Assembly (NCBI GenBank): GCA_035583355.1
Contig: DATEZQ010000003.1
Coordinates: 193,844 to 257,843, forward strand
Source of the DNA: Minisyncoccota bacterium
GTDB taxonomy: Bacteria; Patescibacteriota; Minisyncoccia; Phycocordibacterales; UBA6899
Direction of reading: 5' to 3'
Length of the DNA stretch: 64,000 nucleotides
Positions 1 to 64,000 of the stretch are shown here, one piece after another. The translations under genes were made by a program, and so were the position numbers. Each line of letters begins with the position of its first letter. The first letter of the stretch is position 1. The notes below the pieces were generated by a model that ran no database searches, was not told the DNA's origin, and worked only from the letters and a program-made list of their open reading frames with translations.

Positions 1-1
1 G

Positions 2-352
2 TATGAGGTCATTCACGCGCGCGACGGCAATGAGGCTCGTGAAATGGCGAGGCGTTTGCATCCTGACGTACTCTTGACCGACAATCGTATGCCGGTCATT
101 GAAGGACTTACATTAATCTCCACGCTTCACCACGAGAAGGAGACAATGGATTTGCCTTGCATCTTGCTCACTAATGACGACCTTTCGCTCGAAGCGGAAA
201 AGGTAATCAATGAGATTGGGGCTCTTTATGTACCGAAAGCAGAATTTAAGACGCACATCTGGTCAGCACTTGAGACTTGTTTGCATAAGATTGGGAAGGA
301 AATTCCAGGTCCTGCGAAGGAATTCACTGCGAACTTGCTTGGAAAACAGTAG
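2..352 (+). CDS. response regulator receiver domain protein (5' partial, runs off window start)
   Basis: Frame extends to position 2. Translation ...YEVIHARDGNEAREMARRLHPDVLLTDNRMPVIEGLTLISTL has the CheY-like D..MP..G/EG receiver signature. Confidence 0.55.
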   Translation, partial: YEVIHARDGNEAREMARRLHPDVLLTDNRMPVIEGLTLISTLHHEKETMDLPCILLTNDDLSLEAEKVINEIGALYVPKAEFKTHIWSALETCLHKIGKEIPGPAKEFTANLLGKQ

Positions 353-621
353 ACAAAAAAGAACCCGCGTTGGGTTCTTTTTATATTCAAGTTTTCCACA
401 GCGAAATATAATTTTGGATGTTATACTCAAAATTCATGACCAACCCGACGCACATTTTCGTTACAACATTGCTAGGCTGTCTCCTGGGTGCAACCCATGC
501 AATTGCGGCTACAGTTCCTGCACTCGTTTTGCCATTTTAACATTCATATCTATTGAGCGTTGACGTTACCCCTTGCACATAGTAGGGTTGCGTTAGCGCT
601 TTTTTGTTCCTTGGAGGGAAT

Positions 622-1653
622 ATGGCGACGAAGCAACTCACTTTCAAATCCGGTGAAGATGAAATCACCATTTCGCTGGATGGAACCGTGGTGGCGGTCA
701 TTCGTTACTGCCTCAACAAGATCTATCAAGTCGAGCTCTCACAAAAGATCTCGAGAATACTTGAATACCAGATCCTCTGTCACGTCTATCTTCTTTCGAA
801 TGTCGATGCGGGTGAAAAGACAATGCCACTCGACGCAGTGCTCGCGCTGCCCCAGCATGAAGTGCGCAATGAATTGCGGCGTCGCGATATCGCGATGGTG
901 CGCGTTGCCTATGAGCACCTCACTGAGGCGCTTGCGGCAGTCATGAAGCGCGTTTCGCAGCAGTACCTTTCTGTGCAGGTTGTGCCACATGGGTTCAACT
1001 ATCGCGATCATGTACATCTTGTATTCGATCTGCACAGCAAGCAGGAATTCAATTTCTGGATGTGCATGTCAGTTCCGAATTCGGACGAACATGACCTTCA
1101 TGTCGTTCCCGGATATCATCCGTGCATGAATGGCAAGAAGGGTATTCACATGATCAATGGTGATACCGACCACCGTACGCATGGATATGCCGTGGTAAGA
1201 GTCGAGAGTCCTCTCGAGTCGCGGGCGGAAATGGGTAAGCATAGAGCCGCTTCCACTTGGTCGAACCTCACGCACCCCTTCTGTGCGAAAGGGAGGAGTG
1301 TCGTGGTCACCGTCCGCGAAGGCCTGCTCCGCACTAAGGATGGTGTTCGCGAACTATCACGTTTTCTTCTTGCAGCACTTGGGAAGACCGATGAGTATGT
1401 CGAAGTGAGTGGAGGCTTCAGTGCCCCGCTCAAGTGCGCTCATAATCGCCTCATCGAGAAGCGCATTCCGTCGCCATCTCAGAAGAAGCACTTTGGACAG
1501 AGCGTGCGAGGTTCAGAGCAACATTGCGTGTGGGCATATCGCACACTACTCGCCGAGGGAAAACTCGAAGGCGCTTACGTACCCAAGTGGTTTATCGAGG
1601 AGGACTGGCTCGGCATCTACAAAGGCGCCGAAGAAAAGCCTGGTCTCTACTGA
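622..1653 (+). CDS. hypothetical protein
   Basis: Long ORF. ATG at 622 follows GGAGGG. Terminator hairpin 1659-1682 lies downstream. Confidence 0.5.
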   Translation: MATKQLTFKSGEDEITISLDGTVVAVIRYCLNKIYQVELSQKISRILEYQILCHVYLLSNVDAGEKTMPLDAVLALPQHEVRNELRRRDIAMVRVAYEHLTEALAAVMKRVSQQYLSVQVVPHGFNYRDHVHLVFDLHSKQEFNFWMCMSVPNSDEHDLHVVPGYHPCMNGKKGIHMINGDTDHRTHGYAVVRVESPLESRAEMGKHRAASTWSNLTHPFCAKGRSVVVTVREGLLRTKDGVRELSRFLLAALGKTDEYVEVSGGFSAPLKCAHNRLIEKRIPSPSQKKHFGQSVRGSEQHCVWAYRTLLAEGKLEGAYVPKWFIEEDWLGIYKGAEEKPGLY

Positions 1654-1658
1654 AATAT

Positions 1659-1682
1659 AGCCCGTCTCCGGACGGGTTTTTC
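1659..1682 (+). terminator. rho-independent terminator
   Basis: Hairpin cccgtc-tccg-gacggg followed by a T-run. Confidence 0.6.
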
Positions 1683-1740
1683 TGTTGCTTTACGGAAAAG
1701 TCAGCGATGTTATATTAAAGAGAGACAACAAGGAGGCATT

Positions 1741-2112
1741 ATGTCGCTTACCCCAGGAGATGATTGTGTTGCGCTAACCTATTCTGCGCATTGGGTCTTC
1801 GACGCAAAGCACGAGGAAGACCTCAAGGCGGCGGGTGATGACCCTGCGCTCATTTCGCTCGTGAATCACCAGGCGAATATGCGGCAATACCTTGCCGCAA
1901 AGGAGCAGCTCGAAGGAAAGAAGATTACCATTGGTTATGCGCTTGATGTGCAAGGGAAGTACATCGGAGGCACATTCATGGTGTGCGAAGTGTTTCCCGA
2001 GATGAGTATGAAGCGCTCGTTCTTCACGATGTTCGCGTATCCTATGGCACCGGGGGCAGTACGACTCACTCGTCTCCATGTCATTCGTGCAACGACAATT
2101 ATGTTTTCATAA
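1741..2112 (+). CDS. hypothetical protein
   Basis: AAGGAGG at about 1730 precedes the ATG. Terminator-like hairpin acacgcgac..gtcgcgtgtttttt at 2116-2145. Confidence 0.45.
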   Translation: MSLTPGDDCVALTYSAHWVFDAKHEEDLKAAGDDPALISLVNHQANMRQYLAAKEQLEGKKITIGYALDVQGKYIGGTFMVCEVFPEMSMKRSFFTMFAYPMAPGAVRLTRLHVIRATTIMFS

Positions 2113-2236
2113 ACAATACACGCGACTCGTCGCGTGTTTTTTATTTCATGCCCCATCTTGCTTGTCTAAATGAATATTGTGCTCCATGCCCAGTATGGTA
2201 GAGTCTTGGAAGAATGTACGCTGAAAGGAGAGCTTT

Positions 2237-3022
2237 ATGTATAACGCGCGCGAAAGAGGGCGTGCGTATGCTTCACGTCCACTCTCACCAGCATTCAAGC
2301 CACATCAAGTAATCCAGAATGAAAAAGCGGAAACGCTCGCTTACGCATGTTTTTCCCATCGACATGACCTTCTCGTGCGCCGAGAGTCGACATATGCGGG
2401 TGGACCACAGGGGTGTCCGCTCATGTTCAAGGATAGGATTCTTGTAGGAAAGCAGGCATTTGAGCGGCTGCGGACTTATGGCATTGCAATCCCATTCTTT
2501 TCCTACGTCATAGCCGAGAGTACGGCGCAGCATCGCCCGTGTCTTCTTACGGTCATTGAGCGAGTTAATGGAAAGAACGTGACTGATATTGCTCCCGCAA
2601 GTAAAAAACTAGCGCGAGATGTTGAAGGAGTGTTCATACGATTCCTGAATTACCTCAAGGATACAAAGGAGTCGGGCGGTCCATTCTGGAGCGACTTCAA
2701 TATTCACCAGTTCATGTATGGCACGCTCGAAAGGGACCCCCATCCAAGGATCTATCTTGTTGATGTGGAGCCCTATGCAGGGAAGTGGCCGGCACCCGGA
2801 AGTGCTACTCCCGAGGCCGAATTGATGCTCACTCGTGGTTATCTCATGCAGCTGATGAGTGTATATTTGGGCATTGATGGATTCGAAACGCGCAATAACA
2901 ACGGAATTTTGCTGAAGCGTGCACGTGTGCTACTTGAAATTGCCGTTCGCTCTATCCCTCCTGCTCCTTTGTATAACGAATTTCGGGATAATCTCCTGCT
3001 CTTGCTTACGTGGAAGGCATGA
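2237..3022 (+). CDS. hypothetical protein
   Basis: 261 aa ORF with an AAAGGAGAG SD. Terminator 3026-3056 directly after. Confidence 0.5.
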   Translation: MYNARERGRAYASRPLSPAFKPHQVIQNEKAETLAYACFSHRHDLLVRRESTYAGGPQGCPLMFKDRILVGKQAFERLRTYGIAIPFFSYVIAESTAQHRPCLLTVIERVNGKNVTDIAPASKKLARDVEGVFIRFLNYLKDTKESGGPFWSDFNIHQFMYGTLERDPHPRIYLVDVEPYAGKWPAPGSATPEAELMLTRGYLMQLMSVYLGIDGFETRNNNGILLKRARVLLEIAVRSIPPAPLYNEFRDNLLLLLTWKA

Positions 3023-3025
3023 GAG

Positions 3026-3056
3026 AGCACCAAGGTCGATCCTTGGTGCTTTTTTG
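3026..3056 (+). terminator. rho-independent terminator
   Basis: Hairpin agcaccaagg-tcgat-ccttggtgct followed by TTTTTT. Confidence 0.65.
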
Positions 3057-3075
3057 TATACGAAGGGGTAGACTC

Positions 3076-3103
3076 TTGATTTTTTGCGTATTTGCGCTAT
3101 AGT
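3076..3103 (+). promoter_or_regulatory. sigma70-like promoter upstream of fusA
   Basis: TTGATT, 16 nt spacer, TATAGT, about 85 nt before the fusA ATG. Confidence 0.4.
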
Positions 3104-3188
3104 TGGCCCATTACTCACGAGTTTTGGAGTTTTTTGGGCTCCCGAACTTTGCGACATCGTCGCAGCATTAATTGTTAAGATAATTTTT

Positions 3189-5336
3189 ATGGATCAATCG
3201 TATCCGCTCGAGAAAACTCGAAACTTCGGAATCATTGCGCACATCGACGCAGGCAAGACGACAACGTCAGAGCGTGTGCTCTTTTATACTGGTGAGTCTC
3301 ACAAGATTGGTGAGGTGCACGAGGGAGCAACGGTCATGGACTGGATGGAGCAGGAGCGTGAGCGCGGTATTACGATTACCTCTGCTGCGACCACTGCGTT
3401 TTGGACTCCAACCTACGCAGACAAGAAGGATGCTGAGAAGAAGTTCCGCTTCAATCTCATCGACACTCCTGGACACATCGACTTCACCATCGAGGTGAAG
3501 CGTTCTCTTCGCGTCTTGGACGGTGCAGTTGTCGTCTTCGACGGCGTTGCTGGTGTCGAGCCACAGTCAGAGACCAACTGGCGTTATGCTGACGATGGAA
3601 AGGTGCCACGTATCTGTTTCATCAACAAACTCGATCGTATGGGTGCATCATTTGAGCGTTCATACCAGAGTATCTTGAATCGCCTCACGAAGAATGCAGT
3701 GCGCATGCAGATTCCTGTTGGCGAGGAGGAGAATGTTTCTGGTGTCATCGATCTCTTTGAGCGCGTTTACTACACGTTCGAGGGAAACATGGGAAATACA
3801 CTCGTGAAGCACGAAGTTCCTGCAGAGTACAAGGATGATGTCGAGAAGTACCGTGGTGAGCTCATTGAGGCAGTTGTTGCCCAGGATGAGGCACTCATGG
3901 AGAAGTATCTCGAGGGTGTTGAGCCAACGATGGAGGAGTTCAAGAGGGTGATGCGTAAGGCAGTTATCGCGAACAAGATTATCCCAGTGTACACTGGTAC
4001 TGCTCTCAAGAATAAGGGTGTACAGCTCGTGCTCGACGCAGTCGTCGATTTCCTTCCAAGCCCACTTGATATCCCACCTACAAAGGGTATTGATCCAAAC
4101 ACTGATCAGGACATCACTCGTCTTGCATCGAACGATGAGCCATTCGCCGCACTCGCATTCAAGGTTGCTGCAGATCCATTCGTGGGTCAGCTCACCTTCT
4201 TCCGTGTGTACTCAGGAAAGCTTGAGGCAGGTTCATACGTCTACAATGCAACGAAGGGAAAGAAAGAGCGTATCAGTCGTATCGTGCGTATGCATGCAAA
4301 CGACCGTGAGGAAGTGAAGACTGTGTACGCGGGAGAGATCGCAGCTGCGGTCGGTCTCAAGGACACCTTCACCTCAGATACACTTTGTGATGAGGATAAG
4401 CCAATCATCCTTGAGCGTATCGTTATCCCTGAGCCAGTCATCTCGATGCGTATCGAGCCAAAGACAAAGGCAGATCAGGAGAAGATGGGTGTTGCGCTCT
4501 CACGCCTTGTTGCGGAAGATCCTACATTCCGTGTTACTACCGATGAGGAGACAGGTGAGACAATCATCTGGGGAATGGGAGAGCTTCACCTCGACATCAT
4601 CGTCGATCGTATGAAGCGTGAGTTCAACGTGGAGTGTACAACCGGCAAGCCACAGGTGGCATTCCGTGAGACCATTCAGGGTTCTGCTGAGCAGAATGAG
4701 AAGTACTTGAAGCAGTCAGGTGGTAAGGGACAGTACGGTCACGTAGTGATCCGTATCAAGCCTATGGAGCCACTCGCAGAGGGTGCAACCGTTCCAAAGA
4801 ACGTCACACGCGAAGCAGACTTCGAGTTCATCAACAACATTAAGGGCGGTGCAATTCCTCAGGAATTCATCCCCGCAATTCTTAAGGGTGTGCGCGAGGG
4901 TCTCGATCGCGGTGTCGTCGCAGGTTTCCGCCTCGTCAACGTTTCAATCGAGCTCTTCGATGGTTCATACCATGATGTCGACTCATCAGAAATCGCCTTC
5001 AAGATTGCTGCATCGATGGCTGTTCGCGAGGCTGCTCGCAAGTCACGTCCAGTGATCCTTGAGCCAATGATGTCAGTGGAAGCAATCTTCCCTGATGAGT
5101 TCATGGGTGATGTTTCGGGTAACCTTTCATCACGTCGTGGACAGATTAGCTCAATGGGTGAGCGAGGTATGAACAAGGTGCTTACTGCACTCGTTCCACT
5201 TTCAGAAATGTTTGGATACGCAACAACATTGCGCTCAATGACACAGGGTCGTGGTACGTTCACCATGACATTCCAGGAGTATGCTCCGGTGCCTGCCAAC
5301 ATCGAAAAGGATATTGTTGCATCACGCGCAAAGTAA
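3189..5336 (+). CDS. fusA: translation elongation factor G
   Basis: [35 protein letters not shown]... G-domain motifs [14 protein letters not shown] and NKLD. Start moved to the ATG at 3189 (the ORF track begins at 3084). Confidence 0.95.
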
Positions 5337-5406
5337 GAACGCCCCTTCGGGGACCAGGCGTTCTTGCCCGTAGATGTCTCGCCTCCGCGAGCCATATCAA
5401 CTCAAG
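5335..5406 (+). repeat. conserved ~70 nt two-hairpin module (copy 1; copy 2 at 58496-58567)
   Basis: aagaacgccccttcggggaccaggcgttcttgcccgtagatgtctcgcctccgcgagccatatcaactca matches 58496-58567 apart from a few substitutions, one of them compensatory within a hairpin. Confidence 0.7.
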
Positions 5407-5465
5407 CAAAAACCACCATCAATGCATGGTGGTTTTTGCTCTTTCGGGTAAATCTTCATATTTTG

Positions 5466-5550
5466 GCGACCTTGCCCTCACGCTTCGGCATGCGACTCGC
5501 TCACCGTACTCCATGTACGGCTCGCTAGAGTTCGCACGCCTCCAGCGAGG
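5466..5550 (+). repeat. intergenic repeat family copy A (downstream of fusA)
   Basis: Shares cctcacgcttcg, a GTAC-core palindrome, ctcgctagagttcgcacgcctcc and tccagcgagg with the copies at 15575-15637, 19043-19265 and 45462-45545. Confidence 0.65.
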
Positions 5551-5816
5551 GCAATCTCATCCCAAATCTGAAATTTATCGTTCAAATAAAAACGCCCCTC
5601 GGCGTTTTTATTTTTCAAGATTTGCTGAAGCGCTATGACCTTGCTATTTTATTGTACTCGATAAAATGGAAAGGGGCCGGGAAAACAGCAGTTTTCCCGT
5701 GGAGGAAGGCAGTGAGTCTTCGAGCGCCCTGAACCGTGGGTTTCCGAGGAGCAATATTCCTCGCGGTTTCATTGTTTGTTATAAGTAAAAACGCCCCACG
5801 GCGTTTTTGGGGAGGT

Positions 5817-6338
5817 CTAGCGGCCAGAAAAATCTTGGGTATAGATTGCGCACTTGTAAGCGCCAGGGCTACTGATGACGGTGGGGTCTGCGAAGTCTCC
5901 GTTTGGGAGACAGAGCGACATGGTGTCGGACAAATATCCCGTTTGTAGTTTATACCCCGCACCATTTGAAGCATAGTGATAGCCTTCCGTTACGCCTACT
6001 CCCGCACAGCCACTGGGGTCGATTGGCAGTATGGGGATGAATTCGGGTGCAAGGTCGGGGATGAACCCATTGCTTCCCGAGCGGTCGAGTCCCCAAGGGC
6101 CATCACCGGGATTTTTGCAAACACTAAGCCACATATTGGATGTGTTTGGGTAGGTATTGTATTTGTCTTTGTAGAGTTCGAGTGCCGTGTTGAGCTGCTT
6201 GAAGTCGCTGTAGCGTCTTGCGACACGCGCTTTCATGCGTGCACTGCTCAGTGCAGCCAGGATGACACTCGAAAGAAGTCCGATAATCGCAATCACAACC
6301 AAGAGTTCAATGAGAGTGAATCCTTTTTGATGTTTCAT
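5817..6338 (-). CDS. type IV pilin-like protein (prepilin-type N-terminal cleavage/methylation domain)
   Basis: MKHQKG|FTLIELLVVIAIIGLLSSVILAALS class III signal with conserved E5. Start taken at the M preceding the pilin leader. Confidence 0.8.
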   Translation of the reverse strand: MKHQKGFTLIELLVVIAIIGLLSSVILAALSSARMKARVARRYSDFKQLNTALELYKDKYNTYPNTSNMWLSVCKNPGDGPWGLDRSGSNGFIPDLAPEFIPILPIDPSGCAGVGVTEGYHYASNGAGYKLQTGYLSDTMSLCLPNGDFADPTVISSPGAYKCAIYTQDFSGR

Positions 6339-6448
6339 CAACGTATTATAGGTCAAAAACATATTTGAAGATACGGACAATTTCGTAAGTTTAATTGCTT
6401 ATACTCCTCAGTAGTTCGAATGTTGTTGAGTGTGAGTAGGGAGTCAAT

Positions 6449-6949
6449 CTAGAGGAGAAGCTTGCCGAGGCGGCCGTCGAAGACATTTGTACCTTGGCCG
6501 TCACGTGCGGTGACTTGGGAGGCGGGGAGAAGGTTGATGTAGGCTCTCCTTGGGTTGGTGCGGGCGAAGTAGATGTCGACGAACTGATATGAGCCAAAGC
6601 TCAGTCCTTTGGTGGTGCCTCGCACGATGTTAATGACACCTCGTTCTTGTTGGTTCGGTACAGCCATCTGAAAGTCAGAGTTCGCTGCATCGAAGTGATC
6701 TATTTTGAGTGCATCACTGTCGTAGGCGAGGACAAGCTCGGCGGCATTGATTACTGCATCTTCTGTTGAGATTGATATGCGCACATGCGTCAGCATGATG
6801 TCTCCGGTGTCATCAAGTTGCTGCATGTCGATGCTTGCATAATCTCGCGCCGCAAGTGCAAGGGATGGAAGAGCACCGCTGAATATTGCCATGAATACAA
6901 AACTCACGAAAAGACGTTGTACGCGAATACGTGAATGGAGGTGTAGCAT
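6449..6949 (-). CDS. hypothetical secreted protein
   Basis: N-terminal signal-like segment LFVSFVFMAIFSGALPSLALAA. Start chosen at the internal M. Co-directional with the upstream pilin gene. Confidence 0.45.
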   Translation of the reverse strand: MLHLHSRIRVQRLFVSFVFMAIFSGALPSLALAARDYASIDMQQLDDTGDIMLTHVRISISTEDAVINAAELVLAYDSDALKIDHFDAANSDFQMAVPNQQERGVINIVRGTTKGLSFGSYQFVDIYFARTNPRRAYINLLPASQVTARDGQGTNVFDGRLGKLLL

Positions 6950-7282
6950 AATTCGAATGAAGTATGAATTGTATAAAGAAAAACCATCGCTTAGGATGAG
7001 TCGAGAGATGTAGCACGTGTATGCGTGATACAAGGGTGACCGGTTACGCCAGTAGCTCCGCACGGTTCAGGCGTCCAAATAAGAACCGCGTTTCATTGCT
7101 TCCACCTAAGTATGTATAGTGAATTATGGTTTGCATTTTAAGTCAAGCATTTTATACTTGACTAATATAATTGTAAGTGTCATATGGGTTGTCCTAGGGC
7201 AGGTGCACAAATTCGATATTGTTCTCGTTGCATTTCTGTTTGGTTGTTGTAGTGTAACTTCAGAAAAGTATATGGAGATTCT

Positions 7283-8311
7283 ATGTGCGTGTGTGAAAAG
7301 TATCCCGAGGTCTTGCTCTCTGTGCAAAGCGTCCAAAAACTCGCGCGAGCTGATGGTTTGAGGAACGCGTCAATTGTGCGCAGAGTACTGATTGACGATC
7401 GTCCGGTTGTGCTCGTGCAAGCTTGGAATAAATACAATCAAAAAGTTCACCTCTTGCTTTGCCCTGGTGATGTCTGCTATCGCAAAGAACTGCAGGTGCT
7501 TCCGAGCGGCGAAAAAGTCCTGACTCGCATCATAGAGGACACATACAAGTGCCAACGCAAAGAAGAACTTCGAAAACAGATTCGTACTGAAGTTGAAGCT
7601 GCGTATCGGAAGGGGAAACTCTCTTATGATCCAGTGCGACTCATTATGAATATGTTTGAGCGCGTTTCTGCGGGGGAGTATCTTGGAGAGTTCAGCCCCG
7701 GCATTATTTACGTTCAAGAAGTCGCAGAGATGCTGAATCGAATATTTCTTTCAAAGCCAGGAATTCTGGGAGCAAAGTCGTTCTGTAGTTTTAAGGAACG
7801 CAAAAAGCGTTTTGCGAACGATCGGCCACCATTCTTCCTTAGTCTTGGTTTTCCGCTCGAAAAGATCATGGGAAAACTTAGGGTCGATAATTCGCTTGCG
7901 TATGCTCCGCTCACGAACGAGGAGTGTCGTACTGCTGCATTTTTCGAAGATACGCTTGCGCTTATCGAACGTCTTGTGGAGCAGAAGAAATTGGGCCTAC
8001 ATGGAATGATTCTCTGTGCCCCTTACCCCGAGGAGACGCCTGATCAAGAGCGTATATTGCTCGAGGAAAATCACAGTGCGCTGCTCTATGCGCGCGTGGA
8101 AGGGATGCATGTCTTCCAGGTGCAGCGTCATTATAATCCTGAGTTCGCGTCCCTCTGCGTTTTCAGGCAGCAAGGTGAGACGCGTGCAAAGATTGTCGCT
8201 GTGAAGAAGGTGCACCTCTCCTTTGGTGCCATATTCGGGCCAGATGTTTCGGATGTGGAATACTGGAGTGAGTGTTTCTCTTACTTCCTGTTGCATGGTC
8301 GTTTGAAATAG
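7283..8311 (+). CDS. hypothetical protein
   Basis: 342 aa ORF. Terminator hairpin ggggcacctcggtgcccc+T at 8317-8345. Confidence 0.5.
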   Translation: MCVCEKYPEVLLSVQSVQKLARADGLRNASIVRRVLIDDRPVVLVQAWNKYNQKVHLLLCPGDVCYRKELQVLPSGEKVLTRIIEDTYKCQRKEELRKQIRTEVEAAYRKGKLSYDPVRLIMNMFERVSAGEYLGEFSPGIIYVQEVAEMLNRIFLSKPGILGAKSFCSFKERKKRFANDRPPFFLSLGFPLEKIMGKLRVDNSLAYAPLTNEECRTAAFFEDTLALIERLVEQKKLGLHGMILCAPYPEETPDQERILLEENHSALLYARVEGMHVFQVQRHYNPEFASLCVFRQQGETRAKIVAVKKVHLSFGAIFGPDVSDVEYWSECFSYFLLHGRLK

Positions 8312-8428
8312 AAAGATGGGGCACCTCGGTGCCCCTTTTCGTTAGTATCTTCAATAACTGATTTCCTTGACAGGTGTCAATATTTTATGTAGTTTAAAAA
8401 CAGTAAAGCTCAAAGAAAGGGGGTCGGT

Positions 8429-8851
8429 ATGTCCAATACCAGCGCACTTTCCCCCGACGTCCTTTCGTATCTCGAAAGTATTCGTGGGGCTCCGTGCTAT
8501 CTTGAACGTTTCCTCTCTTGTCCTGATTTCAAATTCATGCGAGAAATCGCAAAGGACTTTGGCGGTATTGAAATTGCCCTCCCGAATACGCACTACACGT
8601 TTATGCTTAACGTGTATGGTGTCATCATGTTCCAACCTTCGGGCGACTATGGGTATGGTGTCACCGTCAGAGGTGTGGACGAGGATAGTGCTACTCATGA
8701 GGCGAGGGTGCGAGAGTTTCTCTCTGCGGTGCGGAAGTCCATTTATCCCGAAACGGATAGCGCATGGTGTGCATCTGTCGTTGTGCAAGCATGTTACTCC
8801 GCGATCACTGCTCGCGTGGGAAATGCCATAAAACGTAGCGTTCGTGAATGA
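8429..8851 (+). CDS. hypothetical protein
   Basis: GGGGGTCGGT SD-like sequence before the ATG. Terminator 8857-8884 after. Confidence 0.45.
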   Translation: MSNTSALSPDVLSYLESIRGAPCYLERFLSCPDFKFMREIAKDFGGIEIALPNTHYTFMLNVYGVIMFQPSGDYGYGVTVRGVDEDSATHEARVREFLSAVRKSIYPETDSAWCASVVVQACYSAITARVGNAIKRSVRE

Positions 8852-8912
8852 TGTGAAGCGCCGACCTGGTCGGCGCTTTTTTGTTGCTTTACCCCTCTGG
8901 TATAATACTAAT

Positions 8913-9935
8913 ATGATCGAATCCTTACATAACCATACGACGGCGTCCGACGGCAGACTTTCTCATAAAGAATTATTTAGCCTCGCAGAGCAGCTCGGAG
9001 TTGGAGTACTTGCATATACTGATCATGATGCACTTCCTGATGATAATGCACTAAAGTTTCTTGAGTCGGTGCGTGATCGGAAGACGAAGTGGATCATTGG
9101 GATGGAAATCACCGCGTCACTCCCCGATGAGTGTTACGGTCACACAGGTACGATTCATGTGGTCGGACTATTCCTTGATCCACACAACGAAGCACTTCGT
9201 GAGCATGCACGCAAGGCACAGGAGGCACGCATTGAGCGCATGCAAATAATCGTACGCAAGTTGAGTGACTTAGGTTTCATGATTTCTGAGCAAGACTGCC
9301 TCAAGGAGAGTGGTGGTGAGTCTGTAGGTCGTGTCCATATTGCAGCTGCGCTCGAGTCGCATCCGGAGAATGGCGCAGTGCTCCAGCACTTGATGCTTCA
9401 GATGGAAGTTGCTGGTCGCACTGATAAGCGTATCGGTGACAAATATGCCCGTATGATTGCAATAGGCCCGCGGCAATATATATATGATGTATGCCTTTCT
9501 CCTGATGCATTCAAACCCGCATATGTTGAGGCGCGTTATACCCCAGATATTGATGAAGCAACGACGCTCATTCGTCATGCGGGAGGTATGTCATTCATCG
9601 CACATTACTCGTACGAGCGAAAGAAGCTGCCGATGGAGACGGTACGCGCATTGCTTCGAGAGAATCGCGTTGATGGAGTAGAGGTCGTTTATGGTGCGGG
9701 GATGAAGAATACAAGTGAAGCTGCGACATTCGAAGAAGATAAGATTGCGCTACGTACACTCTGTACGTTGTATGGCAGGCAGATCTCGGGAGGAGCTGAT
9801 GCGCATTCCACTGAAGACCTCGAGCGTTACGCTGCAGATAAATCTTTCTCTGGAGAGAGTAAGGGATTGGCTGCAAAGATCATTGCTACTGGTCAGGTGG
9901 AGGTGCGTAATTCATCAATCACTATTACATCATAA
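8913..9935 (+). CDS. PHP-domain phosphoesterase
   Basis: MIESLHNHTTASDGRLSHKELFSLAEQLGVGVLAYTDHD is a PHP (polymerase and histidinol phosphatase) N-terminal His/Asp motif. TATAAT directly upstream. Confidence 0.7.
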   Translation: MIESLHNHTTASDGRLSHKELFSLAEQLGVGVLAYTDHDALPDDNALKFLESVRDRKTKWIIGMEITASLPDECYGHTGTIHVVGLFLDPHNEALREHARKAQEARIERMQIIVRKLSDLGFMISEQDCLKESGGESVGRVHIAAALESHPENGAVLQHLMLQMEVAGRTDKRIGDKYARMIAIGPRQYIYDVCLSPDAFKPAYVEARYTPDIDEATTLIRHAGGMSFIAHYSYERKKLPMETVRALLRENRVDGVEVVYGAGMKNTSEAATFEEDKIALRTLCTLYGRQISGGADAHSTEDLERYAADKSFSGESKGLAAKIIATGQVEVRNSSITITS

Positions 9936-9965
9936 AGAAAATCGCCACCCTAAGGTGGCGAGTTT

Positions 9966-10979
9966 TTATTTCGGTTTCGGAATGCCGAGGTGGAGAAGGA
10001 ACTCACCTCGATCGCTTCCATAGGAACTTGTGAGGAGGTCGAGCTTCACGGGAATTTCCCTGCTCGCATCTTTGCCATTGAAGTCAAGTGTGATCGTCGT
10101 CGATTGCTTGCTCGAAAACTTTTGACGAATCCCACTGTGCCTGTAGCTGCTAATGAGGCTTTTCTGCGTGATCGCCTGTCGGCCGATGAAAATGTCGTAG
10201 ATGCGAAACTTGTTGCCATCTTTCGAGGTAACCTGCGTCGCTCCGCGACCATACTTGCTGAACAGGTGATCGCCGATCGTGAGCTCACTGTCGGCTCCGA
10301 GATTTGTTACAAGGATGTCGACATAGATGCTATTGGGCCGCTCGCTCAATATATAGAAGCGCTTGACTTCGAAGGTGAAGCCATTCTGCTTCACCATGAC
10401 TTCGGTTGTGCTCCCTGCTGCACTCGTGTGCTGATCGGGCCCGAATTCCTGAAACGACATGCGCAAGAGATCAGAGACGAATTCATCTTTCAGAATCGTC
10501 GCACTTGCAACGCTGAGCACTTCGCCTGAGGTTGAGCTGATGAGTCTTGCATTGATGCGGAGCCCAACATTCGTATCGGTGATGCTACCCGTGAGGATCG
10601 CATCGATAGCGAGGAGCTTGCCGAGGCGCTGAATTGCTGCCCCATCGACGGGTCCGGAGAGCTCAAACTTTTGCTCTTTGAGAATCTTCACCAACAATTC
10701 GCGCTCAACGATTTGGAATTTCCGTGTCTCGAAGAGTTTCACGGTGAGCTCTTCGGCAAGGATCTTTCCGAATGCACTCGTTTGGCTATCGCCACCAGAA
10801 AGACTGAGAATCGCGATTTTGATAACGCCTGTCTGTCGGCTCTTGCTAGAGATGTCTGACGCGAGGTTTGTGATGCTTGCGTCGAAACGGTCGCTCGCGG
10901 GCTGCGCTTGAAGCGTGGGCCCAAACACAGTGAGCATGAAAGAGAAAAACAGAGAGAGAAGAACATTCCAAGGCTTCAT
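9966..10979 (-). CDS. secreted protein with CsgG/TolB-N/LpoB-like periplasmic domain (paralogue 1)
   Basis: Signal peptide MKPWNVLLSLFFSFMLTVFGPTLQA. Motif IAILSLSG...FGKILAEELTVKLFETRKFQIVERELLVKILKEQKFELSGPVD. Confidence 0.55.
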   Translation of the reverse strand: MKPWNVLLSLFFSFMLTVFGPTLQAQPASDRFDASITNLASDISSKSRQTGVIKIAILSLSGGDSQTSAFGKILAEELTVKLFETRKFQIVERELLVKILKEQKFELSGPVDGAAIQRLGKLLAIDAILTGSITDTNVGLRINARLISSTSGEVLSVASATILKDEFVSDLLRMSFQEFGPDQHTSAAGSTTEVMVKQNGFTFEVKRFYILSERPNSIYVDILVTNLGADSELTIGDHLFSKYGRGATQVTSKDGNKFRIYDIFIGRQAITQKSLISSYRHSGIRQKFSSKQSTTITLDFNGKDASREIPVKLDLLTSSYGSDRGEFLLHLGIPKPK

Positions 10980-11097
10980 GGGAGCTCCTTTGGGGGAGTG
11001 TATTCTGTGCTGAGTATGCAATATTGTCTGTGTATAGTCAAGTATTTGTTAGTTATCCCATATATAGAAAAACCGCCACAAGCTGTGGCGGTGTGCA

Positions 11098-12087
11098 TTA
11101 CTTTTTCGGCAGGTCAGTAAAGGTGATGTATCTTTGCCTGCCCGCGTCTTCGAGTCCGGTGACCGGAAGTGCGAGTGAACTACACAAATAGACATTCTTG
11201 CCCGCGTCGCGGAATTGTACGACGATAGTGATGCTTGAATGCGCAGGGAAGACGTGCGAAACGTTGTTTGCAAGCGATCGTGATGATCCAGCGATGCCAA
11301 TTCTTGGATGCCCGTACGTGGTTCCCCAGTTGGTTTGGAGAAGTCCATCATCTCCGAGCCAGCCACTTTTTCCGAAGGTCAGTTCGGTTGTGGTTGGCCC
11401 ATTATTCGTCACCATGATTTCAAATACTGCCGCCCCGAGTTCATCTTTGTACGAACGCGTGATTACGAATGTGAAGTTCTTGTGCTCGACAGTGAATTCG
11501 GGAAAGTGTGTGGTGAGGTGCGCAGCGGTCGAGGCTGGGGGAAGCGCACGGTAAGATCTGAGTGGAGCATGCTCGCCAAGGAGTCCGAGGACGAGCGCAT
11601 CTTTCTCGAGCGTTACTGCGGCAAGACTACGTATCTCTCCCGTCATTGTGTCGACAAGGCGAGCGAATACGCGAACGTCGTTCGGTCGATTCACGAATCG
11701 TCCAGTGATGATTGCCTCAACTTTGAGCAGACGCCCGAGGCTTTTTATGGAGTCTGTATCGATTGGGCCAGTGAGTTCAAGTTTTTGCTCTTTGAGCACC
11801 TTTACAATCAGCGTGCGTTCAACGATATTGAACTTACCTGTCTGGAAAAGCCTCGTTGTCATTTCTTCGGAAAGTGTGTTCCCGAGTTCAGTCTCTTTGC
11901 CAGCCAGGTTGGTGAACCCAACGACCGCAACATGCATTTCCTTTGAGCGGTAAGTTCCATCCGCGAGCTTGCCTGCAAGGGCCGCCATCTGCATATCAAA
12001 ATTACTGGGCGTGTTGGCGAGGGAGGTGTTGGCGAGAGTCAGCAGCAAAAACGTAAGAAGCAATCGCGTACAGGTAGTGATCAACAT
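11098..12087 (-). CDS. secreted protein with CsgG/TolB-N/LpoB-like periplasmic domain (paralogue 2)
   Basis: Signal peptide. VAVVGFTNLAGKETELGNTLSEEMTTRLFQTGKFNIVERTLIVKVLKEQKLELTGPID aligns with the gene at 9966-10979. Confidence 0.55.
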   Translation of the reverse strand: MLITTCTRLLLTFLLLTLANTSLANTPSNFDMQMAALAGKLADGTYRSKEMHVAVVGFTNLAGKETELGNTLSEEMTTRLFQTGKFNIVERTLIVKVLKEQKLELTGPIDTDSIKSLGRLLKVEAIITGRFVNRPNDVRVFARLVDTMTGEIRSLAAVTLEKDALVLGLLGEHAPLRSYRALPPASTAAHLTTHFPEFTVEHKNFTFVITRSYKDELGAAVFEIMVTNNGPTTTELTFGKSGWLGDDGLLQTNWGTTYGHPRIGIAGSSRSLANNVSHVFPAHSSITIVVQFRDAGKNVYLCSSLALPVTGLEDAGRQRYITFTDLPKK

Positions 12088-12260
12088 AGAATCTCCATTG
12101 CAATGTACGAGCTACATGCAGTATGCAACTATTGTTTCTGTCAGTCAAGTAATGAGAAATTTCTTCAATTGAGAGCAAAATCTAGTAATTGACATACATC
12201 ATTGTTACATGTATGGTTAGCCCAGCTGTACATTCATACTTTTTGCAAAGGGAGCCAATC

Positions 12261-12593
12261 ATGAAAGACTCTACGAAGAAAGCGATGAAATATGGCCTCT
12301 GGGCAGCGCTCATTGGTGCGCTTCTCTTTTTCTTCTATCGCGTGCGCAAGCGCATGCAGGGCCAGCAAGCAAGAAATGATGCGCGCGGCGCAAGGGTCAT
12401 TGACGCTGAGGTCATTGATATGAGCGACTGCAATATCGGCGGAATCAATCAGCCCCCTCCCGACAGTAAGGTGAAAGAAGCGGCACATGCTGCGCTTGAT
12501 GAACTGACAAGTTGGGCTGACGCGGCACAGCGTGCTGCGCAGACGGACTGGTTCCGCAAGCTGACCTCACTCAACTTCTTCTCCAAAAAGTGA
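12261..12593 (+). CDS. small membrane protein
   Basis: MKDSTKKAMKYGLWAALIGALLFFFYRVRKR has a single TM helix. AAGGGAG SD. TTGACA-17-TATGGT promoter at 12191-12225. Confidence 0.5.
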   Translation: MKDSTKKAMKYGLWAALIGALLFFFYRVRKRMQGQQARNDARGARVIDAEVIDMSDCNIGGINQPPPDSKVKEAAHAALDELTSWADAAQRAAQTDWFRKLTSLNFFSKK

Positions 12594-12604
12594 AAGGAGT
12601 TTCC

Positions 12605-13450
12605 ATGAATGCGATTCTGACTTTTCTCCGTGGCCTCGCCACAAGCGCAGGGAATGCGGTGAGCAACATACTCAAGACCATGTTCCTCGCGAGTATCTTC
12701 ATGCTCGGACTGACGTTCGTCATGTGGCTACTCAACATCTTTGGCCTGAAGGAGCTGAACTACGTGTTCTTCTTCCTTGGTGGCATCATGATTTTCTTCA
12801 TCGGATTCAATCCGGCGACGATTGTGACGAGTATTCTCGTCGGTGCCGTCGCAGGAGGGATCAATCGAGAAGGCATCATGAAGGGTGCGCTTACGGGTCC
12901 TGCTCGTTTGCTCTACTTCATCATCGGCCTCCTCTATGCCTTTTTCGCCCTTGCGGGACTCCTCGCCACGACGTCGTTCGCGGAAAGCCCGAGCTCCTTC
13001 TTTGCCATCATGGCAATGACCATGCTGCTCGGCGTCGCGACCGCTTTCGTCGGTGCAAAGGCGAGTAAGTTCGCGTTTGCGGTAGTTGCGGTGTACGCAG
13101 CCTACATCTGTGTTCGCGCAATTTGGGCGATCATTCCCGTGGAAACGAAGTACAACCTGGGAATTCCCATTTCGGCGATCCAGGACATCGACAATGTCAT
13201 CGGGACGGGATCGAAAGAAGTAAAAAGAACTATCGATGCCATCGTCACGATCGAGGAGCGCAAGGCGAACATCATTCGTGAGGAAAAGCGAAGGCAGTAT
13301 GAAGCTGCTGAAGCAGCCGCAGCAGTCCAGCGCGAGGAGGATGAACGCAGGGACAAAATCCGTCGCGCGAAAGAAGAGGAGCAGCGAGCTCATGATGAGC
13401 TCAAGAGAAAACTCGATAAGACCATCAACGACCTTGAAGGGGACAAGTAG
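12605..13450 (+). CDS. polytopic membrane protein with C-terminal charged coiled-coil
   Basis: Several hydrophobic helices followed by an EERKANIIREEKRRQYEAAEAAAAVQREEDERRDKIRRAKEEEQRAHDELKRK tail. AAAGGAG SD. Confidence 0.55.
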   Translation: MNAILTFLRGLATSAGNAVSNILKTMFLASIFMLGLTFVMWLLNIFGLKELNYVFFFLGGIMIFFIGFNPATIVTSILVGAVAGGINREGIMKGALTGPARLLYFIIGLLYAFFALAGLLATTSFAESPSSFFAIMAMTMLLGVATAFVGAKASKFAFAVVAVYAAYICVRAIWAIIPVETKYNLGIPISAIQDIDNVIGTGSKEVKRTIDAIVTIEERKANIIREEKRRQYEAAEAAAAVQREEDERRDKIRRAKEEEQRAHDELKRKLDKTINDLEGDK

Positions 13451-13465
13451 CACCAAAGGCGCACC

Positions 13466-14032
13466 ATGAGTGCGCCTTTTTTATATGTTCTTGCTTGTGC
13501 TATACTTTACTATATGGATATTCTTTCACACGCACTTTGGGGAGGGGTAGGTTTTGGTCGCAAGAATAGGAGCGATTTTTGGGCAGCATTTATGCTTGGT
13601 ATGTCTCCTGATCTCCTTGCTTTCGGCATTCCCTCAATCACAAGAATCATCACTGCATTGTCAGGAAATGGCTTACCTGAAGAGTTTCACAGGAATATGG
13701 CGTATTTTCCATCGTATGTATTTACGCTGTACTCGATAGGGCATAGTTTGGTTATATTTACACTCGCTTTCATTGCGGTGTGGATTTTTCGAAAAAAGCC
13801 ATATATTCCCTTGTTTGCTTGGTTTTTTCACATTTTTCTCGACATTTTCACCCATAGTATCGACTTTTTCCCAACGCCATTTCTATGGCCGCTCTCGGAT
13901 TACCATTTTGATGGCCAATCTTGGGGACAACCACTCATATTTATCCCTAATGTCCTCCTCCTGTTTGCTGCCTATGGTTATTGGGCGTGGATGAGAAGGA
14001 AAGATAAAATGTTGCAGTTCAAGGATTCTTGA
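13466..14032 (+). CDS. membrane-bound metal-dependent hydrolase-like protein (YdjM/DUF457-like)
   Basis: Pattern H..WG...SPDLL...GHS...HIFLDIFTHS...PFLWPLS on a multi-TM background. Alternative start at 13514. Confidence 0.45.
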   Translation: MSAPFLYVLACAILYYMDILSHALWGGVGFGRKNRSDFWAAFMLGMSPDLLAFGIPSITRIITALSGNGLPEEFHRNMAYFPSYVFTLYSIGHSLVIFTLAFIAVWIFRKKPYIPLFAWFFHIFLDIFTHSIDFFPTPFLWPLSDYHFDGQSWGQPLIFIPNVLLLFAAYGYWAWMRRKDKMLQFKDS

Positions 14033-14105
14033 CAGATATCTGAGATATTGTGAAATGAGCCAATGTTGCTTTCAGTATATTGTCCCCACGATATCCACGC
14101 AGTGC

Positions 14106-14133
14106 CTTGACTATTGCTCATGCTCTGGTATAC
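14106..14133 (+). promoter_or_regulatory. sigma70-like promoter upstream of tuf
   Basis: TTGACT, 16 nt spacer, TATACT. Confidence 0.4.
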
Positions 14134-14357
14134 TCCCATTCAACGTTGCAGTGTCTGTTTTTACGCGATTTGGCTGTCCTCCGCAAGAGGAAAACCAAAC
14201 ATACAACAGTTAAATCGCTAGGAGGAAAACGTACAGTAGCACGTGGGATTAAATAAAGTAGTAGGCCCTTCGCCTACTACCTCTTAAACTTTGCAAAATT
14301 TTTATCGAGAGATAAATTTATGTGCAATTAATAATATAAGTCATACGAATTAATTTT

Positions 14358-15551
14358 ATGGCAGCAGAAGCATTTGATCGTTCAAAGCCACACGTTAACG
14401 TGGGCACCATCGGTCACGTCGACCACGGCAAGACCACTCTTACCGCAGCGATCCTCCACGTGCTCCACATGGCAGGTTGTGAGGTGAAGATGAAGGGAGT
14501 TAACGAAATCGACTCAGCACCAGAGGAGAAGGAGCGCGGTATTACTATCGCCCTCTCACACAATGAGTATTCTACAAAGACCCGCCACTACGCACACATC
14601 GACGCACCGGGCCACGCAGACTACATCAAGAACATGATCACCGGAGCAGCACAAATGGACGGTGCAATCATCGTCGTTGCAGCAACCGATGGTCCTATGC
14701 CACAGACACGTGAGCACATCCTTCTTGCAAAGCAGGTCGGCGTACCTCGCATCATCGTCTTCTTGAACAAGGTAGACATGGTTGATGACGCTGATCTCGT
14801 TGACCTCGTTGAGGAGGAGATCCGTGATCTTCTCGAGAAGCAGGGCTTCGATCGCAATTGTCCAGTTATCCGTGGTTCAGGTCTCAAGGGACTCGAGGCT
14901 ACATCAGTTGATGACGAGTGGGCAAAGAAGATTCTTGAGCTCACTGATGCTCTCGATACCTACATCCCAGTTCCACAGCGTGATACAGCAAAGCCATTCC
15001 TTATGCCAGTTGAGGACATCTTCTCAATTGAAGGTCGTGGTACGGTTGTGACCGGAAAGATCGAGCGCGGTATCATCAAGGTTGGACAGGACATTGAGAT
15101 CGTTGGTCTCAAGGATACTGTAAAGACAACAGTGACTGGTATTGAAATGTTCAACAAGTCACTCCAGGAGGGTATGGCCGGCGACAATGCAGGTATTCTC
15201 ATCCGCGGTATCAAGAAGGAGGACGTTACTCGTGGTCAGGTGCTTGCAGCACTCGGCTCAGTAACTCCACACTCAGAGTTCGAGGCAGAGGTGTATATCC
15301 TCAGCAAGGACGAGGGTGGACGCCACACACCATTCTTCTCAGGCTACAAGCCACAGTTCTACATCCGTACAACGGACGTGACTGGTGAGGTTACACTCAA
15401 GGAGGGTGTTGAGATGGTTATGCCAGGCGATACTGTTACCTTCAAGGTAAAGTTGATCGCTCCAGTTGCACTCGAGGACCAGACACGTTTCGCTATCCGC
15501 GAGGGTGGTCGTACAGTCGGTGCTGGTGTCGTAACAAAGATCGTTAAGTAA
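14358..15551 (+). CDS. tuf: translation elongation factor Tu
   Basis: [32 protein letters not shown]...DAPGHADY...NKVD... full length, 397 aa. Confidence 0.97.
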
Positions 15552-15574
15552 TAAACAAGTCTTTTTGCTCAATC

Positions 15575-15637
15575 TTGCAGTGGTTCGCCGCGCGACTCGC
15601 TCGATGTACTCAATGTACATCTCGCTAGAGTTCGCAC
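15575..15637 (+). repeat. intergenic repeat family copy D (downstream of tuf)
   Basis: gcgactcgctcgatgtactcaatgtacatctcgctagagttcgcacggctcc. Shares gcgactcgctc, the GTAC-core palindrome and ctcgctagagttcgcacg.ctcc with copy A. Confidence 0.6.
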
Positions 15638-15829
15638 GGCTCCACCACCGCAACCTTGAACAAAAATCTCTTGTTTATGAAAAACGATAAATGTTCGTAA
15701 TCGTTCCCGTAATGGTGTGACGATTCGTCCCATCATTATTAGAACAAAATCCTACGTTTACTGAAATATATGACAACTGCGGAACACACAACGAAGAAGG
15801 CAGCTGCGAAAAAGGTAGAAGGAGGAGGC

Positions 15830-16129
15830 ATGCTCCGCATCCGCGTACGTGCATACGAGTCAAAGATCCTCGACGCTTCAGTGCGCCAGATCATGGACAC
15901 GGCTGCTCGTCTCGAGGCGTCGGTGCACGGACCAATCCCACTTCCAACCCACATCACCAAGTATACGGTGAATCGCGCGACCTTCGTCTATAAGGATGCC
16001 CGAGAGCAGTTCGAAATGCGCATTCATAAGCGCCTTATCGACATCTTGAATCCAAACCAGAAGATCATTGAGGCGCTCACAAACTTGACCCTTCCGTCAG
16101 GAGTGAACATCGATGTGAAGATGATGTAA
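15830..16129 (+). CDS. rpsJ: 30S ribosomal protein S10
   Basis: [15 protein letters not shown]... GGAGGAGG SD immediately before the ATG at 15830. The ORF track starts at 15770, giving an unlikely N-terminal extension. Confidence 0.88.
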
Positions 16130-16314
16130 TCTGAGCTTGCTCAAATTACACCAGTGCTTGTAATAGCATATGGTTATGTCAGTGATGACATGCACCGCAT
16201 TGAAAATTATAGGTAGTCCTCGATGATGTTGTCCGCAAGGCAACCGCTCACGGAACTACTGGAGTCCAAGACTCTTTACGCCTATGGGTTTACCCATACG
16301 CACTATTAAGTCAT

Positions 16315-16344
16315 GGCCACGTCTACTTTATTGTAGACGTGGCC
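16315..16344 (+). promoter_or_regulatory. perfect 12 bp stem hairpin in the rpsJ-rplC spacer
   Basis: ggccacgtctac-tttatt-gtagacgtggcc lies within an unusual 260 nt gap between rpsJ and rplC. Confidence 0.4.
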
Positions 16345-16391
16345 CTCTGACATGATGGTTCCCACAAATCATCATTAACTAAAATAAATTT

Positions 16392-17006
16392 ATGAAGTAT
16401 ATTCTCGGAACAAAGCAGCAGATGACACAGTTCTACACCGCCGATGGCAAGTGTGTAGCAGCAACCGTCCTCGTAGCTGGCCCAATCACCGTGACTGCAG
16501 TCAAGAACGTTGAACGCGATGGCTATGTCGCAGCACAGATTGGTTTTGGTAAGCAGCTTCCTCAGCGCCTCAACAAGGCACAGGTCGGAGCACTCAAGGA
16601 TCTTGGTTCATTCAAGACACTCCGTGAGTTCCGTCCAAAGAATGGTGAGCTCGATGTCACTGTCGGTCAGACGATCGGCGCAGATGTCTTCTCAGCAGGA
16701 GATGCCGTCACGGTATCCGCTACCTCAAAGGGTAAGGGATTCCAGGGAGGTGTGAAGCGCCACGGTTTCCATGGTGGTCCTCGTTCTCACGGACAGGCAC
16801 ACTCAGAGCGTGAAGTTGGTTCTATCGGTGCCGGTGGTATGCAGCGCGTCATGAAGGGACTCCGCATGCCAGGTCGCATGGGTAGTGACAAGGTCACGGT
16901 CAAGGGTCTCTCGATTCTCGCAGTCGATCCCGTTAATAATCTCCTCGTTGTTTCTGGTGCAGTACCAGGACGCCGCGGAACTGTTGTCGAAGTAACTGGT
17001 AACTAA
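16392..17006 (+). CDS. rplC: 50S ribosomal protein L3
   Basis: MKYILGTKQQMTQFYTADGKCVAATVL... L3 family. Confidence 0.93.
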   Translation: MKYILGTKQQMTQFYTADGKCVAATVLVAGPITVTAVKNVERDGYVAAQIGFGKQLPQRLNKAQVGALKDLGSFKTLREFRPKNGELDVTVGQTIGADVFSAGDAVTVSATSKGKGFQGGVKRHGFHGGPRSHGQAHSEREVGSIGAGGMQRVMKGLRMPGRMGSDKVTVKGLSILAVDPVNNLLVVSGAVPGRRGTVVEVTGN

Positions 17007-17007
17007 T

Positions 17008-17694
17008 ATGGCAAAAACACAAATTTCGCTTGAAGCACCTGTTTACTCAGCAGCAGGCAAGAAGGCAGGTACCATCACACTCGCAGAGTCAGTGTTCGGT
17101 GCAAAATGGAATGCAGACCTTGTTCACCAGGTAGTACTTGGTATGCAGGCAAATGCACGCCAGCCTTGGGCACACACAAAGGATCGCTCAGAGATCTCCG
17201 GAGGTGGCCGCAAGCCATGGAAGCAGAAGGGAACTGGTCGTGCTCGTCACGGATCATCACGTTCTCCAATCTGGCGCCACGGTGGTGTCACGTTCGGTCC
17301 TCGCAATGACAAGGACTACTCAGTCAAGATCAACCGCAAGATGCGTGTGAACGCACTCTTCTCTGTACTTTCAAAGAAGTATGCAGCAGGTCAGGTCCTC
17401 TTCGTTAACGAGCTTGCACTCGCAGCTCCAAAGACAGCAGAGGCACGTGAGATCATGACCAAGCTTGGAACCATTGCTGGTTTCGAGGAGGTAGGAACAC
17501 GTCGCAAGAATGCTCTCTACGTTGTACTTCCAAAGATGGACGTTGCAGCAAAGAAGAGCTTCCAGAACATGGGTAATGTACTCATGGGAACAGTAAGCAC
17601 ACTCAATCCGGTCGATGTGCTTTCATATAAGTATCTCGTGCTTGTCGCACCAGAGGAGTCTGTAAAGGCACTCGAGGCAAAGCTTGCAAAATAA
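17008..17694 (+). CDS. rplD: 50S ribosomal protein L4
   Basis: Begins 2 nt after rplC. L4 family (…GGGRKPWKQKGTGRAR…). Confidence 0.93.
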   Translation: MAKTQISLEAPVYSAAGKKAGTITLAESVFGAKWNADLVHQVVLGMQANARQPWAHTKDRSEISGGGRKPWKQKGTGRARHGSSRSPIWRHGGVTFGPRNDKDYSVKINRKMRVNALFSVLSKKYAAGQVLFVNELALAAPKTAEAREIMTKLGTIAGFEEVGTRRKNALYVVLPKMDVAAKKSFQNMGNVLMGTVSTLNPVDVLSYKYLVLVAPEESVKALEAKLAK

Positions 17695-17698
17695 TCAT

Positions 17699-18067
17699 AT
17701 GGGAATTTTTTCAAAGAAAGACGCTGCAGTCGCAGCAACAGACGAGAAGGTAGTTATCGTTCCTGCTCACCAGCAGGGTGGTATCGATCTCTCTGAGGTC
17801 CTCATCGCTCCACGCATTACTGAGAAGTCAGCAAAGCAGTCGGAGGAAAACGTTTACGCATTTGAAATCAATGCACGCGCAAACAAGCACCAGGTCGCAC
17901 AGGCAGTTGCTACATTCTACAAGATCACTCCAGTGAAGGTTGCTATCGTCAACGTACCGACGAAGTATGCAAAGAATTGGAAGACTGGTCGTACCCAGGT
18001 CAAGAAGCCAGGGATGAAGAAGGCAATGGTCTACGTTAAGAAGGGTGAGACGATCGCCTTTGTGTAA
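17699..18067 (+). CDS. rplW: 50S ribosomal protein L23
   Basis: …LIAPRITEKSAKQSEENVYAFEINARANKHQVAQAV… L23 family. ATG at 17699 follows the L4 stop. Confidence 0.85.
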   Translation: MGIFSKKDAAVAATDEKVVIVPAHQQGGIDLSEVLIAPRITEKSAKQSEENVYAFEINARANKHQVAQAVATFYKITPVKVAIVNVPTKYAKNWKTGRTQVKKPGMKKAMVYVKKGETIAFV

Positions 18068-18094
18068 TTAGGTATAAATAGAACATAAAATCAT

Positions 18095-18943
18095 ATGAAA
18101 ACATTTAAACCAACTACACCAAGTCGTCGTAACACCGTTTTGACTCCCTACAAGGAGCTCCTCTCAGGTGATCAGACCGCAAAGCCAAAGGGACTCGTCA
18201 AGGGTGAGAAGCGCGCTATGGGCCGCAACAACGCAGGTCGCATCACAATGCGTCACCGCGGTGGTGGTAACAAGAAGCTTCTCCGTGTTGTTGACTTCAA
18301 GTTTGACAAGAAGGACGTTCCTGCTCGTGTAGAGGCCGTACAGTACGACCCACTCCGCACAGGTTTCGTCGCACTCGTTGTATATCGTGACGGTGAGCGC
18401 CGCTACATTCTTGCTCCAAAGGGCATGAAGGCAGGTGATACCATCATGGTCAGCGAGACTGCACCAATTGCTCCAGGTAACCGCCTTCCACTCCGCAAGA
18501 TCCCAGTGGGTACATTCGTGTACAACATCGAGATCAAGCCAGAGGGAGGTGCTAAGGTAGCCCGCGCTGCTGGTAACTTCGTTGAGCTTATCGCTAACGA
18601 CGATGGACAGGCATTCCTTAAGATGCCATCATCTGAGGTCCGTAAGGTCTCAGAGAACTGCTGGGCAACTATCGGTCAGGTATCAAACGATCAGTACAAG
18701 CTTCGTAACGAAGGTAAGGCTGGCCGTAATCGCTGGATGGGTATTCGCCCAACTGTGCGTGGTACTGCTATGAATCCCGTTGACCATCCACACGGTGGTG
18801 GTGAGGGACGTCAGGGCCGTGGACTTCGCCGTGCGAAGACCATGTGGGGTAAGCCATCAGGAAAGGGACAGAAGACACGTTCACCAAAGAAGTACTCGAA
18901 TGTCTTTGTGGTCACGCGTCGCGTTGTCGGAAAGAAAAAGTAA
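18095..18943 (+). CDS. rplB: 50S ribosomal protein L2
   Basis: MKTFKPTTPSRRNTV...GRNNAGRITMRHRGGG... L2 family. Confidence 0.95.
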   Translation: MKTFKPTTPSRRNTVLTPYKELLSGDQTAKPKGLVKGEKRAMGRNNAGRITMRHRGGGNKKLLRVVDFKFDKKDVPARVEAVQYDPLRTGFVALVVYRDGERRYILAPKGMKAGDTIMVSETAPIAPGNRLPLRKIPVGTFVYNIEIKPEGGAKVARAAGNFVELIANDDGQAFLKMPSSEVRKVSENCWATIGQVSNDQYKLRNEGKAGRNRWMGIRPTVRGTAMNPVDHPHGGGEGRQGRGLRRAKTMWGKPSGKGQKTRSPKKYSNVFVVTRRVVGKKK

Positions 18944-19042
18944 TTTTATTTCCACAAAACAAAAAGCGCCTTCGGGCGTTTTTTGTTTTGCGGAAATAAA
19001 ATTACTTTTTCTTTACGTTCACCTGCTGGGTGACGGCCGCAT

Positions 19043-19265
19043 CTTTTTGCTTGGATCGGCCTCACGCTTCGCCCACGACTCATGTCAATATTTTGTTCGC
19101 AAGGCTCCAAAATATTGTATGGTCTCGGGCCCGCCTCGCCGTCTCGAGGACTCGACATGGCTCCGGCTTACTCGCGGGAAAATGTTTCACATTTTCGATT
19201 CCCGCTCGTACTCCCTGCACCACTTTACACTATCGGACTCCAGCGAGGCCGCTGCAAGCAAAAAT
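19043..19265 (+). repeat. intergenic repeat family copy C (long form, downstream of rplB)
   Basis: Starts ctttttgcttgg..cggcctcacgcttcgccc and ends ggactccagcgaggccgctgcaagcaaaaat. Same termini as the short copy at 45462-45545, with about 130 nt of extra internal sequence. Confidence 0.65.
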
Positions 19266-19444
19266 CTGAGCGGGTACATTTTCTTGTATTTTACAGATTA
19301 AATATTAGTGCTACTCTATTATTACAAGCGGGGTAAATGCCAGCCTAACGAGGTGCTCGCGGAAATTTCAATTTGCTGCTTATTCGAATCACTAAAAATA
19401 ATCGCAATGAACATTTTTACAAAGATCGGCACGGAGGTCATCAT

Positions 19445-19550
19445 GCGGGGGAGGGTTCTTGACTCCTCTGATGCAAGTTTTTGTAGGCATTTAGTGGGCT
19501 GTCATCATCCCTGTATGATGACAAGGCGGGTTCAACTCCCGCCCTCCGCA
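19445..19550 (+). ncRNA. tRNA-like/tmRNA-like structured RNA candidate #1
   Basis: 5' GCGGGGG pairs 7/7 (one G-U) with 3' CCTCCGC. T-arm GCGGG-TTCAACT-CCCGC. Discriminator A, CCA not encoded. Terminator hairpin follows at 19566-19592. At 106 nt it does not fold as a canonical tRNA. Confidence 0.35.
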
Positions 19551-19565
19551 TAATTTTTATAAATA

Positions 19566-19592
19566 CTAAAAAACGCTAAATAGCGTTTTTTA
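19566..19592. terminator. bidirectional rho-independent terminator
   Basis: aaaaaacgcta-aa-tagcgtttttt. Serves the RNA candidate on + and the HEPN gene on -. Confidence 0.6.
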
Positions 19593-20165
19593 GTTTCTTG
19601 GTGTGTTCTCGATTAATATTTCTACTAGCGACCTAAGTGCGAAATATCCATTTCGAACTAAAATTTGATCTCTTATCGAATTTGGATCTTTCGTTCCATG
19701 AAAAAGATTATTACGAATTTGATACAACACCTCAACCATATTGCTCCAATCTTCTTGGTTATTTATGTTTCCCCGATCATCGCGAACCCCTATAAACTTA
19801 TTGCGGGAGGAGTTGTTCCACCAGCCAGCATCACCCTGAAGACCAGTATCATTAAGTTCATTCATGAGTTCAAGCCAGCTTCCTCTTAGTACTGAGTCCT
19901 TAGCAATTTGATTGATGTAATGCTGCTGCACGGTGGTTTCAGCCTTTAATATTTGAATCGAGCTACGCTCTTTCCCGTCCCCTCGATATAGCTGTCTTAT
20001 GAGTGATACAAACGCTAGATACTCCACCATGAATAGAATGAAAAAATCAATATTTGCTTTATTGTGCCAATCAATTGCTCTTTTTAAGAAATCAACAGGA
20101 GTTGCTCCTTCAAGCATTTTCATTAAAGCATTGATTTGCATCTGCAATTCTTCTAGGGTTGCCAT
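19590..20165 (-). CDS. HEPN-motif protein (putative Abi-like RNase)
   Basis: C-terminal QIRNNLFHGTKD matches the HEPN Rx4HG motif. Start chosen at MATLEEL. Confidence 0.45.
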   Translation of the reverse strand: MATLEELQMQINALMKMLEGATPVDFLKRAIDWHNKANIDFFILFMVEYLAFVSLIRQLYRGDGKERSSIQILKAETTVQQHYINQIAKDSVLRGSWLELMNELNDTGLQGDAGWWNNSSRNKFIGVRDDRGNINNQEDWSNMVEVLYQIRNNLFHGTKDPNSIRDQILVRNGYFALRSLVEILIENTPRN

Positions 20166-20248
20166 ATAGGTATTATATTCCAAACTAACAATACTTCAAT
20201 TTTATCTACTTGAGTGTGGACTGAGCTGGCATGTGCTAATATGAATAC

Positions 20249-20524
20249 GTGACCAAGAACCCAAAAAATATATTTGTACCTGATGCGGTGCTGGATCTGC
20301 AGAGGCTGTCGATGAAACAGGCGACGGCGAAGTTGAAGAATTTGCGCAGCAGCTACAAGAAGGGGACGAAGGTGCGCATACTCATCGGGAAGGGTGGGTA
20401 TGGATCAGCGCCTCCGGAGATCCCGACGCTGACGAAGAAATTTCTCACCAATGAGGGCTATGCTTGGTCCTATGCCAAGCCGGTGGATGGTGGTGATGGA
20501 GCGCTTGATTGTATTATCGAGTAG
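20249..20524 (+). CDS. Smr-domain protein
   Basis: VLDLQRLSMKQATAKLKNLRSSYKKGTKVRILIGKGGYGS resembles the Smr core (LDLHG...A...L...V.IIHGKG). Confidence 0.5.
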   Translation: MTKNPKNIFVPDAVLDLQRLSMKQATAKLKNLRSSYKKGTKVRILIGKGGYGSAPPEIPTLTKKFLTNEGYAWSYAKPVDGGDGALDCIIE

Positions 20525-20539
20525 TCATAACAAACAGAA

Positions 20540-20572
20540 TACTGTTCAATAAAAAATGGGGCCTGGCCCCAT
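20540..20572. terminator. bidirectional terminator
   Basis: aaaaaatggggcc-tg-gccccattttt between convergent genes. Confidence 0.6.
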
Positions 20573-20604
20573 TTTTGTTTTTCTACTGAGCGATACTTAT
20601 TTGT

Positions 20605-21126
20605 TTATGTTCTAAGGGCGGCATTACGCACGTCGTCGTCGCTCACCTCTCCAGCAAGATACTTGCAGAGCAAATTGGTGTCGGCTGGTGTGCCCGGGAG
20701 TCCTGCGTAGGGGGTAACAAAATCCGTGCCGTCTTGCAGGGTGACCGAGATGCCATGGCCGGTTACGAATCCTCTGCGCTCGGGGAGGATCCACGTTTCC
20801 AGAATAGCGAGGGTGTGTTGTTTGCTGCCTTCATCCCAGCTAAGCTTGAGGAATGTTGGGATGCGTTCGGCATCCTGTCTTTTCCGCAACGTGGGTGGAT
20901 AGAGCGGGACACAGAGCGCGATGATTCCTTCTTTGCCCTCTTCGGGGTAGAAGGTGATGCGCTTATGGTCTTCGACCAAGCTTCTTCCGGGCTTCGAGCG
21001 GACGGAAGTTCCAAGCAGAAAGATCGCGTTGTGGGAATCTTTGACGCCAAGATGGATCGTGTTGCCCTCACGTTCCGTATAGAGCAATTCGTCGATACGC
21101 ATACCGTCTCCAATGTGCATGAACAA
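20605..21126 (-). CDS. hypothetical protein
   Basis: 173 aa ORF with no recognised motif. Confidence 0.4.
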   Translation of the reverse strand: MFMHIGDGMRIDELLYTEREGNTIHLGVKDSHNAIFLLGTSVRSKPGRSLVEDHKRITFYPEEGKEGIIALCVPLYPPTLRKRQDAERIPTFLKLSWDEGSKQHTLAILETWILPERRGFVTGHGISVTLQDGTDFVTPYAGLPGTPADTNLLCKYLAGEVSDDDVRNAALRT

Positions 21127-21233
21127 ACTGTGCTGATACTAGCGCATATAACACAATGGTCAAGAAAATGTAAGCAGTTACTATTTTGCTCATACTATTC
21201 TCTACTGCCCATTTATGCTATTATGCGGGCAAT

Positions 21234-21497
21234 ATGAAAAAGCCATACGAAGAGGAGGTTGATGAGGATGAGCAGGATGAGGACGAGGTCGTCGTCGATG
21301 CGAATGGTACGCCGCTCGCAAATGGCGATACTGTGCTCGTTATTAAGGATCTCAAGGTAAAGGGAAGTCCGGTTGGTTTTAAGAAGGGGACTAAGATCAA
21401 GAACATTCGCCTTACGGGTGGTACTGAAGGTATCAGTGGTAGCACTGATCAGATCAAGGGTTTCACGATTCGCGCAGAATACGTGAAGAAGGCATAA
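21234..21497 (+). CDS. PhnA/YjdC-like protein (C-terminal domain only, acidic N-terminus)
   Basis: VVDANGTPLANGDTVLVIKDLKVKGSPVGFKKGTKIKNIRLTGG...IKGFTIRAEYVKKA closely parallels the E. coli PhnA C-domain. The N-terminal Zn-ribbon is replaced by EEEVDEDEQDEDE. Confidence 0.65.
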   Translation: MKKPYEEEVDEDEQDEDEVVVDANGTPLANGDTVLVIKDLKVKGSPVGFKKGTKIKNIRLTGGTEGISGSTDQIKGFTIRAEYVKKA

Positions 21498-21523
21498 ATA
21501 AAAATGGGGTCTGACCCCATTTT

Positions 21524-22054
21524 TTAATACGTTGGACTTTCCTCACTAATTCCTGCACGGTGATTCGACTGGCGCGCAAGGGCATAGAGGAGGCTCGAAA
21601 GACGATTGAGGTAGGCAAGTGTTGAGGGATTGAGTGCGAGGATGCCTTCGTCGTGCACGGCAACCATGCGACGCTCCGCTCGTCGCGCGATTGTGCGCGC
21701 AACATCGAAGAGTGCTCCGAGTTCGGTTCCTCCAGAAACGAAGAAAGTTTTTACTGGCGGTAGGGTAGTTTCGATGTCGTTAATGATCTGTTCTATTTCC
21801 GTCACTGACTCCTGTGCAATATTTTTGTCTGCACCAGCAGTTTCTGCTTGCGCGATGAAGAGGTTATTCTGTACATTCCCGATGAGGGTACCAAGCTCGA
21901 GGCCAACTTGTTTGTGTACTTTGATGAGTCCTAGAAACGAGTTTATCTCATCAAGTGTGCCAAGAGCCTCTGTAATCGAGGAATTTTTCGAGAAGCGTAC
22001 TTTTGAGCCAAATGCGCTTGTTGTTCCGTCGTCACCTTTTCCTGTATAAAGCAT
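21524..22054 (-). CDS. ATP:cob(I)alamin adenosyltransferase (PduO-type)
   Basis: MLYTGKGDDGTTSAFGSKVRFSKNSSITEALGTLDEINSFLG is the N-terminal signature of the PduO/MMAB family. Start at the internal M, 22054. Confidence 0.7.
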   Translation of the reverse strand: MLYTGKGDDGTTSAFGSKVRFSKNSSITEALGTLDEINSFLGLIKVHKQVGLELGTLIGNVQNNLFIAQAETAGADKNIAQESVTEIEQIINDIETTLPPVKTFFVSGGTELGALFDVARTIARRAERRMVAVHDEGILALNPSTLAYLNRLSSLLYALARQSNHRAGISEESPTY

Positions 22055-22115
22055 AGGACAAGTGTAGCATGTTCCTTTGCATGAGAAAAAGCGCCACTTT
22101 GTGGCGCTCGCTGAT

Positions 22116-22403
22116 TCATTCGAAAGCGATGTGGGGGACAAGCGGCTTGGTGACTGGACTCGCGAGGCACTCGGTGCACAGCGCGCCCGCAGCTTCGGCC
22201 TTGCTTGTGGAGGCAGAGCGCCAGCTGACGGAGGGCCGCACTTTCAAGAGCTTTCCGCCCTCCGTGGGCAGGGTGGTGTACTTGTTCAGGTCGCAGTTGC
22301 ACTGATCGGGAATCGCGTCGGTGGTCTCGACGTTGCGTGCCTCGACGACTACGCCTACTCCGCACAGTATGCAGAGATACTTCCGCTCCTCTTTGTAGGT
22401 CAT
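22116..22403 (-). CDS. small Cys-rich (zinc-ribbon-like) protein
   Basis: CILCG...CNC...CTEC motifs. The overlapping +strand ORF (22077-22574) looks non-coding. Confidence 0.3.
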   Translation of the reverse strand: MTYKEERKYLCILCGVGVVVEARNVETTDAIPDQCNCDLNKYTTLPTEGGKLLKVRPSVSWRSASTSKAEAAGALCTECLASPVTKPLVPHIAFE

Positions 22404-22574
22404 ACGCACTCCTTCTGTATTGTTCGCCAGCGCGAACGAGGGTCTGTGCCTATGCTACGCTTTGCGGCACCATACGTCAAATGGCTCATTATTCTCAGAT
22501 TATTGCAAAGCCTCCTTACGTACGGTAGTCTACGTGTAGAGCCATTGTATTGCAGTATTTCTGAAAGGGAGCAC

Positions 22575-23387
22575 ATGCAGAAGTCACTGTTATCGCGTCA
22601 CTTTGAATTTGGAATTTGGATGTTTGATCTTGACGATACGCTCATGTGGAATTGCACGACGTACAATCAGCCCATCATCGATTTCATTCAGTACCTCACT
22701 GAGGTCTTTGGAAATCGCATTCCCTCATTGGGGACGATGGCACGCATTCAGGAAGACATCGATTGCGGACTGGGGAAGAAGCCTAACCCACGTACGGGTG
22801 AGCTCTATGGATTTGGGGCGGACCGTTTCCCTGATTCATTGATGATCACGTATCGTCAGCTCTGCACGCGTGGGTTCGGCACCTATGATGCAAATGTTGC
22901 AGAGCGGTGTCGTGAGATTGGGAAGCGTGCATTCGATGTGGAGAATTATTCCCGGCTCGGACTCGTGCCGGGAGCACAAGAGCTCTTGGACGCAATTCCC
23001 GTACAGCACCATCAGGTACTTGTCACCAAAGGTGAAAAGTGGGTGCAGGAGAACAAGATCAATGCCCTTGGTTTTCGCGATTGGTTTGATGACATCTTCA
23101 TCGTCGATCACAAGGATGGCGATACGTATCGAGACATTCTCTCGAGCCTCCGCGCAAAAGCAGGGATGCAGTCTGAGCTCTATGTGCCCGAAAACTGCAT
23201 CGCGGTAGGGAATTCGTTCTCATCTGATATCGCACCAGCACTCGCACTCGGCATGAACGCAATCTTCATTCCATGCCCCACATGGATAGCGGAGAGTGTA
23301 ATTGTCGACGAACTCTCCGAAGATGCGAGTAGCCGCTTCGTGGAACTTGAAAACATTTCCGAAATCCATTCGCTCATTTCGTACTAG
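22575..23387 (+). CDS. HAD-superfamily hydrolase
   Basis: WMFDLDDTLMWN (DxDxT motif I). GAAAGGGAG SD before the ATG at 22575. The ORF track's upstream extension is rejected. Confidence 0.65.
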   Translation: MQKSLLSRHFEFGIWMFDLDDTLMWNCTTYNQPIIDFIQYLTEVFGNRIPSLGTMARIQEDIDCGLGKKPNPRTGELYGFGADRFPDSLMITYRQLCTRGFGTYDANVAERCREIGKRAFDVENYSRLGLVPGAQELLDAIPVQHHQVLVTKGEKWVQENKINALGFRDWFDDIFIVDHKDGDTYRDILSSLRAKAGMQSELYVPENCIAVGNSFSSDIAPALALGMNAIFIPCPTWIAESVIVDELSEDASSRFVELENISEIHSLISY

Positions 23388-23430
23388 AAAAAGCGCCGCA
23401 TGTTGCGGCGCTTTGTTGTATTTCCTTGAA

Positions 23431-24087
23431 TCACTTCGGCATCTGGAGCGGATCCATGACGCCGGTTTCGTAGGCCTTCTTGGTCTGGCTGTCGAGGATG
23501 ATGCGTTCCATCTTCTCGAGTGCTTCTTTCCCGTAATAGACCTTGTCGCCGATGCGGGCCTGGAGGTTGTTCGTGGGGAAGAAGTACTTGAGGATGTATG
23601 CGCGTGCGAAGCCCTTGCGACGCCAATTGTTGTAGGTGCGAATCTGGTCGAGCAGGTAGTCCTGCTTTCCCTTGAAGGCCTCGCGACCCGCTTTTACGAA
23701 CGGGAGAATCTTGTCATAGATTCCGAATTCGTTCGTGCCGGGGTAGGCCTCCTTGATCATCGAGACCATGGCCGAACCATCGAATCCGCCACCTTCTTTA
23801 TCGTAGCGGCCAGTGACGGCGTCGGTCATGAACTTGGTCATCTTGTCGCTCTTCATGTTCGCGATGCCGGCCTGCTCGTAGAACCCGGAGACGTAGGAGC
23901 TGAGCTCGTTCTGGTTGCTGAGGAAGAGCGCGGACAGCGCGGTCTCCTGGGGGACGCTTTCGTTGTACGTGTCGTTCACACAGGAGTAGGACAGGAGGAG
24001 CGCGATGATCGCGATCGCACCATAGACCCACTTCTTGAGCTTCTTCCAGGAGAAGCTGAATCCGTTGTCGTTCGCATTCTCGTTCAT
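23431..24087 (-). CDS. membrane-anchored hypothetical protein
   Basis: N-terminal TM WVYGAIAIIALLLSY. AAGGAG SD. Start overlaps the stop of the upstream gene (operon with 24090-25565). Confidence 0.5.
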   Translation of the reverse strand: MNENANDNGFSFSWKKLKKWVYGAIAIIALLLSYSCVNDTYNESVPQETALSALFLSNQNELSSYVSGFYEQAGIANMKSDKMTKFMTDAVTGRYDKEGGGFDGSAMVSMIKEAYPGTNEFGIYDKILPFVKAGREAFKGKQDYLLDQIRTYNNWRRKGFARAYILKYFFPTNNLQARIGDKVYYGKEALEKMERIILDSQTKKAYETGVMDPLQMPK

Positions 24088-24089
24088 GA

Positions 24090-25565
24090 TCACTCCTTGA
24101 TGTGTATGCGCAGCTTGCGCAAGACTTCGTTGAAGAAAGAGTCTCCGTCGCACATAGCGAAGAGGACCCAGATGAGGCACGAGGTGATGAATGCGGCGAT
24201 GCCGATATACCATTCCTGATCTCGCCCGAGGCGAATATCATTCTTGAGATAAAGGTAACCGCCTTGTCCGTCCTTCCCAGTCATCGAGACGCGTTTGAAA
24301 CGGACGCCTTGCACTTCTTTGCCCATAAGGATACGGGGGATTATTCCCGGCTCCTTTTGCGCTTGATTCATTACGCTGATGTTCCATCGCGTTGCGACGG
24401 ACGAAAAGAATGAATCATCAGCGACATTGTTCTGACTCGACTTTGCTACGCTCATCGGTTTTCCGAGGAGTAGCTCGTGCGAAAAAGGCTTTCCCGCCAA
24501 TTGCTCATTGAGCGCGATGGTCAGGCGTTCGTTTCCGCGGGGCATGCCGGTAAAGGCACGTGCATAGTCGACATGCTCTCCACTATCTCGAGTGCCGATG
24601 AGCACAACAAGTGCATTCTTCGCGAGTGCATCTTTGCCGTGCTTTCCAGAATCGAGCATGTATGCTTGGAGTGCGAGCATGTAACGGTCGGGATTGCCAC
24701 TAATGAGTTTTTCATTAGTGATGATCACGTAGAGGTCGCACTGCACATCGCCGAGACTTGCATTGGTATACGCAAGGGATTGCGCCCACCCATTACTGAA
24801 GGGGACGTTGCCAAAGATGAAACAGCGCTGTGGATTAATGAACCCCGAAAGATTGCGTGCAAGTTTCGGCATGAGGCCTTTCGCTTCGTACTCTGCGATA
24901 TCACCAGAGTGCTTGCGCATGAGCGATTCATTGCTCGCGAGGATGTAGTTGTCGTAGGAATTACGCGTGGTGACTGGGGCAGGTTGTCCCTGCTGTAGTC
25001 GCTCGCGCAAAGCACGCCATGAGCTCGGTTCGCCGACGCCCGCACGCTGCTGGATGTAGTCCGGCACAGGCACCGACCTCCGCCAGCGATGCTGGTTGGG
25101 ATTCTCGGGAAGGCGATATGAGTCGACAGTGTAATCACCGAGTGTTGTTCCCGCGTTGTAGTTCAGTTCGAACGTTGTATACGGGCACTGATGATAGCGT
25201 GTCTCTGCACGATAGCAGGTTCGCGACTGTTTGCCGTCGCCGCACTCATAAGGGACCATAACGACATACGGATCGCAGTCGTAGGTCCAGCGGCCCGGTC
25301 CATCGCGTGAAGTCTTGATGAGCTCACGCGTCGCGCTGCTTTCCCAGCCGTTCCAGTTTTCGTTGAAGGTGAGATTGCTTGCCTGTGCAATTTTCCATCC
25401 AATCCACGCAGTGGAGGGGACGAGAATGGTACAGATTGCGATCGCACCGGTCACGAACTCTATTTGCGTGATGCGCAGATAGGGGTGGAAACGCTTGAGT
25501 AGTGCTCCGGTGATGAATCCTGCGAGGAGTGCGGCGATGATGACGTAGAGTGCAATGGTAAGCAC
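24090..25565 (-). CDS. membrane protein (2 N-terminal TM, large extracytoplasmic domain, C-terminal TM)
   Basis: 491 aa. Hydrophobic segments at both ends. Cys-rich segment YDCDPYVVMVPYECGDGKQSRTCY. Confidence 0.5.
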   Translation of the reverse strand: MLTIALYVIIAALLAGFITGALLKRFHPYLRITQIEFVTGAIAICTILVPSTAWIGWKIAQASNLTFNENWNGWESSATRELIKTSRDGPGRWTYDCDPYVVMVPYECGDGKQSRTCYRAETRYHQCPYTTFELNYNAGTTLGDYTVDSYRLPENPNQHRWRRSVPVPDYIQQRAGVGEPSSWRALRERLQQGQPAPVTTRNSYDNYILASNESLMRKHSGDIAEYEAKGLMPKLARNLSGFINPQRCFIFGNVPFSNGWAQSLAYTNASLGDVQCDLYVIITNEKLISGNPDRYMLALQAYMLDSGKHGKDALAKNALVVLIGTRDSGEHVDYARAFTGMPRGNERLTIALNEQLAGKPFSHELLLGKPMSVAKSSQNNVADDSFFSSVATRWNISVMNQAQKEPGIIPRILMGKEVQGVRFKRVSMTGKDGQGGYLYLKNDIRLGRDQEWYIGIAAFITSCLIWVLFAMCDGDSFFNEVLRKLRIHIKE

Positions 25566-25757
25566 AGAGGCTCCTTTTTTGAAAGAATTTCTATGGTAAC
25601 ATAACCATGCAAAAGTGCTTTTGTCAATAACATCAAGTCTACATACTTAATGGAAATACTAGGAAAGAAAGAATGCACGCGATGGAATGTTACAGTCTTC
25701 GTTTAGATTGCTCAATAGTGGAATTGCTTTATACTTATGTACATAACTATTAATATC

Positions 25758-26324
25758 ATGGCAAACCAAGAAAGTGGTGCAGGGATGGCACGCGAGCGCG
25801 TCGCCTCAGATATCGAATTAACGAAGGGTGGTGCAGATTACACGGTAGACGCAGGGGCAGACCGCCCTCGTCTCGAGGCAACACAGGAGCAGATCGAGGC
25901 TATGCGTGGGATGGAAAATAACGCAGAGCTCGGTGCAGCTGCTTTGCAGCAAATCGGCGAGCGTGTTGCTGCAGAAAAGGCTGAAGCTGCAGAGATCGAG
26001 AAGCAGGAAAAGGCAAAGGCCGATGCACTCATTGTTGTGCAGCGTGATAAGTTGAATCAACTTTATGATGCAGCGAACTACTCTCCAGAAGAGCGTAATG
26101 ATACTGAGATTGGACACATCAAACTTGCCGTTGATTTGAGTAAAGATAAGTGGACTCCTCGTGATCAGCGTCCACAGAATAAGCCACCTGTTGTACAAGG
26201 TTTTGGTGATAATCGCCCACAGCGAGCGCAGGCCGCAGGCTACTATGCAGGCACATTGCCTACAACTGCTCCCCCAGTCCAAAAGCCAAAGGGTTTCCTG
26301 AAAGGACTATTCGGTGGCAACTAG
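25758..26324 (+). CDS. hypothetical protein
   Basis: ORF with an Ala/Glu-rich region. Terminator hairpin aagagcaccttcggggtgctcttt at 26352-26376. Confidence 0.4.
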   Translation: MANQESGAGMARERVASDIELTKGGADYTVDAGADRPRLEATQEQIEAMRGMENNAELGAAALQQIGERVAAEKAEAAEIEKQEKAKADALIVVQRDKLNQLYDAANYSPEERNDTEIGHIKLAVDLSKDKWTPRDQRPQNKPPVVQGFGDNRPQRAQAAGYYAGTLPTTAPPVQKPKGFLKGLFGGN

Positions 26325-26428
26325 TAGATATTCCTCTATTTTGCATAACAAAGAGCACCTTCGGGGTGCTCTTTACAATATATAAAATATATCGTAGGGT
26401 TTAGCGAGAAGTGCTCCAGAGGTGCACC

Positions 26429-26968
26429 ATGCACACTGCTACGCTGAAGTTTGAGCTTGAACAGCTGCACATTATTAGTGGCATCAAAGTCTGCCGAAAG
26501 GATGACCTCGAGAACATCCATGTTTATGCAGACAGCAAGCGTATGCTTGTCCTGCCGATTACCATCGAAGATCCTCCGCTCATTATTCACCGCGGTGAGA
26601 CAGAGGACGAAATGTTGTACTATCTTTCGCGCCTATCACTCGTATCCGACGGTCGAGGTGGACTCTTCGCCTCTCGCGAGGTGGGTGACAAGGAGAAGAT
26701 GCTTCTCCTCATCGACACGCGAGATGAGGGAGCCCCGCTGCGAAACTCTGGTGAGTACACGATTCCGCGAATGCACGATGTGCGACTCCCGAGTAAGCGT
26801 ACTTCTCGCAGGCTAGGAGAGGCTAAGTTTGGCATGATCGTGTGTGTACCTAGCGAGTCATATTTCGTGCGGTCTACTAGTGGTCACGTCGCGAAACTCA
26901 CACTGGGGGCAGATGGTGTGTTCTCTTGTTCTCCTTGTGATGGGCGCAAAGTTTCATTTTCAGGCTAA
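26429..26968 (+). CDS. hypothetical protein
   Basis: ORF followed by the terminator ggcccgcaaccgcgggcctttt at 26981-27003. Confidence 0.4.
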   Translation: MHTATLKFELEQLHIISGIKVCRKDDLENIHVYADSKRMLVLPITIEDPPLIIHRGETEDEMLYYLSRLSLVSDGRGGLFASREVGDKEKMLLLIDTRDEGAPLRNSGEYTIPRMHDVRLPSKRTSRRLGEAKFGMIVCVPSESYFVRSTSGHVAKLTLGADGVFSCSPCDGRKVSFSG

Positions 26969-27009
26969 GTAATAGGTTAAAGGCCCGCAACCGCGGGCCT
27001 TTTGTTATT

Positions 27010-27561
27010 TTACCAATCTATTGCATTTGCCGTACTCATCTTCCATGCCCAGATTCCCGCTGGGTCAGTGTAGTCGACCGTTGTCGAACTTACTCCTCCG
27101 TCGCGATAAGGGTCAATAAGCTCGGGGTGACTCGTGTAGTTAAAGTTCGAGTCAACGTCTCTCATACGGTGCGCGAGGATGGCATACCCCGTTCCAAATT
27201 GATCGACACGATAGATGTAGCATGCAGTCGTGCCATTGGTGATTGGTTGCACGGGGAAGCGAGGGAGATAGTTGGGAACGAGTCCAGGAATGACCGCATT
27301 GTTCGCTAACCCGCCATACGAAGTACACTCAGTGCGCGTTTCCACTCCCGCGTATCCTCCAGTCGGGTAGAATCCATTCGCATCATTGTAGAGTTCGAGG
27401 GCAATTTTTATCTGTTCCATATCTGAAATGATGCGCGCCTCTTTTGCTTTCCTGCGTGCAGAAGATAGTGAAGCAAGCACGACGCTCGAAAGAATGCCAA
27501 TGATCGCAATGACAACAAGGAGCTCGATGAGTGTGAAGCCTTTTCGCGTGCTAATTTTCAT
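27010..27561 (-). CDS. type IV pilin-like protein
   Basis: MKISTRKG|FTLIELLVVIAIIGILSSVVLASL. Confidence 0.8.
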   Translation of the reverse strand: MKISTRKGFTLIELLVVIAIIGILSSVVLASLSSARRKAKEARIISDMEQIKIALELYNDANGFYPTGGYAGVETRTECTSYGGLANNAVIPGLVPNYLPRFPVQPITNGTTACYIYRVDQFGTGYAILAHRMRDVDSNFNYTSHPELIDPYRDGGVSSTTVDYTDPAGIWAWKMSTANAIDW

Positions 27562-27597
27562 TGGTGTATTTTATCATGAGTGAAAACTGATAAGAGC

Positions 27598-28224
27598 TTA
27601 ATTCGGCGAAGGGTCATATATAGTGTCGACATTCTCTCCGCCGTTACACCATTTCACGAGAAGCAGTGCTATCCCTGAGCCATACGAAGTATTATTGTTT
27701 TTACAGGATTGGGGATTGTTCGCATCCTCAAGTTGCGCAATAAGGTCGTAGGTATTTGGACGCGTTGCCTGGAGGTTCACCGCATTTACTCCTGTTCTTC
27801 CGACGTTGCCATATGCATAGACATAGCAATTGGCTTGCCATGGAGTGCACTTGCCACCATTGATGACATCACTCGCAGAGCCACTATTGAGTGGGTCGAC
27901 GGGGAGCCTTGGTATATAGGGAGCAAGATCAGCTTGGAGACTTGTCCATCCGGTATTATTGCTCACATCGTAACCGTGCGTGTCCCAACATGGTGGGGTA
28001 GAACATTCAGGTGCATAGGCCTGATGAATAGGTGGATAATATCCATTCGCATCATTATAGAGTTCAAGCGCAAGTGTAATTTGTGTAAAATCAGCAATGC
28101 GTCGCGCGTCACGAGATTTTTTACGTGCAGTAGTAAGACTTGCAAGCACGACGCTCGAAAGAATGCCAATGATTGCGATGACAACAAGGAGCTCAATTAA
28201 TGTAAAGCCGCGTGAAGATTTCAT
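27598..28224 (-). CDS. type IV pilin-like protein
   Basis: MKSSRG|FTLIELLVVIAIIGILSSVVLASL. The 5' ~70 nt are nearly identical at DNA level to 27010-27561. Confidence 0.8.
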   Translation of the reverse strand: MKSSRGFTLIELLVVIAIIGILSSVVLASLTTARKKSRDARRIADFTQITLALELYNDANGYYPPIHQAYAPECSTPPCWDTHGYDVSNNTGWTSLQADLAPYIPRLPVDPLNSGSASDVINGGKCTPWQANCYVYAYGNVGRTGVNAVNLQATRPNTYDLIAQLEDANNPQSCKNNNTSYGSGIALLLVKWCNGGENVDTIYDPSPN

Positions 28225-28319
28225 GAGTATATCTTACCACGATAGTATAAATAATGAAGTATAAAAGATGGTGCGCGCTTGTGCACTCATTTTCTTTGTT
28301 CTCATGTTATTATGGAGTA

Positions 28320-28925
28320 ATGGAAAGTGATTCATTTGCGCAACATCATCCACATACGCTTGGTGATTATCTCTCGCGTGGCCTCGTGCTTTTCGTATAT
28401 CGTACTGCAAAAGTAGTATTCCACTCGAGCTATGCTGAACATGCACTTGTACTTGAAGCCACATTATCTTCAATGCTGACCTCAGCAGCTACACATTTGC
28501 AGTATACTGCACTGCGTAATCTTCGTGCAGATCGTGCGCGTATCGAGGATCTCCTTGGAGAGGCAAGTAGTGAACATTTGCATCTTTTGGTACTCAAGCG
28601 TGTACAGACACTCTCTTGGCTAGGGCGTACAGCCATCTGGAAGATGCAGTTCATCTATGTACCACTTTTTCGTTTGCTGTATATCATTTCGCCTTCAGCT
28701 GCGCATCGGCTTATCGCGTATAGCGAAGAGCGACTTGCGGGTATTTACGCCGACTGGTTACTCGAATTGCTTTGTGGCGCTTCGGAGAATGCTCCTGCAC
28801 CCCTTGTTGCTATCCAATACTGGGAGCTTGGTGAAGAAGCGACACTTGTCGAACTCGTGAATGTACTCATTGCGGATACTGCGAAAAATCGCGATCGTAA
28901 CCACGCGATTGCAGATCAAAAATAA
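28320..28925 (+). CDS. hypothetical protein
   Basis: ORF followed by two terminator-like hairpins at 28922-28987. Confidence 0.4.
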   Translation: MESDSFAQHHPHTLGDYLSRGLVLFVYRTAKVVFHSSYAEHALVLEATLSSMLTSAATHLQYTALRNLRADRARIEDLLGEASSEHLHLLVLKRVQTLSWLGRTAIWKMQFIYVPLFRLLYIISPSAAHRLIAYSEERLAGIYADWLLELLCGASENAPAPLVAIQYWELGEEATLVELVNVLIADTAKNRDRNHAIADQK

Positions 28926-28988
28926 ACACCACCCGTGTTTATTTTTTTAGTGAAAAACGAGCGCCGAAGCGCTCGTGTGTTTTGTGAT

Positions 28989-30539
28989 TCACTTGATAAC
29001 TTTCTTAATTTTCAAGAACTTTCGCAGGTCTCGATATGCATCGAGGAAGCGCGTGTCATTTAGTGATTCAAGGATGTCCCTGAGTAGAATCTTATCATTT
29101 CTTTTAATGATGGTCGCATTCTTCCAGGCCACCTTGAGGAAGCGCACGATGATGTTTGCGGTGGGCCAGTCGCCGTGTTTTCCGGTAATTCGGAGATTGC
29201 GCACAATAGAGCGTGTTGTTGCGGTAATCTGCTCCCTGTACTGGGGGAGCACATTGGATAGTTCTGACCACTTGGGGCGGCCGGGCACATGGGTGTAGTC
29301 GTACAAGAGCATGATGCTCGAGAGTGCAGACTCATCCCAGATGACCTCCCCGAATGTACTTTCTGCTGCTATCGCAAGTGGAGTCTCACACACCCTTTCT
29401 TTCAGGTGCATGAGCGTCATCATTGATGCGAACTTGATCGCAAGTGGTTGGTGCTGCTCGCTACTCATGATTGCGATGCGCAAGTGCTCTGGAAGGTTCA
29501 GATAGTAATTCGCGATGGCAGTATGCATTCGGATGTTGCGCTCAACCCAGCGTCTGGAGCCTGCATCCTGCCGCTCGAATCGGTCGGTGTCGATTGCAAG
29601 CAATTTATTGCCCACGAATAAGAGGACGGATTCGGGAAGCAGTCGCGGTGCTCTCCAGCATGCTGAGTGCAGCGCTGCCGCATTGCCCGGACTCTCGATC
29701 GTTGCGAGGAGGGCGAACGGAATGAGGTCGTGTGCCGCTTCTTTCCTCTCGGAGAGCAGTTTGAATGCCGCGGCACGCAGTTCAGGGAGTAGTCGCGTAT
29801 TCGCGACGAGCCGAAGGAGTTCCGTTGATTCGATCGTCGCATCAAGCTCGCTCATCAGGTCGAAGGCTGCAATGAGGATCGCATTGGAATCAGCCTCATC
29901 ACCCCTCCATGTTCCCTTGAGCAACATGGTCACTTTGTACCAGTCGCAAGTTGAGTTGAGCGCAGCAGCGATCCGTAGCGCCCGAGACTCATCCATGTGC
30001 TCCCTGATGTACGAAATGTAGTGATCATGGATCGGTGAGCGATGTGCCGAAAGGATACAACCGATGCGTGACATGAGCTGTACCGGGTAGACCTTGTCAT
30101 CAAGGATCCGCCGCATCTCTTTTGCGAACAAGGACCAGAGCGATTCGCCGTATTCGGCAAAAGCATCACTGAGGTCCCAGTTCTCGCAGAGGAGCTTGTG
30201 GCGCAGAAAGAGTCCGGCGCGAGTACTGCCTGTCTCGACTTCCGCGAACGGAGTCTGTTCGATCAGGAGGCGGAGTATGAGTCCACCCCAGTTGTAGGTC
30301 TCACCGGACATTGCGTCGAGTAATTCATCGACGCCTGCCGCGAGGATACGGTCACCGACTTCTTGGTAGGTGCCGGTGAAGAAGGGGGGAGGGGTAGATA
30401 TGGCGACCATTGTCGCTCCCGTTGCTCGGCGGAGTATTCTCCGCAGTAAAGAAAGAACGCAGCTTTGTACATCACCCACGATGGGTGATGCGCGCTGTTT
30501 CATTATTGTTATAGCACGCAGGAGGGTTGCGTCAAACAA
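28989..30539 (-). CDS. hypothetical protein (516 aa), co-directional with the upstream CapA-family gene
   Basis: Long helical-looking ORF with no recognised motif. Confidence 0.5.
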   Translation of the reverse strand: MFDATLLRAITIMKQRASPIVGDVQSCVLSLLRRILRRATGATMVAISTPPPFFTGTYQEVGDRILAAGVDELLDAMSGETYNWGGLILRLLIEQTPFAEVETGSTRAGLFLRHKLLCENWDLSDAFAEYGESLWSLFAKEMRRILDDKVYPVQLMSRIGCILSAHRSPIHDHYISYIREHMDESRALRIAAALNSTCDWYKVTMLLKGTWRGDEADSNAILIAAFDLMSELDATIESTELLRLVANTRLLPELRAAAFKLLSERKEAAHDLIPFALLATIESPGNAAALHSACWRAPRLLPESVLLFVGNKLLAIDTDRFERQDAGSRRWVERNIRMHTAIANYYLNLPEHLRIAIMSSEQHQPLAIKFASMMTLMHLKERVCETPLAIAAESTFGEVIWDESALSSIMLLYDYTHVPGRPKWSELSNVLPQYREQITATTRSIVRNLRITGKHGDWPTANIIVRFLKVAWKNATIIKRNDKILLRDILESLNDTRFLDAYRDLRKFLKIKKVIK

Positions 30540-30564
30540 AAACCACCAGAGGTGGTTTTGGAAA

Positions 30565-31695
30565 TTATTGAACAGTAGAGAGTGAAAACGCGCATCCGCT
30601 TGGGCTGATGTTGGGCATCACTCCAAGGTATTTTGTGCACCACTGATTTGCCTCAACGGGAGAGAGGAACGTTGGTACTGCGCGTACTATCTTGTAGGGA
30701 TAGAGCATGAACTCACTACTTCCTGAGTAGAGGCTCATGCCAACGCCGACTCCTTCGTTTTGTTTTTCTCCAATTTGATCGAAGATAAAATTACCGACTG
30801 CGTAGAATATTGCATGTCCCTTATAGACCTCAATATTTTCTATGACGTGCGGATGGTTGCCGATGATGACATCTGCTCCTGCATCGATCCAGCGATGCGC
30901 AAGAATTTTTTGAGTGTCATTCGCACGAGGTGCATATTCGTCACCCCAGTGTACGGTGACAAGTACGAGGTCATGTGAACCTTTAAGTTTTGCGATGAGC
31001 GTAGGGATTTTCTCGAGTGACATGGCGCCTATTGTTGCATCGAGTCCGACAATCGCGATACGGGTTCCGCTCGCATTGCGAGACTCGACCCACGTACTGT
31101 CGATTTGTGGGTAACCCGCTGCAAGTATTTCCGCATTGAGTAAATACTTCATGCTCGAATCAATCCCGGCTTGATTGCAGTCGAGCATGTGATTGTTTGC
31201 AATGGTCACCGCATTGAATCCCTCAGACTTGAGTAGCTTTGCGGTTGAAGTAGGGAATTGAAAATTCAGCTCCTTTTGCTGGCATTCACTGCGCGGCATT
31301 GCAATGATAGGTCCCTCAAGGTTGAGCATGCGGATATCATAGTCACTCATGATGTCCATAGCGCGAAGACTGGAGAAGAGGTCGGTGCCATTGTCAACGG
31401 TTTTGCGCACTGCACGATCGAACATCGCATCACCAAAGTGAAGGAGTTTCATTGGAGCAAAATTGGTACTCTTTTTGAAAGGTGCAACGACCTCAGTGGT
31501 TGTGGCCTCGTCTGTTGTTGTGGCGACATTAATGATTGGATTTGTGGGAGTAGCAGCAAGCATGCCCCCACTGAATGTTATAGGACCCGTGCGCCCAATG
31601 ACTTTGCCAAGTGCATTTGAGAAGATAAAAACGTTTACCGTTGATATAACTACGATAAGAAGTCCTATATAGAGGTGATGTTTGCGCGCCTGCAT
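30565..31695 (-). CDS. CapA/PgsA-family metallophosphoesterase
   Basis: HFGDAMFDR...MLNLEGP...TIANNHMLDC...TVHWGDEY...IIGNHPHV. N-terminal TM anchor. Confidence 0.7.
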   Translation of the reverse strand: MQARKHHLYIGLLIVVISTVNVFIFSNALGKVIGRTGPITFSGGMLAATPTNPIINVATTTDEATTTEVVAPFKKSTNFAPMKLLHFGDAMFDRAVRKTVDNGTDLFSSLRAMDIMSDYDIRMLNLEGPIIAMPRSECQQKELNFQFPTSTAKLLKSEGFNAVTIANNHMLDCNQAGIDSSMKYLLNAEILAAGYPQIDSTWVESRNASGTRIAIVGLDATIGAMSLEKIPTLIAKLKGSHDLVLVTVHWGDEYAPRANDTQKILAHRWIDAGADVIIGNHPHVIENIEVYKGHAIFYAVGNFIFDQIGEKQNEGVGVGMSLYSGSSEFMLYPYKIVRAVPTFLSPVEANQWCTKYLGVMPNISPSGCAFSLSTVQ

Positions 31696-31774
31696 AGAGT
31701 TATAGTACCGCTAATTAACAAAGAGTAAAGCGTGTGATTGTTGCAAAAGAGATGACTTCTTGTACTATGGGTTT

Positions 31775-32854
31775 ATGATTTCGCTTGATGATTACGACTA
31801 CGATTTGCCGGAAGAACATATCGCAAAAGATCCTGCGCAGCCGAGGGAGAGTGCGCGACTTTTCGTCTACAACACTGCTACGGATGAGATTACTTTTGAT
31901 ACCTTTGCAAACATTCGTGCGCATCTACCGAAGGATACATTGCTCGTATTCAATAATACGCGCGTGATTCCTGCGCGTCTCTGGCTCAAGAAGGAGACGG
32001 GGGGAAAGATCGAGGTATTGCTTATGATGAATGAGTATCGCGAGGGAGATAGTTATATCAAGGGTGTAGTGGATCGTAAGATCGTGCCAGGTGCGAAGCT
32101 CTATTTCCAGAATGGTGCTTGGCTCGAAGTACATCACCAGGAAGAACAGTTTTTCTTCTTTAAACCAAGTTTCCCGATTCTAGAGATTTGGTCACTTTTG
32201 GATGCTGAAGGGGTAACACCAATTCCTCCGTATATCAAGGGGTCTTCACTGAATGAGAAAGCGCTCCGAGAAGAGTATCAGAGCGTGCTCGCAAAAGTCC
32301 CTGCATCTGTTGCTGCTCCGACCGCATCACTCCATTTTTCTGATGGACTCCTTGAGACTCTGAAAGAAGAAGGTGTGCAGCGCGCAGAAGTGACGCTCCA
32401 TGTGGGCGCGGGAACGTTTGCGCCAATCGGTCCGGAGAACTTCGCATCGAAGAAGCTTTTCACCGAATATTTTTCCGTCGACGGAGATAATGCTGCACTT
32501 ATCAATGCGGCAAAGTCCGATGGGGTTACGGTAATTCCTGTGGGCACTACTGCACTGCGTACTATTGAGTCTGCGGCGGTCATCGATCATATTGATGCGC
32601 AAGGGAAGACTCATTACCGTATCGCCGTAGAACATGGCAAGCCAACGGATATATTCGTATATCCTCCGTACCAGTTCAAGATAGCTGATGCACTCATCAC
32701 AAACTTCCATGTGCCGCGCTCATCACTCATGCTCCTTGTGGATGCAATGCTTGAAGCGAAGGGTGCACGTCGTCGTATTAAGGAGCTGTACGCAATTGCA
32801 ATGAAAGAGGATTTCAAATTCTTTTCTTTTGGGGATGGAATGTTGATTTTGTAG
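31775..32854 (+). CDS. queA: S-adenosylmethionine:tRNA ribosyltransferase-isomerase
   Basis: MISLDDYDYDLPEEHIAKDPAQPRESARLFVY...NNTRVIPARL is the QueA N-terminal signature. Confidence 0.88.
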   Translation: MISLDDYDYDLPEEHIAKDPAQPRESARLFVYNTATDEITFDTFANIRAHLPKDTLLVFNNTRVIPARLWLKKETGGKIEVLLMMNEYREGDSYIKGVVDRKIVPGAKLYFQNGAWLEVHHQEEQFFFFKPSFPILEIWSLLDAEGVTPIPPYIKGSSLNEKALREEYQSVLAKVPASVAAPTASLHFSDGLLETLKEEGVQRAEVTLHVGAGTFAPIGPENFASKKLFTEYFSVDGDNAALINAAKSDGVTVIPVGTTALRTIESAAVIDHIDAQGKTHYRIAVEHGKPTDIFVYPPYQFKIADALITNFHVPRSSLMLLVDAMLEAKGARRRIKELYAIAMKEDFKFFSFGDGMLIL

Positions 32855-32900
32855 AAAATAAAAAACACTCACCATCTGGTGAGTGTTTTTGCGTTTTTTG

Positions 32901-34589
32901 CTACCTGTTTATATATACAGAAATATTTGCAGAGTTATGGTTTGTGAGCACAATATCTGGACGGCCATCGTTATTAAGGTCACCAAGCACAACATCAACG
33001 GGATTTGCATTTGTCGGGAAGTCGACTTTTGTGGCAAAGGTGCCATCCCCATTATTTATGAATAACGAAATAGTATTTGAAACATAGTTTGCTGCGACGA
33101 GGTCTGGCTTGTTGTCTCCATTAATATCTTTCGCTGAAACCATATATGTATTCACCCCTGTAGGATAATCAACTTTTGAGGGGAAGGTACCATCACCTGC
33201 ATTGGCGAAGATAGAGATAGAGTTAGAACCATAATTTCCTATCGCGAGGTCAATCTTTCCGTCACTATTGAAGTCATCGGTTGCAACCGATATCGGAGTA
33301 TTACCTGCTGAGAATGTTACTTTTGGTGCAAAGGTGCCATTGCCATTATTCATCAAGACTGATACATTGTTCGTCGCGATAAAACCTACAAGTACAAGAT
33401 CTGGCTTATTGTCACCATTGAAATCCTGGATAGCGACGCCCGCAGGGTTCCCTCCTGCGGGATAGGTGACTCTTGCTGCAAAAGTGCCGTTGCCGTTATT
33501 CATAAGAATGGCTACGTTTCCACTGCAGTAATTCGCTACCGCGATGTCGAGAAAACCATCACTATTAAGGTCGCCACTTGCGAGATAGCGTGAATTGCAG
33601 GTTGCGGTCTCTGTTTGGTAGATTACTCGTGTATTAAATGTACCATCTCCTTTATTTGTAAGAATGGAAATTGTATGATCTCCATAATCTGCGGTGATAA
33701 GATCGAGCTTGCTATCATTGTTTACATCGAGAAGGATTATCGAGTCGGGCTGAGTGCCTGATACATAATTTACCTTTGCGTTAAAAGTGCCGTCTCCTTT
33801 ATTGAGCAGCACCGAAGCATTATTTGATGCGTAGTTCGCTACTGCGAGGTCTTGTGCTCCATCACCATTCAAGTCACCGATGACCACTGCGCGTGGTTGC
33901 GTATTTACTCCATAATCTACTTTTGCATAGGGGTTAAATGCGTATGCTATTGGTCCACCACCGCTACCTCCTCCGCCTGTAGTTGAAGTTGCTCCGGTTG
34001 CTGCGGCAAATGATGCGAAAGCTCCGACCGTAAGACCTCCAGTGCTGTTGATGTCCATTGTTGCGGTTGGTGCCTCAATGCTCGAAGCTCCTAGGACATG
34101 TAGTTGATTATTTTGCGGCGCAATGTAGGTGTAGTAATTATTTTTATTATTTATGGGGTCAATGGGGAGGGTTTTGATGAATGCATCATTTGCTGTACCC
34201 GAGAGGTTGATGGGGAGCCAACCTGTCCCGTCTGTGTTTTTGAGTGTCGTGGCGAGCACGCAGTTGTATGACCACCCCGGCTGTAATGATGGGAGTCCTA
34301 GATTGTCACAGGTTGATGATGTGTCAGGGAGTGATGTATAGACAGTATTTGCTGCTCCATAGCTTGGATTTGAGGCAAAAGTTTCATATATACTGATCGC
34401 TTTGTGCATCATGAAAAGATCCGCAAGTCTGCGTGCGTCACGACTTTTTGCTTTTGCCGTTGTAAGTGCAGCAAAAACAATTGATGAAAGCAACGCAATA
34501 ATCGCGATGACTACGAGAAGTTCGATGAGCGTAAAACCTCGCACCCGAGAATCTCGTGATTGAGGATGAGGGGAAGTCATTGTTGTCAT
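32901..34589 (-). CDS. pilin-like protein fused to FG-GAP/VCBS beta-propeller repeats (putative pilus adhesin)
   Basis: N-terminal RVRG|FTLIELLVVIAIIALLSSIVFAAL. About 7 C-terminal repeats of D(L/F)NGDG.(D/P)(L/I)..(A/G)NY.SN..S...N.GDGTF. Start uncertain (34580-34646). Confidence 0.7.
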   Translation of the reverse strand: MTTMTSPHPQSRDSRVRGFTLIELLVVIAIIALLSSIVFAALTTAKAKSRDARRLADLFMMHKAISIYETFASNPSYGAANTVYTSLPDTSSTCDNLGLPSLQPGWSYNCVLATTLKNTDGTGWLPINLSGTANDAFIKTLPIDPINNKNNYYTYIAPQNNQLHVLGASSIEAPTATMDINSTGGLTVGAFASFAAATGATSTTGGGGSGGGPIAYAFNPYAKVDYGVNTQPRAVVIGDLNGDGAQDLAVANYASNNASVLLNKGDGTFNAKVNYVSGTQPDSIILLDVNNDSKLDLITADYGDHTISILTNKGDGTFNTRVIYQTETATCNSRYLASGDLNSDGFLDIAVANYCSGNVAILMNNGNGTFAARVTYPAGGNPAGVAIQDFNGDNKPDLVLVGFIATNNVSVLMNNGNGTFAPKVTFSAGNTPISVATDDFNSDGKIDLAIGNYGSNSISIFANAGDGTFPSKVDYPTGVNTYMVSAKDINGDNKPDLVAANYVSNTISLFINNGDGTFATKVDFPTNANPVDVVLGDLNNDGRPDIVLTNHNSANISVYINR

Positions 34590-34790
34590 TATATTAGTAC
34601 TTGAGAATTGTGTGGAGCGCATACTATATATACTATAGTATAACATATGAGATTCTTTCAGCTGATCGTGGCTTCTGCTTCTTTACTTTGAATGCGTTCA
34701 GTGTTACTATCCGCGCAGAATCTGTTCAAAAATCTTGATGGCATCTGTCCATCGCTTGATCCGCGAGAGCGCGCGGGGGAGGTTAGTGCA

Positions 34791-35378
34791 ATGCGTATTG
34801 CCGCGACCCTTGAGGTTGACGAAGGTGCACGAATCGTAAGCACGATCGAGCGCGCCATTTCTTCTGCGAAGTTGTCTCCTGATTACTCTGCGAGTTTCAC
34901 GATGAGTGGAGTGACCATCACCGTTCGCGACGACTCAAGTCCGCGTCTCATCTTCGATGAATTCCTTCGTGCGCTCAACGGGCGCCTCGAGGGCGAAGTT
35001 GGTCCGTATCCCAAGGATATTCCTATCGAGGATCTCTCTGTCCCGCTTTTGCGTGCCGACATTGAAGCACTCCTCGCGGAGGCGCCTCCCATAGAGGTGG
35101 TCGATGAGGAACGCTGGCTTTTGATGAAGGAGACGAATGTCGACAATTGCGGCTATGGCCAAAGCATGGTTGCGTACGCTGAGCGTTGGGCTCGGTTGAT
35201 GCAGCTGCGCCTTGCCAGCGGTCGCAAGATTGATGATGTCGCAGGTCGCGCTTCATTCGAAGTGGACTTCGATGGTATTCGTCCACTTGTGGTGCGTCGT
35301 GCAGTCATCGAACTTTCATTGCACTGGAAATATGGTCGTGAACTGCTTGCTGAGAGCTGGCACGCACGCGGGAAATAG
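34791..35378 (+). CDS. hypothetical protein
   Basis: GGAGG before the ATG at 34791. Divergent from the FG-GAP pilin gene. Confidence 0.4.
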   Translation: MRIAATLEVDEGARIVSTIERAISSAKLSPDYSASFTMSGVTITVRDDSSPRLIFDEFLRALNGRLEGEVGPYPKDIPIEDLSVPLLRADIEALLAEAPPIEVVDEERWLLMKETNVDNCGYGQSMVAYAERWARLMQLRLASGRKIDDVAGRASFEVDFDGIRPLVVRRAVIELSLHWKYGRELLAESWHARGK

Positions 35379-35567
35379 TACACTGCTGAGCCTCGAACGA
35401 ATATGTTCGGGGCTTTTGTTTTTCCTATATGGCTTAAAATATGAGTAAAATATTGTGTCCTTTAGCCAAGAAGGCAATTTTGCTAATAGAATCTATAGGA
35501 CATTTGGTCCAATACTATACTTTGCGGAAAAAATTCAATAAATAGTGCTAAATAAGGCTAAAATCGA

Positions 35568-35596
35568 TTGACAAAAGCAAAAAATGGGAGTAGTAT
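35568..35596 (+). promoter_or_regulatory. sigma70-like promoter with ~290 nt leader upstream of rpsS
   Basis: TTGACA, 17 nt spacer, TAGTAT. A long untranslated leader runs to 35884. Confidence 0.4.
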
Positions 35597-35884
35597 CGTA
35601 TCCAAGCAAATTGAATAAGGAAATTTCTTACGCCGTGGGAGGATCAGGGGCGTTAGATTTCTATGTCAATACGCGGTCTTAGGTCTCGGTAAAGGTTCAG
35701 GTTTTGGGTGCACGCATCCTTCCTACTCGTCCCTGTCCGTCCTCAGGCATTTATAAGTATCGTTAAACTCCGGGTCTTCTTAGAGAAGCTATACGACATC
35801 CTCCCTCGTGTCGGTGATCCTTCGTAAGATTCGGCAGGAACATACAGGTGTTCGATTTCGATCGAACATCTTCATTCAACAAAT

Positions 35885-36229
35885 ATGTCGCGTTCACTCA
35901 AAAAGGGACCATACGTCTACGACCGCCTCCTCAAGAAGATTGAGGGTAAGCGTCCAGAGGATGTAGGTACCATCAAGACATGGGCACGTGCGTCGGTCAT
36001 CTCTCCAGAGATGCTCAACTTCACGTTCGGTGTCCATAACGGAAAGGACTTCATTGAAGTCAAGGTTACTGAGGATATGGTGGGCCACCGTTTCGGTGAG
36101 TTCTCACAGACTCGTAAGTTTACTCGCCACGGAGGTAAGATGCAGAAGGAACTTGAGCAGAAGCAGAAGCTTGCTGAGGTTACTGCTGCAAAGGCAGCAA
36201 AGGCTTCCGGTGATGCTAAGAAGAAGTAA
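35885..36229 (+). CDS. rpsS: 30S ribosomal protein S19
   Basis: [20 protein letters not shown]... plus a Lys/Ala-rich C-terminal extension. Confidence 0.93.
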
Positions 36230-36702
36230 TGACTATGCAATACGCTACAGCAAAACTTTCTGCTTATCGCACCTCACCACGTAAGATGGGTCTCGTCGCA
36301 GGTCTCATCCGCGGAATGAAGGTTAAGCAGGCTACCGCAGAGCTTGAGCACCGCGCAAAGCGCGCAGCTCCAGTGATCGGCAAGCTCCTCGCATCTGCAG
36401 TCGCAAATGCAAAGGCACTCGGCATGAATGTTGAGGCGCTTCGCGTCGCGGAGATCCGCGTCGACAAGGGCTCAGTACTCAAGCGCTCAATGCCACGCGC
36501 TTACGGTCGCGCATTTCCTATCCACAAGCACACGAGCCATGTCATCATCAAGCTCGCTGAGGATGTTGCAGCTATCAAGCCAGCAACAAAGGAGACAAAG
36601 GCAGTAAAGGAGGTTAAGGCAACCAAGGTTGCAAAGACCACAGTAAAGAAGGAGGCAAAGGTCGATGCCCCAGCAAAGAAGACTGTTAAGAAGACCAAGT
36701 AA
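36229..36702 (+). CDS. rplV: 50S ribosomal protein L22
   Basis: …PRKMGLVAGLIRGMKVKQATAELE… L22 family with a Lys-rich C-terminal tail. Overlaps the rpsS stop by 1 nt. Confidence 0.9.
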   Translation: MTMQYATAKLSAYRTSPRKMGLVAGLIRGMKVKQATAELEHRAKRAAPVIGKLLASAVANAKALGMNVEALRVAEIRVDKGSVLKRSMPRAYGRAFPIHKHTSHVIIKLAEDVAAIKPATKETKAVKEVKATKVAKTTVKKEAKVDAPAKKTVKKTK

Positions 36703-36703
36703 T

Positions 36704-37534
36704 ATGTCACATCACGTACATCCCTATGCACATCGTCTTGGCACCATCCGCGGATGGCAGTCACGCTGGTTCGCCGACACCAATCGTGGTGACTATCAGG
36801 CAAACCTTCGCGCAGACGTTCTTCTCCGTCAGTACATGGAGAAGCGCCTTCGCGGTATGCACATTGCAGCTATCGAAATGGAGCGCAATGACAAGCAGTG
36901 GAAGATCATCATCAAGACCGGCCGTCCAGGTTTCGTAATCGGACGCCAGGGTGAGGGTGCAACCAAGCTTAAGGCAGATATCCTCAGTAAGTGTGCTCGT
37001 TGGAAGCTTCAGGCTCCAAAGGACATTCGTATTGAGATCGAGGAGGTTCGTTCTCCAGAGGCAAATGCCGCAATCGTCTCACAGATGGTTGCAGAGGGTC
37101 TCGAGAAGCGCCTTCCTTTCAAGCGCGTCATCAAGCAGACGCTTGAGCGTGTCATGCAGACCTACGGAGTTAAGGGAGCTCGCATCGAGATCTCAGGACG
37201 CCTTGGTGGTGCAGAAATGTCACGCCGCGAATTCGTGAAGGGTGGAAATCTTCCACTCCAGACTATCCGTGCAGACGTCGAGTTCGCACGCGAGAAGGCA
37301 TTCATGACTTACGGTGTCATCGGTATTCAGGTTTGGATTTACAAGGGTGAAGTTTTCGATGGAATGGAGCAGCGCGAAGAGCGCGCACCACGCCGCGATG
37401 ACAACCGTCGCGATGGTCGTCGCGATAGCCGCCCTGCACGTGATTCACGCGGTCCCCGCGCACCACGAGCAGCAGGAGCGGCAGCACCACATGCGCCACG
37501 TGCTCCACGAGCAGCAGCCGCAACAACTAATTAA
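36704..37534 (+). CDS. rpsC: 30S ribosomal protein S3
   Basis: MSHHVHPYAHRLGTIRGWQSRWFAD... KH/S3 core plus an Arg/Asp/Ala-rich C-terminal extension. Start at the ATG after the rplV stop. Confidence 0.93.
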   Translation: MSHHVHPYAHRLGTIRGWQSRWFADTNRGDYQANLRADVLLRQYMEKRLRGMHIAAIEMERNDKQWKIIIKTGRPGFVIGRQGEGATKLKADILSKCARWKLQAPKDIRIEIEEVRSPEANAAIVSQMVAEGLEKRLPFKRVIKQTLERVMQTYGVKGARIEISGRLGGAEMSRREFVKGGNLPLQTIRADVEFAREKAFMTYGVIGIQVWIYKGEVFDGMEQREERAPRRDDNRRDGRRDSRPARDSRGPRAPRAAGAAAPHAPRAPRAAAATTN

Positions 37535-37542
37535 TTCGGCCT

Positions 37543-37965
37543 ATGTTATTTCCGAAGAAGGTTAAGCATCGTAAGTGGCAGAGTAATCGCTGGAATCCTC
37601 GCTTTACGCACACGGAGTCTCGCGGTATCACTCTCGCTTACGGTCAGTACGGTTTGAAGGCTGAGAGCGCAGCGCGCATCACTTCAAATCAGATCGAGGC
37701 AGCACGTCGCGTGCTCTCACGCACGATTGGTAAGACCGGTCGTATCTTTATCCGCATCTTCCCAGATCGTCCTTACACCGCAAAGGGTGCAGAGACTCCC
37801 ATGGGTAAGGGAAAGGGAGATCCACAGGGCTTCGTTTGCGAAGTTCTTCCTGGACGCGTCCTCTTCGAGCTCGATGGAGTTGATCCAGTGCTCGCTAAGG
37901 AGGCAGTTCGTAAGGCAGGCACAAAGCTTTCCGTGCGCTCTCGTTTCGTCACTCGCGTAATCTAA
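37543..37965 (+). CDS. rplP: 50S ribosomal protein L16
   Basis: MLFPKKVKHRKWQ... L16 family. Confidence 0.93.
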   Translation: MLFPKKVKHRKWQSNRWNPRFTHTESRGITLAYGQYGLKAESAARITSNQIEAARRVLSRTIGKTGRIFIRIFPDRPYTAKGAETPMGKGKGDPQGFVCEVLPGRVLFELDGVDPVLAKEAVRKAGTKLSVRSRFVTRVI

Positions 37966-37972
37966 ATCACAT

Positions 37973-38161
37973 ATGAAGAAATACGCAGAAATTTCAAAGT
38001 TCACTCCAACCGAGATCACGAAGGAGCTTGCTGAGGTTCGCCTTAAGCTTCGCGAATTCCGTGTCGGTATGGCAGGGAGCCGCGTGAAGAACGTTCGCGA
38101 GGGCCGCACGCTCCGCAAGACGATCGCACGTTTGTTAACCGCACGTAAGGGTGCCAACTAA
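37973..38161 (+). CDS. rpmC: 50S ribosomal protein L29
   Basis: 62 aa …ELAEVRLKLREFRVGMAGSRVKNVREGRTLRKTIARLLT. L29 family. Confidence 0.85.
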   Translation: MKKYAEISKFTPTEITKELAEVRLKLREFRVGMAGSRVKNVREGRTLRKTIARLLTARKGAN

Positions 38162-38162
38162 T

Positions 38163-38456
38163 ATGGAAAACACAAAAAAGCAATCACTCAATGGTGTTGT
38201 TGTTTCCGACAAGATGGACAAGACACGCGTTGTCTTGGTCACCCGTTACGAGCAGCACCCAAAGTACAAGAAGTACATTAAGCTCCAGAAGCGCTACAAG
38301 GCGCATGATGCAACCAACACCTACAAGATTGGTGATAAGGTGCGCATGGAGGCTATCGCTCCAGTTTCTCGCCACAAGCAGTTTGCTATCGTGGAGAAGA
38401 TTGGAACACAGGACGTTGAGCAGTACCTTAAGGTGCGCGCACAAGTTCGCAACTAA
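38163..38456 (+). CDS. rpsQ: 30S ribosomal protein S17
   Basis: …LNGVVVSDKMDKTRVVLVTRYEQHPKYKKYIK… S17 family. ATG at 38163. Confidence 0.88.
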   Translation: MENTKKQSLNGVVVSDKMDKTRVVLVTRYEQHPKYKKYIKLQKRYKAHDATNTYKIGDKVRMEAIAPVSRHKQFAIVEKIGTQDVEQYLKVRAQVRN

Positions 38457-38483
38457 TTATCCGCAACATAACATTTCGAACAT

Positions 38484-38852
38484 ATGATTCAGCCACGTTC
38501 AATTGTAAAGATTGCGGATAATACTGGTGGAAAGATCGGTCGTGTCTTCAAGGTCCTCGGTGGCTCAAAGCGCCGCTACGCAGGTCTTGGTGATATCGTC
38601 GTACTTTCTATTCAGACCGCAGAGCCTCGTAAGCCAGTGAAGAAGGGTGACGTCTGTAAGGCCGTTGTCGTTCGTCAGGCAAACGCACAGCGTCGCGCCG
38701 ATGGTTCATATATCCGTTTCGACGAGAATGCAGTTGTGCTTCTCGACGCAAAGGGAGAGCCTCGCGGTTCTCGCGTCTTCGGTCCAATCCCACGTGAACT
38801 CGTGGAGAAGGGATACCAGAAGATCGGTACACTTGCCCCTGAGGTAATTTAA
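38484..38852 (+). CDS. rplN: 50S ribosomal protein L14
   Basis: MIQPRSIVKIADNTGGK... L14 family. Confidence 0.93.
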   Translation: MIQPRSIVKIADNTGGKIGRVFKVLGGSKRRYAGLGDIVVLSIQTAEPRKPVKKGDVCKAVVVRQANAQRRADGSYIRFDENAVVLLDAKGEPRGSRVFGPIPRELVEKGYQKIGTLAPEVI

Positions 38853-38872
38853 TCAATCGTAAGTACATCACT

Positions 38873-39094
38873 ATGGCAAACTTCAAGAAGGGAGACACTG
38901 TTGTTGTTCTCGCGGGAGATGACAAGGGTAAGAAGGGAAAGATTGTCCGCATGTTCAAGGCAGATGGCAAGGCACTTGTTGAGGGAATCAACCTCAAGAA
39001 GGACCACATCAAGCCTCGTCAGGAGGGCAAGAAGGGACAGACGGTAGATAAGGCACACCCAGTGAGTCTTTCTAACTTGTCTGTTGTTGCATAA
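38873..39094 (+). CDS. rplX: 50S ribosomal protein L24
   Basis: MANFKKGDTVVVLAGDDKGKKGKIV... KOW motif. Confidence 0.85.
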   Translation: MANFKKGDTVVVLAGDDKGKKGKIVRMFKADGKALVEGINLKKDHIKPRQEGKKGQTVDKAHPVSLSNLSVVA

Positions 39095-39172
39095 GCAACA
39101 TCATTTTAAGGACTAAATCCATTGCGGAATGGTACATGTGATTCATCGCATAATCTCCGCAAAAACACATAT

Positions 39173-39805
39173 ATGGCAAAAGTATTATCTATGAAGGAGA
39201 AGGCAGTAGCTGCTTATCCTCTCATGAAGAAGGAGTTCGGTTACACGAACCCAATGCAGGCACCAAAGCTCGAGAAGGTACTCGTATCTATCGGTACAGG
39301 TAAGAATGGTCGTGGTGACAAAAAGCGCGCTGAATTTATCGTCAGCCGCCTCGCGAGCATCACTGGTCAGAAGGCATCTCCACGCAAGGCAAAGAAGTCG
39401 ATCGCTACATTCAAGCTCCGTGAGGGCGAGATCATCGGTCAGCTCGTCACCATGCGCGGTGCTCGTATGTACGCGTTCCTCGACAAGTATCTCAACATCG
39501 CTATCCCACGTACGAAGGACTTCCGCGGATTTTCCGTCAAGTCAATCGACGCTATGGGTAACGTAACATTCGGCGTCAAGGAGCACACAGTGTTCCCTGA
39601 GTGTGCCGATGAGAACCTTGCAGACGTCTTTGGTATGGCAATCACGATTGTCACCAACTGTAAGACAAAGGCAGAGGCTGAGGCATTCCTCACGAATCTT
39701 GGTTTCCCATTCCGTCCTGAGGCTGAGCTTGCGACACGTCGCGGACTCAAGCGCACAAAGAAGGGTGCAACCAATATCACTCGTAGTGCAAAGAAGAAGA
39801 AATAA
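39173..39805 (+). CDS. rplE: 50S ribosomal protein L5
   Basis: MAKVLSMKEKAVAAYPLMKKEFGYTNPMQAPKLEKVLVSIG... with a basic C-terminal extension. Start at the internal ATG 39173. Confidence 0.92.
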   Translation: MAKVLSMKEKAVAAYPLMKKEFGYTNPMQAPKLEKVLVSIGTGKNGRGDKKRAEFIVSRLASITGQKASPRKAKKSIATFKLREGEIIGQLVTMRGARMYAFLDKYLNIAIPRTKDFRGFSVKSIDAMGNVTFGVKEHTVFPECADENLADVFGMAITIVTNCKTKAEAEAFLTNLGFPFRPEAELATRRGLKRTKKGATNITRSAKKKK

Positions 39806-39815
39806 TCTTTTTCTC

Positions 39816-39842
39816 AAAAAGAACCCGAATGGGTTCTTTTTG
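39816..39842 (+). terminator. rho-independent terminator after rplE
   Basis: aaaaagaaccc-gaat-gggttcttttt. Confidence 0.65.
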
Positions 39843-39871
39843 TTTTACTCTAAATTTGCTCATGTTATACT

Positions 39872-40414
39872 ATGCAAATGAAAGTATCATCTCGCAAAGG
39901 TTTCACGTTGATCGAATTGCTCGTGGTTATCGCAATCATTGCACTCCTCTCAAGTGTGGTGCTTGCTGCACTTTCTTCCGCACGTGCAAAGGCGCGTGAC
40001 GCACGACGCATATCGGATATAAGGCAGATCCAGCGCGCGGTTGATTTGTATGCTGATGATCACGGGGGACTTTTTCCGAATTCAGTGAACTTCGTTACGT
40101 TCAGTGATCCTGCATCTACGACCTCATGGGGCGCTAAGCGTCTTACGAGTTCTGGGCTTGCAACGTGGGATAGCGATTTTCTTCCTTTGCTTGCACCATA
40201 TATGACGAGGCTACCGAGGGACCCAATCAACGTTGCTCCATATTCTTATGACTACATTCCGGAGGGATACGGACAGTGTCCATCCTCTGCTCCGGTCGGC
40301 AGTACAACGCGATACTCCATTATTTTCTCATCTGAGGTCAGTGTGTTCAATCTTCCGTTACTGCAGGCGCCGAATTACTCTGGAGCAGCAGGGCGATATT
40401 GTATTACACCATAA
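39872..40414 (+). CDS. type IV pilin-like protein inserted between rplE and rpsN
   Basis: M(QM)KVSSRKG|FTLIELLVVIAIIALLSSVVLAAL. TATACT -10 element immediately upstream. Confidence 0.75.
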   Translation: MQMKVSSRKGFTLIELLVVIAIIALLSSVVLAALSSARAKARDARRISDIRQIQRAVDLYADDHGGLFPNSVNFVTFSDPASTTSWGAKRLTSSGLATWDSDFLPLLAPYMTRLPRDPINVAPYSYDYIPEGYGQCPSSAPVGSTTRYSIIFSSEVSVFNLPLLQAPNYSGAAGRYCITP

Positions 40415-40415
40415 G

Positions 40416-40439
40416 AAAAACCCGCCGAAGCGGGTTTTG
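40416..40439. terminator. bidirectional terminator
   Basis: aaaaacccgc-cgaa-gcgggttttg between convergent genes. Confidence 0.6.
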
Positions 40440-40440
40440 T

Positions 40441-40989
40441 TTATAAATAGGCAGCGAAGTTGTCCATCTCCGCCTTCGCGATTGCGCAACGACGGTAGGT
40501 GAAGAGGAGTTCGTTTTCGTCCGCATCTCCAGCGTCGAGCGCAGTCTGCTCCGCATTTTCGATTGCATGCGCGAACGCCTTGTTCTGGTCGGGCATGTGC
40601 GCTTTCGCTATGTTAATCGCACGGGGTAATCCACTTGCAATGAGTTCATTGCACGCGAGTACGAATCGCTCATTCCCGAGATGCGAAAGCAAGAGTGGCG
40701 AAGCAATGTGTTCGACTTCGGCACAGAACTGTTGCATCGCAGGAAGTTTCGAAAGCAGTGCAGAGAGGGGAAGTGTGCCTTCCTCGAAAGACTTACGTGC
40801 TTGGGTAATCATTGCATACATGACCGTCACGCTCCCGACCGGAAGGAGGGGATTTTGTGTGAATTCACGGCACGCTTCTTCGCATTTCACGAGGTCGTTC
40901 AAAAATGACTTGATGATGTGCCGCTTTATCGACACGATGAGTAGCCACGCCAGGACGAAGCAGACAAGAAGGGCGAGCTTGAGGAACAT
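40441..40989 (-). CDS. membrane-anchored hypothetical protein
   Basis: N-terminal TM MFLKLALLVCFVLAWLLIVSI, then a helical domain. Confidence 0.45.
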   Translation of the reverse strand: MFLKLALLVCFVLAWLLIVSIKRHIIKSFLNDLVKCEEACREFTQNPLLPVGSVTVMYAMITQARKSFEEGTLPLSALLSKLPAMQQFCAEVEHIASPLLLSHLGNERFVLACNELIASGLPRAINIAKAHMPDQNKAFAHAIENAEQTALDAGDADENELLFTYRRCAIAKAEMDNFAAYL

Positions 40990-41444
40990 GGGGCCTCCAG
41001 GGAACTCTATCTATCCTCATACTACTCCTTGTCACTGTTGTGTCAAAATGGCTAGTGGGAAGGATATTTGCACATTTATCGAGAAACGGAGAAATCTATC
41101 TATTTGGCAAGAATTTTAGCCATAAATATCTTGACTTTTCGTCATATTTCCTGTAGATTAATCGAACGGAGAAGTCATCCGCCACTCTCCTTTTGTGCCC
41201 TCTTTGGACGCAAAAGAAGTGTTGCGCGATATGCTCCCCGTATTATTCAAAGCCACTTAGTAAGTGTGCTTATTGCTGTATGCAATCTGCATTTTTATTT
41301 AAGTAGTAATTTTACAAAGCGAGGATTTTTCGCTGCGGTTGTCGCGCTGGACCACGTGAGACGAGAGAGGTGTATACGATATACATTGACCGAGTCTCGC
41401 GCGGGAAGCGCGGTAACCCCAGCAAAAAAGTCCGCTTTCAAAGT

Positions 41445-41630
41445 ATGGCAAAAAAATCAGTCATCGCGCGTAGCAAGAAGACTCCAAAGTTTTCTACACG
41501 TGCAGTGAACCGCTGTTTCAAATGCGGTCGCAAGCATGGTTTCATTCGCGACTTCGGTCTCTGTCGCATCTGTTTCCGTGAATTAGCAAACGAGGGAAAG
41601 ATCCCAGGAGTAACTAAGTCATCATGGTAG
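41445..41630 (+). CDS. rpsN: 30S ribosomal protein S14 (Z-type, zinc-binding)
   Basis: [61 protein letters not shown], 61 aa, CxxC...CxxC. Confidence 0.88.
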
Positions 41631-42031
41631 TCACCGATCCTATCGCAGATATGTTGGTGCGTATCAAGAATGCAGGTACAGCAGGCAAGCACATTGTTGA
41701 TGTCCCACATTCTGATATCAAGCTCCGCATTGCAAATGTCCTCATCAAGGAGGGATTCGTTGAATACGCAACGAAGAAGATCAAGAAGATTGGTAACCGC
41801 CAGGTACGTGTGATCGAAATCGGTCTCAAGAGTCAGGCAGGTGCACCATTCATCCGCGGTATCGAGCGTGTTTCACGTTCATCCGTCCGTGTGTATATGG
41901 GAGCCGCAGATTTGCGCCCCGTAAAGAACGGTTATGGCATCATGGTCGTCTCGACGCCAAAGGGAATTATGAGCGACTCACAGGCACGCAAGGAGCATGT
42001 CGGTGGCGAAGTCATCTGTAAGGTCTGGTAA
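41624..42031 (+). CDS. rpsH: 30S ribosomal protein S8
   Basis: [17 protein letters not shown]... overlaps the rpsN stop by 7 nt. Confidence 0.93.
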
Positions 42032-42032
42032 T

Positions 42033-42566
42033 ATGTCACGTCTCGCAAAAAAGCCGTTGATCCTCCCAAAGGGAGTTGAGGCAAAGCTCGATGGTACAAA
42101 GCTTACCATCAAGGGTCCTAAGGGTGAGCTCTCACGTTCATTCCCTGCATTCGTTAAGTTCACCATCGCAGACAATGCGATCACTGTAGCTATCGAAACA
42201 GAGGAGCGTAAGGAGAAGCCAATGCTTGGAACCGCAGCAGCACTTGCTCGCAACATGGTCGTCGGTGTAACCGAGGGCTTCAAGAAGCAATTGCTTATCG
42301 AAGGTGTCGGCTTCAAGGCTGATGCAAAGGGTGACGAGCTTCACATGGCGCTTGGATTCTCACATCCCGTCATCGTTCCTGTATCAAAGGGTCTCAAGGT
42401 AACCACAGGTAAGGGTACTATCGACATCGAGGGTATCGACAAGGAACTTGTCGGTGCATTCGCCGCAGATGTACGCGCACTCAAGAAGCCAGAGCCTTTC
42501 AAGGGTAAGGGTATTCGTTACGCTGGTGAAGTTATCCGCCGTAAGCAGGGTAAGAAGAGTGCATAA
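42033..42566 (+). CDS. rplF: 50S ribosomal protein L6
   Basis: MSRLAKKPLILPKGVEAKLDGTKLTIKGPKGEL... start at the ATG after the rpsH stop. Confidence 0.93.
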   Translation: MSRLAKKPLILPKGVEAKLDGTKLTIKGPKGELSRSFPAFVKFTIADNAITVAIETEERKEKPMLGTAAALARNMVVGVTEGFKKQLLIEGVGFKADAKGDELHMALGFSHPVIVPVSKGLKVTTGKGTIDIEGIDKELVGAFAADVRALKKPEPFKGKGIRYAGEVIRRKQGKKSA

Positions 42567-42591
42567 TGCATTCGTCTCCTAACATAAACTT

Positions 42592-42945
42592 ATGATGAAT
42601 AAAACACAGCAGAAGCAGTATAACCGTATGCGCCGTGGTAATCGTATCCGCGCAAAGGTATCAGGTACTGCAGACAAGCCACGCCTCGCCGTATTCCGTT
42701 CAGCGGTACACGTACAGGCACAGCTCATTGACGATGTGAAGGGCATCACTCTTGTAGCCGCTCATGACCTCAAGGACATGAAGGGTACCAAGATGGAGCG
42801 CGCTCAAGCAGTTGGTAAGCAGCTTGCAATTGCCGCAAAGGCAAAGGGAATCACAACAGTAGTCTTTGACCGTGGAGGTTTCCTCTACGCAGGTCGCGTC
42901 AAGGCACTCGCAGATGCAGCCCGCGATGGTGGTCTCGCATTCTAA
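42592..42945 (+). CDS. rplR: 50S ribosomal protein L18
   Basis: …[20 protein letters not shown]…[25 protein letters not shown]. Confidence 0.9.
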
Positions 42946-42959
42946 ACAGCAATACTTAT

Positions 42960-43652
42960 ATGGAAGCAAACAACAAGCCAGCAGCAGCGCCAGCATCAGC
43001 AGGTGCTCGCCCCGCAGCACGCCCATTTAGCCCACGAGGAGCAGCCGGTGCACGTCCAAGTTTTGGAGGAGCACGTGGAGGAGCTCGCGGAGGAGCAGGC
43101 GCACGTGGTGGCCGTGATGGACAGCGTGGTGGCCGTGATGGTCAGCGCGGTGGACGCATGGAGCGCCCAAAGCCAGAGTTCGACCAGAAGTCAATCGATG
43201 TTCGTCGTGTGGCCCGTGTGGTCACCGGAGGACGCCGCTTCTCATTCGCTGTAGCTATGATCATCGGTGACCGCAAGGGTCGCGTTGGTGTAGGTACAGG
43301 TAAGGCAGGTGATATCTCACTTGCTATGGAGAAGGCAGTGAAGGATGCAAAGAAGCACATGATCACTGTACGTACAACAAAGACGCATTCAATTGCGCAT
43401 GATGTTCGTGCAAAGAGTTCATCTGCAATCATCGAAATGCGTCCCGCACCAGAGCGCGGTCTCGTCGCAGGTTCAGCAGTACGTAACGTACTCGAGCTCG
43501 CTGGCGTTACTGACGTGACGGCAAAGATTTTGTCAGGTAGCAAGAACAAGCTCAATATTGCTCGCGCAACTATTGTCGCTCTCTCTGATCTCCGTGCCCC
43601 AAAGAAGGCAGCGGTAAAGTCTGAGGAAGTTCTCGCAGAAGCTAAAGCGTAA
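42960..43652 (+). CDS. rpsE: 30S ribosomal protein S5 with Ala/Arg/Gly-rich N-terminal extension
   Basis: S5 core …VRRVARVVTGGRRFSFAVAMIIGDRKGRVGVGTGKA… preceded by a ~65 aa RGG/GGRDGQRGG-repeat extension. Confidence 0.92.
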   Translation: MEANNKPAAAPASAGARPAARPFSPRGAAGARPSFGGARGGARGGAGARGGRDGQRGGRDGQRGGRMERPKPEFDQKSIDVRRVARVVTGGRRFSFAVAMIIGDRKGRVGVGTGKAGDISLAMEKAVKDAKKHMITVRTTKTHSIAHDVRAKSSSAIIEMRPAPERGLVAGSAVRNVLELAGVTDVTAKILSGSKNKLNIARATIVALSDLRAPKKAAVKSEEVLAEAKA

Positions 43653-43657
43653 ATCAT

Positions 43658-44101
43658 ATGCAGTTAAACGAACTCAAGCGCACCAACGCCAACATGGGCT
43701 CTAGCCGTGTTGGTCGTGGTGGTAAGCGCGGTAAGACCGCAGGTCGCGGTACGAAGGGTCAGAAGGCGCGTGCTGGTCACCGCATTCGCCCAAACATGCG
43801 CGATATCATCAAGAAGTATCCAAAGCTTCGTGGTTACAAGTTCTCTTCAACAGAGACAAAGCCAGAAGTGATCAATCTTGCTACTATCGAATTGCATTTC
43901 GAGAACGGTGCTACGGTTTCTCCAGCAACGCTCGTCGAAAAGAAGCTCATCCGTACGTTCGCAGGTCGCACACCAGCAATCAAGATTCTTGCTACTGGTG
44001 CGCTCACAAAGAAGCTTAACGTAACAGGCTGTATCCTTTCAAAGACTGCTATTGCAGCATTTGAGAAGGCAGGCGGCACGGTTACTGTTCTCGCTGCTTA
44101 A
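43658..44101 (+). CDS. rplO: 50S ribosomal protein L15
   Basis: MQLNELKRTNANMGSSRVGRGGKRGKTAGRGTKGQKAR... follows rpsE directly, with no rpmD (L30) gene in between. Confidence 0.9.
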   Translation: MQLNELKRTNANMGSSRVGRGGKRGKTAGRGTKGQKARAGHRIRPNMRDIIKKYPKLRGYKFSSTETKPEVINLATIELHFENGATVSPATLVEKKLIRTFAGRTPAIKILATGALTKKLNVTGCILSKTAIAAFEKAGGTVTVLAA

Positions 44102-44123
44102 TTAACCTTGTTAACTTACGCGT

Positions 44124-45395
44124 ATGACCAACTTCTTCAATAAGGTCCACGCGATCTTCGCGGACCCAGTGCTTCGTCGTCGAATGCTCTTCACGATCGG
44201 TGCATTGGTACTCTTCCGCCTCGCAGCATCAGTGCCTATTCCAGGTGTTGACGCTGCCCGCCTCGCGCGCGTCCTCGAGCAGAACCAATTCCTTGGTTTG
44301 CTCAATGTGTTCTCTGGTTCCGGTTTGGGCAATCTCTCTATCGTGATGCTCGGCGTCGGTCCAAGTATCACTGCATCGATCATCATGCAGCTCCTCACTA
44401 TGCTCTTCCCTAAGTTGAAGGCAATGTATCACGAGGAGGGCGAGATTGGTCGTAAGAAGTTCTATCAGGTGAGTCGTTTGATCACCGTACCACTTGCACT
44501 CATTCAAGGTTTTGGACTCCTCGTCCTTCTCCAGAATCAGGGCGTCTTGGGCGCATCAACACCATTCACCTTGTTCATGAACGTGCTCATTGTGACGGCA
44601 GGATCACTCCTCCTCATGTGGCTCGGCGAACTCATTACGGAATTCGGTATTGGTAATGGCTCATCGCTCATTATCTTTGCCGGTATCGTGGAGCGTATCC
44701 CAAGTATCATTGCACAGGTTGCGGCGAACTATACCGCAGCAGACATTCCGATGTACCTCGGCTTCGCTGTGGTTGCATTCGGTGTGCTCGCATCAATTAT
44801 CTTGATGTCTGAGGCAGAACGTCCTGTTCCGATTACGTATGCAAAGTCTGTTGCCGGCGGCCGCCAGGTTGGTGGTGTCGCAACGTACTTGCCACTGCGT
44901 GTGAATCAGGCAGGTGTCATCCCGATTATCTTTGCTTTGTCGATGTTCCTCTTCCCACAGCTCATTGGGGGTTTCCTCAAGGGCATGGCAAGTCCAATGG
45001 CGCAGAGCGTTGGTAATTTCTTGGTGACGTACATCTCAGGCGGTTGGGTTCATGCAATTCTCTACTTCTTGCTTGTGCTCTTCTTCACGTATTTCTACAC
45101 CGCGGTCACTTTTGATCCCGATGCAATCGCGAAGAATCTCCAGCAGAGTGGTGCATTCATTCCCGGCATTCGTCCTGGAGTTTCGACTTCAGAATATCTC
45201 GCAAAGGTAGTTGCGCGTACGACGCTCCCTGGAGCAGTCTTCCTTGCAGTCATCGCCGTGTTGCCATTCGTGATGCAAAGCCTCACGGGTAACCAGGCAC
45301 TTGCTATTGGAGGTACAGCAATCTTGATCGTTGTGTCTGTGGTCACCGATTTGGTGAAGCAGCTTAATGCTCAGCTCTCAATGAGAGAATACTAA
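44124..45395 (+). CDS. secY: preprotein translocase subunit SecY
   Basis: 423 aa polytopic membrane protein in the conserved position after rplO. …PIPGVD…LGVGPSITASIIMQLL…. Confidence 0.95.
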   Translation: MTNFFNKVHAIFADPVLRRRMLFTIGALVLFRLAASVPIPGVDAARLARVLEQNQFLGLLNVFSGSGLGNLSIVMLGVGPSITASIIMQLLTMLFPKLKAMYHEEGEIGRKKFYQVSRLITVPLALIQGFGLLVLLQNQGVLGASTPFTLFMNVLIVTAGSLLLMWLGELITEFGIGNGSSLIIFAGIVERIPSIIAQVAANYTAADIPMYLGFAVVAFGVLASIILMSEAERPVPITYAKSVAGGRQVGGVATYLPLRVNQAGVIPIIFALSMFLFPQLIGGFLKGMASPMAQSVGNFLVTYISGGWVHAILYFLLVLFFTYFYTAVTFDPDAIAKNLQQSGAFIPGIRPGVSTSEYLAKVVARTTLPGAVFLAVIAVLPFVMQSLTGNQALAIGGTAILIVVSVVTDLVKQLNAQLSMREY

Positions 45396-45423
45396 AAACA
45401 AACCCCGCAAGGGGTTTGTTTTT
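45395..45423 (+). terminator. rho-independent terminator after secY
   Basis: aaaaacaaacccc-gcaa-ggggtttgttttt. Confidence 0.65.
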
Positions 45424-45461
45424 AGTATTCCTTCCGTGTACCAAATATCCGCACTGGTCTT

Positions 45462-45545
45462 TTTGTCTGGGGCGACCTCACGCTTCGCCCTCCATGTACC
45501 ACTGTACATTATCGGGCTCCAGCGAGGCCGCCGCAGACAAAAATA
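45462..45545 (+). repeat. intergenic repeat family copy B (short form, downstream of secY)
   Basis: ctttttgtctggggcgacctcacgcttcgccc...gtaccactgtac...gggctccagcgaggccgccgcagacaaaaat. Its termini match the long copy at 19043-19265. Confidence 0.65.
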
Positions 45546-45663
45546 CTCAGTGTTTCATGGTTGTTTATGTGTGAATAGTATTTCTACATAGTTCATTTGT
45601 TTCAGCAACAATCCCTCATTAGAATCTTAAGCATAGAAAAACCACCCCAAGGGGTGGTTTGTG

Positions 45664-46290
45664 CTATGCGTAGCGTGCAGAGAGCGATTCGCACATTTTG
45701 CGTGCTCTGCATTCGAGATCTTTCAGCGTCTTGACGTTGTCCTCGAGCTCGTCAAATGTTTCGCCGCTGGAGAGGTCATTGAAAAGTTTTCGAGATGCAG
45801 GAATAAGTGCAAGCGCGCTGAGAATATTTGGATCTTCCGCGCGAATTTCAGTGAAACGAGTCTGGACTATTTCATTAATGCAATGGTTGTAATGTTTAAT
45901 GCGCACGATGTGTGCATGCATCATCTCGCGAAGGTTTTGTTCCCTTTGCGAGCTCGTATGCTCTGCGAGCACGTGCTTCCATGCAAAGATTGCATTGATG
46001 AGTCTATTCCACTCCTCCAGGATCTCATGGAGTTTTTTGTTCGACATATAAAATCGAACAGCAGAAATCTCTTCCCGTATCGCGTGGAATTTTTCAACGA
46101 AAGCCATGTACTGCGACTCCACAGCATCTGCGGTGGCATTGAGTGGAATCTGCCTAAGGAATTTCACTTTCGGATAGCACTCTTTGTCGTAGAATATGAC
46201 GACGCTGCTGAACTCCTTTTGTGCCTCATCGCCTTTTTCTGCAATTGCTTTCTTGAGTTCTTCGCGCGACATATTCGCTTTCATGTACAC
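45664..46290 (-). CDS. hypothetical helical protein (tandem paralogue P1)
   Basis: About 208 aa. A bidirectional terminator aaaaccacccc-aa-ggggtggttt lies at its 3' end. Confidence 0.45.
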   Translation of the reverse strand: MYMKANMSREELKKAIAEKGDEAQKEFSSVVIFYDKECYPKVKFLRQIPLNATADAVESQYMAFVEKFHAIREEISAVRFYMSNKKLHEILEEWNRLINAIFAWKHVLAEHTSSQREQNLREMMHAHIVRIKHYNHCINEIVQTRFTEIRAEDPNILSALALIPASRKLFNDLSSGETFDELEDNVKTLKDLECRARKMCESLSARYA

Positions 46291-46428
46291 CCCTTTTTCG
46301 TCTCTCTCGCCATACTGCCATAATCGTCATATATTGCAATGGGGCCAGATTATAGAGTCAGTGCTATAGTAACAAACATAGCGTAAGTAAAAGAAAAACC
46401 GCCACTATTGTGGCGGCGATTTTGTAAG

Positions 46429-47073
46429 TCAATGCAGATCCTCAAGTGTTCTTTTGAGTTCGTGCATGCGACCCCCGAGCTTTGTGAGTGTATGGAGGTG
46501 CTCATTGAGTCCCGCAAAAGTATGGATCCGAGGTGAGCTCACGAGATCCGACCAGTCCTTGATGATCATTGCGAAGTCGAGGATGGGCGCGGTGTCGTGG
46601 ACGGTGAGCATGCCAAGTTTCTGGAGCATGAGGACGGTGATGTCAGCCTTGAGGTGGTCGACATTGCGCACCTTGTCTCCGATTTCACGACGCAGTGCTG
46701 TCTCTTGTGCGCACATTGCTTCCCAGTCGATTTCGAACACCTTGGTACTAAGCTCTTCGCAGTACTTGTGCACATCTGTGATTACCGCGCGTAGCATGCG
46801 TTTGTTTGCAGTCATAGCGTTAGCAGACCAAGGACCCGAAAGGATTTGGTGTTGCCGTTCAAGCGAGGACTTGAAATCGCGTAGCAAGTTCGCAGTCGCG
46901 GTATGTCCCTCAGCTTTGGCTTCGGCAGCTGCCGGCCTGTGCGCAGCAGCTTTTGTGATTGCTTCTTTGAGTATGTCATTTGCCCGAGTAAGAAGATCCT
47001 CGAGTTGTGTTTCGAGATACCACTTTGGTCGGTAAGTGAACCATGTAAAGAGTGTAGAAAGCTTGTGCAGCAT
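46429..47073 (-). CDS. hypothetical helical protein (tandem paralogue P2)
   Basis: Start at the internal ATG 47073. C-terminal RIHTFAGLNEHLHTL and the N-terminus resemble the gene at 47224-47850. Confidence 0.45.
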   Translation of the reverse strand: MLHKLSTLFTWFTYRPKWYLETQLEDLLTRANDILKEAITKAAAHRPAAAEAKAEGHTATANLLRDFKSSLERQHQILSGPWSANAMTANKRMLRAVITDVHKYCEELSTKVFEIDWEAMCAQETALRREIGDKVRNVDHLKADITVLMLQKLGMLTVHDTAPILDFAMIIKDWSDLVSSPRIHTFAGLNEHLHTLTKLGGRMHELKRTLEDLH

Positions 47074-47223
47074 AAGCACCTCACAGGGGGTTGTTGAAAA
47101 GAGCGTTAGTTCAAGCCGGATTTTAACACATATCATGGTAAATAGCAAGTTACTACACACATAGCTTCCGAATATTACGAGTGAAAAAGCCCGCTGAAGC
47201 GGGCCTTTGAAGTACGGGTTGTG

Positions 47224-47850
47224 CTATTTGGCTAATCCGTCAGTGTAATTCGTGACGAGATGGATACATTCGGTGATGAGCACCTTTGCATTTTCGATTG
47301 ACTCGGAGAGCTTCTCGAGCTCTGCAAAGGTGTGCAGTCGACCACAGTGTTCGATGCCATTGTAGATCTCGAATGCTATGGCGATCTTCTTGAGAATGAA
47401 GGGCTCCTTGCGCAGGATCATTTGCAGTCCGAAGTCGAGATGCTTGGCAAGTTCATTGCGCAGGCAAAGAGTCTCGCTGTAGCGTTCGCCGATGAGGCGG
47501 CGCAGAGCGATCTCGGGTTCAGGGTCGGCCTCATAGGGTTCCTTGAGTTCCTGGAGTCCATTGAGCGTCTTGATGAGGCCCTTGATATGCTTGATGGACT
47601 TATGGAGAATCGTGCGGCTTTTCGCATCGAGTAGTTCGATGAGGTCGCTACGGTAGACTTCCCAGTCCTTAAACATCGTGTCGATGGGCTTGGTCATCTG
47701 GCTGGCCGTTGCGGAGTGACCCGCATCAAAAAGCTTGTCTGCCGCGGCGTAGTAGGGAATAAGGCTTACTTTGGTCTTCGCCATGGCAAGATTCGCCTCG
47801 CCAACAAGATCCTCGATCTCGTTACGGAGTGTGCAGCTCAGTTTGTACAT
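47224..47850 (-). CDS. hypothetical helical protein (tandem paralogue P3)
   Basis: MYKLSCTL...AAADKLFDAGH...RLHTFAELEKL aligns with P2 (MLHKLSTL...AAAEAKAEGH...RIHTFAGLNEHL). Confidence 0.45.
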   Translation of the reverse strand: MYKLSCTLRNEIEDLVGEANLAMAKTKVSLIPYYAAADKLFDAGHSATASQMTKPIDTMFKDWEVYRSDLIELLDAKSRTILHKSIKHIKGLIKTLNGLQELKEPYEADPEPEIALRRLIGERYSETLCLRNELAKHLDFGLQMILRKEPFILKKIAIAFEIYNGIEHCGRLHTFAELEKLSESIENAKVLITECIHLVTNYTDGLAK

Positions 47851-47946
47851 GTAACCTCCTTAGGTAACCGTACATATATTAACATAGTATATTATGTTTG
47901 TCAATGTTAAAGGATTATAAAAATAGCCATAAATATGGCTATTTCT

Positions 47947-48567
47947 TTAATCATTTGTTGTCTTGAAGACCATTGCGATTATAGCATTATGGACCTCCTC
48001 GATACTCTGCTCTCCATTAATCTCTATGAAATCGTAGTCACGGTCGCGGCGGTAATGTTCAACAACAGGGAGGACATCACTTTCGTACCACGCAAGGCGT
48101 TTCTCAATAGCCTCTTTCGTATCATCGGCACGGCCCTCTTCCTTTGCGCGGCCGAGCATGCGGGCGAGTGCCCAATCATGAGAAACGTTCATATAGATGA
48201 CAACAGGCTGCTCACGCTTGAAGAACTTCAGTGCAATGTCGAGATTCTGTTGTTCATTCATTGAGCGTGGTGAGCCGTCGATAATGAGATGCTCATGTCC
48301 ATGGAGATTTGCAATAAAGGTATTGGACCAGATCCACATTGCGAGGAAGTCGGGCTGTCGTTCGCCATTATTCAGCGCATCACGAGAGATATTTGCAGCG
48401 TACGTATTTCCTTTTACGAATTCTCGGAAGTAGTTTCCTGATTGATGATAGAAAATTTCACAACCTGGGTCTTGTTCTCTTAGGTAGTTCTGTAGCAGTT
48501 TGACTTGAGTACCTTTACCACAGCCTGATGGCCCGATAAAGATGAATGTTCGTTGCGGTGTATTCAT
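47947..48567 (-). CDS. adk: adenylate kinase (short form)
   Basis: MNTPQRTFIFIGPSGCGKGTQVKLL P-loop. About 206 aa. Start at the internal M. Inverted relative to secY. Confidence 0.75.
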   Translation of the reverse strand: MNTPQRTFIFIGPSGCGKGTQVKLLQNYLREQDPGCEIFYHQSGNYFREFVKGNTYAANISRDALNNGERQPDFLAMWIWSNTFIANLHGHEHLIIDGSPRSMNEQQNLDIALKFFKREQPVVIYMNVSHDWALARMLGRAKEEGRADDTKEAIEKRLAWYESDVLPVVEHYRRDRDYDFIEINGEQSIEEVHNAIIAMVFKTTND

Positions 48568-48656
48568 AGGAATATCATAGCATAAATACAAAAAGAAAAT
48601 GCAGGATGGACATATGTTTATGAAAAATAACAGCCAACTTGTGTAATTGGCTGCTA

Positions 48657-49253
48657 TTAGTCTCCGAGGCGATACGCACAATACCATCCGCCTTCGCTAT
48701 CACATGGACCATATCCGCAACACGCGCTTACTCCTACACCCATGCAATCTGCATCGGTCCACGGAGTTTCTTCTGGTCTCCATGCAATGTATTTTCCTGT
48801 ACTTATGGCGACGGTGCAGCCCGCATTGATCTGCCCATCGATATACATATAGTGGTCGCCCCACCCACGTTTCGTGTCGGGGTCCTTGGGAATCGTAATG
48901 TAGGTGCTGAGAATATTTTTGAGAAATGTATTTCCGGGTACAGCGCGGTCTCCCCAGCATGTAGTTGCATCAGTTTCTCCAATACAGAACCCATCACCCA
49001 CAACGGGAAGAGTTCCTGAAGCGTCCTCAACCATTCGGAATGCCATTTCGAGTTGGTGAATATCCGCAAGTCTTCGCGCATTGCGCGCCTTCACCTTCGC
49101 GCCCTTGAGGCTTGCAAGTACAACTGATGAGAGGAGTCCGATAATTGCTATCACTACAAGGAGCTCGATGAGAGTGAAACCCTTGATCGTTGAAGCACGA
49201 TTTTTTCCTACGCGTGCTACGTCATCTTTGCTACTTTCATTTCTGCGAACCAT
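48657..49253 (-). CDS. type IV pilin-like protein
   Basis: ...ASTIKG|FTLIELLVVIAIIGLLSSVVLASL with a long leader. Cys-rich C-terminal domain. Confidence 0.75.
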   Translation of the reverse strand: MVRRNESSKDDVARVGKNRASTIKGFTLIELLVVIAIIGLLSSVVLASLKGAKVKARNARRLADIHQLEMAFRMVEDASGTLPVVGDGFCIGETDATTCWGDRAVPGNTFLKNILSTYITIPKDPDTKRGWGDHYMYIDGQINAGCTVAISTGKYIAWRPEETPWTDADCMGVGVSACCGYGPCDSEGGWYCAYRLGD

Positions 49254-49362
49254 TGAAATATTATAGCAGATACATTTGGTGCCGCTGGGGATGTTATTTA
49301 TTATCCATATTTCGCTTGTGAAAGCAGATTTCGGTCATAGCAAATGATGCTATACTATTTAT

Positions 49363-49851
49363 ATGAACAATGGACGACGTGGCTTTACATTAATAGAATT
49401 ACTGGTCGTGATTGCGATTATTGCGTTACTTTCAAGCGTGGTGCTTGCCTCACTCGCAACTTCGCGTGCAAAGAGTCGTGATGCGAAACGTCGCAGTGAC
49501 CTCGATCAGATTCGTATCGCACTTGAGATGTATTACGATGCAAAGGGGAAGTATCCTGAGGCAGCCGACGGAAATTGCTCCGCAGTCGATGGACGTAGTT
49601 TCCAGGCAGGTGGTTGCTTGCTCGTGCTTGTTAGTGGCGGATATATTTCAAAGCTTCCTGCAGACCCACTCGCAACATCGACCGACCCACTCTATCGTTA
49701 TGATTCGTGGTGTGCGCTTCCTCCTCCTGCGCAGAATAGCAATCAGCGTTATCGCTTCATCGCGAACACCGAATTGCCTGCGGGTGGCCTGGCGAATAAT
49801 CTCTGGGCGGACAATCAAATCATGGTTGCCTCATGTGCGGATCCAAAATAA
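49363..49851 (+). CDS. type IV pilin-like protein
   Basis: MNNGRRG|FTLIELLVVIAIIALLSSVVLASL. Confidence 0.75.
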   Translation: MNNGRRGFTLIELLVVIAIIALLSSVVLASLATSRAKSRDAKRRSDLDQIRIALEMYYDAKGKYPEAADGNCSAVDGRSFQAGGCLLVLVSGGYISKLPADPLATSTDPLYRYDSWCALPPPAQNSNQRYRFIANTELPAGGLANNLWADNQIMVASCADPK

Positions 49852-49934
49852 TCGGATAGAATTCGTGTTTTGTGCACATAAAAGAAAAAGCGAGAGCACT
49901 CGCTTTTTTTGCATCTTTTTGATAGTATGGGCAA

Positions 49935-50702
49935 ATGTCTTTAATAAAGTCTCCAGGTGAAATAGAACTACTTCGTGAGGGCGGTAAGCGTCTTGCGAAG
50001 GTTTTGCGCATGACGCGCGACTATATCAAGCCAGGTATGACGACTCGTGAGGTCGATGCCTATGCCGAAAAACTTATCCGAGATATGGGGGACACTCCTC
50101 CATTCAAGAACTATCAGCCACGCGGAGCTCGCAGGCCTTTTCCCGCAGCACTGTGCATTTCGGTCAATGATGAGATTGTGCACGGCATTCCCGGTGACTA
50201 TGTCATCAAGGATGGCGATGTGGTCAGTATCGATCTTGGGCTGACCCATAAAGGGCTGGTGACCGATCATGCACTCTCAGTAATCGTAGGTGATGCTCCA
50301 CAGCGTGTAAAAGATCTTTTGCGCTATACCGAGGAGGCACTTTGGAAAGGTATTGATGCTGCGAAGATTGGAGGACATATTGGTGACATTTCTGCAGCTA
50401 TTGAAGAAGTACAGATTAAGCATAAATACGGAAATGTGCGCGAATTAGGTGGCCATGGTGTTGGCCACGGAGTGCACGAAGATCCTTATGTGCCTAATTA
50501 CGGACGCAAGGGTACGGGCCCTCGACTCCAGCAAGGGATGGTGCTCGCGATTGAACCAATGTTCATCCTCGATGGCACTGAGGATATTCGTCAGATGCCT
50601 GATGGTTGGACCATAGTGTCGCATTCTGGCGCTACTGCCGCACACTTCGAGCACACAATCGCTTTTACCGATAAGGGTGTCGAAGTCCTTACAATGGAAT
50701 GA
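49935..50702 (+). CDS. map: methionine aminopeptidase type I
   Basis: …SVNDEIVHGIP…DGDVVSIDLG…GHGVGHGVHEDP…AIEPM…H.EHT. metal-binding residues in canonical order. Confidence 0.92.
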   Translation: MSLIKSPGEIELLREGGKRLAKVLRMTRDYIKPGMTTREVDAYAEKLIRDMGDTPPFKNYQPRGARRPFPAALCISVNDEIVHGIPGDYVIKDGDVVSIDLGLTHKGLVTDHALSVIVGDAPQRVKDLLRYTEEALWKGIDAAKIGGHIGDISAAIEEVQIKHKYGNVRELGGHGVGHGVHEDPYVPNYGRKGTGPRLQQGMVLAIEPMFILDGTEDIRQMPDGWTIVSHSGATAAHFEHTIAFTDKGVEVLTME

Positions 50703-50818
50703 TTGAAAAAGACCCCTTGGGGTCTTTTTGTTTGCACACAGGAATTTTATTGCACCTATGTTGCACATGCTATAATTATAATGCGCGCTTGCGCCCATTT
50801 AAAATTTAATTCTTCTCC

Positions 50819-52882
50819 ATGATTAAACGTGCACTCCTTGGTTGCGGCACTCTGCTTCTCACATTTTTCACCTTGCTCTCCATGAGTCAGGTAGCATCTG
50901 CCGCGGTAGCTCCAGTGATTACTCAAGTCACACCGCTCAGTATTCCCGGTGGTGAACCTGCGGTCATCACGGGATCGGGTTTTGATTCTCATTCTGTTGT
51001 GTTATTTGGAAATTATGAAGTAGTCCCTAGTGCTTCAAGCCCAACGGTACTTTCATTTAATACTGTGCTCGGCATGACGTGCGGCGGGGATTACTATGTC
51101 CAGGTCAAGCAAAAAGATACGGGTGTAGTGAGTAATCAGTTCCTTGTACATTTTGTGAAGCCTCTCCCTGTCGATCCTCCAGAGATTAATGTGACCAATA
51201 GGCCATGGCATAAGCTTCCTCCGGGATTTCGCATGGTGATTGACGGGCCCGGAAACACCTTCGGGTGCGGACAGGGTGTACGTCCAAATTTTGGCCCCGG
51301 CCTGAAGATCGTCTTCGATGGTAATACAGCTGCGGCCATCACTCCGACAATTGATGATCTTACGCTAGAAGTTGTTCTTCCGACATCGCTTGCGCTCGGC
51401 AACCATTACATGCAGGCTTTATATAATGGACATTTGAGTAATAAGATTAATTTTGATATTGCCGAGCCATATGCGCTCAAGACACCTATACTTCGCACGC
51501 TGAAGATCTATTCAAACGGTGTGATAAGCGATGTCACTTATAACAGCGATAATATCCAAACTGATTATATTGAGGTCGTTGCAGACAATCTGCAGCGTGG
51601 CACAACAGTGCTCACGGATGTGCAAGTATGGCTTGATGGAAAGAAGCTCGATACTGCGCAGTTTGCAGGTGGTGACCCACAGCCATTCATTTTCAATATT
51701 CCCAAAACGATAACTGCAGGGACGCATCAAGTTTCAGTTTATAATCCGAATGACACCAATCCGTCTTTACCAGGAGCTGAGAGTAATAAGCTGCAACTCA
51801 TCGTGCGCAACGATGCGGATCGACCCGCAATGATTTCTGGAGTTGGTGCAAATTTTGCAAATTGGACTTTCGTTCCTATTGATAAAGAAGGAGCTACGAT
51901 TCGCGTCACTGGACGAATATATCCTGACTCAGTAGCTATTATTGATGGTGTGAAGCAGCCAAGTGAGTTTTGGTCACAATATTATGTGCTCAATGTACCT
52001 ATTCCTGCGAGCTTAAATGTTGGTACTCATAAAATTCGCCTTGGCAGCAAGAATGACAATAGAGCATTAAGCAATGAGATGACTTTTGAGGCAAAGAAAC
52101 TTGCCGACATGACTCCTGACGATAGTAATTTGCCAAAGATAACAACGGTCGACCCAATCCGTGCTTTGCAGGGTCAGGCCATAGTTATTCATGGTGAAAA
52201 TCTTAGCTGCAGCTCTTTCGTAATGTTCAGCAACATGCGCGTGACCAGCTCGGGGTGCGCGACTACTGCAGCGGGAGTAAAGTTTGCTGTTCCAGCAACT
52301 ACTCCAAATGGTAGCCACAGTATCGAAATGTCTGATCCTTCGACAGGTAAGAAAACGGATGCAGTATGGATTACAGTGGGGCAAACAAGCGGTCCAGGAA
52401 GTACCAATCAAACTGGTGATAGTAAACGTACCGATACAGTTCGTCTCGGACAAGTGCCATTCCCTGTGCTTACTACGGGTACGAGTGGCGCAGGTGCGCA
52501 GCAGTCTATCAGTGATTACATTGCAAAATTGCGCGCAGACATGCAGCAGCGTGCAGCTGCTTCAAGGCAGAATGCAGCAAGTAGTGCAGTATCTGCGCCA
52601 CGCACAATTAATCCCCCAATGGCAGATAAGAAGTTGGAGGCATGCGTAGGCATTGAGCGAAGTCTTGGATTGCGCTCAAAAGACGCAAAAAACAGTAGTG
52701 ATGTGACAATGCTCCAGAGTTTCCTTGTCGCTGGTGATTATCTCAAGGCAGAGCCTACGGGATACTATGGCGCACTTACTGCAAAGGCGGTGAAGAGTTT
52801 CCAGAAAGCCAATGGTATCAGCCAGACGGGAACGGTTGGTCCGCAAACACGAGCGAAGATCAAGAGTTTCCTTTGCAATTAG
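50819..52882 (+). CDS. secreted cell-surface protein with IPT/TIG-like repeats and C-terminal peptidoglycan-binding domain
   Basis: Signal peptide. Repeated ..P.ITQVTP.S.PGGE..VITGSGF modules. C-terminal YYGALTAKAVKSFQKANGISQTGTVGPQTRAKIKSFL (PG_binding_1-like). Confidence 0.6.
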   Translation: MIKRALLGCGTLLLTFFTLLSMSQVASAAVAPVITQVTPLSIPGGEPAVITGSGFDSHSVVLFGNYEVVPSASSPTVLSFNTVLGMTCGGDYYVQVKQKDTGVVSNQFLVHFVKPLPVDPPEINVTNRPWHKLPPGFRMVIDGPGNTFGCGQGVRPNFGPGLKIVFDGNTAAAITPTIDDLTLEVVLPTSLALGNHYMQALYNGHLSNKINFDIAEPYALKTPILRTLKIYSNGVISDVTYNSDNIQTDYIEVVADNLQRGTTVLTDVQVWLDGKKLDTAQFAGGDPQPFIFNIPKTITAGTHQVSVYNPNDTNPSLPGAESNKLQLIVRNDADRPAMISGVGANFANWTFVPIDKEGATIRVTGRIYPDSVAIIDGVKQPSEFWSQYYVLNVPIPASLNVGTHKIRLGSKNDNRALSNEMTFEAKKLADMTPDDSNLPKITTVDPIRALQGQAIVIHGENLSCSSFVMFSNMRVTSSGCATTAAGVKFAVPATTPNGSHSIEMSDPSTGKKTDAVWITVGQTSGPGSTNQTGDSKRTDTVRLGQVPFPVLTTGTSGAGAQQSISDYIAKLRADMQQRAAASRQNAASSAVSAPRTINPPMADKKLEACVGIERSLGLRSKDAKNSSDVTMLQSFLVAGDYLKAEPTGYYGALTAKAVKSFQKANGISQTGTVGPQTRAKIKSFLCN

Positions 52883-52940
52883 CATTATCGAAAAACCATC
52901 TTGCGCTTGCGAGATGGTTTTTCTTGTATAGACTATAGGT

Positions 52941-53240
52941 ATGAAGAACTTACCGATAGAGGAGTTCATTGTGCTCCAGAAGAAAGGTGCACTCCCTATG
53001 GATGCAGTCGTCATTGATGTGCGCATGGATGGGGAGTATGATCTCGAGCATCTTCCCCATGCAATAAATATTGACGTGTCGCATCCGAACTTTATGCATG
53101 CTGTGCAGAAGCTCGATAAAACAAAACCGTATTATCTGTATTGTGCAAGCGGCGGTCGCAGTCAGGTGGCGGCACAGATGATGTCTGCAATTGGGTTTAC
53201 TGATGTCACCAATCTCGAAGGCGGCATGATGGTATTATAA
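52941..53240 (+). CDS. rhodanese-domain protein
   Basis: …VIDVRMDGEYDLEHLPHAINI…YYLYCASGGRSQVAAQMMSAIGF… single rhodanese domain with active-site Cys. Confidence 0.75.
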   Translation: MKNLPIEEFIVLQKKGALPMDAVVIDVRMDGEYDLEHLPHAINIDVSHPNFMHAVQKLDKTKPYYLYCASGGRSQVAAQMMSAIGFTDVTNLEGGMMVL

Positions 53241-53306
53241 AAACAATCCCCGAGGGATTGTTTTTTTACATTTTAGCAAACGATGAATCGGTATGAAATC
53301 AGTCGC

Positions 53307-53666
53307 TTAAATACCAAATTGGTTTACAGGAAGAGTCTGTTGCTGTACAGGTACCTGCTGATAGTAGTATCCACCCATCATGCCACGGCCCTGTCCGTAG
53401 TAGGTGTTGCCTCCACGCATCATTCCGCTGCGGTAACCATAGTCACCATAACCATTCATCATGCGTCCATAACCGAACTCTCCGCGGAATTCACCAACCT
53501 TAACGCCGAGCCAGAAGACGAAGAGGAGCATACCGAGTAAGAGAACGATGCGGAGCACGCGATGCTTATTCCACGCACAATGGCCATGCATGTGGTCGTG
53601 ACCATGCATCTGTTCGCTCATCGTTCCATCATTGTGATGATGATCGTGATTACAAAATTCACACAT
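53307..53666 (-). CDS. His-rich, Gly/Tyr/Met-rich small membrane protein
   Basis: MCEFCNHDHHHNDGTMSEQMHGHDHMHGHCAW, then a TM helix and a GYGRMMNGYGDYGYRSGMMRGGNTYYGQGRGMMGGYYY tail. Confidence 0.45.
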   Translation of the reverse strand: MCEFCNHDHHHNDGTMSEQMHGHDHMHGHCAWNKHRVLRIVLLLGMLLFVFWLGVKVGEFRGEFGYGRMMNGYGDYGYRSGMMRGGNTYYGQGRGMMGGYYYQQVPVQQQTLPVNQFGI

Positions 53667-53845
53667 AATATGAAAATATTATTATTGTTAATGTGTACAC
53701 CGCAGTGGCGGCTATGACTCTATTATATGCCAATACTGTATATATGAAAGTATTAGGTGTGAAGAACTCATGAAGAGAGGCGATAATTGACAATTACATG
53801 CTCTAGGTGCAGGCTAGATGCAGCATATTGTTCCTGGAGGCGGTG

Positions 53846-54430
53846 ATGCAGCAAGTCTATGTCCTTCTTGGAAAGAGGCTTAGTCACGAGAGGTATTTGC
53901 GCGCAAAAGGAGATAATCCCAACGCTTGGGCGCTTCACCCGGATGCGCAACTACGTGTCGATGCACTCGCGGCAATCTGTCGAGAGGCACCTGTGGATCT
54001 ACTGGTGTGCAGTGGGGGAGAGACTGCAGGCTTCGGTCTTCCGAGCGAGGCCTACTCGCTTTCGCGAGGATTCCTTTCTTCGGATTTTGGACCACGGTGT
54101 CCGAAGATCCTCCTTGATGAGGAGTCGCTGAATACTGCGGAGAACGCGCAGTGCGTGAAGCGTCTTCTCCTGGACGTGCAGTACTTTACCTTGCACATCG
54201 TTACGAGCGGCTACCATGTGGCTCGCGTCAAGAAAATCTTTGCTGCACAGCATCTCAACATCGAAGTGCTTTCTGCGGAGGATGTCGTCGCCAACCTCGT
54301 CCCCGAGCGTAGGGCAGAGATGCTCACGTACAAGAAGAGCCTCCATGTGCGGCTTGAACGCATTCGTGAGTGGGTGAGTCGCAGACTTTCCCCGAGACTT
54401 CTCACAAAGCTCGCTCACTATTTCAGATAA
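53846..54430 (+). CDS. DUF218 (SanA/YdcF/ElyC-family) protein
   Basis: VDLLVCSGGETAGFGLPSEAYS...LLDEESLNTAENAQCVKRLL. GGAGG before the ATG at 53846. Confidence 0.6.
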   Translation: MQQVYVLLGKRLSHERYLRAKGDNPNAWALHPDAQLRVDALAAICREAPVDLLVCSGGETAGFGLPSEAYSLSRGFLSSDFGPRCPKILLDEESLNTAENAQCVKRLLLDVQYFTLHIVTSGYHVARVKKIFAAQHLNIEVLSAEDVVANLVPERRAEMLTYKKSLHVRLERIREWVSRRLSPRLLTKLAHYFR

Positions 54431-54682
54431 CACAAAGGCCCAGTGATGGGCCTTTTCTTAATTTGTAAAAACAGAGAGCGAATATATCCTATTTAACTGT
54501 GGATTGCATGGGGATAGGAAAGCTATTGTGTGCAGCATCATTTGGCGTCGCATGAGCGCAATAAGGTAGGTTCGACCTACGGCAAGAGATGATATTTTTG
54601 GGATTTTAAGCGCTTAAAATGGAAAATTTTCTAAAGGACAGAAATATCCATATTTTTGGGCGTATTTCTTCAAAAAGTCTTC

Positions 54683-54710
54683 TTGACAGTATTCTGTATT
54701 CTGCTATACT
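54683..54710 (+). promoter_or_regulatory. rRNA promoter P1 (TTGACA-16-TATACT)
   Basis: Both hexamers are perfect consensus, about 470 nt upstream of 23S. Confidence 0.55.
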
Positions 54711-54784
54711 CGTCATCAGCTCAGAAGGAATTTGGAGCGCAGAAATCGACCCGAAAGGGAAAACGAAGACTGTGAGAAAATTGC

Positions 54785-54812
54785 TTGACAATTTTCCGAA
54801 TCCGAATATACT
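54785..54812 (+). promoter_or_regulatory. rRNA promoter P2 (TTGACA-16-TATACT)
   Basis: Second consensus promoter about 100 nt downstream of P1, giving a tandem P1/P2 arrangement. Confidence 0.55.
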
Positions 54813-54928
54813 TGAGAGCACCTGAAATATGTTTACTACGAAATAAGAAACGCCACTGCTCGGACGCCTTAAACAGGCAACCGCGCGAACCGCGCTTTTT
54901 TTATCGCAAAACATGTCGGGTACGAACT

Positions 54929-55020
54929 TTGAAAACTGAATCCACTGATGATTGTGAGGAGATGAGTAATCGACTTACGTGAATCATACAGTGTAACAAA
55001 AGGTGTAATCATTGAGCAAC
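54929..55020 (+). promoter_or_regulatory. 5' half of the 23S processing stem
   Basis: ctttgaaaactgaatc...gtgtaacaaaaggtgtaatcattgagcaac is the reverse complement of 58193-58240 downstream of 23S. Confidence 0.6.
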
Positions 55021-55149
55021 ACTCAGAGAAGCGCCCTTCTAAAAAAATTAGTCGAAAGACTGGTCTTTTCGTCGGAAGGCTCGCGAAGAACTGAGAAAAA
55101 GTAGGTTATGCAGTAATGCATAGCCCACTCGATAAAATGTTGCGGTTAT

Positions 55150-58132
<2,983 letters not shown>

Positions 58133-58265
58133 AGTCATGCGGACGAACTATGTTCTGAAACACGCAACATTTTCGACACGATTTAATCGTGATAGTTGCT
58201 CAATGATTACACCTTTTGTTAAAGATTCAGTTTTCAAAGCTTCACAGTACATTGTTTGTATTGAT

Positions 58266-58377
58266 AGAGGTGGCTCGACGTTGTGGACCCACCCGGTCTC
58301 ATTCCGAACCCGGAAGTGAAACATGATAGTGCCAATGATACTCTTCAGAAGAGGGGAAAGTAGGTAGCTGCCTCGAT
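58266..58377 (+). rRNA. rrf: 5S ribosomal RNA
   Basis: gtggacccacccggtctcattccgaacccggaagtgaaac matches the 5S loop B/helix III consensus. Terminal helix gaggtggc/gctgcctc. Confidence 0.85.
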
Positions 58378-58495
58378 CAATGTAAACAATGAATGAAGAA
58401 ACACTCGAAAGAGTGTTTTTTCTTATATGTTAAATTCTTAATGCAAGGTCTCCGCCTTTTGCAGAGGCTTGAATTTGTCAGAAGAGGGGAAATAA

Positions 58496-58567
58496 AAGAA
58501 CGCCCCTTCGGGGACCAGGGCGTTCTTGCCCGATAGTGTCGCGCCTCCGCGCGTCAGATCAACTCAC
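58496..58567 (+). repeat. conserved ~70 nt two-hairpin module (copy 2, downstream of 5S)
   Basis: Near-identical to 5335-5406. Second hairpin cgcgc-ctcc-gcgcg here versus ctcgc-ctcc-gcgag in copy 1. Confidence 0.7.
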
Positions 58568-58577
58568 GCCTCAGCTA

Positions 58578-58700
58578 CGCTGAGTCGCTCACGGGTAGGT
58601 ACGCTGCAAATGCGCAATCCACTGATTGCGTCGCACTCGCTCTAGCAGGTAAGCCAATGATACCGAGATGCGCTGAGTCGCTCACGGGTAGGTACGCTGC
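58578..58700 (+). repeat. 30 nt direct repeat x2 (cgctgagtcgctcacgggtaggtacgctgc) with 63 nt spacer
   Basis: Exact copies at 58578-58607 and 58671-58700. Related to the gactcgctcac motif of the repeat family. Confidence 0.6.
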
Positions 58701-58819
58701 CTCAATACACAGAGTTGCTCATTGTTAAATGTGCACATATTTAAATATTTAAATGCGCATTTAAGGATGTTTAGGGCGAACGTGCTAAACGTCTTTTTGG
58801 TGAAAGAGCGAGGCAGGGA

Positions 58820-58850
58820 TTGACTTTTTGGCACTTTCAATTAATATTAT
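58820..58850 (+). promoter_or_regulatory. putative promoter of tRNA-like RNA #2
   Basis: TTGACT, 17 nt spacer, AATATT (or 19 nt spacer, TATTAT), 20-25 nt upstream of GGGGCTG. Confidence 0.35.
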
Positions 58851-58869
58851 AGGGCTTTGTTCTTTCCAT

Positions 58870-59048
58870 GGGGCTGCCTTTCGGGGCGTGTATGAGTGAC
58901 TACTCCTCTGGTACGCGAAGTTTGCGTATCTCGTCGTGGGCTTACCGCCTGCCAGCTCCTCCAATTTCTTTGCTCTTTGGGGCCGTCGTGCGAGCGTCTG
59001 TTCCCTGGGGAATGGAAGGCGAAGGTTCAACTCCTTCCGGCTCCGCCA
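58870..59048 (+). ncRNA. tRNA-like/tmRNA-like structured RNA candidate #2 (GGGGCUG...CCA)
   Basis: 5' GGGGCTG pairs 7/7 with 3' CGGCTCC, including a G3:U70 wobble. T-arm GAAGG-TTCAACT-CCTTC. Discriminator G, encoded CCA. Terminator at 59061-59086. An alternative 5' strand GGGGCCG lies at 58979. Two reading frames across the element are stop-free and the third has only an early TGA, so no tag ORF is evident. Confidence 0.4.
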
Positions 59049-59060
59049 AAGAGATCTCTA

Positions 59061-59086
59061 AGCCCCACGTGATGGGGTTTTTCTTT
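59061..59086 (+). terminator. rho-independent terminator after RNA candidate #2
   Basis: cccca-cgtga-tgggg followed by TTTTTCTTT. Confidence 0.55.
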
Positions 59087-59177
59087 ATTTCGATTTTAGT
59101 TGACATATTCCCACCATGTCGTAGTGTAAATCAGTCCTGCTCTTGAATTTTCATTCACCTATTGATATGGAGGCCTT

Positions 59178-59588
59178 ATGTCGAACCAGTCGATGTCCCG
59201 CTCTGATACTGGGGTAATGCTCAGCGCGTTACTGCTCCAGATGCTCTGCAATCTTCATTTGGCACAGCGAGCGTTGCTGCAGGGCTATCTCACACTCTGT
59301 GATAGTAGTCTGCGTAACGCCTTGCTTTCGAGCATGGGCTCCGTGCGTTTCGTTGCGAGTGAAGATGATGCAGTTGTGATGAGGCAGATGAATCATGTCA
59401 CCGAGAAGCTGCGTTCCGCAGTCGATTCATTGTCGGATCACAAGCAAACGGAATCCTCGATCTTGGAAGCGGGCATCGCTATCCTTGATGCGGAGGCGGT
59501 TACCTCAGGTACTGCTCCCTCCGCTGAGTTCAGCAGTATTCTCGAGGAGATATCGAATCTGTACCTCGCACTTGATGTCCCTGCTTAG
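59178..59588 (+). CDS. hypothetical protein
   Basis: 136 aa ORF followed by a strong terminator at 59602-59636 (13 bp stem, then TTTTT). Confidence 0.5.
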   Translation: MSNQSMSRSDTGVMLSALLLQMLCNLHLAQRALLQGYLTLCDSSLRNALLSSMGSVRFVASEDDAVVMRQMNHVTEKLRSAVDSLSDHKQTESSILEAGIAILDAEAVTSGTAPSAEFSSILEEISNLYLALDVPA

Positions 59589-59747
59589 GGTAAATCTATT
59601 TGGACGTTTACGACGAGCGTCGTAAACGTCCTTTTTCTAACTCTCGACAAAACGCGAATTTGGAATAGATTGTGTGTAGACAGTCACTTTGGAGCTTTTA
59701 TGTATCTACTCGTACATGAGCATTGTCTATGTGAAGATTTCATAAAT

Positions 59748-60014
59748 ATGCTTGGGAGGTTTTGTGCGCTCACGTTGATTTCTGCGCCTATTGCGGTTGT
59801 GCTCGTGCTCCTCTCCGCCAGCAATTTCTGGTGGTCGAATGCACGTGTGCTATCTCGATTGCAGCGTGAAGAACCCTCTGTTCAGCGCATCATTTCTGTA
59901 GAACGACACCTCGCCAGTCCACCAATCTATACCGTAGAGCTTGAGGGTGGAGTTCGGGAAGCGTATCTTCTCGAGACGGATATCATACAGCGCTCATACT
60001 TTTTCCGTCGCTAA
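59748..60014 (+). CDS. small membrane-anchored hypothetical protein
   Basis: TM LISAPIAVVLVLLSA. Terminator aaagtgccctcgggcacttttt at 60015-60038. Start uncertain (59670 or 59748). Confidence 0.35.
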   Translation: MLGRFCALTLISAPIAVVLVLLSASNFWWSNARVLSRLQREEPSVQRIISVERHLASPPIYTVELEGGVREAYLLETDIIQRSYFFRR

Positions 60015-60099
60015 AGCGCAAAGTGCCCTCGGGCACTTTTTGTTTGAAATTGTTAGAAAATGTGTCAAAGTAGCCATATTTATAGGCATATAATAGTGA

Positions 60100-60127
60100 T
60101 TGACTTTTGGCGAATATCGGGTAGTAT
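60100..60127 (+). promoter_or_regulatory. sigma70-like promoter and ~180 nt leader of rplJL
   Basis: TTGACT, 16 nt spacer, TAGTAT. The leader (60128-60309) is at the position of the L10(L12)4 autoregulatory leader. Confidence 0.4.
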
Positions 60128-60309
60128 TTGACTCAACGCTGAAGACAGCAGGTGTTCCGACAAAGGAACTTAATCTCCTGCCGAAGTACCAACTCTACCC
60201 ACTTTTTTGGGCGGTTGATCTTCTCGTTAAGGTCGATCTTTTTATTTAGCAGAACTTTCCGTTAGCACCAGCGACGCAGCAAAGTTCTTGCTAAATTAAC
60301 ATAATTTAC

Positions 60310-60798
60310 ATGGCAATCACAAAGCAGAAGAAGACAGAGATCACAGAGAAGATTTCTCTTGGTCTCTCAACCGCTACCGGTGCAGCATTTGTTTCAGCTC
60401 GCGGAATCACCGCAAATGAAATGAATACACTCCGCCGTGAGCTCCGCGAGAAAGGAGTCAAGTATACCGTTGCAAAGAAGTCGCTTATGAAGCGTGCTTT
60501 CGTTGCGCAGGGTATCACAGGTACTCTTCCAGAGCTCCCAGGTGAAGTTGCAATCGCATGGTCTACCGACCCTGTCGCAGCATCAAAGGGTGTCTATGCA
60601 TTCGTAAAGGCAAACAAGGACAAGATGCAGCTCGTTGGAGGAATCTACGAGGGCGCATTCATGTCAAAGGCCGAGATCACGGAACTCGCATCTATTCCTT
60701 CATACAAGGAACTCCAGGGCAAGTTCGCAGGTGTACTCAGCGCCGTTGTTACACAATTCGTACGAGTTGTGGACGCAAAGGCAAAGAAGGGCGAATAA
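60310..60798 (+). CDS. rplJ: 50S ribosomal protein L10
   Basis: MAITKQKKTEITEKISLGLSTATGAAFVSARGITANEMNTLRRELREKGVKYTVAKKSL…. Confidence 0.93.
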   Translation: MAITKQKKTEITEKISLGLSTATGAAFVSARGITANEMNTLRRELREKGVKYTVAKKSLMKRAFVAQGITGTLPELPGEVAIAWSTDPVAASKGVYAFVKANKDKMQLVGGIYEGAFMSKAEITELASIPSYKELQGKFAGVLSAVVTQFVRVVDAKAKKGE

Positions 60799-60871
60799 TT
60801 CAATTTGGATTGGCACAATGCCTATCCGTTTGAACACAGTTTCTATTTAAAACAAATTAAATTTCAATAAC

Positions 60872-61264
60872 ATGGAAGAGAAGTCAACAGTTGAGGTTCC
60901 TGCAAAGTTTGCAGCAATCGTCACCGCAGTTGAGAAGCTTACGCTTCTCGAACTCAACGAGCTCGTAAAGCTCCTCGAGACAAAGTGGGAGGTATCAGCA
61001 GCCGCAACAGCAGTTGCTGGCCCAGCAGTAGCAGCAGCAGCGGGCGAGGAGAAGACATCATTTGATGTTGAGCTCGCAGCAGCAGGTGCAACACCAGTTC
61101 AGGTCATCAAGGCAATCAAGGAGGTTCTCGGTCTCGGACTCAAGGAGGCAAAGGATATCGTTGACGCAGCACCAGCACTCGTTAAGGCCGGCCTCAAGAA
61201 GGAGGAGGCAGATGCGCTCAAGGCTAAGATTGAGGCAGCAGGTGGATCGGTTACACTTAAGTAA
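60872..61264 (+). CDS. rplL: 50S ribosomal protein L7/L12
   Basis: …[22 protein letters not shown]…[62 protein letters not shown]. Confidence 0.93.
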
Positions 61265-61315
61265 TTTACCTAAACAAAAAAGACCCTTTGGTCTTTTTTG
61301 TTTAGGTAAATTACT
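61261..61315. terminator. bidirectional terminator, ~25 bp perfect palindrome
   Basis: gtaatttacctaaacaaaaaagacc-cttt-ggtcttttttgtttaggtaaattac between rplL and the convergent HAD gene. Confidence 0.7.
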
Positions 61316-61348
61316 TGAGTTCACCTGCATGGTAATGGCACTGGCCTT

Positions 61349-61909
61349 TTAGTTGCCGCTGGTTTCGAGAGGAATGTTGCGGAGGAGTTGGTCGAGTGAG
61401 GTGATGATGGTGCTCTTTGTGTCGCGGAGCGCGTCTGCTTCGTGTTGAGGGCGCAAGGGTGCGCGCTCGATGCGAAAGGTGATGAGACGTGGGTTGCGCT
61501 CCTGTGCATCAATGAGTACTATTGGGACGTCGTCGATGAAATAGTGCATATCTTCGCCGCTGTCATACTTTGTGAGCCACTCTGCTATCGCTTCTCCCTT
61601 GAGTCCAGGTACGATTATTGTGTCATTGAGATAGTGCGCAATTCCTGAGCCATGGATTTTGATTTCCTGTGCCGTGGGGTTCTCTGCGGTCGTCATGAGT
61701 ACGATGCGATAGCCATTACTGCGCAGCGTGTCGAGTGTAGGTTTAACGTCCGGGAATACCAGTGTATGGAGATTGTGTACTTCATGCTCGAGGATTGAGA
61801 TAAATGAGGCCGTGCCCATTTGTTCACTGGGCTCATATTTTTGCATGAGTGTAATGAGACCATTGGTGTCAAAAAGCGTGCGGTCAAAGTCGAGAAATAC
61901 CGTATTCAT
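61349..61909 (-). CDS. HAD-superfamily hydrolase
   Basis: MNTVFLDFDRTLFDT (DxDxT motif I). Confidence 0.6.
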   Translation of the reverse strand: MNTVFLDFDRTLFDTNGLITLMQKYEPSEQMGTASFISILEHEVHNLHTLVFPDVKPTLDTLRSNGYRIVLMTTAENPTAQEIKIHGSGIAHYLNDTIIVPGLKGEAIAEWLTKYDSGEDMHYFIDDVPIVLIDAQERNPRLITFRIERAPLRPQHEADALRDTKSTIITSLDQLLRNIPLETSGN

Positions 61910-62034
61910 GGGTAAATTATCTCATGCTCGAAGCATTTGTAAATGATGATTGTTCTCTGGGCGGTCTAGCTGAGAGACATATTCTTACATGCTCTACTCT
62001 ATTCTCTGTACTCTAATTATGGTATAACTTCCTT

Positions 62035-63489
62035 ATGTCAGACGAAAAAGCAGTCTATATTACAACGACCCTCCCTTATGTGAATGCGGCGCCGCATGTT
62101 GGTTTCGCTATGGAGATCATCCGTGCCGATAGCCTCGCACGCTACTATCGTTCACTCGGTAAGCAGGTCTTTTTGAATACCGGTACTGATGAGCATGGTG
62201 CAAAGATTCATGAGGCCGCAATGGCAGAGGGCGTCTCCCCTCAGGAATATACCGATAAACTTGCGGTACGTTTCAAGGACCTTGCCCCTGCACTCAATCT
62301 CCAAATCGATAGTTTCATCCGTACAACCGATGTACATCATGTAGCTGCTGCACAGGAATTTTGGAAGATCTGCGAAAAGAAAGGAGACATCTACAAGAAG
62401 CAGTACTCCGTGAAGTATTGTGTCGGCTGTGAGCTCGAGAAGACCGACTCCGAACTCGTTGATGGTCGCTGTGCAATTCACCCGAACCGTGAGATAGAAT
62501 TACGCGACGAGGAAAACTACTTCTTCAAATTCTCGAACTATGAGAAGCCACTCCTTGCATTCTACGAAGCGCATCCAGACTTTGTGATCCCCGATTTCCG
62601 TTTCAATGAGATGCGTGCTTTCGTCTCTGGCGGTCTGCAGGACTTTTCGATCTCCCGTCTCGCTACGAAGATGCCATGGGGTGTCCCAGTTCCCGGCGAT
62701 GAGGAACATGTGATGTACGTGTGGTTCGATGCGCTGGTGAACTATGTGTCCGCAATCGGTTGGCCAACGGACATGAAGAAGTTTGAGAGCCTATGGCCAG
62801 TCATTCAATACTGTGGAAAGGATAATAACCGCCAACAGTCGGCAATGTGGCAGGCAATGCTGATGAGTGCAGGACTCCCGAACTCCAAGCACATTATCAT
62901 CAATGGCTTCATTGTTTCGGGTGGTCAAAAGATGAGCAAGTCTCTTGGTAATGTCATCAGTCCGTTCGACGTTATCGAGCACTTCAAGCCGCTCACGCCG
63001 TTCCCTGAGGATGTCCTTCGTTTCGTATTGCTCCACGACATTCCATCATTTGAGGATGGTGATATGACGATGGAGTCGATTGCAATCTCATATGCTTCAA
63101 ATCTTCAGAATGGTATCGGTAATCTCACGAACCGAATTATGAAGATGGCCACGACCTATGGTGTTGCCGCAACATTTGAAGAGCTTGATGGTGCATCGGC
63201 GACACCAGAACTCTCGATACAGATGGACGGTTTTGATCTCCAGAAGGGGATAGGGTCAGTCGTCGAACGCATGCGCGAGCTCGATCGCACGATTCAGTCG
63301 ACGGAGCCATTCAAGAAGATCAAGGTGGATCCAGAGGCGGCAAAGCGCGATGTGCATGCAATGCTCATTGAGCTCTATGCAATCGGCCGCGATCTTGCAA
63401 TCTTCCTCCCTCGTACGGGTAGCGCAGTCATGGATTTCGCGAAGGAAAATAAAATGCCTGAAACGCCACTCTTTGCTCGTGCTGGTTAG
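62035..63489 (+). CDS. metG: methionyl-tRNA synthetase (short form)
   Basis: …YITTTLPYVNAAPHVGFAMEII… (HIGH-region equivalent), zinc knuckle CVGCE...C, KMSKSLGN. 484 aa, no C-terminal appended domain. Confidence 0.88.
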   Translation: MSDEKAVYITTTLPYVNAAPHVGFAMEIIRADSLARYYRSLGKQVFLNTGTDEHGAKIHEAAMAEGVSPQEYTDKLAVRFKDLAPALNLQIDSFIRTTDVHHVAAAQEFWKICEKKGDIYKKQYSVKYCVGCELEKTDSELVDGRCAIHPNREIELRDEENYFFKFSNYEKPLLAFYEAHPDFVIPDFRFNEMRAFVSGGLQDFSISRLATKMPWGVPVPGDEEHVMYVWFDALVNYVSAIGWPTDMKKFESLWPVIQYCGKDNNRQQSAMWQAMLMSAGLPNSKHIIINGFIVSGGQKMSKSLGNVISPFDVIEHFKPLTPFPEDVLRFVLLHDIPSFEDGDMTMESIAISYASNLQNGIGNLTNRIMKMATTYGVAATFEELDGASATPELSIQMDGFDLQKGIGSVVERMRELDRTIQSTEPFKKIKVDPEAAKRDVHAMLIELYAIGRDLAIFLPRTGSAVMDFAKENKMPETPLFARAG

Positions 63490-63551
63490 TAAAAACACAC
63501 ACAGGTGTGTTTTTTCGTATGAAAAACCTGTGCGTGAGCACAGGTGAGCAG

Positions 63552-63923
63552 TTAGCGAGTAGGTTTGTAGTAAATTTTCTTACAAGTCGTACAGAAGAGG
63601 CCGTTGAAGGACTTTCCTCGCAGAAGAACTATATCGCATTGTGGGCAATATGGTCTTGGAAGTGTTGCAGACTCAATGTCGGGACGTTCACCACACACTT
63701 CACAGGTTCCATTTTCCAGAAGCCTTCCTTCACAGGTTGGGATCGCATGATGGAGCACGAACACTGCGGGCTCCATGTGATGACAAATATGCAGGTGGTC
63801 ATTCATGGATCCGTGGCGAATATGTTCATTGCAGAATAAGCACTGACCGGCGCAGCAGGGTGCGCAGTGTCTCACGTGCGGATTGCGATGGCAGTCACAG
63901 TTGCATCGATGCATGCATCCCAT
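63552..63923 (-). CDS. Cys/His-rich putative metal-binding protein
   Basis: MGCMHRCNCDCHRNPHVRHCAPCCAGQCLFCNEH...CEVCGERP...CPQCD...CTTCKK. Start uncertain (63923-63962). Confidence 0.4.
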   Translation of the reverse strand: MGCMHRCNCDCHRNPHVRHCAPCCAGQCLFCNEHIRHGSMNDHLHICHHMEPAVFVLHHAIPTCEGRLLENGTCEVCGERPDIESATLPRPYCPQCDIVLLRGKSFNGLFCTTCKKIYYKPTR

Positions 63924-64000
63924 GGCATCTCCTTTGTTCGTCAGGTATCTGTATATATACAAACATATTTGAGCGATAATGCAAAGTAGTCGCTCTATCG

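What the first reader, a model, noticed from the sequence alone, without database searches (positions are those of the whole stretch)
58820..59086. Promoter-to-terminator RNA gene with tmRNA-like termini (GGGGCUG...CCA, G3:U70) but no tag ORF and only 179 nt
The element has a consensus -35/-10, a 5' GGGGCTG that pairs perfectly with a 3' CGGCTCC through the alanine-identity G3:U70 wobble, a canonical T-arm (GAAGG-TTCAACT-CCTTC), an encoded CCA and a strong terminator. GGGGCUG is the near-universal tmRNA 5' end. Against a tmRNA call, it is only about 179 nt, two reading frames are stop-free across the whole element and the third has only an early TGA, so a normal tag-plus-stop mRNA-like region is absent. 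It does not fold into a canonical cloverleaf. It may be a highly reduced or otherwise unusual tmRNA, a tRNA-Ala-like RNA with a large insertion, or a new tRNA-like sRNA.
Basis: seen in the sequence. Interest (0 to 1): 0.7.

Follow-up and report, generated by a model that had tools for sequence, protein, structure and literature searches.

The report
Two tandem anticodon-less tRNA-like genes
What looked like one odd 179-nt tmRNA-like gene in a tiny groundwater (CPR/Paceibacteria) bacterium is really a small operon of two tRNA-shaped RNAs that cannot read codons; it is conserved in a few close relatives, matches no described RNA family, and its function is unknown.

Summary
The proposed long-range pairing of the two ends is not the best reading. 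GGGGCUG (58870) has its own closer partner CAGCUCC-U-CCA (58953-63), directly preceded by a T-like hairpin; this is unit 1, 94 nt. The 3' CGGCUCC-G-CCA pairs with a second GGGGCCG at 58979; this is unit 2, 70 nt. Two of the three relatives (L003, L090) keep the promoter, leader, unit 2 and terminator but lack unit 1 altogether. Unit 2 has a 7-bp acceptor stem, an unpaired 9-nt linker, a 9-10 bp hairpin with a 3-4 nt loop and no anticodon, a T-arm and GCCA. Across four genomes 95% of pair cells are paired and 5 pairs change on both sides, while four-fold sites are near saturation. G3:U70 is present in only 1 of 4 unit 2 copies, and the discriminator is G or U, never A. ARAGORN and Rfam find no tmRNA, and the tRNA model is sub-threshold (25.8 against 29 bits) in the window only. 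There is no tag frame. The closest known architecture is the TLD-only "mini-tmRNA", but its defining features are not met. Verdict: an undescribed, narrow-clade, non-decoding tRNA mimic; its function is inferred only.

The parts
58820..58847 (+). Sigma-70-type promoter: TTGACT, 16-nt spacer, TAATAT
   Evidence: The -35 and -10 hexamers are invariant or nearly so in window, L002, L003 and L090, although four-fold sites are only 39-57% identical between the two sub-clades.
58853..58869 (+). 5' leader; contains the invariant motif GTTCTTTCC (58859-58867). Presumed to be removed by RNase P
   Evidence: Alignments show the motif identical in all four genomes. The transcription start and the RNase P cleavage are inferred, not shown.
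58870..58963 (+). Unit 1, a 94-nt tRNA-like RNA. Acceptor GGGGCUG (58870-76) pairs with CAGCUCC (58953-59) and includes G3.U70. It has internal hairpins (for example 58910-30) and a T-like arm at 58936-52, then discriminator U 58960 and CCA 58961-63
   Evidence: The unconstrained MFE gives the acceptor plus T-like arm in both window and L002. In the window/L002 comparison, 4 of 5 stem substitutions keep pairing, including U.G to C-G and G.U to A-U in the T-like stem. Unit 1 is absent from L003 and L090. No Rfam hit even at E<=10.
58964..58978 (+). 15-nt inter-unit spacer
   Evidence: The spacing is typical of tRNA operons (established knowledge).
58979..59048 (+). Unit 2, a 70-nt tRNA-like RNA. 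Acceptor GGGGCCG (58979-85) pairs with CGGCUCC (59038-44). It has an unpaired linker at 58986-93, a central hairpin at 58994-59020 with loop CUGG, a T-arm at 59021-37, discriminator G 59045 and CCA 59046-48
   Evidence: Rfam tRNA 25.8 bits (gathering score 29) and mascRNA 22.9 bits at these coordinates. MFE equals this structure in all four genomes. 21 pairs, 95% of cells paired, 5 pairs changed on both sides, slid controls 32-54% paired. Covariance model R1 scores the four copies 69-95 bits and finds nothing else.
59060..59086 (+). Intrinsic terminator: 8-bp hairpin followed by a U-run
   Evidence: A hairpin plus U-run lies at the same place in L002, L003 and L090 with different stem sequences.

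Best explanation
The locus is a small, independently transcribed operon of non-decoding tRNA-like RNAs in a Patescibacteria (Paceibacteria) genome. There are two units in the window and L002, and one unit in L003 and L090. Shown: each unit has its own 7-bp acceptor stem, an adjacent T-type hairpin and an encoded N-CCA. Unit 2 replaces the D-arm with an unpaired ~9-nt linker (U8 retained; GG in 3 of 4 copies). It replaces the anticodon arm with a 9-10 bp hairpin closed by a 3-4 nt loop, so it cannot read a codon. Stems are maintained by compensatory change, while the acceptor-stem sequence, U8-C9, G73 and CCA are invariant. Inferred: the primary transcript starts ~15 nt upstream of unit 1. RNase P cuts 5' of each G1, and the 3' ends are trimmed to CCA, giving stable RNAs of ~94 and ~70 nt. 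These act as tRNA 'top-half' mimics through the acceptor end and elbow. That means they either bind a factor that reads that surface, or they are charged and used outside normal decoding. SmpB/EF-Tu binding, as for TLD-only mini-tmRNAs, is the best precedent. My confidence in the anatomy is about 0.85. My confidence in any specific mechanism is at most 0.3.
For: Organism: MetRS and L10 homologs are named Paceibacterota/Patescibacteria. Two-unit anatomy. Unit 2 stands alone behind the same promoter and leader in L003 and L090. Covariation: the T stem is GAAGG/CCUUC, GUGGG/CCCAC or AUGGG/CCCAU; 5 pairs change on both sides, 95% of cells are paired against 32-54% in slid controls, and 2 of 500 shuffles reach the observed score. 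Selection: four-fold degenerate sites are 39-57% identical between the window and L003/L090, yet the promoter hexamers, the leader motif, the acceptor stem (13 of 14 nt invariant), U8, G73 and CCA persist. Strand: G.U pairs (two in the window's unit 1 T-like stem, plus G3.U70) would be C.A mismatches on the minus strand, and the module scan finds 0 on that strand. Not decoding: central loops are CUGG, UAU, UGU and CGU. Context: the locus sits between 23S-5S and the L10 leader-rplJL, within the str/S10/spc translation-gene neighbourhood. [quoted passage not shown]
Against: There are only four independent unit 2 sequences and two unit 1 sequences, all from one narrow clade. Scans of GTDB species representatives and JGI metagenomes with end-anchored patterns found no further members. 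Relatives with L10 at 77-84% identity have other genes at this position. There are no expression data. Three of four T-loops have 6 nt instead of 7, and Rfam's tRNA model does not report the relatives, so real L-shape mimicry is unproven. Unit 1's divergence between window and L002 (about 85% identity) is within the neutral range for that pair (73-87% at four-fold sites), so selection on unit 1 rests only on the pattern of its substitutions. No partner protein was identified: no SmpB, AlaRS or tmRNA in the sequence held.
Confidence: 0.6

Rival explanations
1. TLD-only mini-tmRNA. The units are reduced ssrA-type RNAs consisting of a tRNA-like domain without an mRNA-like domain. They would bind SmpB and either perform tag-less ribosome rescue or titrate SmpB to modulate trans-translation.
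For: The architecture equals a tmRNA TLD: acceptor stem, unpaired D-loop analogue, a helix in place of the anticodon arm, T-arm and CCA. Unit 1 carries the canonical GGGGCUG/CAGCUCC acceptor with G3.U70 in both genomes. The window's unit 2 T-loop UUCAACU equals the E. coli tmRNA T-loop (my own knowledge). The linker GGCCGAC in L002/L003 loosely recalls the tmRNA GGAUUCGAC (my own knowledge). CDS-less forms of ~65 nt are documented in jakobid mitochondria, plastids and phage DS6A, and charging is not needed for the inhibitory effect.
Against: No Rfam tmRNA-clan family (RF00023, the permuted forms, mt-tmRNA RF02544) is reported for unit 1, or for L090's unit 2, even at E<=10 on 126-171 nt. ARAGORN tmRNA mode finds nothing. 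The discriminator is U or G, never the A73 kept even in jakobid mini-tmRNAs. G3:C70 occurs in 3 of 4 unit 2 copies. No SmpB gene or canonical ssrA could be examined for this lineage.
Confidence: 0.2
2. One reading: one ~179-nt RNA whose 5' GGGGCUG pairs with the 3' CGGCUCC. This would be a highly reduced tmRNA or a tRNA-Ala with a ~110-nt insertion or intron.
For: The two ends can pair (7 pairs including two wobbles) in the window and in L002. The enforced fold is only 0.7-0.9 kcal/mol worse than the two-unit fold.
Against: L003 and L090 have no 5' GGGGCUG block but keep a complete acceptor stem. Each strand has a nearer partner with fewer wobbles, followed by its own NCCA. There is no tag frame and no tmRNA hit. 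The fold is no better than shuffles. 110 nt is too short for a group I intron, and no intron model hit was obtained.
Confidence: 0.04
3. Decaying tRNA pseudogenes, for example former rRNA-operon-distal tRNAs. They would still be transcribed but have no function of their own.
For: tRNA model scores are poor or absent. Three copies have 6-nt T-loops. The central region varies. Unit 1 is present or absent between sub-clades. The surrounding region is variable: the neighbouring ORF is 27-37% identical and gene content differs.
Against: All 21 unit 2 pairs are kept (95% of cells) through compensatory changes at near-saturated neutral divergence. The promoter, terminator, CCA and acceptor sequence are conserved. 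Streamlined CPR genomes rarely keep dead DNA with a consensus promoter (inference).
Confidence: 0.12
4. Genuine decoding tRNAs of aberrant structure (D-armless or class-II-like) that standard tools miss, as reported for intron-containing tRNAs in Patescibacteria.
For: Patescibacteria tRNAs are known to escape standard annotation (PMC13011429). Opening the top pairs of the central hairpin could give 7-nt loops.
Against: The would-be anticodons would differ among near relatives (UGU, CGU, UAU and none in the window), and position 33 would be C rather than U. Loops are 3-4 nt in the MFE of all four. ARAGORN finds nothing.
Confidence: 0.03
5. A footprint or target of mobile-element integration, that is, a tRNA-like attB whose 3' half is repeatedly replaced. 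This would explain the mosaic 3' half and the variable downstream genes.
For: The 3' two-thirds of unit 2 differs block-wise between window and L002, while the 5' 20 nt are near-identical. The downstream ORF is hypervariable.
Against: No displaced copy of the 3' half within the remaining 5 kb. No integrase or other mobile-element gene nearby. This would explain the variation but not why the gene exists.
Confidence: 0.05

Closest known systems
TLD-only ('CDS-less') mini-tmRNA: jakobid mitochondrial ssrA (Rfam RF02544), Mallomonadaceae plastid forms (~65 bp), mycobacteriophage DS6A
   Same: Size of ~65-70 nt. Acceptor stem plus T-arm plus CCA, with no anticodon arm and no tag frame. An unpaired D-loop analogue. 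Jakoba libera and DS6A are contiguous, non-permuted forms.
   Different: Those RNAs keep G3.U70 and A73 and are detectably homologous to tmRNA. Here the discriminator is G or U, G3:C70 occurs in 3 of 4 unit 2 copies, no tmRNA-clan model is reported, two units lie in tandem, and the host is a free-standing bacterial chromosome rather than an organelle or phage.
Standard one-piece tmRNA (Rfam RF00023)
   Same: A 5' GGGGCUG, a 3' ...CAGCUCC-N-CCA, a T-loop of UUCAACU/UUCGA type, and an own promoter and terminator.
   Different: No mRNA-like domain, resume codon, tag, pseudoknots or P2 helix. Length is 70-94 nt against ~350 nt. No CM or ARAGORN hit.
tRNA-Ala / canonical tRNA (Rfam RF00005)
   Same: A 7-bp acceptor stem (the GGGGCUG/CAGCUCC type is common in tRNA-Ala), U8, a T-arm, encoded CCA and operon-like tandem spacing. 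The window's unit 2 reaches 25.8 bits.
   Different: Below the gathering score of 29 in the window, and not reported in the relatives. No D-stem in unit 2, no 7-nt anticodon loop, the discriminator is not A, and three copies have a 6-nt T-loop.
mascRNA / MEN-beta tRNA-like small RNAs (Rfam RF01684, eukaryotic)
   Same: An anticodon-less tRNA mimic cut out by RNase P. This model gave the second-best hit in the window (22.9 bits), and on L090's unit 2 it was the only hit from a tRNA-like family (13.3 bits).
   Different: A vertebrate nuclear lncRNA 3'-end product with CCA added post-transcriptionally. The score is far below the gathering score of 42.5. There is no evolutionary link.
Bacterial Y-RNA-like YrlA tRNA-like module (from my own knowledge; not tested here)
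   Same: A bacterial non-coding RNA that contains a tRNA-like acceptor/T/D module lacking decoding function.
   Different: In YrlA the RNA termini form the Ro(Rsr)-binding stem rather than an acceptor stem ending in CCA. No rsr gene was seen here and there is no Rfam hit.

Membership tests
tmRNA, standard form (RF00023) | Match to the family covariance model, or an ARAGORN tmRNA call | tested here: not met
   No hit at gathering score or at E<=10 on local stretches. ARAGORN finds no tmRNA in the window or any locus.
tmRNA, standard form (RF00023) | mRNA-like domain: resume codon, short tag ORF ending in a stop, flanked by pseudoknots | tested here: not met
   The only stops are TGA at 58893 and 58897, 23-27 nt from the 5' end. 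The units are 94 and 70 nt with simple hairpins.
tmRNA (any form) and tRNA-Ala | G3.U70 alanine identity pair | tested here: inconclusive
   Unit 1 has G3.U70 in both genomes that carry it. Unit 2 has G3.U70 only in the window, and G3:C70 in L002, L003 and L090.
tmRNA (any form) and tRNA-Ala | A73 discriminator before CCA | tested here: not met
   Unit 1 has U (58960). Unit 2 has G in all four genomes. Jakobid mini-tmRNAs keep A73 (PMC3590771).
TLD-only mini-tmRNA (RF02544 mt-tmRNA, DS6A type) | Architecture: acceptor stem, T-arm, unpaired D-loop analogue, no anticodon arm, no CDS, ~65 nt | tested here: met
   Unit 2 structure in all four genomes.
TLD-only mini-tmRNA (RF02544 mt-tmRNA, DS6A type) | Detectable homology to tmRNA (family model, or the lineage's own ssrA TLD) | tested here: not met
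   No tRNA/tmRNA-clan hit for L090's unit 2 or the window's unit 1 at E<=10. In the window's unit 2 the best clan member is tRNA; one lower-scoring clan hit was suppressed and its identity is unknown. Comparison with this lineage's own ssrA was not possible.
TLD-only mini-tmRNA / tmRNA | SmpB binding, alanylation by AlaRS, co-occurrence with smpB | not testable with these tools
Whole genomes could not be scanned.
tRNA (RF00005) | Score at or above the gathering threshold (29 bits) | tested here: not met
   25.8 bits for the window's unit 2. No hit for L002, L003 or L090 or for unit 1.
tRNA (RF00005) | Anticodon arm with a 7-nt loop (U33) and a conserved anticodon; D-arm | tested here: not met
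   The central hairpin loops are CUGG, UAU, UGU and CGU. The linker of 8-9 nt forms no D-stem.
tRNA (RF00005) | 7-bp acceptor stem coaxial with a 5-bp T-stem, T-loop UUCRA.., N73-CCA | tested here: met
   Acceptor and T-stem cells are 100% paired in 4 genomes, with 3 compensatory T-stem pairs. However, the T-loop has 6 nt in L002/L003, and L090's T-stem is shortened by a 1-nt deletion.

The most novel reading that the evidence does not exclude
A lineage of ultra-small CPR bacteria maintains, next to its rRNA and ribosomal-protein genes, dedicated chromosomal tRNA 'top-half' mimics. Their sequence-invariant acceptor end (G73-CCA) would be charged by a non-alanine synthetase or bound by SmpB/EF-Tu. 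That would make them either a bacterial, tag-less, TLD-type ribosome-rescue or regulatory RNA, or an aminoacyl carrier for a non-ribosomal reaction. Together with the unrelated short G3:U70 mini-elements seen in other CPR classes and in phage contigs, they would belong to a wider, unannotated class of anticodon-less tRNA mimics.
Probability: 0.2. Interest if true: 0.7.

Novelty: new variant of a known kind. Interest (0 to 1): 0.45.

Why it matters
Non-decoding tRNA mimics are few and each has been informative: tmRNA, mascRNA, viral TLSs and YrlA. A promoter-to-terminator operon of anticodon-less tRNA-shaped RNAs in a streamlined CPR genome, under purifying selection yet invisible to ARAGORN and Rfam, shows that annotation pipelines miss such genes. 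If the RNAs bind SmpB or are aminoacylated, they would be the first chromosomal bacterial counterpart of the organellar and phage TLD-only RNAs, and a handle on translation quality control in Patescibacteria. If they prove to be relics, the case is still a useful caution: GGGGCUG...CCA plus G3:U70 in a single sequence is not evidence for a tmRNA.

Tried and rejected
(1) ARAGORN on the window and 20+ loci, including tmRNA mode on everything held, found nothing at the locus.
(2) Rfam at gathering and permissive thresholds gave only a sub-threshold tRNA/mascRNA hit in the window.
(3) A genome-contig scan with GGGGCYG-N24-40-GGTTCRA-N5-8-CRGCYCCNCCA returned 63 loci. Only L063 (the L003 genome) is this element. 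The rest are chance CDS matches, truncated tRNA-Ala derivatives or other mini-elements.
(4) A metagenome-contig scan anchored on unit 2's ends gave 6 hits, none related.
(5) A viral-contig scan and BLAST against phages showed no relative of this element.
(6) Homologs of the neighbouring ORF gave one new locus, L090. L10 homologs gave no further instance.
(7) Integration-site idea: no repeat of the 3' half downstream.
(8) The downstream ORF as a partner: no Pfam hit. The AlphaFold model is confident (pLDDT 87.8), but it is a generic helical bundle with no PDB match below E=0.1. This was uninformative.
(9) Coding potential of the element: the long frame is broken by a 1-nt indel between window and L002, so it is not a peptide gene.
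(10) A third 'module' at 24540-24648 from my scan lies inside a CDS, has no T-loop motif or promoter, and is judged to be chance.
(11) Mao et al. 2009 and Jacob et al. 2004 could not be read. Their content is cited only through PMC4131195, PMC11915505 and PMC3590771.

Full report
OBSERVATION.
- a near-consensus promoter, TTGACT, 16-nt spacer, TAATAT, at 58820-47
- GGGGCTG at 58870-76
- a T-arm, GAAGG-TTCAACT-CCTTC, at 59021-37
- CGGCTCC at 59038-44, G at 59045 and CCA at 59046-48
- a hairpin plus T-run terminator at 59060-86

Two details are inaccurate. The proposed terminal helix needs two wobble pairs. Only one frame is stop-free, and the other two each carry one early TGA. ARAGORN finds no tRNA or tmRNA anywhere in the 64-kb window. 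Rfam at gathering thresholds finds only 23S, 5S, a c-di-GMP-II riboswitch and the L10 leader. The 179-nt stretch folds no better than shuffled sequence (z = 0.04).

THE KEY CLUE. A permissive Rfam search of the locus gave a sub-threshold tRNA hit: 25.8 bits against a gathering score of 29, E = 0.0036 for 501 nt. Reading the sequence again, the first GGGGCUG (58870) also has a nearer partner. That partner is CAGCUCC at 58953-59, followed by U-CCA and directly preceded by a hairpin in the position of a T-arm. So each 5' strand has its own 3' strand plus NCCA. Unit 1 is 58870-58963 (94 nt), a 15-nt spacer follows, and unit 2 is 58979-59048 (70 nt). A simple scan for 'acceptor + adjacent T-hairpin + NCCA' recovers exactly these two modules on the plus strand and none on the minus strand. 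About 1.1 chance modules are expected per shuffled window, so adjacency and conservation carry the argument, not the motif alone.

ORGANISM AND RELATIVES. MetRS and L10 homologs place the window in Patescibacteria/Paceibacteria. The window's own genome is deposited as 'MAG TPA Candidatus Paceibacterota bacterium'. Syntenic relatives were fetched through MetRS and the neighbouring ORF:
- L002: groundwater contig, MetRS 97% identical
- L003: GCA_021851895.1, MetRS 92% identical
- L090: JGI contig
- L001: the same sequence as the window

Four-fold degenerate sites are 73-87% identical between the window and L002. They are only 39-57% identical between the window and L003/L090, which is close to saturation.

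COMPARATIVE TEST OF THE TWO MODELS. L002 has both units. L003 and L090 keep the promoter, the leader (with the invariant motif GUUCUUUCC), unit 2 and a terminator, but lack the whole unit 1 block. Enforcing either pairing costs similar energy, so it is the comparative data that reject the single-RNA model.

For unit 2, counted across four genomes:
- 21 pairs, with 95% of cells paired
- 5 pairs changed on both sides, three of them in the T stem (GAAGG/CCUUC, GUGGG/CCCAC, AUGGG/CCCAU)
- slid-register controls give 32-54% pairing and at most one such pair
- 2 of 500 shuffles reach the observed values

The acceptor stem is sequence-invariant except at position 70. That base is U in the window (G3.U70) and C in the other three (G3:C70). 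U8, C9, G73 and CCA are invariant.

The middle of unit 2 is an unpaired 8-9 nt linker, followed by a 9-10 bp hairpin closed by CUGG, UAU, UGU or CGU. There is no D-stem and no anticodon loop. Three of the four T-loops have 6 nt.

For unit 1 (window against L002) there are 14 differences. Nine lie in loops and one in an unpaired stretch next to a stem. Four of the five stem changes preserve pairing, including two wobble-to-Watson-Crick changes in the T-like stem. However, overall divergence is within the neutral range for that genome pair, so selection on unit 1 is less secure.

WHAT IT IS NOT. It is not a tmRNA:
- there is no model or ARAGORN hit
- for L090's unit 2 and the window's unit 1, no tRNA/tmRNA-clan family appears even at E <= 10 on 126-171 nt
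- there is no tag frame and there are no pseudoknots
- the discriminator is U or G rather than A

It is not a decoding tRNA. The would-be anticodon region differs in every genome and forms a 3-4 nt loop. It is not a peptide gene, because the open frame is broken by an indel between the window and L002.

It has no detectable link to a mobile element. There is no integrase nearby, no duplicated 3' half and no similarity to phage records. A covariance model built from the four unit 2 copies (R1) scores them at 69-95 bits. It finds no other copy in the window or in the more distant relatives L005-L007 and L091-L095. End-anchored pattern scans of GTDB species representatives and JGI metagenomes found no further members. 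As far as these tools reach, the family is confined to a narrow clade.

SURROUNDINGS. The operon lies between the 23S-5S genes and the L10 leader/rplJ-rplL, then MetRS. It sits within a region that also carries EF-G, EF-Tu, the S10/spc ribosomal protein genes, SecY, Adk and Map. Directly downstream in all four genomes is a 121-149 aa ORF with its own promoter. It is hypervariable (27-37% identity) and has no Pfam hit. It folds confidently into a helical bundle but has no informative structural neighbour. Nothing links it functionally to the RNA beyond adjacency. No SmpB, AlaRS or tmRNA is present in the sequence I hold.

MECHANISM.
Shown: a conserved promoter-to-terminator unit encodes one or two RNAs with a tRNA-type acceptor/T minihelix and encoded CCA. 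These are maintained by compensatory evolution, and they cannot decode.

Inferred from established tRNA biology: RNase P recognises the acceptor/T-arm minihelix, and 3' exonucleases trim to an encoded CCA. The precursor would therefore be cut 5' of each G1 and trimmed to CCA, yielding RNAs of ~94 and ~70 nt.

The stems covary freely, whereas the acceptor sequence, G73 and CCA are frozen. This points to the acceptor end as the functional surface. Two readings fit:
- (a) A TLD-type mimic that binds SmpB/EF-Tu. TLD-only RNAs exist in jakobid mitochondria, some plastids and phage DS6A. [quoted passage not shown]
- (b) An RNA charged by a synthetase other than AlaRS and used outside decoding.

I rate (a) at about 0.2 and (b) at about 0.2. 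The remaining probability goes to the other rivals listed in the report and to functions I have not named.

COMPARISON AND NOVELTY. The element works like, or at least is built like, a tmRNA tRNA-like domain or a D-armless tRNA-like RNA. It fails the membership tests for tmRNA, mini-tmRNA and tRNA: A73, conserved G3.U70, model homology and an anticodon loop. It is best described as a new variant of a known kind, the non-decoding tRNA mimic, rather than a member of a described family. Interest is moderate: a real, selected, unannotated RNA gene in a poorly understood phylum, but narrowly distributed and with no experimental handle yet.

Noticed in passing
window 58470-58612 (35-nt tail repeated at 58573-58607 and 58666-58700); L002 6420-6565; L090 105-250; duplicated in tandem in L003 6402-7000: A second conserved, structured, unannotated RNA-like block lies between the 5S terminator and the element's promoter. 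It has a long-range helix (GGCGUUCUUGCCCG with CGGGUAGGUACGCU) and internal hairpins. 7 of 32 predicted pairs change on both sides across 3 genomes. There is no Rfam hit. The motif CACGGGUAGGUACGCUG vaguely recalls a T-box sequence, but the T-box model does not hit.
   Followed up: partly
window ~58768-58800: A hairpin plus U-run (GTTTAGGGCGAACGTGCTAAACGTCTTTTT) lies immediately upstream of the element's -35. It is conserved with compensatory changes in L003 and L090, and is probably the terminator of the upstream unknown RNA.
   Followed up: no
window 58859-58867: The leader motif GTTCTTTCC is identical in all four genomes, although it should be removed from the mature RNA. No explanation yet; it could be a processing signal or an initial-transcribed-region signal.
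   Followed up: no
window 59178-59588 (+): An ORF of 136 aa follows the element in every genome. It is hypervariable (27-37% identity where MetRS is 92-97%), has no Pfam hit, and gives a confident all-helical AlphaFold model with no structural neighbour.
   Followed up: yes
L014, L015, L025, L031, L052, L066 (Peribacteria / Gracilibacteria / Peregrinibacteria); also L016, L056, L044, L043, L069, L024, L036, L013: A recurring 70-72-nt element, GGGGCYGG...CCRGCUCC-A-CCA, with G3:U70, A73, a tiny D hairpin and a ~9-bp central stem with a 7-8 nt loop. ARAGORN does not call these, except L069 as tRNA-Cys. They may be an unusual alanine-identity tRNA or tRNA-like class.
   Followed up: partly
L059 3421-3481 (Saccharibacteria contig): A 61-nt element, GGGGCUGAAUGAGUUCGAC-hairpin-CAGGUUCGAUGCCUG-UCAGCUCCACCA. 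It has a tmRNA-style D-loop (GAGUUCGAC), G3:U70 and A73 but no mRNA-like domain. It looks like a TLD-only tmRNA in a CPR bacterium, and ARAGORN does not call it.
   Followed up: no
L027 5658-5722 (Dojkabacteria): A 65-nt anticodon-less tRNA-Ala-like element lies 30 nt upstream of a genuine tRNA-Ala(UGC), with tRNA-Ile about 720 nt further upstream. This is another tandem 'mimic + tRNA' arrangement in a CPR genome.
   Followed up: no
L077, L078, L080, L081 (62 nt); L083, L087, L089 (70 nt, behind a consensus promoter): Viral contigs carry short G3:U70/A73 tRNA-like elements without an anticodon arm. The 62-nt type matches an unannotated region near the right end of Microbacterium phages (Armstrong, Brahms and others). 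They may be DS6A-like TLD-only RNAs.
   Followed up: partly
window 7029-7112 (-): A c-di-GMP-II riboswitch aptamer (64.6 bits) in a Paceibacteria genome, immediately downstream of an unannotated 204-aa ORF on the same strand (6449-7063), whose start it overlaps; the nearest ORF ahead of it on that strand (5817-6380, 187 aa) is also unannotated. I did not check what it controls.
   Followed up: no
window 55161-58127 and 58266-58376; whole window: 23S carries insertions relative to the bacterial model (for example ~55435-55512). No 16S is adjacent, since a DUF218 gene precedes 23S. ARAGORN finds no tRNA gene in the whole 64 kb. A 15-nt piece of the 5S 3' region (TCAGAAGAGGGGAAA) is repeated at 58478-58492.
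   Followed up: no
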